Origin: an uncultured Planctomycetia bacterium
Lineage (GTDB): Bacteria; Omnitrophota; Gorgyraeia; Duberdicusellales; 4484-171
Length of the DNA: 32,000 bases
Direction: 5' to 3'
Assembly (NCBI GenBank): GCA_964536865.1
Contig: CAZHYN010000003.1
Coordinates: forward strand, 30,001 to 62,000
Under the pieces are notes generated by a model. That model was not told where the DNA came from, made no database searches, and saw nothing but the letters and a program-made list of their open reading frames with translations. Made by a program: the position numbers and the translations under genes. Shown here one piece after another: positions 1 to 32,000 of the stretch. How positions within the stretch are numbered: the stretch's first letter is position 1; each line of letters starts with the position of its first letter.

Positions 1-450
1 CAAACAGAACAAATATATATTTTATCCAAATCTAGATCTCTCCCCGAGGAAACAACTTCTTTTGCTTTCTTATACAACTGGGCATGAATTTTTCTCTGCC
101 TCTAAAGCATAGCGAATAGATTTCTCAGCTTCCTTTTCATTTTGCAATCTTGCAACTTCATTATAAGCAGAGCGCATCTCTTCCACTTCGAACTTCTCTC
201 CCCCAATAGCAGTCTCTAAGTTATTCTGTGTATTATCAACTCCTTTCAAAACTTCCAAATGATTTTTAGGGTGAACTAGCTCTGCATAAGCAATTGCTCT
301 AAATAATCTAGCAATATTAGGCCTTTCTTCTTTTTGAGCAACTTCTGAAAAAATTAAATACTTCATATGTGCTTGAGACTCACCTGCAAATGCAAACTGC
401 AAATTTTGGTGAGTAATTCTATGTATTCCACCTCCTTCCTTAACTTCCAC
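1..450 (-). pseudogene. rbr: Rubrerythrin (ferritin-like diiron domain plus C-terminal rubredoxin-like CxxC), interrupted by a +1 frameshift; 3' end runs off the window
   Basis: ORF 70..450 carries diiron-type motifs (FAGESQAHMKY, AYAELVH, ALEAEK). It stops at AEKNSCPVV*, but removing one base from the T5 run at 89-93 (A5 on the coding strand) restores EKIHAQLYKKAKEVVSSGRDLDLDKIYICSVC, which stays open to position 1. Confidence 0.8.
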
Positions 451-453
451 AAA

Positions 454-945
454 TTAATAACCTAAAAACTCCTCACTTTTTATTTGTGCTTTTATTATAC
501 CTAACTGAGTAAGAGCATCAACTATACTCCTTATTCAGAGCCTTATCTACGATATATTCCAAAATAGAAACTACCGGAGTAATTCCTATTCCTCCAATTT
601 TATGAAAGAGAGCTTTTTATAAGTTTCTCTAAATACACAACTTCCTAAGGGCATTCGTATTAAAACTTTATCCCCTGCCTTTAACCATTCCAACTTTTGG
701 GAAAATTCACTACTAGAAATTCTTTTGGTAAACTCTATATAATCCTTAGTTGGCGAAGAAGAAAAGGAGAGAAAATGTCTTGACCTATCTTTGTTCTTAT
801 CAAAGATAACTTCCATAAACTGACCAGGAATAAAATCTACCTTCTTTGAAATAGTAAACCGGAAGCTCTCTACAGAGGGAATCCTTCTTATTCTCTCTAC
901 TAACCTAACTTTTACCTCCATCGCTTTCCCTTTTATTCCTATCAT
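454..945 (-). pseudogene. FNR-like FAD/NAD(P)-binding oxidoreductase (likely rubrerythrin-partner reductase), frameshifted and internally deleted
   Basis: ORF 586..945 is an FAD-binding beta-barrel-like N-terminus (RFTISKKVDFIPGQFMEV, LSFSSSP). The nucleotide-binding motif KIGGIGITPVVSILEYIV follows in a second frame and stops after ~28 codons. A typical C-terminal tail (DALTQLGIIKAQIKSEEFLGY*) is in a third frame ending at 454, so most of the NAD-binding domain is missing. Confidence 0.65.
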
Positions 946-1088
946 TTAAATCTATTTTTCGTATCTTATTAATTATTTAAGCATAATACCTTTTAAAATA
1001 TCAAGAATTATTTTTTCTCTCTGCTTTTTTAATTATCCACTTATCAACGTAATAAATTTTAAAAATAAAGCTTTTATAATAAATATTT

Positions 1089-1460
1089 TCATAGTTTATC
1101 CTCATTAAGAAGAATGTAGATTAAATGAGGCAAAACAATTATAGAAGAAATAAAAATCAAAAGAAATCTAAATTTAGATACTCCTAAGACTTTCGCTAAA
1201 CAGCTAAACCCTAATGATAAAACTACTGCTGATAAATCTAATATAGTAGGTTCTGGTTTACCCGGATAAATTCTCAACAAACGTAAAACTAAACCTACAC
1301 CAAAGGCTATGGCAATTAAAAGATAAATTTGAGGTAATTTACTATTAAATATAATCATAATGAACTCTCCTCCTAAGACCGCGGTAAACCAAAAATAGAA
1401 GTATCTTAACTGGACTTTAGAAAGATTAGCTTTTCTAAAAAGAAAAAGATTTATTAACAT
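1089..1460 (-). CDS. Small integral membrane protein, unknown function
   Basis: 123-aa ORF with about four hydrophobic helices. It starts 5 nt downstream of pcm on the same strand. No recognisable motif. Confidence 0.5.
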   Translation of the reverse strand: MLINLFLFRKANLSKVQLRYFYFWFTAVLGGEFIMIIFNSKLPQIYLLIAIAFGVGLVLRLLRIYPGKPEPTILDLSAVVLSLGFSCLAKVLGVSKFRFLLIFISSIIVLPHLIYILLNEDKL

Positions 1461-1465
1461 CTTAA

Positions 1466-2281
1466 CTACTTACCTCTCACCATAGGTACGAATCGCACAG
1501 GAGCGATGTTTTTTATTTGCAATCCTTCTTTATCTTTTATTATTAATTTTAGATATTGAAAATGTTTCCCCATAGGAATAACCATTCTACCTCCTACCTT
1601 CAGCTGTTGAACGAGTTTAGAAGGAATAGAGGAAGGAGCACAGGTCACTATAATAGCATCAAAAGGGGCAAACTCATCCCATCCTAAGAATCCATCTCCA
1701 CACTTTACTTTAATATTCTGATATCCTAATTCTCTTAATCTCTTCTCGGCATTGAGAGCTAAAGGTTCTAAAATTTCGATAGTATAAATTTCCTTAGCTA
1801 ACTCTGCTAAAACAGCGGTCTGGTAACCGCTACCTGTACCAATCTCCAACACTCTCTCATCTCCTTCCAACTGAAGAAGTTCGGTCATCAAGGCAACAAT
1901 ATAGGGTTGAGAAATAGTTTGATTATAACCAATAGGTAAAGGACTATCAAAGTATGCTAAATTTTTAACTCCTGAAGGAACGAATCTATGACGAGGGACT
2001 TTAAGCATCGCTTCTATAACTCTCTTATCTTTTACTCCCCGAGCAATTATCTGCTCTTCTACCATCCTCTTTCTCAGAGGGAAAAAACTATCTTGAGTAT
2101 AACCAATGAGGGGAAAAGATAAAAGACTTAAGATTAGTAAACCCCGAACCACGCCTTTCCAGGCGTGGCTTTGGAGTATACCCTTCGGGTCTTTTGATAT
2201 GCATTCATCCACGGCTTTACCTCGCCCTTTCAAGGAAAGGGCGAGGTGGCTTTCTGTGGTTCGGGGTAAACTCTTCCTCAC
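1466..2281 (-). CDS. pcm: Protein-L-isoaspartate O-methyltransferase with hydrophobic N-terminal (signal/anchor-like) segment; annotated 5' end probably spurious
   Basis: PCMT motifs are present (ISQPYIVALM, LEIGTGSGYQTAVLA). The first ~43 codons are read through the repeat element at 2141-2267. A GTG at 2152 would give MVRGLLILSLLSFPLIGYTQ... as a more plausible start. Confidence 0.85.
   Translation of the reverse strand: MRKSLPRTTESHLALSLKGRGKAVDECISKDPKGILQSHAWKGVVRGLLILSLLSFPLIGYTQDSFFPLRKRMVEEQIIARGVKDKRVIEAMLKVPRHRFVPSGVKNLAYFDSPLPIGYNQTISQPYIVALMTELLQLEGDERVLEIGTGSGYQTAVLAELAKEIYTIEILEPLALNAEKRLRELGYQNIKVKCGDGFLGWDEFAPFDAIIVTCAPSSIPSKLVQQLKVGGRMVIPMGKHFQYLKLIIKDKEGLQIKNIAPVRFVPMVRGK
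2141..2267 (-). repeat. Copy 1 of a ~127-nt GC-rich structured palindromic element (MITE/RPE-like element or ncRNA)
   Basis: About 83% identical by hand alignment to 7818..7943. Terminal 12-bp inverted repeat ACCCCGAACCAC/GTGGTTCGGGGT, a 13-bp hairpin with CTT loop and an 8-bp hairpin with tetraloop. About 55% G+C by hand count, against visibly AT-rich flanks. Confidence 0.8.
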
Positions 2282-2687
2282 TGTCTTAAAACCTCGCTAT
2301 TGAAATAACAAATACTTACTAGCCTAACTAATGTGATTTATTATATCATAAATTGTATACTTTTAATCTAAACTTACTGATACATAACAAAAAGTTAAAT
2401 CTCTACTATAGTTATGGAAAGAATAAACTCAACAATAGTCTTTTTATGATATTTATTACATTCTTACTTAGAAATATAAAGAAAAGACTATCGATTAACT
2501 AGAAAGCACCTCGGAAGGTAAAACTGGTTACTAAAGCTCAAAACTTTCTATTTGTCTATTGAAAACATTCCTCTCTGTTATACGTAATAGAACAACTCAC
2601 CATTTAGATTTAGAAAGAGTTTAGAGGATTAAATTCATAAAAATGACTATCCTTATATCTCTTCTATTATTGTAGGGGATATCTTAG

Positions 2688-3110
2688 CTATTTACCTAGA
2701 GCTTGCCTTAAATCCATGGCGTGTTCCTGCTCCATACCTAGTATATTTCGTAATTGTTGAGCAAGAATAAACTCTCCCAGTGCTTCCGCTTGCTCTATTC
2801 TTAGTTTGTATCTTCTTATCGCATCTTCCTCTCCTTCTAAATCCTGATTAAGCATTTCTATATTATCGTCTGAAGTGTATATTTTACCGATATCAACGGT
2901 AGGAACTCCTCCTAGAAAATCTATCTGTTCAGCTAAGACTACCGCATGTCGAATCTCCTCAGTAGCATGAATTTTTAATTCCTTAATAATATCACCATAC
3001 TGGGCTCCCGACATAACCGCAGCATGTTGGATATACTGGATCGCTGCAGAATATTCTAACGATAAATCTGTGTTTAGTAACTCAATTAATTCTTTCTTAG
3101 TTATACCCAT
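2688..3110 (-). CDS. Ferritin-like diiron protein (bacterioferritin family, apparently without the haem-ligand Met)
   Basis: 140 aa with an E / ExxH / E / ExxH pattern (LSLEYSAAIQY, TEEIRHA, EGEEDAIRRY, MEQEHA). Ile replaces the Met that precedes the ExxH His in haem-binding Bfr. Confidence 0.8.
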   Translation of the reverse strand: MGITKKELIELLNTDLSLEYSAAIQYIQHAAVMSGAQYGDIIKELKIHATEEIRHAVVLAEQIDFLGGVPTVDIGKIYTSDDNIEMLNQDLEGEEDAIRRYKLRIEQAEALGEFILAQQLRNILGMEQEHAMDLRQALGK

Positions 3111-3340
3111 TTTACCTCCTAGATAACTTAAGAATACTTACGAAATTTAAATATTGTATTCATAAATCTTTAAATCACTATCTAACATAACAAACCCCTT
3201 TGTCTCAAAAACCCCTTCTTAAAAAACTTTTGATACCAGAATATTTTAGAGAGGTCTATTATTGAGAGAAATATCTAGAAGATCCCCACCCATCCCACCA
3301 ACATTGACAGATTCTTCTTTTTTTCTTTCTAAAGAAAAAT

Positions 3341-3384
3341 TTTTTATTCATTATCTTTTATATTTTTATTCATTATCTTTTATA
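3341..3384. repeat. Perfect 22-bp tandem duplication spanning the trmO stop codon
   Basis: TTTTTATTCATTATCTTTTATA occurs at 3341-3362 and again at 3363-3384. The unit contains the last codons (KDNE) and the stop of the 3366..3893 ORF. Confidence 0.9.
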
Positions 3385-3893
3385 AATCTCCCATCGTCTT
3401 TTGTGTCCTTAAGTCTATGTACTCTTCTCTCTAACCATCCTATCTTGTCTACTTTTCTTATATCAAATTCAGGCACATAAGGCTTTATATCTAAGAGGGG
3501 TGTGCCATCAACAATATCTACATCTCTAATATATAAAATATTTCTTCTAATCCTCAAGAGTCTTACCACAGAAATACCTATGGGATTCGGTCTTTTTGGA
3601 GCACGTGTAGCAAACACTCCATGAAAGTTATTATCCATATAAGGTTTAACGAGCGAGGAGTATCCTCGAACTAAATGAAAATGAAAAACTAAAATTATGT
3701 GAGAAAAACCTTCAAGATCTTTTAATCCTTCTATATACTCTTTATTTACAACAATTCTCCCTTTAGTTTCTTCTGCAGACTTTGGTTGAATGGGAGTACC
3801 TTTAGAAGACTTAAAAGGCGTATAGATTACACCAATTGGTTTATAAGATATACTTTTTAAATACATCCTTTTTAACTTCTCTTCTTTCTGCAC
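3366..3893 (-). CDS. trmO: tRNA (t6A37) methyltransferase TrmO/TsaA (YaeB/UPF0066 family)
   Basis: Family motifs read by eye: YKPIGVIYTPF, GFSHIILVFHFH, RPNPIGISVV, VDGTPLLDIKPY. Confidence 0.85.
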   Translation of the reverse strand: MQKEEKLKRMYLKSISYKPIGVIYTPFKSSKGTPIQPKSAEETKGRIVVNKEYIEGLKDLEGFSHIILVFHFHLVRGYSSLVKPYMDNNFHGVFATRAPKRPNPIGISVVRLLRIRRNILYIRDVDIVDGTPLLDIKPYVPEFDIRKVDKIGWLERRVHRLKDTKDDGRFIKDNE

Positions 3894-4151
3894 CCTTTTA
3901 CTCTACACTTCTTGTTGTGCTCACCTAATTAAATGTTAATAAATTATAAACCAACGTCAAGAATTTTCTATAGCTATATAATTATTTATAAAAGTCTCCT
4001 CAAGTAGATTTTTTCTTCAGTTTATATTCTTACTTAATTTAAACAAAACCTTAATCTTTTACTGGTATTTAAGAAAAAAAATTAGAAATTAGGGACGGGG
4101 TCTTGAGGTTTTGTTCTCTAAGGGATAAGCGCCGGATGAGGTACCTGAAAC

Positions 4152-4412
4152 TTATAAATCCAATGTAACTTCGTTGTTTTTCTCATTTATCTCTTTAATT
4201 TGATTGTTGGGGTCTACTTTTATCTTTAATTTGTATTTACCGGAACTTTGAGGCACCCATTTGAAACTCAATTTCCTCTTTTCAAACCCTTTTATATTCC
4301 ATAAGGAAATACTCTTATACTCATGGTTATTAATAAAAATCTTAACTTGGGTTCGTCTAATTAAGTTAGACGAATTATTTTTTATAATAAATGAGATAAA
4401 TTTTATTATAAA
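4152..4412 (-). pseudogene. Remnant of a CARDB-like cell-adhesion domain protein (no start codon, upstream frames broken)
   Basis: Minus-strand frame reads ...NNSSNLIRRTQVKIFINNHEYKSISLWNIKGFEKRKLSFKWVPQSSGKYKLKIKVDPNNQIKEINEKNNEVTLDL*. The end resembles the CARDB pattern (G.Y.i...vD..n.i.E.nE.NN). An in-frame TGA lies just upstream, and a signal-peptide-like MKK start near 4629 is in a broken frame. Confidence 0.4.
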
Positions 4413-4709
4413 TCACTCAGGAAGATCGTTTAGAATATTGCCTTCTTCGTTTTTTCTTTTATCTTATTATCTAGATTAGGAAATCTTGAAAATTATTATA
4501 GATTTTCTTAAAGGATCTTCTAAAGCTTACCCCGAATTAAACTCTACTTTACTTTGGAGTTAATGGATCAAAGATTCTTTTTTCTATTGGAACTTATAAC
4601 TTGGGAACAAAAAATCTTTACTTTTTCATTATTGATATTTAAAAGGAGATGGCCTCACATTCATCATAGTTTAAAAGAACTCTTCGTATGTGCTTGATTT
4701 ATAAAAAGT

Positions 4710-6284
4710 TCAGGAAGTCAATAATTGCTTTGCTTTCTGTAACTTCTCAAAGAAAAATTCCTTATATAGCTGTACAGTCCAAGATCTTACAATTCTTTGG
4801 CCAATGATACGAAAGACATAATTACGAGATCTTCGACACCATTTCTTCCATCCTACTCTGATCCTGTTAAAATAGAAAGGTAAACTAATAATAGAAATCA
4901 AATTCAACAAAAATATGAATAAGTATCTTATATGATAAAAATGTCCCATAATTTTTCGTATGGCAGACTGCATCCCTTCAGGAGTAAGAGGATAATCTGG
5001 TTTAAAGAGAGGAAAAGTGCCATCATAGTATTCCCAGCCCAATACAGAGCGAGGATATACTCGGCTGTTAGAGAGGAGTCTTGCTCTTAACTCCGTACCA
5101 GGTAGGGGGATAGGCAAGAGTACCTGGATGGTATCAATCTTTGCTTTTTTTATAAAATTCCTGAAATATTTTATTCTTTCTTCAACCCTCATTCTAAAAT
5201 TAAGTTTCTCTTTTGTGGGATAACCAAAAATAAACATACCATGTATGAAGAATCCAAATCTGTGAAAAACCCTAGTCAATTCTAACATATCTCTGGATCT
5301 TAAAGACTTATTCATAGCTTTAAGCTCTTCATCTATTGGGGACTCAAAACCAATACTTACAACCTTGATATTAGCTTGCCTCATTGCCGTGAGTAACTCT
5401 TCATCCTTAGCTTTATCTAAGCGGATTTGAACTGTAAATCTCAAAGCCACACCCCTTGATGTTTGATATTCTGCTAACATTTTACATAGTTTTAAAGTTT
5501 CGTCGCGGTCCTGACCAAATAGGTCATCGATAATAAAGAATTCTCTTGCACCCATTGTCTTTACAAGCTTATCAACCTGCCTAATTAGTTTTTGGCTGGA
5601 TGCATAGCGAGGCTTACCTTTAACTGTACAAAACTCACAATTCATTTTACATCCTCGAACTCTTCCCACGGGAAACAGTTTTATCCTAGCGTATTTAAGA
5701 AGAGAGAAATCAGGAAGAGGAAGGTCATCAAGATTTTGGATAGGAATCCGTTGAGTGGTATAAATTATTTTGTCCTCCTTCCTAAAAGCAATGCCAGGTA
5801 TCGAAGACAAATCACCTCCTTCAGAAAAAGCACAAAGGAGTTCTCTTATACTCATCTCTCCCTCTCCTCGGACGATACAATCTATACCTGAAAATAAAGC
5901 CTCGGGTATTGTTTCATCCACAAAGTGTTGACCACCAGCAATAGTTATTACTCCTCTCTGTTTATAAAATTTAGTCAATTCATAGATTCGAGGTAAAGAA
6001 CAGGTTAATCCTCCATAGAACCCTACCACGTCCGCTGGTTTCTGCTTCTGAAGTAATTCATGGTTTATGTTACCTGAAAAATTTCTTAGATGGGGATTAC
6101 GAAAATTATTTTCATCGATAACCTCTACATCCCATCCTTTGACTTCCTGTGCAGAAACAGCAATGTAGAGAGGTCCCAAAGTAGTTGTTTTGTTAGTAAC
6201 AAAAGAATATACATTAAATCTAGAATAAGCCGGGATGATTATACGTAACAAATATTTTTTCTTGGACTCTAATGTATATTTCAT
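4710..6284 (-). CDS. B12-binding-domain radical SAM protein with a C-terminal hydrophobic helix
   Basis: CxxxCxxC cluster motif (GCKMNCEFCTV), an N-terminal Rossmann-like B12-binding region, and a hydrophobic segment IRYLFIFLLNLISIISLPFYF near the C-terminus. Confidence 0.8.
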   Translation of the reverse strand: MKYTLESKKKYLLRIIIPAYSRFNVYSFVTNKTTTLGPLYIAVSAQEVKGWDVEVIDENNFRNPHLRNFSGNINHELLQKQKPADVVGFYGGLTCSLPRIYELTKFYKQRGVITIAGGQHFVDETIPEALFSGIDCIVRGEGEMSIRELLCAFSEGGDLSSIPGIAFRKEDKIIYTTQRIPIQNLDDLPLPDFSLLKYARIKLFPVGRVRGCKMNCEFCTVKGKPRYASSQKLIRQVDKLVKTMGAREFFIIDDLFGQDRDETLKLCKMLAEYQTSRGVALRFTVQIRLDKAKDEELLTAMRQANIKVVSIGFESPIDEELKAMNKSLRSRDMLELTRVFHRFGFFIHGMFIFGYPTKEKLNFRMRVEERIKYFRNFIKKAKIDTIQVLLPIPLPGTELRARLLSNSRVYPRSVLGWEYYDGTFPLFKPDYPLTPEGMQSAIRKIMGHFYHIRYLFIFLLNLISIISLPFYFNRIRVGWKKWCRRSRNYVFRIIGQRIVRSWTVQLYKEFFFEKLQKAKQLLTS

Positions 6285-6533
6285 GTTATCTTAACACTTA
6301 AACAGTAGCTTAATCCTAAAATCTCTAAAGCAATCATTGTGATTATCCAGACTATTTTTAAATAAAATAAATTTGTTACTATTAAGCTGGAATTTGATTT
6401 AGAGCTCCCTCTACTTAGAAGGTTAGTTACTCCTATCCAAGAACATAGATTCACAAGGTTTGACTTAATTGATTTCTTCGTTATAAATCTCCTATAATGA
6501 CTAAGGTTACCATAAACCTCATTACAAATAGGG

Positions 6534-6554
6534 AATACCTAAAGATTAGGTATT
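6534..6554. repeat. Perfect 9-bp inverted repeat with 3-bp spacer (AATACCTAA-AGA-TTAGGTATT), candidate operator
   Basis: Read directly. It lies 250 bp upstream of the radical SAM start. The arms contain the CCTAA/TTAGG pentamers also used by the feo operators, but in everted order. Confidence 0.5.
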
Positions 6555-6834
6555 ATATATAGAAGCAATTTTAAAGATGGATGGACTAACTACTTCAAAT
6601 ATAAAGAGTTGTAGTTGATATCCCTATTTATCGCCACCCTAAAATGAACTTCTTATATTAACTTTAAGGCTAAATTATTCCTACACTATACACCCTAATA
6701 CTTTTCAGTACTATTGTCAAGATAAAAATGTTTGGAGTATGTGTCAAGTATTTGGGGGTAGCTTTTTTAATGTTAGTTTGTCAAAAGGTTTAATGTAGAC
6801 CTAACCCAGCCTGTCTATCATTCATCGTCTTTTA

Positions 6835-6975
6835 ACGTTTTCACGTTCATACGTTTATACGTTCCCACGTTCATACGTTTACACATTTTTACGTTCTCAC
6901 GTTTACACGTTCCCATGTTTATACGTTCTCACGTTTACACGTTTATACGTTTTAACGTTTATACGTTTTAACGCC
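6835..6975. repeat. Array of 17 contiguous 8-bp units with conserved ACGTT core (ACGTTYNN) plus a partial 18th
   Basis: Units read in order: acgttttc acgttcat acgtttat acgttccc acgttcat acgtttac acattttt acgttctc acgtttac acgttccc atgtttat acgttctc acgtttac acgtttat acgtttta acgtttat acgtttta acgcc. The period is exactly 8, the core is conserved and the 3' half is variable. Confidence 0.95.
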
Positions 6976-7471
6976 TTTGACATATTATTTTAAAAACATT
7001 TTCCCAAGTTAAAGGGCATCCAGAAAAAATATAACAAAATTTATTGCGATAGCAATTAAAATTGTTAACATTTGATTCCTAAGCTAAAGGTTTATTTATT
7101 AAAGGTTTGTTCCTTCTCTCCGGCTAAAATCCTTAATCTTATGCAACATTTCAGTTTCAAACAAAAATGTTGCACATCATTTTTATTTCCAGTGAATCCC
7201 TTTTACAAATTTCCCATTATTCACAAAAAAGAAAAACTACTACTATTCTTCCCTTCCTACTACCTCACTAAATTTTACACTAACCAACAAAATTTCTGAA
7301 GATGCAGTTCGTTAGGTAAATTTTATGATATTCCAAATTCTTCAGCTCAACCTCGCAGGTTAATTTGGTTGTTTCCACTCCTGGGGTGGAAATTGCAAAT
7401 TTTTATCTCTGCCATAAAAGCTTCAGATAATTTGTAAAACAGAATTATAGTTAAATACATTTATCTTTTTG

Positions 7472-7639
7472 CTATTGCAATGTAAAGACGATAGAGACCT
7501 CCGTTGTTAAAGAAGATACCTTCATTTCTTCAGGTATAGGTGGAAAAGGTTGGGCTCTTTTTATTGTAGAGATTGCTTCTTTATTTAAGATATTAAAACT
7601 TGATGACTTTATAATTTTGATATCTCTGGCAAAACCTGT
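7472..7639 (-). pseudogene. tonB: Remnant of a TonB-family C-terminal domain
   Basis: Minus-strand frame reads GFARDIKIIKSSSFNILNKEAISTIKRAQPFPPIPEEMKVSSLTTEVSIVFTLQ*. This fits the TonB_C pattern (kSSG..lD.aA..av....f.P.P ... F.l). There is no N-terminal part, no start codon, and a TAA lies a few codons upstream. Confidence 0.6.
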
Positions 7640-7809
7640 AGATAAATATGAATACCTACTGCTAAAATATGTGCTACAGGACTTCTTGATTCTTTACATA
7701 ACTTTTCTGCTTCCTCTAATTTGCTTTCCAGCAATAATTTCTTTACCTGAGCAGTTAGATTACCTACATTGGTCTTTATCCTGTAAAAGTGCCACAGTTT
7801 TCCTAAAAC
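7640..7809 (-). pseudogene. exbB: Remnant of an ExbB/TolQ-family N-terminal region, fused out of frame to the tonB remnant
   Basis: Frame reads LGKLWHFYRIKTNVGNLTAQVKKLLLESKLEEAEKLCKESRSPVAHILAVGIHI. This matches the post-TM1 cytoplasmic segment typical of ExbB/TolQ (lERlw.lrr......l..g.leeA..lC..s.sP.a.il.aGl). TM1 and everything after it are missing, and the repeat element abuts the 5' end. Confidence 0.5.
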
Positions 7810-7817
7810 AATAACAA

Positions 7818-7943
7818 ACCCCGAACCACAGGTTTATACCCGTGGCTTTGGGATGCCTCCTTCAGGTCTTTGATATACATTCATCCCCGACTTTACCCCG
7901 CCCTTTCAAGGAAAGGGCGGGGTGGCTTTCTGCGGTTCGGGGT
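7818..7943 (-). repeat. Copy 2 of the ~127-nt GC-rich structured palindromic element
   Basis: Same architecture as 2141..2267, with compensatory substitutions in the stems and a 1-nt indel that breaks the reading frame used in copy 1. Confidence 0.8.
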
Positions 7944-8182
7944 AAAAGCTATTACTGAACATAACAAAATCGGCTAAATTAAAAGGCCACCTTTTAAGAA
8001 GAATTTGAGCATAAAAACCTTTTTTCTCCGGTTATCTATTTAACAACGGCTGGAGGGTTATTTTTTATAAATGATTGCCTCTTTACCTAAAACTTCATTG
8101 ATGCCTCACCAAAAAAGTATTAAGGTATTATCTCCATTTTCTTTGATACTCTTCTTAAAAAATGAGGCAAATTAAACTTCTT

Positions 8183-9199
8183 CTAAAATGTCCACATCCC
8201 TCCACATTTAATCACAAAATCCTCCTTCCAACCTTTCTTAGCCTTATAGTCCCAATCAATTCCTACAAATACTTTTTTATGATGTCCAGCCTCTCCTCTT
8301 AATGGAGAATATACAAATTTTAAAGCCAAAGCATGCCTATAACGTTCAATATGTGATTTATATTGAGGGTTACCCGGAGCTGTTACTCTTATCTTTTCTT
8401 CAAATTCATTAGGTTTAATTTGTATCCATCCTATAGGACCACCTACTAAGGTAAATTTTTTATCAGGAAAAGGGGAATATTCTACAAAGAACTTATAGCC
8501 AATTATATCTCCAACTTCCTCATCAGATTTACCCCAACCACTCACATCTCTTCTTTCTCCTATCAAATCATAAAAAATATGGTTACAAAGTTCAACTTTA
8601 TCAGTAAGCTCTTCGGTAGATAATAAAGCTATTCTTAACACATTAGCTCCTCTGCTCTCATTTCCTAACTCATTTTTTAATCCTTCTTTTTCAGTAACAT
8701 CAAATTTATAACCTAACCCAATTGCTGCATCTATATTTTTGAAAATTCCTATAGTCTGTTTATCTATAAATTTATATTTTCCTGAAATCCAAATTTCGGT
8801 TAAACCATTATCTTTTTTAGTGCACCATTTACCTGAACCCGGCCTTTTACCTCCTTTGCAATTTAGCTGGTGAGTCTCATACTTTCTATCTATCCATTCA
8901 TAAGTAAAGAGAAGCCCTACATCAAACTTATCAGTTAAACCATATCCTAAACGAAGGTCTATCTTATCTCTTTTAGAATTCCAGCCCGAAGGCAAATCTT
9001 CTATTTTTCCTGTAGCAGGAGACCAGTACTTTTTATGTTCAATATGCCTGTAAAGCACTTTTGGCCAGAATTCTCCTTTCTTTAATCCATGGGGGCAACC
9101 GGTTACTCTTTCTGCAATTGCGTTCTCTGAAAACAAAAAGGAAATTACAATTGTTACCACCCCAAACAAAAATACCGAGTTTCTAAACAGATATCTCAT
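8183..9199 (-). CDS. Putative outer-membrane beta-barrel protein / porin, unknown family
   Basis: N-terminal signal peptide (MRYLFRNSVFLFGVVTIVISFLFSENAIA|E), alternating amphipathic segments rich in G/Y/D/K, and a C-terminal aromatic residue (...GGMWTF) typical of beta-barrel OMPs. Confidence 0.65.
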   Translation of the reverse strand: MRYLFRNSVFLFGVVTIVISFLFSENAIAERVTGCPHGLKKGEFWPKVLYRHIEHKKYWSPATGKIEDLPSGWNSKRDKIDLRLGYGLTDKFDVGLLFTYEWIDRKYETHQLNCKGGKRPGSGKWCTKKDNGLTEIWISGKYKFIDKQTIGIFKNIDAAIGLGYKFDVTEKEGLKNELGNESRGANVLRIALLSTEELTDKVELCNHIFYDLIGERRDVSGWGKSDEEVGDIIGYKFFVEYSPFPDKKFTLVGGPIGWIQIKPNEFEEKIRVTAPGNPQYKSHIERYRHALALKFVYSPLRGEAGHHKKVFVGIDWDYKAKKGWKEDFVIKCGGMWTF

Positions 9200-9312
9200 C
9201 CTGAACCTCCTTTCAATAAAAATTCTAATTTAGGGAACAAAGTGAATGTATTTACCTTCATCTACACTCCATAAATTGGGAGGTCCCCGACCATAGATAA
9301 CTCTACAATTAT

Positions 9313-9498
9313 TCATTTCTCTATCTGCCTTGCTTTTTTCCGTAACCTCTTCAGGCTCAAAATAACCTTTTTAAGGGAATTTGAACAGTCATACTCTTGA
9401 GGAAAACAAAGCCTGCTTTTATCTTTTAAACCCTCTACTATTAAATTTAATTTCCTGACTTCTCCTTCCAACAATCGGGCAAAGGTAACTCTACTCAT
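9313..9498 (-). CDS. Hypothetical small protein (61 aa), translationally coupled to the upstream 66-aa ORF
   Basis: 8-nt overlap (ATGAGTAG) with the preceding ORF. Basic C-terminus (KRLRKKARQIEK) and two Cys. No motif I recognise. Confidence 0.45.
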   Translation of the reverse strand: MSRVTFARLLEGEVRKLNLIVEGLKDKSRLCFPQEYDCSNSLKKVILSLKRLRKKARQIEK

Positions 9499-9691
9499 CT
9501 TTATAAAAATCTTCTTTAATTAAATCTTTTAAATTTATATCCATAAGTTTTGAACTTGCCTCTTTAATCATCAAACTAAATTCTTCAAAAGCTTCTTCTG
9601 TAAAGTGTAAAGTTATGCCTTTAACACGAACGTGAATTATTCCATGGGGACACTTAAAAATACTTCCCATCCTGTTTTTAGCAAGTTCCAT
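9491..9691 (-). CDS. Hypothetical small protein (66 aa) with a CPHGxxH motif
   Basis: Strong RBS (AAAGGAGGAGAATATATG). Contains a possible metal-ligand cluster, KCPHGIIHV. No family recognised. Confidence 0.55.
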   Translation of the reverse strand: MELAKNRMGSIFKCPHGIIHVRVKGITLHFTEEAFEEFSLMIKEASSKLMDINLKDLIKEDFYKDE

Positions 9692-9786
9692 ATATTCTCC
9701 TCCTTTTAAGGTATCTCAAAGGTTAAAGTGGCTGTGTAACTTAATTTATTACATTTATCTTTTAAATTATCTAAATTATCTTTTTG

Positions 9787-9800
9787 TTAGGCTCACCTAA
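9787..9800 (-). promoter_or_regulatory. DtxR/IdeR-type operator (third copy) in the feoB-orf66 intergenic region
   Basis: The minus strand reads TTAGGTGAGCCTAA, one mismatch from the box in the dtxR promoter. Extended to 19 nt it matches TTAGGTTAGCCTAACCTAA at 16/19. GATAAT (twice) follows 6 and 15 nt downstream as candidate -10 elements. Confidence 0.6.
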
Positions 9801-9817
9801 CATTTTCTTTAAAAAAA

Positions 9818-11827
9818 TTATCCTGTAAAAATCCTACCTATCTGATAGAGAAAAACACTTAAAACCCATCCTAAAATTAAACTGTAGGAAACTGCTAAAG
9901 CAGTCCATTTCCAGTTGGTTTCTTTTTTTATAGTAGCAATTGAAGCAATACAGGGAATATAAATTAAAGTCATTATTAAGAAAGCGTAGGCTGATAAAGG
10001 GGTAAACTGTTGCAATAAGACTTCTTTTAAACCTTCCTCAGATGCTCCATATAAAGCCCCCAGAGTCCCCACAACAACTTCTTTTGCTAAAATTCCAAAC
10101 AAAAGGGCAACAGATGCCTGCCAGAAACCGAATCCTGCAGGTTTAAATAAAGGAGCTAAAATTTTCCCTAACTTGCCAATTAAAGAGTTTTCTCCTGCAT
10201 ATTCAACCCCAAAAGGAAGACTTGATAAAAGCCAGATAAATACAACCGCCAAAAATATAACTGTTCCTGCCTTTTTCACAAATAAAGAAGATCTCGTCCA
10301 CATAGATAAAAAGACACCTCTTGGTGTTGGCACTCTGTAAGGTGGAAGTTCCATAACCAAAGGGGCAACTTCTTCTCTAAAAAATATATGTTTAAAAATT
10401 TTGGCTACAAAAATTGCTAAAACTATCCCTAAAAGATATAAAGAGAATACAACTAATCCCTGATTCTTAGGGAAAAAAGCTGAGGCAAAAAGGATATAGA
10501 CAGGAAGACGTGCTGAGCAACTCATCAAAGGGTTAACCAGAATCGTTAAAATCCTATCCTTTCTTGATTCAAGAGTCCTTGTTGCCATAATTCCAGGAAT
10601 ATTGCATCCAAATCCTAAAAGCATAGGAATAAATGATTTTCCATGCAATCCCAAAGCATGCATAAATCTATCCATAACAAAAGCAGCTCTTGCTAAATAT
10701 CCAGAATCTTCTAAAATTGATATCCCCAAAAATAGAAGCATAATATTGGGTAAAAAAACTAAAACTGAACCCACTCCACTAATTATCCCATCAGATACTA
10801 AAGAACAGAGCCATAAAGGAAGATTTTGATTTTCAAAAAATAGTTTTGCGTTTTGGGCTAATTTGCCAAAAAATCCATCAATTAAATCAGCAAGAGGTGT
10901 TCCCAGACTAAATACCAACTGAAACAATAAATACATAAAAAATAAAAATAAAGGGATTCCCAAGATACGATTGGTTAAAACTTTATCTAATTTATCAGAA
11001 AAAGTAAGGCGAGTCTCTAAAGAGATTTCTTTTTTAACACATTCTTTAACCATGCCTTTCAAGAAAGCATATCTTTTCTCAATTATAAATGTCTCTAAAT
11101 CCTCTCCACTGATATGAGTAATTTCTGTCTCTGCTTTATCTTTTATCTTTTCTATCTGGGGAATAACCTCTTTTACTTCATTTAACAGGTCAAAATCTCC
11201 CTCTAAAATCCTTAAACTCAAGCCTCTCTCAGGGACATCAAAAATCTTTTTATCTTTAAAAAGCTGACTAATTTCTTCTATTATTTTTTCTAAATCGTGA
11301 TAATCTATTTTAAAGATTCTCTTTTCTTTTTTTCTTAAATTCTCTATAATCTTTTCTCTTAACTCTTTAATACCTTCTCCTTTTGAGGCAACAGTTTCTA
11401 CAATATCTATTCCCAAAATTTTGGAAAGTTTTTGAGTATCAATCTTAATATTAGCTTTTTTTACTCTATCCATCATATTTAAATCTAAAAGAACAGGCTG
11501 TCCTATCTCTAAAAGCTGAATTACAAGATAAAGGTTTCTTTCTAAATTTAAGGCATCAATTACACAGACAACTAAATCTGGTTTTTCTTTAATTAAGAAA
11601 TCACGGGCTATTCTTTCATCAACAGAATATACACTTAAACTATAAGTTCCTGGCAAATCCACAACCTCTATTTTCTCATCCTGATAAGTAAAATACCCTT
11701 GTTTTTTCTCAACTGTAGTTCCTGGCCAGTTCCCTATTTTTTCTCTTGCTCCACAAAGATAATTAAATACTGTAGTTTTCCCTGAGTTAGGATTTCCTGC
11801 TAAAGCAATCTTATACATACTCAACAA
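9818..11827 (-). CDS. feoB: Ferrous iron transporter FeoB
   Basis: N-terminal G domain ([20 protein letters not shown]) followed by a polytopic membrane domain. 669 aa. Confidence 0.97.
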
Positions 11828-12032
11828 AGATTTTAAAAGAGGCTCCTCTTCCCAAAGCTATCCTTGAATTACCTAGAGAAATCAAAATAGGCCCTCTTGT
11901 ATTATTTAACACCTTTATAATTTCTCCTTCATTTATTCCCATATTCATAAGTTTTAATACAAGGCCTCTTCCTCCAGCTATTCTTATAATTCTTACCAAT
12001 TTATTCTCTTCTACCATGGATAAAGGTATCAT
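11811..12032 (-). CDS. feoA: FeoA-family protein (second copy)
   Basis: 73-aa SH3-like FeoA pattern (L..v......V.I..I.GG......L..MGI..G). It overlaps the feoB start. Confidence 0.85.
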
Positions 12033-12256
12033 AAAATTTCAACAATTACTTTTTCTGCTTCTTCCTTTCTTAAACTTATATGAGTATTTTTTACCAAGAC
12101 ATCAAAAGGTGAGCCTAAAGGAGCAATTTTTTTTATCTCTACTGTTTCACCTTTTATAAATCCTAAACTTAAAAGTTTGCTTTTTAAAATGCCGGTATCA
12201 GTTATCTTCAATATTTTTGCTTTAGTGCCAACTTTTAAATCACTTAATTTAACCAT
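12029..12256 (-). CDS. feoA: FeoA-family protein (first copy)
   Basis: 75 aa with LSDLKVGTKAKILKI...LLSLGFIKGETVEI. Overlapping start/stop with both neighbours. Confidence 0.85.
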   Translation of the reverse strand: MVKLSDLKVGTKAKILKITDTGILKSKLLSLGFIKGETVEIKKIAPLGSPFDVLVKNTHISLRKEEAEKVIVEIL

Positions 12257-12752
12257 ATTTAGAGATTTTGGTCTTTAAAGCTCTGATTTTACATCCAGGA
12301 GGTCTTTTTCTATGCTCAACAAAATAATAAAAGCTATCTAACCAATCGGGTTTGCCGTGCGGACAGGTCTCAATAAAATTTATAAACTTAACGATTCTCT
12401 CAAGTGTCTCTCTACTTAAATAATGCTCAATTCTACAGGCATCTTCTTCTGAAGTTTTCTCGTTTATCCCTAAAATTTGATGGAAGAATTTCTTTAATGT
12501 AATATGTCTTTCGTAAAGTTTTTTAGCTAAATTAACACCTTCTTGGGTTAACTCAATATAGCCGTAATGTTGATGAATAACTAATCTTTTTTCTTTTAAT
12601 TTCTCTAAAGCCTCGACAGCAGAAGAAGCTTTTACTTTTAGGTGTTTCGCTAAATCTTTAACCCTTGCCACACCTTTTTCTCCTCTAAGGATAAAAATCC
12701 CCTCTATATAGTCTTCTAAAGAAGGGGAAATACCTAAAACTTGAGCCTTCAT
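12249..12752 (-). CDS. DtxR/IdeR/MntR-family metal-dependent transcriptional repressor
   Basis: N-terminal winged helix (ARVKDLAKHLKVKASSAVEALEKLKEKRLV), dimerisation/metal-site region (EEDACRIEH) and CPHG motif. It is the first gene of the feo operon. Confidence 0.9.
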   Translation of the reverse strand: MKAQVLGISPSLEDYIEGIFILRGEKGVARVKDLAKHLKVKASSAVEALEKLKEKRLVIHQHYGYIELTQEGVNLAKKLYERHITLKKFFHQILGINEKTSEEDACRIEHYLSRETLERIVKFINFIETCPHGKPDWLDSFYYFVEHRKRPPGCKIRALKTKISKYG

Positions 12753-12767
12753 CCTTCACCTCCTATA

Positions 12768-12809
12768 TTAGGATGTCCTAATTATATTAGGCTAACCTAA
12801 CTTTGTCAA
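12768..12809 (-). promoter_or_regulatory. Consensus sigma70-type promoter of the dtxR-feoAAB operon with two DtxR-type operators
   Basis: The minus strand reads cTTGACAaagTTAGGTTAGCCTAATATAATTAGGACATCCTAAtataGGAGGtgaaggATG. The -35 TTGACA is at 12804-12809, the spacer is exactly 17 nt and the -10 TATAAT is at 12781-12786. Box TTAGGTTAGCCTAA (12787-12800) fills the spacer and matches the 19-bp DtxR consensus at 17/19. The second palindrome, TTAGGACATCCTAA (12768-12781), covers the start-site region. Confidence 0.8.
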
Positions 12810-12817
12810 GAAAAAAT

Positions 12818-14023
12818 TTGAATACTTTCCCATTCTTTGTGCAACTTTTTTAAGATAAGAGAAGCTCTTTGAAAAGGTGGAGGTCTTAAGGGCAAAATGC
12901 CTGAATCCCTCATGCCCTATAAGGTCTTTTATCATACTTCCCGAAGGCATAGAGAAATTTGCCCGGGCCACAGAGAGACTAAAGAAGGAAGCGTTGTGTG
13001 GAATCATAAATGATAATTCCACTACCCCCAGGATTTCCCGGCGCTTTGAAAGGGTGTTTAACACCACCGGCTCCAAGTCTTCCATTGACCGTTGGAAGCA
13101 TGAGGCGGCGGATAAGCTGAGTGCCAAGGAGATCATCGCAAGATTGAACTTCTCCGGTATCCTCTGTATTGATGAATATAAACCCAAGCGGTATAAGGGC
13201 TATGACTTAATAGACTCTGATGCTAAAACCTCAAGAATACTCTATCTTGAAAAGGCCTATGGTTTAGGCAGGGGCGTTGTCAAAGAGCATTTTCAGACAA
13301 TAAAATCGCTGGGTATTGAACCTTGGGCAATAATCTTTGATATGCGGGCCTGCTTCCCTAAAGCAGCCAAAACTGTCTTCGGCAAAGATATTATCATCCA
13401 GCATGACTACTTCCATGTAATGAAGATAATCCACTACCACCTAAATAGGGCGATGGCTGAATATAGAAGAATCTTAAAAGAGCAAGGCATAGATACTTTA
13501 GATATCTGGCTTGCCCGCTGGGTTATCCTAAAGAATATGGAACGCTGGAGTTTTAAAGAGTGCAGAATCATCGAAAATCTTCTTGCCAAATATCAGGGAA
13601 CAACCATTGAAGATATCCTTATCTTAAAACAAAAGATTAGAGATATATTCATTGCGTCTAAAAGCCAACAGGAAGCCTATTTAAAACGGGATGCTCTTAC
13701 CAAAGAAAACTGGTATTTTAAGAATAAACACTTTGCCAATATCATTAAATTCTTAAATACACCATACTTCAGATACATAACCACATTCTTAGATCATCCA
13801 GAGATACCCAAGAGTGGCAATTCAGAGAATGTAATCCGTACCTGAAGGCAGATGGAGAAAGTAAGATATGGATTTAAGACAGAGAGAGGAAGGCAGAACC
13901 ACTTGAAACTGTATCAGATTTACCGCTATCTGGGAGGTAAGTTAGACTAGGGACAATTTTTCTTATCTAACTCGTTAATCATCAAGTAGTTATCGTGAAA
14001 AATTGCACAAAATTTAGAAGCTT
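12818..14023 (+). mobile_element. ISL3-family-like insertion sequence, copy A (internally deleted, inactive)
   Basis: The left inverted repeat GAATACTTTCCCATTCTTTGTGCAAC resembles copy B's IRL. The right end AAAAATTGCACAAAATTTAGAAGCTT resembles copy B's IRR. About 165 bp covering the zinc-finger N-terminus of the transposase is missing relative to copy B. Confidence 0.65.
12877..13950 (+). pseudogene. ISL3-like DDE transposase, copy A: N-terminally truncated, with an in-frame TGA
   Basis: DDE_Tnp_ISL3-like motifs are present (ILCIDEYKPKR, IIFDMRACFPKAAKTVF..IIQHDYFHVMK, SGNSENVIR). TGA at 13843-13845 sits where copy B has TGG (Trp). The frame then continues RQMEKVRYGFKTERGRQNHLKLYQIYRYLGGKLD* to 13950. 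Confidence 0.75.
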
Positions 14024-15438
14024 TCCCAAATCTATCGCAAATATTTTATATAAGGCCCTTGCTTCTGTCATAAGTTAAGATAGCCTTCTTTTAAAAAGGA
14101 GGCTATTTATGGGGAAAGAAGCAAGAGTAAAAGTTATTAAGAGTCGTGTTCCTAAATGGGTTATCTGCCCATTTTGTGGAGTAAAACAACCTTTTAAGAA
14201 AGAAAGAGGAAATTGGCGTATGGTAAAAGATATTAACCTTGATAAATCTCTCCTTCTTAAGGTCCAAACTATTTATGCTAAATGCTTAAATCCTCATTGT
14301 CAAAGAAATAGCTTTGCTTTACCAAATGGTTTTGAAAAATATCAAAGAGCAACAGATAGATTTAAACAAGAAGCTTTGAGTGGTTTAATCTGTGATAACT
14401 CTACCTTACCCAGAGTAGCTAAAAGATTTAATCGCATATTTAATACTACTGGCTCTAAATCTACCCTTGATAGATGGAAGCGCAAAGAGGCAGATAAATA
14501 TGATTTTAAACAGATTATCTCTAAATTAGGTTTCGGTGGCATTCTCTGTATTGATGAGTATAAGCCTAAACGCTCTAAAACCTATGACTTAATAGCTTCT
14601 GATAGATTAACTGAGAGGATACTCTATTTGGAGAATCTGCCTAAAATATATTCTCCTAAAGCAAAAGGTGGTATTGTTGCTAAAGGCTTAGTGGAAGATT
14701 TTGCTTATAAATTAAAGGATTTTGGCTTAAATCCTTTTGGGTGTATAGTGGATTTAGCCAGTGTCTACCCTAAACAGCTCAAAAAAGTTGAGCCTGGTGT
14801 AATTATCCAGTTTGATTACTTCCATATAGTTAAGATAGTATACTGGTATCTTAAGAATGCTATTAAGAGCTTCAGGGTATCCTTAAGAGAAACTGATGAA
14901 GTAGCTTATTCTGATATTTGGAAGCATAAATGGCGAATATTAAAAAACTTTGATAAACTATCCCTTAAAGAACATCTAATCTTAGAATACCTTATGAAGC
15001 GTTATAAGGCAACTTTAATAGAAAAAGTATTAATTTTCAAAGAGCAGGTAAGGGATATATTTAATTTATCTCAAACCCCTTAAAGAGGCTTATCAGAGAA
15101 GAGAGGAACTTATAAAAGAGCATTACTGGAGAGATTCTTATCATTTATCTAAGATCGTTAAGTTTTTATCTACTTACAAATTTGAGTATATGATTAGCTA
15201 CCTTAAATATCCTAATATACCCCGTTCAGGTAATTCTGAAAGCTATATAAGAGTATGGCGATAGATGGAGAAAGTAAGATATGGGCTTACCCCTAAAGGT
15301 AGACAAAATCATCTTAAATTATACCAGATTTACCATTATTTGGGTGGAAAAGTTTAACAGACAAAAATTTTAAGCATAACTTACTGGTTATCAAAGAGTA
15401 AAAGATATTTTTTGCGATAAAATTGGGAAAGCTTCGAA
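14015..15438 (+). mobile_element. ISL3-family-like insertion sequence, copy B (full length but inactive)
   Basis: Terminal inverted repeats: GAAGCTTTCCCAAATCTATCGCAAATATTTT (from 14017), and the reverse complement of the right end, GAAGCTTTCCCAATTTTATCGCAAAAAATAT (ending ~15435-15438). Confidence 0.7.
14109..15357 (+). pseudogene. ISL3-like DDE transposase, copy B: frameshift near 15075-15085 plus an in-frame TAG
   Basis: N-terminal zf-ISL3-like CPFCG...CLNPHC, then DDE motifs (ILCIDEYKPKR, IVDLASVYP..IIQFDYFHIVK). The frame breaks at the C4 run (LSQTP*) and resumes as KPLKEAYQRREELIKEHYW...SGNSESYIRVWR. TAG at 15262-15264 is followed by MEKVRYGLTPKGRQNHLKLYQIYHYLGGKV*. Confidence 0.75.
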
Positions 15439-15582
15439 GGTCCACTATAGCTTTCTACATAACCTTTTATTCACCGCACCCTTTAACTCTACCTACTGTC
15501 ATTTTAAAAACTTTAGTCTTAAACAACTCTTCTTTGACTGCTTCTAATCTATCTGGCTGAATAATAGCTTCTATTTTTTCAT
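15439..15582 (-). pseudogene. glnK: PII nitrogen regulator (GlnK/GlnB) 5' remnant, truncated by the IS and frameshifted
   Basis: ATGAAAAAATAG stops after 3 codons, but one extra A gives MKKIEAIIQPDRLEAVKEELFKTKVFKMTVGRVKGCGE*, a PII N-terminus. A further frame holds IKGYVESYSG up to the IS end at 15438. The RBS GGAGG is present. Confidence 0.7.
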
Positions 15583-15601
15583 CTTTATTCACCTCCTTCG
15601 A

Positions 15602-16850
15602 TTAGAGTGCTTCTTCAGGATATGCTTCGATTCTGTGGATACTTAAATCTGCTTCCATTATCTCTTCTTGTTCAGAAAGTCTTATTCCTACAGTAGATTT
15701 CAATAGATAGTAAATAGTAAATCCACTTGCAAGAGCAAAAACAATTGCTATTAAATTTCCTATAAGTTGAGCAGTTAAGTTTACTCCGTCTACTCCCCCC
15801 AAGTGCTTTTATTCCAAAAATTCCACAGGCAATCCCTCCCCAAGAACCAGCTACACCATATAGAGGCCATACCCCTAAAACGTCATCAATTTTAAGAATT
15901 TCAGTTTCAATATGAAAATATGAAAAAGTTTTACGAAGATTAAACCAGCTATTCCTTTAATAATTAAAGCACCGAGAGGATGTACCACATCAAATCCAGA
16001 ACATATAGCAATAAGTTCAGCCAAAGCACCGTTATGGATAAAGGCAGCATCATTTTTAGAAATAATTAGTGTTACAACTATCCCACCTACTATTACTATA
16101 AGAGAATTTACTGCTACTAAACTAGAGATGTTAGTCAATTTTCCTGTGCTCATCACATTAAAAACAAACCACCCTACACATAAAAGCCAACTTCCTAGAG
16201 CAAGAAAAGGTATGTTACTTACCCTTGTAGGATGCTTCTTCTACCAATGTATCTCTTGATATGAGGATTTAAAAGGAAAATAGCAGGAAGAGCGAGCCAA
16301 CTTCCCATAGAGTACACTACTACTAAACCAGCATAATCATGAAAGGGAACGCCTGTTAGATTCGCTAACCATGAATCAGGTTGTCCTAGAAAAGTATTTT
16401 TTCCCTACACAAAGGATTCAAAAAGGGGATAAATAAATCCTACCAGTACTCCTCCTGCTAATGATTGAGCCCAGAATTTTGCTTGTTCCACGATTCCTCC
16501 TGAAATTATTGCTAGAATACAGGCAGCAAAAGTCAGTAGAAAGAAGAAATGGATAAGGTTAAATCCTTAACTTCCATTCAATAATTGCTGAGCAGTTTTA
16601 AAGAAAGAGATACCATAAGCAATAGGGAAACTGATGAAAAAGTAAGCAACTGTAGAGATGCCCCAATTAATGATAATTTTTACTAAAGCATTAACTTGAT
16701 TTTTCTTCCTTACCGAACCAACTTATAGGAAAACAAAACCAGTATGTATAGAAAAAATTAGAGTTGCTCTCATTAATAGAAAAAAGATATTTCCACTATG
16801 GAGAAGGTTTCCTAAAGCCTTGGATAATGCACCTACATCCGTTTTTTCAT
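15602..16850 (-). pseudogene. amt: Ammonium transporter Amt, multiply disrupted
   Basis: Amt-like segments run through the locus (FLxVGSVRKKNQVNAL, FHDYAGLVVVYSMGSWLAL, LGSWLLCVGWFVFN, NGALAELIAICSGFDVV, KIDDVLGVWPLYGVAGSWGGIACGIFG). In-frame stops lie at 16723-16725 (TAA), 16567-16569 (TAA) and 16405-16407 (TAG, at the Trp of the WvWg motif). There are at least three frameshifts, one in a G6 run near 15795-15800, and a conserved His reads Tyr (VVY). Confidence 0.85.
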
Positions 16851-17206
16851 CTCTCTTTTACCATAAAATTGTAAGTATTTTTGCTTGTGTATTTAGAAAG
16901 TATAATTAATCTTTGGGTTACCAATAATCCCTTTTCCATTATTTATTTCTTTTATCTCTTTTTATGTTTATTACATACATTTTTATCAGAATATTGAACC
17001 GGTTTAAAAGGATTATTTATTTGACTAAAATTCATATCTATTCTATATAAAAAATAAAAGCATTTTCTAAGCTATTTTTGCTTAAAAAAGGATGTCTCTG
17101 CCTAGCAAAAAAAGCCCACACTTTCTCACTCGGCCCCCTTTGCCTTATTAACCTCTTTGTTACCTACCTTATAACATTTAAAGAACATTTTGCCAAAAGG
17201 AATCTT

Positions 17207-17908
17207 TTATTTTTTTCTTACTTCATAGGCAACAATGATTGCTTCTGCGATATTCTTCATAGGCAGGCGTCTGTCCATACTAGATTTCCTAATTAAATTG
17301 TAAGCTTCCTCCTCTGTTAGATTTTCCTCTTTCATAAGGATCCCTTTTGCTTTTTCAATCTTTTTTCGTGCCTCCAGTTCTTCTTGGATGATTTTAGTTT
17401 TAACCATAAGCTCTGTATTCTCAATTGCTATTGCTGCTTGATTTGCTACTGTACTCAAAAGAGCGATATCACTTTTTGTAAACTTGTAAGGAGTAGTTGT
17501 GTAGCAATTTACTACACCTATTACTTTGTTCTTCACCATCATAGGAACACTTAACATAGAGATTAATCCTTCTTTTTTTGCTAAAGCCTTTTCCTTATAT
17601 TTGGGTTCTTTCGACACATCTAAAATTACTATGGGTTTTCTTTCCTTTGCTACCAGTCCCACTATACCTTCTCCAACTTTTAGACTCCTTTCTTTCAGAT
17701 AATCCTTACTCATTGCCTGTGTAGCTCTTATCTTTAACTCTTTGGTTTCATCATCTAAGAGCCAAAGAGAACAAATTTTTGTCTTCATCACATTGGCAGT
17801 CACAGTGACAATAAGTTTGAGAACATCTTCAAGGTAGAGATCGCTGGTTATTGCTTTACTTATTTTATTTAAGGTTTCTAAGTAGTTTTTATAAGAGACC
17901 TTTCTCAT
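17207..17908 (-). CDS. GAF-ANTAR RNA-binding antitermination regulator
   Basis: N-terminal GAF-like domain and a C-terminal ANTAR signature (ELEARKKIEKAKGILMKEENLTEEEAYNLIRKSSMDRRLPMKNIAEAII). Confidence 0.85.
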   Translation of the reverse strand: MRKVSYKNYLETLNKISKAITSDLYLEDVLKLIVTVTANVMKTKICSLWLLDDETKELKIRATQAMSKDYLKERSLKVGEGIVGLVAKERKPIVILDVSKEPKYKEKALAKKEGLISMLSVPMMVKNKVIGVVNCYTTTPYKFTKSDIALLSTVANQAAIAIENTELMVKTKIIQEELEARKKIEKAKGILMKEENLTEEEAYNLIRKSSMDRRLPMKNIAEAIIVAYEVRKK

Positions 17909-17918
17909 TTTTCTCTTT

Positions 17919-18395
17919 TTAATTAAAGAGGAACCACAACCTTATTACTCCTTGGGTAGCTAATTCTACTATGATTCCTGCCGTCATCACTCCTAGTAAG
18001 ATGCTTAGTATGGTTTTTAATATATTGAATCTTAATAAGTTAGCTATAAAAGTCCCTGTCCAAGCTCCTGTAGTGGGAAAAGGAATACCTACAAAAAGTA
18101 TTACTCCTATTACTCCATAAGTAGAGATGAGTTTTGACTTTTTCTCTGCAATAGTAAACCATTGTTTTAGAAAATTTCCTAAAAAGGGAACGTCTTTTAA
18201 TTTGTGGAAGAGATAACTAAAAAATAGATACAGGGGAATAACTGGCAACATATTGCCGATAATAGAGAGAAGATAACTTTTTAAAGGAGAAAGTCCTTTA
18301 GCTATAGCAAAAGGGATAGCTCCTCTTAATTCTACTATAGGAGAAGCAGCTAAAGCGATTGTAATAATTTCACTTTCTTTCAACATATTTTCCAA
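17919..18395 (-). CDS. Small multidrug-export family membrane protein (COG2426-like)
   Basis: 158 aa, four hydrophobic helices, with family-like motifs PIVELRGAIPFA and GIPFPTTGAWTG. Confidence 0.65.
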   Translation of the reverse strand: MENMLKESEIITIALAASPIVELRGAIPFAIAKGLSPLKSYLLSIIGNMLPVIPLYLFFSYLFHKLKDVPFLGNFLKQWFTIAEKKSKLISTYGVIGVILFVGIPFPTTGAWTGTFIANLLRFNILKTILSILLGVMTAGIIVELATQGVIRLWFLFN

Positions 18396-19020
18396 TTAAA
18401 GGAACAAAAATGCAACTTCCTGCACTTCTTCTCTTAACTTCTCTATCAGTGATTTTATCTGCTATAATAAGCTCTTGTTGAAAAGCGCCACCTATAGGCA
18501 TTACTAATCTTCCCCCAATTCTTAATTGTTGTATTAAAGGAGAGGGGATATCTTTAGCAGCAGCAGTGACAATTATTTTGTCAAAGGGTGATTCTTCTTC
18601 CCATCCCAAAGTACCATCGCCTATCCTTATTTTTACTTTAAACCCTAAAGATTTTAAAATTTGCTGAGCTTTCTCAGCCAGTTGAGGAATTCGTTCCACA
18701 GTAAATACTTTACATCCTAAATAGGCTAATATAGCTGACTGATAACCACTGCCTGTACCTATTTCTAATATTTTTTCATCTTTTTCAGGATCAAGGAGTT
18801 GGGTCATTAAAGCTACTATAAACGGTTGAGATATTGTTTGTCCCCATCCTATAGAGAGAGGATAATCTCCATAAGCGTAGCTTCGTTTCTCTTCAGGTAT
18901 AAAAAGATGACGCGGAATATTTTTAAAAGCTTCTAGAATTTTTTTGCTATTTATAGCTCGGGGTATCAATTGCTCTTCAATCATCCTTTTTCTAGAAAGC
19001 ATATAGTTATTTTCTTTCAT
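18370..19020 (-). CDS. pcm: Protein-L-isoaspartate O-methyltransferase (second, cytoplasmic-type paralog)
   Basis: Motifs ISQPFIVALM and LEIGTGSGYQSAILA. 216 aa with no hydrophobic N-terminus. Confidence 0.9.
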   Translation of the reverse strand: MKENNYMLSRKRMIEEQLIPRAINSKKILEAFKNIPRHLFIPEEKRSYAYGDYPLSIGWGQTISQPFIVALMTQLLDPEKDEKILEIGTGSGYQSAILAYLGCKVFTVERIPQLAEKAQQILKSLGFKVKIRIGDGTLGWEEESPFDKIIVTAAAKDIPSPLIQQLRIGGRLVMPIGGAFQQELIIADKITDREVKRRSAGSCIFVPLIGKYVERK

Positions 19021-19675
19021 TGAGAAAAAATATGAACTTTAAGAATCTTACGGTATCCATTATAGGGTTTATTTTACTTTTGGCATTTTTAAAATAGATA
19101 CTTTTTATGGGTATAGATTTTATGTTTACTCCTTTTTTAGCAGCTTTTATAAGAATTTCTGACTCTATTTGATATTTATCGGTTTCTATATTTATCTTTT
19201 CTAACACATCTCTTTTAATCAAACGGAAACCACATTGTGTGTCAGGTATCCTTTGTCTTACCATTTTAGATATAAGCCACGACATCAACTTGTTGGTAAA
19301 AATCCGGATCTTAGGCATTCCTCTAGGATCATTCATACGATTACCTATAACAAAAGTTTCTCCTTTTTCGGCTTCCTTTAAAAATTTCTCTAAGTCTCGT
19401 GGAGAGTGTTGGTTGTCTGCATCCATAGTAATCAAATAATCAAAATTTTCCTTATCTAAAAGGTATCTTATTCCTCTTTTTACAGATAATCCTTTACCAA
19501 AATTTCTTCTGTTTCTAATTACCAATACACCCTTATCTTCTGCTATCCGAGAAGTATTATCCCAAGATCCATCATCTACTACTAATACAGATAGATATTT
19601 CTTCTTCAATTCATCTAGTATTTGTCCCAAAGTATCCTCTTCGTTATATGCAGGAATTAATACCCAAACTTTCAT
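19007..19675 (-). CDS. Family 2 glycosyltransferase (polyprenyl-phosphate sugar transferase-like)
   Basis: Motifs VLIPAYNEE, VVDDGSWDNT and MDADNQH. Confidence 0.8.
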   Translation of the reverse strand: MKVWVLIPAYNEEDTLGQILDELKKKYLSVLVVDDGSWDNTSRIAEDKGVLVIRNRRNFGKGLSVKRGIRYLLDKENFDYLITMDADNQHSPRDLEKFLKEAEKGETFVIGNRMNDPRGMPKIRIFTNKLMSWLISKMVRQRIPDTQCGFRLIKRDVLEKINIETDKYQIESEILIKAAKKGVNIKSIPIKSIYFKNAKSKINPIMDTVRFLKFIFFLNERK

Positions 19676-20517
19676 TACTCTATCCAGTATTTCTCAAACA
19701 TATACCACTGCTCAGGATATCTAGCTATATACTTCTCTAATATTTTAGCACATTCTTGTATAATTTCCTCTTCAGATTTTTTCTTATTTCCTTGGTAAGG
19801 AGATATAGGAGTATCAAAAATTAAACTATAAGTATATTTGTTTTCTCTTATTAAAAAAGAAGGAATAATGTAGGCGTCTGTTTTTAAAGAGAAGTTCGCT
19901 GCTCCTCTTGGAAGGATGCATGTTTTGCCAAACATTTTTACTTTTTTCCCCTTTCTTGAAAAATCTCTATCTCCCAAGAGAGCAAGGATTTTTTTCCTGT
20001 TTAATGCTTGGAAACACTTCTTTATTCCTATACCTGTAGAAGTTACTTCTACCCCACATACTTCTCTTTGGTGATTAAAGAAGCTATTTGTTCGTTGGTC
20101 TTTATGAGGTAAAGCAACTGCATACACCTTATATCCCAGTATAGAGGTAAGAGCCCCTCCTAATTCATAGTTTCCTAGATGAGCAGTAAGAGCTATTATT
20201 TTTTTATTCTCTTTAATTAAGTTTTGTAAGAGTTCGATTCCAATTAATTTTACATATTTCTCTATAAATCTAAAATCAATTTTAGAAAATCGAAAGAAAT
20301 CTACTAAGTAATAAGCAAAATTTTCCACAATTTTTTTAGCACACCGGTAGGCTGTTTTTTTGTTTTTCAGGATAGGTAGAAGATTATATATCAGATTTTT
20401 TTTATCCTTTCTACTAAAAAGAAATTTTATTTTTGCTATAATCGAAGCTAATAGATATGATATCTTTCTTGGCAGAAGTATAGCTAACCATCTTCCCAAT
20501 AAGAAGAGATAATACAT
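19675..20517 (-). CDS. Lysophospholipid/lipid A-type acyltransferase (LpxL/HtrB-like LPLAT)
   Basis: N-terminal membrane anchor and an HX4E catalytic-type motif (AHLGNYELGG). Size and layout fit the LpxL family. Confidence 0.7.
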   Translation of the reverse strand: MYYLFLLGRWLAILLPRKISYLLASIIAKIKFLFSRKDKKNLIYNLLPILKNKKTAYRCAKKIVENFAYYLVDFFRFSKIDFRFIEKYVKLIGIELLQNLIKENKKIIALTAHLGNYELGGALTSILGYKVYAVALPHKDQRTNSFFNHQREVCGVEVTSTGIGIKKCFQALNRKKILALLGDRDFSRKGKKVKMFGKTCILPRGAANFSLKTDAYIIPSFLIRENKYTYSLIFDTPISPYQGNKKKSEEEIIQECAKILEKYIARYPEQWYMFEKYWIE

Positions 20518-20523
20518 TTGCCG

Positions 20524-21639
20524 TCAATTTAAATAGTTTAAAATTAGATTAACTATTCTTAATGATGAATCTACTATGGCATTTTGTAGAGCATTTTTCT
20601 TCAGAGAAAATAATACATTTTTATTTTTTAAAAGTGCGTTAATCAGATTCCCAATTTCTTTTACAGAATTTACTCTCAATATAGTTTCTTTTTTCTCTAG
20701 ATATCTTACATTTCTTTCTTCTTGACCTGGTATAGGATTTACTACAATCGTTGCCATTCCTTTAGCTAGAGCTTCAGAGATTGTAAGCCCCCCTGCTTTA
20801 GTTATAATAATATCTGAAAAATCCATCAATTTATTTACGAAATCAATATATCCAAAATAAAATAATCGTTTTTTAAAATATTTTGCTCTTTTCTTAAACC
20901 AGCTAAAGAGTTTTTTGTTTTTCCCGCAGATCACTATTAGTTGAAGTTCTTCCTCTACTTCATCTAATGTCTTAGCTATTCTTTTTATAGGACCTATACC
21001 TAGACCTCCTCCCATAAGTAAGATAGTATTTGTATTCAAAGCAAAACTAAATTCCTTTGCTAATTCCTTTTTATCATACACTCTTAGGAAATTTACAGAA
21101 ATAGGAATACCTAGAACTCTTACTTTTTTAGGATTTACTCCTTCTGCAATAAATATTTCCTTTGCTTCTTGGCATGCTACTACATAGAGATCTACTCCTT
21201 GATGGATCCATAGCCGATGAGGGTAATAGTCAGTCACTACTCCTATTAAGGGTACATCTATTCTCTGATTTTTTTTAAGTTCAGCAATAATTCCACAGGG
21301 AAAAGCTTGGGTAGCTACAATCACCCCAGGATCTATTTTTCTTATTAAAGATAAAAACTTAGGTACAGCTATAAGATTTATCAGTTTACTAAGCGGAGTT
21401 ATAGTTTTTATAAGTTTCTTTTTATCATAGATTTTTCCCCATAATAAAGGAAAGTACTTTATGGTAAGAGTGTAGATAAAACTAATAAATTTTTCTATAT
21501 GAGGGCTTAAATAAGCAAAACCATTTAAGTTAATTACCTCTAAGTTAGGTTCTTTAAAAATTAGGGCCTCTTTTATATTTTCACTAGCTTTTTTATGTCC
21601 TCCGAATTGAGAGATATGGAGAATAAGAACCTTTTTCAT
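20524..21639 (-). CDS. MGDG-synthase / UgtP-like diacylglycerol glycosyltransferase (GT28)
   Basis: N-terminal ILHISQFGGHKKASENIKEAL (MGDG_synth-like) and C-terminal ITKAGGLTISEALA (GT28 C-terminal domain). Confidence 0.75.
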   Translation of the reverse strand: MKKVLILHISQFGGHKKASENIKEALIFKEPNLEVINLNGFAYLSPHIEKFISFIYTLTIKYFPLLWGKIYDKKKLIKTITPLSKLINLIAVPKFLSLIRKIDPGVIVATQAFPCGIIAELKKNQRIDVPLIGVVTDYYPHRLWIHQGVDLYVVACQEAKEIFIAEGVNPKKVRVLGIPISVNFLRVYDKKELAKEFSFALNTNTILLMGGGLGIGPIKRIAKTLDEVEEELQLIVICGKNKKLFSWFKKRAKYFKKRLFYFGYIDFVNKLMDFSDIIITKAGGLTISEALAKGMATIVVNPIPGQEERNVRYLEKKETILRVNSVKEIGNLINALLKNKNVLFSLKKNALQNAIVDSSLRIVNLILNYLN

Positions 21640-21647
21640 CTTTTCGA

Positions 21648-22814
21648 TTATACTTCTCCATTATTGAAAGCATTAAGGAAAGCCTTAACTACTAAGGGGT
21701 GGAATTGAGTGCCACTATTTCTAACTATCTCTTCTTTTGCCTCAATTCTTGTTAAAGCTTTACGATAGGGTCTTTCCGTAGTCATAGCATCATAAGCATC
21801 AGCAACAGAGATTATCGCTGCCATTAAAGGTATTTTTCTTCCTTCTAATTCCGAGGGATATCCTTTTCCGTCATACCTTTCATGATGATGTTTCACAGCT
21901 AGAATTATTTCTTTTAAGTCTTTTATAGGAGAAAGTATCTCCTCCCCCACTAAAGGATGGGTTCTTATCAGTGCCCAGTCCCTGGGAGTTAGTGGACGTT
22001 TCTTGTTAAGAACTTTTTCTGGGACTCCTATCTTACCAATGTCATGTAAAAGAGCAGCTATCTTTAAATCGTTCTTAAAATTTTCCCAATTTTTTATCCT
22101 TCTTATTTTCTTAAGCTCTTGAGCAATCTTTAGAGAAAAGGTTACCACTCTTTCTGTGTGTCCTTTTGTATACTTGTCCTTAGCTTCTATAGCTTGAGCT
22201 AAGGCAGTAATAGTTTGAATAAAGAGAGCTTGATTTTTTTCTAGCTGGATTTTTAAGTCTTCGAATAAGGAAGCATTGCGGATAGCCATGGCTACATCTG
22301 AAGAAAGAATAGATAGAAAAGTTAACTCTTCAGCAGGAAACACTCTCCCATTTAGTTTTCTTCCCAGAATAAAGATTCCTAAAAGTTCCTCACGAAAAAA
22401 TATAGGGAGAGCAACCTCTACCTTATATATAAAGAGCTGATATAGTAACTTCTGGAAAAACTCTTTAAGTTTTTCGTCTGTCTTTTTTCTTTTTAGGAAT
22501 CTCTTTACTCTCTTAAGAAGAAGAAAATCATCATTCCATTGATTATAGTGCTTATTGTAAGAAAAATACTTTACTAAGGGCGAGTCTTTAGAGATTTTTA
22601 CTAATCCTGAAGGGATTTTTATACCTTGTTTTCCTCTAGATATAGTCAAAATATAACTGTCTTTATTCTTATCAAAAAGAAAAATTCCTGCATGAGAGAC
22701 TCGTAAATTTTTTATTATTGTTCTTATAATAAGCTTAATAAGAGTTTCGGTACGATGAATAAGAATCATTTGGCGAGCTGCTCTTTCTAATTCTTTTCTG
22801 TAAGAGATACGCAT
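21648..22814 (-). CDS. GAF-domain HD-GYP protein (putative c-di-GMP phosphodiesterase)
   Basis: Motifs HDIGKIGVP and HHERYDGKGYP, with an N-terminal GAF-like region. Confidence 0.85.
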   Translation of the reverse strand: MRISYRKELERAARQMILIHRTETLIKLIIRTIIKNLRVSHAGIFLFDKNKDSYILTISRGKQGIKIPSGLVKISKDSPLVKYFSYNKHYNQWNDDFLLLKRVKRFLKRKKTDEKLKEFFQKLLYQLFIYKVEVALPIFFREELLGIFILGRKLNGRVFPAEELTFLSILSSDVAMAIRNASLFEDLKIQLEKNQALFIQTITALAQAIEAKDKYTKGHTERVVTFSLKIAQELKKIRRIKNWENFKNDLKIAALLHDIGKIGVPEKVLNKKRPLTPRDWALIRTHPLVGEEILSPIKDLKEIILAVKHHHERYDGKGYPSELEGRKIPLMAAIISVADAYDAMTTERPYRKALTRIEAKEEIVRNSGTQFHPLVVKAFLNAFNNGEV

Positions 22815-23188
22815 TATTTTTTAGGTTTTATATACTTGGAGATAACGGTATCTAGATTTTCTAATTCTATAGGTTTTACAAGATAGTCTTCTGCGCCCAT
22901 TCTTTTCGCTTTCATGATAGATGGTTTATCATCTCTTGCAGTAATCATTATTACTCTAACATCTTTAGAAGTTTCTTTTACCCTCTTTAATACGAAGAAA
23001 CCATCTTCTCCAGGCATTTTCACATCTAGGAGTATAAGGTTTGGTTTTTTCTGGACAAAAATTTCTAAGGCATCCTTGGCATTATTGGCTATAAAAGGTT
23101 TCAATCCTTTTCTTTTTAAGAAACTACTTAAGAATTCTGCAACTTCTACTTCATCATCTACCACAAGTACTTTTTCCATCTTTCTCAT
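22814..23188 (-). CDS. Single-domain response regulator (CheY-like receiver)
   Basis: Motifs VVDDE, LILLDVKMPGEDG (phospho-Asp context) and YLVKP. 1-nt overlap with the HD-GYP gene. Confidence 0.9.
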   Translation of the reverse strand: MRKMEKVLVVDDEVEVAEFLSSFLKRKGLKPFIANNAKDALEIFVQKKPNLILLDVKMPGEDGFFVLKRVKETSKDVRVIMITARDDKPSIMKAKRMGAEDYLVKPIELENLDTVISKYIKPKK

Positions 23189-23261
23189 CCTCTATGCTTT
23201 AAATTTTTAATATTATACCATAGAAATTATAATCTTTTCAATTTAATTAGAAGCTCTAATT

Positions 23262-24503
23262 TCAATCTTTTAGGAAGGAGGAGATAATCTCTGAAAGAGT
23301 GGGATGGATAAAGATGCAATCCTTTATTTTATCTATAGTGAGATGGTTTCTTATAGCTAGGGAGAAGATGCTTATAAGTTCGCAAGCGTATTTGGAAATT
23401 ATAGTAGCTCCTAGTATCTTTCCTTTGGAATCAGTAAGAAGTTTAACAAATCCATCTTCATCTTGATAAACATAAGATGAGGAAAATCTTCTAAAGTTTG
23501 TTTTTATAATTTGATAAGTAAGATTCACTCTTTTTGCTTCGTCTTCATCTACTCCTACTTTTGCTATTTGAGGTATAGAGAATACACATTCACTAATACC
23601 TTCATAATTAATAGATTCTCTTTGACCTAAGATATTCTTTAAAATTATATGTGCCTGATACTCTGCTACATAAGCATACATTTTGTGAGAAGCAACATCT
23701 CCGCAGGCAAAAATGTTGCTTATGTTAGTTTGCATATACTCATTAGTCTCTATTCTTCCACTTCTATCTGTTCTTACTCCTATTTTTTCCAGATTTAAAT
23801 TTCCTGTATTAGGAATTCTTCCTCCTGCTAAAAATACCACATCAAATTCTTCCAGATTGAATTCTTCTAAAGTTGTAGAAGTTTTTATCGTTGTACCATT
23901 TTTTTCTAATATCATTCTTAAGCGTTGGCTAATCTTTCTTTCGAAATTAGGTAAAATCTGTTCCTCTTTTTCTATAACTACTACTTTCTTAGATAAATTA
24001 TTAAGAAAAGAAGCGAGTTCTAATCCTATACTACCTCCTCCTACAATAAGAATATTAGTAGGAAGATTTGAAAAGTTAAATATATCTTCAGCAAAAAATA
24101 TCTTTCTCTCATCAGGTTCTATAATTCTTTTAGGAATGCTGCCTGTAGCAATAATTATGTTCTCTGCTACCACTTTCTTTTTATCTATCTCTATTGTGTG
24201 CGTATCAGATATTTGAGCTTTTCCCCATACGATTTCTATTCCTTTGTTATCTAAATAAGAGAGTGCTTCTTTTCTTATAGACTTTACTATCTGATTCTTC
24301 TTCAAAAAAATATTTTCTAGATTATGATTGTGTTTTGTCAACTGAAGATATAATTTGGTAGGAATGCAACCTTTATTTAAGCAAATACCTCCGAAGTTTA
24401 AAGGAGACTCTTCTATAAGAATAGTTTTCAGATTATTCTTGATAGCTTCCTTGGCTGCCTGTAGTCCTCCTGCACCAGCACCTATTATTGCGAGTTCATA
24501 CAT
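23262..24503 (-). CDS. Dihydrolipoyl dehydrogenase-like pyridine nucleotide-disulfide oxidoreductase (short form)
   Basis: GAGAGG FAD motif, redox-active GGICLNKGCIPTK, second Rossmann motif VGGGSIGLE and C-terminal HPTLSE. At 413 aa it is shorter than typical LpdA. Confidence 0.75.
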   Translation of the reverse strand: MYELAIIGAGAGGLQAAKEAIKNNLKTILIEESPLNFGGICLNKGCIPTKLYLQLTKHNHNLENIFLKKNQIVKSIRKEALSYLDNKGIEIVWGKAQISDTHTIEIDKKKVVAENIIIATGSIPKRIIEPDERKIFFAEDIFNFSNLPTNILIVGGGSIGLELASFLNNLSKKVVVIEKEEQILPNFERKISQRLRMILEKNGTTIKTSTTLEEFNLEEFDVVFLAGGRIPNTGNLNLEKIGVRTDRSGRIETNEYMQTNISNIFACGDVASHKMYAYVAEYQAHIILKNILGQRESINYEGISECVFSIPQIAKVGVDEDEAKRVNLTYQIIKTNFRRFSSSYVYQDEDGFVKLLTDSKGKILGATIISKYACELISIFSLAIRNHLTIDKIKDCIFIHPTLSEIISSFLKD

Positions 24504-25414
24504 TCTCTAAAGTAATTCAATGATTCTGAAAGTTTCCTCTTTTCCTCTTTACTTAATTCCATTTCAATTATTTTCACTATACCCTTCCTGCCAATAATGC
24601 AAGGTACACCTATACATACATTTTTCAGTCCATATTCTCCTTTAAGATAAGTTGATACACATATAATTTCTTTTTTGTCTTTTACAATAGCCTCGATTAG
24701 TTGATAACCAGCAAGAGAAGGAGCAAAGTGAGCACTTCTATTCTTTAGAAGTTCAACAATCTCTTTGCCTCTCAATTTCGTTCTCTCTGAAATTAATTTT
24801 ATTTTTTCCTGAGAGATAAATTTATCTATGTTTATACCTTTAACTTTACATCTCCTAGTTAGAGGAAGCATATCTTTACTGTGGATACCTAATACCATTG
24901 TTTCTATAGAGGAAGGGCTGATTTTTATCATTTGGTAAATAAGATTAAGTAGACGGGCGGAATCTAAAGAAGACCCCATCCCTATAACTCGCTCTCTTTC
25001 AAAGTCAGTCTCTTTTTTAATCACATAAGTAATAAAATCTACAGGATTAGTTATTACTATCACTAAAGATGTAGGTGATAGCTTTTTAATTCTTTTAGCA
25101 ATATTTTTAGCAATTTCTTTGTTGATGTTAACAAGATCGTATCTTGTCATTCCTGCACCTCTTGCCTTTCCTGCAGCAACAACGACGATATCAGAATTTC
25201 TAATGTGGTTTATATTGGAGGTTCCTAGTATCTTTGTAGAAAATTTTAAAAATGCCCTAGTATCTTCTAAATCTAAAGCAACTCCTTTCGCTAAAGAACC
25301 AGCAATATCTATAAGATTTAATTCTTCTATATCCAGATTCTTTAGGATATTAAAAGCTAATGTACTTCCTACTGAGCCTACTCCAATAATAGAGATCTTT
25401 CTGACCCTTTCCAT
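24485..25414 (-). CDS. mdh: Malate dehydrogenase (LDH-like MDH family)
   Basis: Motifs KISIIGVGSVGST and AGKARGAGMTRYDLV, with Arg at the position that distinguishes MDH from LDH, plus ITNPVD. Confidence 0.8.
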   Translation of the reverse strand: MERVRKISIIGVGSVGSTLAFNILKNLDIEELNLIDIAGSLAKGVALDLEDTRAFLKFSTKILGTSNINHIRNSDIVVVAAGKARGAGMTRYDLVNINKEIAKNIAKRIKKLSPTSLVIVITNPVDFITYVIKKETDFERERVIGMGSSLDSARLLNLIYQMIKISPSSIETMVLGIHSKDMLPLTRRCKVKGINIDKFISQEKIKLISERTKLRGKEIVELLKNRSAHFAPSLAGYQLIEAIVKDKKEIICVSTYLKGEYGLKNVCIGVPCIIGRKGIVKIIEMELSKEEKRKLSESLNYFRECMNSQ

Positions 25415-26505
25415 TATTTTTTCATTTTGTTGATTTTTTCTATAATTGCCTGAGCCATTTCTTTTGTTCCTACTGCAGTAGGATCCTCTCTTTGCTGTTT
25501 CAAATCGTAGGTTACGAATTTACCTTCCTTTATTACTTGGTAAGTGGCTTCTTCTAGAAGTTTAGCTTTTTCTATTTCCCCTAGATATTTTAACATCATT
25601 ACTCCGGAAAGAATTGTAGCTGTAGGATTAACTTTATTTTTTCCTGCGTATTTAGGAGCAGCTCCATGAACTGGTTCAAATACAGCAAATTCTTTGCCAA
25701 TATTAGCTCCTGGAGCTACCCCCAATCCTCCAATTAAACCTGCACATATCTCCGAAATAATATCTCCATAGAGATTGGGTAAAACTAATACATCAAAGAT
25801 TTCTGGTTTTAAAATTAGTTGCATACATAAATTATCTACAATAACATCCTCAGCTATTATGTTAGGATATCTAGATGCTATTCCTTTAAAACAACTTAAA
25901 AATAATCCGTCAGTAGCTTTCATTATATTTGCTTTGTGTACACAAGTTATTTTCTTTCTCTCTTCTCTTTGTGCCCATTCAAAGGCGAATTCAATAACTC
26001 TTTCTGAGGCTGATTGCGAAATAGGTTTTATAGATATTGCTGAGTCTTTTAGAATATTTTTTCCACTCAATCGACTTAGTTCCTCTATTAAATTTTCTGT
26101 GGAGGATTCTCCTTTAAAAAATTCTATTCCCGCATATAAATCTTCACTATTTTCTCTTATCACCACGATATTTACGTTTTTATGTTTAGAGGGTATTCCT
26201 GCAATAGATTTAGCAGGTCTTACGCAAGCAAAGAGGTTTAAAGTTTGACGCAAAGCTACATTTACAGAACGGAAACCACTTCCTATAGGGGTGATTATAG
26301 GGCCTTTTAAAGCTACTTTATTCTTTCTGATAGAATTTAAAGTTTCCTTAGGAAGCAAGGAGTTTTTTTCTCTGAGTGCAGGTTCTCCAGCTAAAGCAAT
26401 TTCCCATTCTATTTCTATTCCCAAAGCATCTATGCATTGCCGTGCTGCTTGAGTAACCTCTGGTCCTATTCCATCACCAGGTATAAGAGTAATTTTATAG
26501 CCCAT
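25414..26505 (-). CDS. icd: Isocitrate dehydrogenase (prokaryotic Icd-type member of the isocitrate/isopropylmalate DH family)
   Basis: [44 protein letters not shown] and VHKANIMK look like Icd rather than LeuB. At 363 aa it is shorter than E. coli-type Icd. Confidence 0.7.
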
Positions 26506-27011
26506 TACTGTTTAATTTGAAAATCTTTATATTTTTTTAGGTAATTAATAATTCCCTTTTCTTTTATAAGGTTTTTGCGAAATTCATCCAAAGGGTGAAA
26601 AGATATTTCTCCTCCTCTAGTTATATTTTTTATCGTTCCTTTATCGATATCTACACGGATAATGTCCCCTTCTTGTAAGGAATCGGTATCTGCCTCCACT
26701 AATGGTAGTCCTATATTGAATGCATTTCTATAAAATATCCGCGCAAAGCTTTTAGCTACTACACATACAATCTTAGCTTCTTTTATTACCCAAGGTGCTT
26801 GTTCTCGAGAAGAGCCTAATCCAAAATTTAGACCCGCCACCACTATGGATTTGTTGGGAATGATTTCTTCAAAAAAATTAGGCCTTATATCTTCAAAAAT
26901 ATGTTGAGCTAGTTTTTTCATATCAGTAATAGAAAATTTATATCTACCAGATATTATCCAATCAGTATTTATATTGTCACCAAACCTAAAAACTTTACCT
27001 TCAAAAATCAT
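26505..27011 (-). CDS. leuD: Aconitase-family dehydratase small subunit (LeuD/HacB type)
   Basis: GDNINTDWIISGRY swivel-domain motif. 168 aa, archaeal-type short form. Confidence 0.85.
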   Translation of the reverse strand: MIFEGKVFRFGDNINTDWIISGRYKFSITDMKKLAQHIFEDIRPNFFEEIIPNKSIVVAGLNFGLGSSREQAPWVIKEAKIVCVVAKSFARIFYRNAFNIGLPLVEADTDSLQEGDIIRVDIDKGTIKNITRGGEISFHPLDEFRKNLIKEKGIINYLKKYKDFQIKQ

Positions 27012-28057
27012 AAATTTTCAAACTCCATTATATTTTTAACTTTACTTATAGCTACATCTCTAGTAATTATTCCTTTCTTATACAATTCCTTTAGGCACTT
27101 ATCCATCGTATGCATTCCGTATTGAGCTCCCATTTGAATTAAAGAAGGAATTTGCGCTATTTCCCCTTCCCTTATTAGGTTTCTTATTCCTGGGGTAGCA
27201 ATCATAACCTCAGTAGCTAATACTCTTCCTAAACCGTCTGCTCTTGGTAAGAGAAGTTGGGAGATTACTCCTTGAAGACAATCAGCGAGTTGAACTCTTA
27301 TCTGCTTTTGCTGATGGGGAGGGAAAACATCAATAATTCTTTGAACGGTTTGAGGGGCATCAGGTGTATGTAAGGTAGCTAAAACCAGATGTCCCGTTTC
27401 CGCAGCTGTTAAAGTAGTAGCGATAGTTTCTAAATCTCGCATCTCCCCTACTACAATTACATTAGGATCTTGTCTTAAAGCTCTTCTTAAGGCTTCGGGA
27501 AAAGAGTGAGTATCTGCGTAAACTTCTCTTTGTTTTATTATACTTTTCTTGTTATTATGGTAGAATTCTATAGGGTCCTCTATACAAATAATTATTTCTT
27601 TTCTTTCTTTGTTTATTACATCAATCATTGCTGCTAAAGTAGTACTTTTACCTGTTCCTGTAGGACCAGTTACTAATACTAAGCCATTAGGTTTTCTTAT
27701 TAAATCGTAAGCTACTAAAGGAACTCCTAACTCATCTAGAGGGGGAATTTCTCTAGGGATACGCCTTAAAGCTGCTTCTACATTCCCTTTTTGATAGTGG
27801 ACATTTACACGAAATCTATCCATATTAGGAATAGAAAAAGAAAAATCCAACTCTTTGTCTTTTTCAAATATAGCCTTTTGATCATCAGTTAAGATACTAT
27901 ATATGAGAGCCTTTGTTTGTTCTGAATTTAAAGGAGGTAGATCTGTAAGGTGAAGTTTTCCATCGATCCTTAACACAGGAGGAGAGTTTACAGTAATATG
28001 TAAGTCACTAGCTTCTTTCTCCATAGCAAGTTTTAAAAGACTAGTCATGTCCATCAT
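27008..28057 (-). CDS. pilT: Type IV pilus retraction ATPase PilT
   Basis: Walker A GPTGTGKST, Walker B/Asp box VVGEMRD, His box LATLHT and the PilT signature GIRNLIREGE. 349 aa. Confidence 0.92.
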   Translation of the reverse strand: MMDMTSLLKLAMEKEASDLHITVNSPPVLRIDGKLHLTDLPPLNSEQTKALIYSILTDDQKAIFEKDKELDFSFSIPNMDRFRVNVHYQKGNVEAALRRIPREIPPLDELGVPLVAYDLIRKPNGLVLVTGPTGTGKSTTLAAMIDVINKERKEIIICIEDPIEFYHNNKKSIIKQREVYADTHSFPEALRRALRQDPNVIVVGEMRDLETIATTLTAAETGHLVLATLHTPDAPQTVQRIIDVFPPHQQKQIRVQLADCLQGVISQLLLPRADGLGRVLATEVMIATPGIRNLIREGEIAQIPSLIQMGAQYGMHTMDKCLKELYKKGIITRDVAISKVKNIMEFENL

Positions 28058-28072
28058 TGTTCTACCTCCTTC

Positions 28073-29326
28073 TTAATAAAGATATCTTCGAGGATCAGTT
28101 ATTTTACCTTTTATAACAGAGCTAGCTACCGTGGCAGGGGAAGCAAGGTAAATAAAACTATTAGGATTTCCCATTCTCCCTTTAAAATTTCTGTTAGCGG
28201 TAGAGAGAACTACTTCCTTATCTGCTGGTACTCCTTGGTTTGTTCCTACACAAGGTCCACATCCAGGAGGGAGAACAATTGCTCCTGCTTGAATAAGGAT
28301 TTTTATGATACCCCTCGCTAAAGCTAATTTAAATACTTTTTTAGATGCAGGAGCAACAAAAAGCTTTACTTCAGGATGTACCCTCCTTCCCTTTAGTATC
28401 CGTGCAGTTATTTCTAAATCTTCTAATCTTCCATTAGTACATGTTCCAATATAACCTTGGTTTATAGAAAGTCCTTCGATTTCTTCAACAGGCACACCAT
28501 TATCTACGCTATGAGGTTTAGCGATGTAGGGAGAAAGTTTAGAGACATCAAATTCTACAATTTTTTCATATTTCGCATCTTTATCAGGATAAAAAGTTTT
28601 ATATTTTCTAACTCCTATTCTCTCTAAATAATTAAACACTTTTTTGTCAGGAGCTATAATGCCACATTTCGCTCCAAATTCAATACTCATATTTGTTATG
28701 GTTAGTCGTGCATCCAGGGATAGTGCTTTAATTACTTCTCCATCAAATTCCACACACCGATAAGTAGCCCCCCAACAAGTAAATTGTTTGATTATATAAA
28801 GAATAATGTCTTTACTAAAAACCCCTTTAGGTATTTTACCTTTCACAATTATTTTGTAAGTAGAAGGTATCTTAAACCAGTTTTTTCCTGTAACTAAACT
28901 CACTGCCAGATCTGTAGAACCTACGCCTAAACCAATTGCTCCTAAAGCTCCACATGTTGATGTATGAGAATCTGCTCCTAAAATGAGCGCTCCCGGATAA
29001 GCAAAACCTTCTTCAATTACTAGTTGATGAGATATACCTTCCCCAACATCAAAAAGTAAACTTTTCATTTTACTAGTAGCTTCTCTCATTCGAATATGAA
29101 CTTCCGCTACTCCTATGTTGGGAGCAGGTATACTGTGGTCGATAAATTGAGCATATCTTTTAGGATATTTTATATTTTGAGAGAACTTCTCTAAAGCATC
29201 TAGTACTAAAGAGGTAGTTCCATCTTGAGAAAAACAAAAGTCTACTTTACATACAGCTACGTCACCACTTTTTAAAGATTTTTTAGCGTGATGAGAAAAT
29301 ATTTTCTCAGCGATAGTTTTACCCAT
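28073..29326 (-). CDS. leuC: Aconitase-family dehydratase large subunit (LeuC/HacA type)
   Basis: 417-aa archaeal-type large subunit with Fe-S ligand contexts GADSHT, GTCTNGR and PGCGPCVG. Confidence 0.88.
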   Translation of the reverse strand: MGKTIAEKIFSHHAKKSLKSGDVAVCKVDFCFSQDGTTSLVLDALEKFSQNIKYPKRYAQFIDHSIPAPNIGVAEVHIRMREATSKMKSLLFDVGEGISHQLVIEEGFAYPGALILGADSHTSTCGALGAIGLGVGSTDLAVSLVTGKNWFKIPSTYKIIVKGKIPKGVFSKDIILYIIKQFTCWGATYRCVEFDGEVIKALSLDARLTITNMSIEFGAKCGIIAPDKKVFNYLERIGVRKYKTFYPDKDAKYEKIVEFDVSKLSPYIAKPHSVDNGVPVEEIEGLSINQGYIGTCTNGRLEDLEITARILKGRRVHPEVKLFVAPASKKVFKLALARGIIKILIQAGAIVLPPGCGPCVGTNQGVPADKEVVLSTANRNFKGRMGNPNSFIYLASPATVASSVIKGKITDPRRYLY

Positions 29327-30499
29327 TCAAATCCTAGTTAAAAATTCTTTAATGCGCTGTGCTCCTTTTAGTATATTTTCTTCATTAGTAGAAAAACTCA
29401 CTCTTATATACCCCTCTCTTCCAAAGCCTATAGAAGGTATAACTGCTACGAGATATTTATTTAAGAGTTCAGAAGAGAAATCCAAACTACTAAGATTAGT
29501 ATCTTTTATGCTACAAAATAGATAAAAAGTACCTTGAGGTTTTATCAGCTTCAATTTAGGACACTCTAAGAATTTCTCATAGATTAAATCTCTTCTTTTT
29601 TGAAAAGTATCCTTTACAAAGTTATACCAATCTCTATTATTTTCTAACGCCTTAATAGCAGCTATTTGAGCTAAACTATTAGGACAAGAAGTAGTATGGT
29701 CTACTATTTTAGAAGCTTCTTCCACAATTTTTTTGGGAGCGACCATAAAACCTATTCGCCATCCAGTCATAGAAAAGCTCTTAGAAAATCCATTTATGGT
29801 TATTGTTTTATCTCTTAACCCATCTAGAGAAGCAAAACTAGTGTGGATGAGATTATCAAAAAGTATCTTTTCGTATATTTCATCACTTAATACAAAAAGA
29901 GGCGAATTTCCTATTACTTGTGCTATTTCTTCTAATTCCTCTTTAGTATAAGTTATCCCTGTAGGATTGTTAGGATAATTTAAAATTAAAATTTTAGTCT
30001 TGGAAGTAATAAGTGCTTTTAATTTCTTAGGATTTATCTTGAAATTTTCTTCTTCTTGCGTAGATAATATCTTTACCTTTCCTCCAGCAAGTTTAACCAT
30101 TTCAGGATAGCTTACCCAATAGGGAGAAGGAATAATTACTTCTTCTTGAGGATTTAGAAGAGTAAGAAGAGAAATAAATATAGCGAATTTTGCTCCTGCA
30201 GTTACAATTATGTTCTCTTCGTTACAGGGAAATCCGTTTTCTTCGTTTATTTTCTTGGCGATAGCCTTTTTCAGTGAGAGTAGTCCTGTAGAGGGAGTAT
30301 ACTTAGTCGCTCCCTCCTCTAAGGCTTTTTTTGCTGCTTCTTTTATAAATTCTGGTGTGTCAAGATCTGGTTCTCCTCCAGCAAAGTTTACTACGTCTTT
30401 ACCTTCTTTTTTTAGTTTTTTAGCCAATGACGTGAGAGTTAAAGTGGGAGATTTATTTACTAATGGGAGATAACGGTTTATTACCTTTCCCCAATCCAT
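29327..30499 (-). CDS. Class I PLP-dependent aminotransferase (aspartate aminotransferase-like)
   Basis: PLP-lysine motif NGFSKSFSMTGWRIG, plus NYPNNPTG. Confidence 0.88.
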   Translation of the reverse strand: MDWGKVINRYLPLVNKSPTLTLTSLAKKLKKEGKDVVNFAGGEPDLDTPEFIKEAAKKALEEGATKYTPSTGLLSLKKAIAKKINEENGFPCNEENIIVTAGAKFAIFISLLTLLNPQEEVIIPSPYWVSYPEMVKLAGGKVKILSTQEEENFKINPKKLKALITSKTKILILNYPNNPTGITYTKEELEEIAQVIGNSPLFVLSDEIYEKILFDNLIHTSFASLDGLRDKTITINGFSKSFSMTGWRIGFMVAPKKIVEEASKIVDHTTSCPNSLAQIAAIKALENNRDWYNFVKDTFQKRRDLIYEKFLECPKLKLIKPQGTFYLFCSIKDTNLSSLDFSSELLNKYLVAVIPSIGFGREGYIRVSFSTNEENILKGAQRIKEFLTRI

Positions 30500-30512
30500 T
30501 ATAAAACCAAAC

Positions 30513-31028
30513 TTACAGAGAATCTCTTTCTTTCTTAAAAATTGATCTTACTCCTTTGATAAAACTTCTTCTAGGTTTTTCTTCTTTTTTAGGAGGGTGT
30601 AATTCCGATTTCTCTGGTTTTTCTGTAGGAGTTTTTTCTCTCTTTTCTCTCTTTTTTTTCTTCATCTTTTTCTCTCTATGAGTCAATTCTATTAGAGATA
30701 GTTTTGCGCCATCACCTTTTCGAGAAGTTATATCTATTATTCGACTATATCCACCATTTATATCTTTAAAGCGAGGGGCAATCTCTGTAAAAAGTCTCTT
30801 TACTAATTTATGGTCTTCTAATATCCTGTAAGCTAAACGACGATTATGGAGAGTGTCAACCTTACCCCACTCAATTAATTTATCTATCCAGCCTCTTATT
30901 ACTTTTGCCTTTGATTTGGTAGTTCTTATTGCTTCCCAAATAATCAAAGATCTAACTAGATTCTTTATTAAAGCCTTTCTTTGAGCTCGGGAACGAGACA
31001 ATTTTTTAGTTTTTTTTCTGTGTCTCAT
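30513..31028 (-). CDS. rplQ: 50S ribosomal protein L17 with a ~54-aa Lys/Glu-rich C-terminal extension
   Basis: L17 core (MRHRKKTKKLSRSRAQRKAL...GGYSRIIDITSRKGDGAKLSLIEL) followed by HREKKMKKKKREKREKTPTEKPEKSELHPPKKEEKPRRSFIKGVRSIFKKERDSL. Confidence 0.95.
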   Translation of the reverse strand: MRHRKKTKKLSRSRAQRKALIKNLVRSLIIWEAIRTTKSKAKVIRGWIDKLIEWGKVDTLHNRRLAYRILEDHKLVKRLFTEIAPRFKDINGGYSRIIDITSRKGDGAKLSLIELTHREKKMKKKKREKREKTPTEKPEKSELHPPKKEEKPRRSFIKGVRSIFKKERDSL

Positions 31029-32000
31029 ATCATTTGGAGTTTTTTTCTGTCGATTTTCATCCCTAAGGAGAGCCCCATACTCTTCAGAAGATTCACTATC
31101 TCATTTAGTGATTTTTTTCCAAAATTCCTATAAGAAAGCATTTCTGCTTCTGTTTTTTCCACAAGATCTGCCAGAATCCTTATATTCGCTTCCCTTAAAC
31201 AATTAGCGCTTCGTACTGAAAGTTCAAGTTCAGAGACAGGAATTTTGAGTTTTTCATATAAAGAAATTTCTTCGGGAGTGAGTTCCTCTACTTCTTCTTC
31301 GGGGATTTCTCCCAAAGTAAAGAATAACTCCAGATGTTTACTTAGAACTTTAGAGGCATAAATTAAAGCTTCTTTTGGTTCTATGCTTCCATTTGTCCAT
31401 ATTTCTAATATCAGTTTATCATAATCAGTCCTCTTCCCCACTCTGGCATTTTCTACTTTAAAATTTACTTTTTTTATCGGAGTGAATATAGAGTCAATGG
31501 GGATAGTCCCTATAGGCATATCCTCACGCTTATTCATCTCTGCAGGAACAAATCCCCTACCTCTACCAACTTCCATCTCTATTTGAAGATTAGCATCTTT
31601 AGAAGTTAAAGTAGCAATATGGGAATCAGGATTAATCACTTCTATACTCTCATCAGTTATAATATCACCAGCTTTTACCTCTTTTTCTCCCGAAGCTTTT
31701 ATATATATTTTTCTAGATCCTTTAGAATAAGATCTTAGCACAACATTTTTTACGTTGAGCACAATTTGAGGTACATCCTCTTTTACGCCTTTTATAGTAG
31801 AGAATTCATGAGGTACTCCTTCTACTTTTATCGCTGTGATAGCTGCTCCTTCAATAGAAGAAAGGAGAGCTCTTCTTAGGGAGTTTCCTAAAGTTACCCC
31901 ATAACCTCTCTCTAGAGGTTCAGCAATAAATTTTCCATAGTAAGGAGTATAGGATCCTTCTTCAATAATTATCCTTTTAGGAAATTGGAAGTCTCTCCAG
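31025..32000 (-). CDS. rpoA: DNA-directed RNA polymerase alpha subunit, 5' end beyond the window
   Basis: The frame is open from 31999 (WRDFQFPKRIIIEEGSYTPYYGKFIAEPLERGYGVTLGNSLRRALLSSIEGAAITAIKVEGVPHEF...). The C-terminal domain has the ELSVRSANCL motif. The start at 31762 in the ORF track is internal. Confidence 0.95.
   Translation of the reverse strand, partial: WRDFQFPKRIIIEEGSYTPYYGKFIAEPLERGYGVTLGNSLRRALLSSIEGAAITAIKVEGVPHEFSTIKGVKEDVPQIVLNVKNVVLRSYSKGSRKIYIKASGEKEVKAGDIITDESIEVINPDSHIATLTSKDANLQIEMEVGRGRGFVPAEMNKREDMPIGTIPIDSIFTPIKKVNFKVENARVGKRTDYDKLILEIWTNGSIEPKEALIYASKVLSKHLELFFTLGEIPEEEVEELTPEEISLYEKLKIPVSELELSVRSANCLREANIRILADLVEKTEAEMLSYRNFGKKSLNEIVNLLKSMGLSLGMKIDRKKLQMI

Follow-up and report, generated by a model that had tools for sequence, protein, structure and literature searches.

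The window analysed here is a stretch of 32,000 nt that contains two copies of a short palindromic element on the minus strand: copy A at 2141-2267 (127 nt) and copy B at 7818-7943 (126 nt). Both were present where an earlier sequence-only reading had placed them. That reading had put their identity at about 83% and their G+C content at about 55% in an AT-rich context, which agrees with a global alignment of the two regions (106/127 positions, 83.5%) and with G+C contents of 55.1% and 55.6% versus 33.3% for the window. The 12-nt end of the terminal inverted repeat, ACCCCGAACCAC, occurs in the window only at these four element ends; in shuffled sequence 0.38 matches were expected, and none of 100 shuffles reached four. 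The copies share one architecture, consisting of a 106-nt two-hairpin backbone and a nested 29-nt hairpin, which lies on the minus strand at 2219-2247 in copy A (ACCTCGCCCTTTC-loop-GAAAGGGCGAGGT) and at 7895-7923 in copy B (ACCCCGCCCTTTC-loop-GAAAGGGCGGGGT). The nested module of copy A has the same termini as the outer element (ACCC..GGGT) and is missing in the 106-nt members of the family. A 12-bp closing stem enclosing a 13-bp and an 8-bp hairpin had been proposed for both copies. The two hairpins exist, but the joint structure is impossible, because the closing stem and the short hairpin use the same GTGG and are therefore alternatives. The reported differences between the copies were all recovered: a T-A pair of the long hairpin is replaced by C-G, the short hairpin has two C-G pairs turned into G-C, two G.U positions are found in copy B, and a 1-nt indel separates copy A from copy B.

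Copy A lies in pcm (1466-2281, minus strand), which codes for a secreted/periplasmic paralogue of protein-L-isoaspartate O-methyltransferase of 271 aa in the public annotation (P0001). It is flanked by AA (TT on the minus strand) at 2139-2140 and at 2268-2269. These are the two copies of a duplicated dinucleotide, whose size was taken from empty sites and the flank consensus. The target rebuilt on the minus strand is AGTTTACTA, with TTTAC within it. The insertion falls in the signal-peptide codons and amounts to 127 + 2 = 129 nt, that is 43 codons, in frame and without a stop. As a result, the Pcm of the window reads MRKSL, then 43 residues from the element, then LILSLLSFPLIGYTQ. Homologues of 227-245 aa lack the 43 residues and have their signal peptide at the very start (e.g., MQRWLLILGLLSF). 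Removal of the 129 nt from pcm left a protein of 228 aa that starts with MRKSLLILSLLSFPLIGYTQ and aligns end to end with the homologues. The element-derived insert of 43 residues explains the 271-aa Pcm as an annotation artefact. Independent short-read contigs of the source organism end inside copy A, as expected because the element is a repeat. A second pcm paralogue of 216 aa without a signal peptide is located at 18370-19020 on the minus strand, and with it present the cell may be able to tolerate damage to the exported paralogue.

Copy B splits an exbB-like ORF (7609-8012, minus strand), a pseudogene of 91 codons when rebuilt. The duplicated AA (TT on the minus strand) lies at 7816-7817 and 7944-7945, and the empty site in relatives reads GCTTTTGCT. 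Here, the insertion of 126 + 2 = 128 nt is out of frame and falls in the first transmembrane segment. Read through on the minus strand, the ORF gives MLKFFLKGGLLI, a stop, PILLCSVIAF, the element and then VLGKLWHFYRIK; the stop results from a change of TGG to TAG at 7974-7976. The out-of-frame copy and this stop codon lead us to regard the gene as dead. A search of a protein collection revealed an intact 91-aa homologue in an Omnitrophota MAG (P0121, 81% identity), and a PDB search with the rebuilt peptide gave no useful match. The exbB-like ORF of the relatives is just as short (91 aa). On the minus strand at 7470-7610, directly after the exbB-like remnant and with no exbD between, there is a short ORF fragment that by our own reading resembles the TonB C-terminal domain (..AISTIKRAQPFPPIPEEMKVSSLTTEVSIVFTLQ). 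The exbB-exbD-tonB cluster thus appears to be largely deleted. The long non-coding stretch that runs from a radical-SAM gene to the exbB/tonB remnants also holds a tandem array at 6831-6968 in which an 8-nt unit is repeated about 17 times (consensus TTTACACG, 70% matches). The unit includes the TTTAC motif, and no copy of the element is inserted in the array.

The insertions were examined in three pairs of filled and empty loci, those of copy B, L048 and L045. Together with one case at the protein level, the three DNA-level empty sites show insertion into TTTAC-like sites. For copy B, the related contigs L052-L057 read ..AGCTTTTGCTATTG.., which corresponds to ..AGCTTTT-(126 nt)-TTGTTATTG.. in the window; in a shorter extract GCTTTTGC becomes GCTTTT-(126 nt)-TTG. 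In another extract, ..TCAGTAATAGCTTTTGCTATTGTTTTAG.. in L052-L057 stands against ..TCAGTAATAGCTTTT-(126 nt)-TTGTTATTGTTTTAG.. in the window, a net gain of 128 nt. The 106-nt copy in L048 was compared with the empty loci L061 and L062 from the metagenome of L048: GATTTACC becomes GATTT-(106 nt)-TTACC, with TT cleanly duplicated. The third pair is a 66-nt copy in L045, in opposite orientation and immediately upstream of the exbB-like gene that copy B splits in the window, at a place that is empty in L057. Taken over the empty sites, TT is the simplest duplication; TTT or TTTA would serve equally, and the sequence by itself allows a length of 2, 3 or 4 nt. A duplication of TA (IS630/mariner-type) or TTA was rejected; it fits the empty site of copy B only with extra mutations. 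Across 22 loci the flanks give the consensus TTT-element-TTAC, and a single locus group with GGTAA-element-AAATC has the identical target on the other strand. Of 23 insertions, 22 point the same way with respect to the asymmetric TTTAC sequence. Among the contigs with the empty site of copy B, L053, L055, L056 and L057 carry a reverse-transcriptase fragment (RVT_1, 104 aa) and small ORFs between feoB and a flavodoxin gene (e.g., L053 3745-4402). The fragment is missing in L052, and within this otherwise near-identical set it is lacking or annotated differently in some contigs. Possibly it is a group II intron or the remnant of a retroelement, polymorphic between these contigs.

Relatives of the element were sought in two scans. 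The one-genome-per-species scan, in which the pattern consisted of the two ends and a gap, matched 23 loci. One of them is a true relative (L002, a Candidatus Omnitrophota MAG), and the other 22 were discarded as chance matches in GC-rich genomes. For metagenomes, the conserved 5' 21-mer served as the query and matched 26 loci on sediment-type contigs; most of these have a G+C content of 33-39% and originate from a few related samples. About 22-23 distinct family loci with unrelated flanks were obtained. The names of the homologous proteins, taken with L002, put the source of the window in Omnitrophota. The palindromic elements form a dispersed, modular family of 41-140 nt with 12-bp ends ACCCCGAACCAC/GTGGTTCGGGGT, and these ends are almost unchanged over nine long copies. 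The basic form has 106 nt and can be written as ACCCCGAACCAC-AGAAAG-(CCACGGCT GTAA AGCCGTGG)-40 nt-(CCACGGGT GTAA ACCCGTGG)-TTCGGGGT. Terminal inverted repeats of 12 bp without mismatch (ACCCCGAACCAC ... GTGGTTCGGGGT) enclose two hairpins of the form CCACGGnT-GTAA-AnCCGTGG. The window copies represent this form with the 29-nt hairpin nested in the first stem-loop, and in L032 the second loop of a 140-nt copy holds a nested hairpin of another kind, 31 nt long. Further nested palindromes were found in L002, L034, L040 and L042, and the forms of 79 and 67 nt resemble composites with part of the interior deleted. The comparison shows that structural variants arise via nested hairpin insertions and internal deletions. 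At the orthologous loci L025 (1221-1326, 106 nt) and L031 (2420-2498, 79 nt), where the flanks are 80% identical, the element occupies one site. The shared site and differing forms imply that insertion was followed by rearrangement in place or by conversion between copies. Between two copies of the palindromic element, the contig L032 also contains another repeat family (805-900, 1210-1235 and 1360-1379). Its 46-nt unit (TATTCCTGGGGACAGTCYCCAAAGAAAACGGAAGGAGAAGATAA) occurs twice in tandem, and the core of the unit, GGGGACAGT, has two further inverted occurrences nearby.

Two copies are known in about 48 kb of the source organism; no further copy was found in 16 kb more of its sequence, nor in the empty-site loci. 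The elements have no coding capacity of their own, and ORFs that run through them are those of host genes. Four features of a MITE are seen here: small size without coding capacity, terminal inverted repeats, dispersed polymorphic copies, and a target-site duplication visible against the empty site. Viral contig, phage and plasmid collections contained no sequence similar to the element, and the literature search returned nothing relevant to it. We therefore regard it as a new family of a known kind of element: a MITE-like family, previously unnamed and otherwise ordinary, in Omnitrophota-like bacteria.

Most of the copies are intergenic, and 4 of about 23 lie inside ORFs. Three of these insertions occur in otherwise intact ORFs: pcm (129 nt, 43 codons), coaC (108 nt, 36 codons) and holB, which codes for delta-prime (69 nt, 23 codons). 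All three are multiples of three, free of stops and read in one common frame (LPRTTESH...). In L048, the 106-nt copy interrupts the flavoprotein domain of coaC, giving a protein of 216 aa (P0125). The same metagenome contains an uninterrupted allele in L062 (P0124, 180 aa, 93% identical), and the element explains why the 216-aa form coexists with the 180-aa form. In a structure model of the 216-aa CoaC, the flavoprotein core is predicted with confidence, and the 36 inserted residues are modelled as an unstructured loop (pLDDT <50). The open frame shared by the three intact ORFs is what would be expected if the sequence were a selected peptide-coding module, kept in genes for a functional inserted peptide (LPRTTESH...VRGL). 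We consider such a module extremely improbable. Most copies lie between genes, copy B breaks the frame, disorder is predicted for the insert, and alleles without the interruption are present in the same community. Chance alone leaves several frames of a GC-rich sequence open, and neither a dN/dS well below 1 nor a structured, conserved peptide was seen. With the 2-nt duplication, the size classes of 106, 79, 67 and 127 nt become 108, 81, 69 and 129 nt, which are multiples of three. The total is a multiple of three in 12 of 23 copies versus one third expected, the copies not being independent of one another. This excess may be due to chance or to a filter for tolerated in-gene insertions.

The sequence-only reading had offered a mobile palindromic element, a cis-regulatory leader and a small RNA as options, had leaned to a structured RNA, and had held that the substitutions preserve pairing only on the minus strand. 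According to the RNA interpretation, the element is a minus-strand structured RNA that acts as a leader or a small RNA for downstream genes. The fold itself is strong: as RNA, the window copies are far more stable than shuffled sequence (z about -6 to -7). This is true of both strands, with z from -5.2 to -6.8, so the strand cannot be chosen by the fold alone. The minus-only pairing rests on two positions in one copy, and both strands fold well. In 18 of 23 curated family copies, the more stable strand is the opposite one, the plus strand of the window. Several copies have A.C/C.A mismatches in the minus-strand sense, and at wobble-only positions we counted 30 G.U and 10 A.C in the minus sense versus 80 G.U and 10 A.C in the plus sense. 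The loops GUAA/GGAA on the minus strand are GNRA-like, which would suit an RNA, but the TTTAC target motif also accounts for the GUAA loops.

Covariation was assessed in two ways. RNAalifold with nine long copies gave an almost unchanged terminal stem, a covariation term of +0.8 and many uncompensated changes in the internal stems. A hand-specified four-helix structure had 87.3% of its positions paired, barely above the 85.7% in shuffles. Double compensatory changes, which favour the RNA interpretation, were found in 4 pairs, and against these stand about 30 broken cells, with about 13% of stem cells unpaired. Compensated changes are expected in a DNA element that must stay a palindrome, and need no selection on RNA. 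The sequence-only reading had itself named uncompensated stem variation, and random orientation with clear target-site duplications and no transcription, as signs against its RNA proposal. Uncompensated stem variation is common in the further copies, orientation relative to genes is mixed, and target-site duplications are clear.

The position of the copies was also compared with that of a leader. They had been described as lying directly at the 5' end of minus-strand genes. These genes are indeed where the copies are found, but the copies are not upstream of them; they lie inside the 5' coding regions of pcm and of the exbB-like ORF. The coaC copy likewise sits in coding sequence, not in a leader. 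All four in-gene copies, the two of the window among them, run in the same direction as their host gene, as an RNA acting on that gene would. Over the family, however, both neighbouring genes are co-oriented with the element in six loci and both are antisense in five, the others being convergent or divergent, and the genes are unrelated. In L032, two copies in opposite orientation lie 320 nt apart. Orthologous sites in close relatives lack the element, and neither inspection by eye nor a scan revealed a promoter adjoining the element that is common to the copies. Rfam scans bore out the earlier statement that no known RNA family is recognisable: with the gathering threshold the whole window had no match, and more permissive cut-offs brought up none either, whether E<=5 over positions 1900-8200 of the window or E<=1 over six further loci that carry the element. 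The element is missing from Rfam because it is a repeat and not an RNA family. A cis-regulatory leader or riboswitch would have a fixed position and orientation in the 5' UTR of consistent genes and covarying stems; here covariation is weak with many broken pairs, and the copies occupy coding, intergenic, convergent and antisense places beside unrelated genes. Taken together, these data make a minus-strand structured RNA very unlikely. Of the three options, it is the mobile element that stands, acting at the DNA level, as shown by the empty sites and the duplications that flank the copies, by their dispersal and mixed orientation, and by breaks in the assemblies.

We conclude that 2141-2267 and 7818-7943 are very probably copies of one mobile DNA element that is MITE-like and non-autonomous. 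Such an element would depend for its movement on a transposase supplied in trans, which would recognise the ends with their inverted repeats and cut the target with a 2-3-nt stagger. Nested units sit in the GTAAA hairpin loops, the reverse complement of TTTAC; these loops would recreate the target, which would account for the nesting of family members in one another. The compensatory-looking changes would reflect the upkeep of DNA palindromes and not selection on RNA. Copies in essential genes would survive only as stop-free multiples of three and would add a disordered loop to the protein. No autonomous partner, that is a transposase gene with the same ends, was found in the 229 kb examined, in which the terminal repeats all delimit short elements. 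As for transposase genes, the window has none but those of ISL3 type. They are two adjacent ISL3-family ORFs at 12877-13845 and 14109-15083 that share a 124-nt repeat of 70% identity, within a region (12877-15438) that has a 28-bp inverted repeat at 14014-14041 and 15411-15438. A 93-aa fragment of an ammonium transporter (15875-16156) adjoins them, and the region and this fragment form a small island marked by gene decay and IS activity. ISL3 was rejected as a partner: the ends of the window genes differ from those of the element, and ISL3 makes 8-bp duplications.

The near-uniform polarity towards the TTTAC target speaks against a MITE, as it is unusual for a cut-and-paste element with symmetric ends. 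It would be easier to understand if the element were a hairpin-dependent single-stranded DNA element moved by an HUH/Y1 transposase, either REP/REPIN-RAYT-like or a non-autonomous IS200/IS605 derivative (PATE). The enzyme would then recognise a hairpin folded from one strand and not double-stranded inverted repeats. The nested units of 29-31 nt (ACCCCG..CGGGGT) point in the same direction; they stand at TTT-unit-TTAC junctions like those of the full element, and their size fits hairpin recognition more easily than a DDE synaptic complex. Moreover, GTAA precedes the palindrome on the plus strand of the window, which is reminiscent of REPs, as these have a GTAG tetranucleotide. Nevertheless, the inverted repeats are perfect and terminal, and target bases are duplicated at three empty sites; mobilisation of IS200/IS605 and REP elements is known to use subterminal hairpins and to leave no duplication. 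REPs are extragenic, whereas 4 of about 23 copies here lie inside ORFs, and the window ORFs that were scanned or had precomputed Pfam hits included no Y1 transposase. We judge mobilisation by recognition of a single-stranded hairpin to be unlikely, with the 22:1 polarity and the tiny nested units leaving some room for it. There is likewise a small chance that the 29-31-nt hairpin units (ACCCCG...CGGGGT) inside larger elements are mobile in their own right. If so, Omnitrophota would possess a hairpin-recognising insertion system with units down to about 30 nt, stacked into composites and strongly polar to an asymmetric 5-nt target, which would fit neither classical DDE MITEs nor REP/RAYT or IS200/IS605.

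The preferred assignment to a MITE-like element removes a false lead, as there is no new regulatory RNA here. It records an unnamed repeat family for Omnitrophota, a poorly studied phylum of mostly uncultured bacteria, and accounts for assembly breaks in these metagenomes. The in-gene copies offer clean natural cases in which a mobile palindrome would be tolerated as a predicted disordered loop within essential enzymes, a situation also known from Rickettsia. For annotation in Omnitrophota the element is of practical use, and populations of the phylum could be tracked with it at strain level.

Several known systems share features with the element. Integron attC sites measure 60-140 nt and are likewise imperfect palindromes; their centre varies, and AAC...GTT triplets are conserved close to the ends. 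An attC site was rejected here: neither a cassette array nor an integrase is present in the window, RYYYAAC/GTTRRRY does not match the core, and copies sit in housekeeping ORFs with target bases duplicated. REP/BIME elements, and REPINs with their RAYT, are also short GC-rich palindromes in an AT-richer background, modular, present in many copies and with a tetranucleotide beside the palindrome. They are strictly extragenic, make no duplication and go with a RAYT gene, whereas our element has terminal repeats and a target duplication, inserts into ORFs and has no RAYT gene among the genes scanned, which were those of the window. IS200/IS605-derived PATEs have subterminal hairpins and neither terminal inverted repeats nor a duplication, unlike the perfect terminal repeats and duplication seen here.

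The palindromic elements of Rickettsia (RPE) also provide a likeness, as they are palindromes of about 100-150 nt that lie in frame and without stops in intact genes and add a peptide. In-frame, stop-free insertions into intact ORFs were found here in pcm, coaC and holB, and the predicted disordered loop of the coaC insert is RPE-like as well. The likeness is one of description, with no membership claimed: the host is Omnitrophota-like and belongs to another phylum, most copies are intergenic, and the terminal repeats, target motif and duplication are visible. The element behaves as do the bacterial MITEs exemplified by Correia/NEMIS of Neisseria and ERIC/IRU of enterobacteria. These are non-coding, about 100-150 nt long and dispersed, with terminal inverted repeats, a short target duplication at an AT-rich site, and size variants that arise via internal insertions or deletions. 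They form long hairpins when transcribed and often lie near or within transcription units. The differences are in the target, as Correia duplicates TA and our element duplicates TT(T) at TTTAC, in the Omnitrophota host, and in the nesting of mini-hairpins with the same termini, which is unusual.
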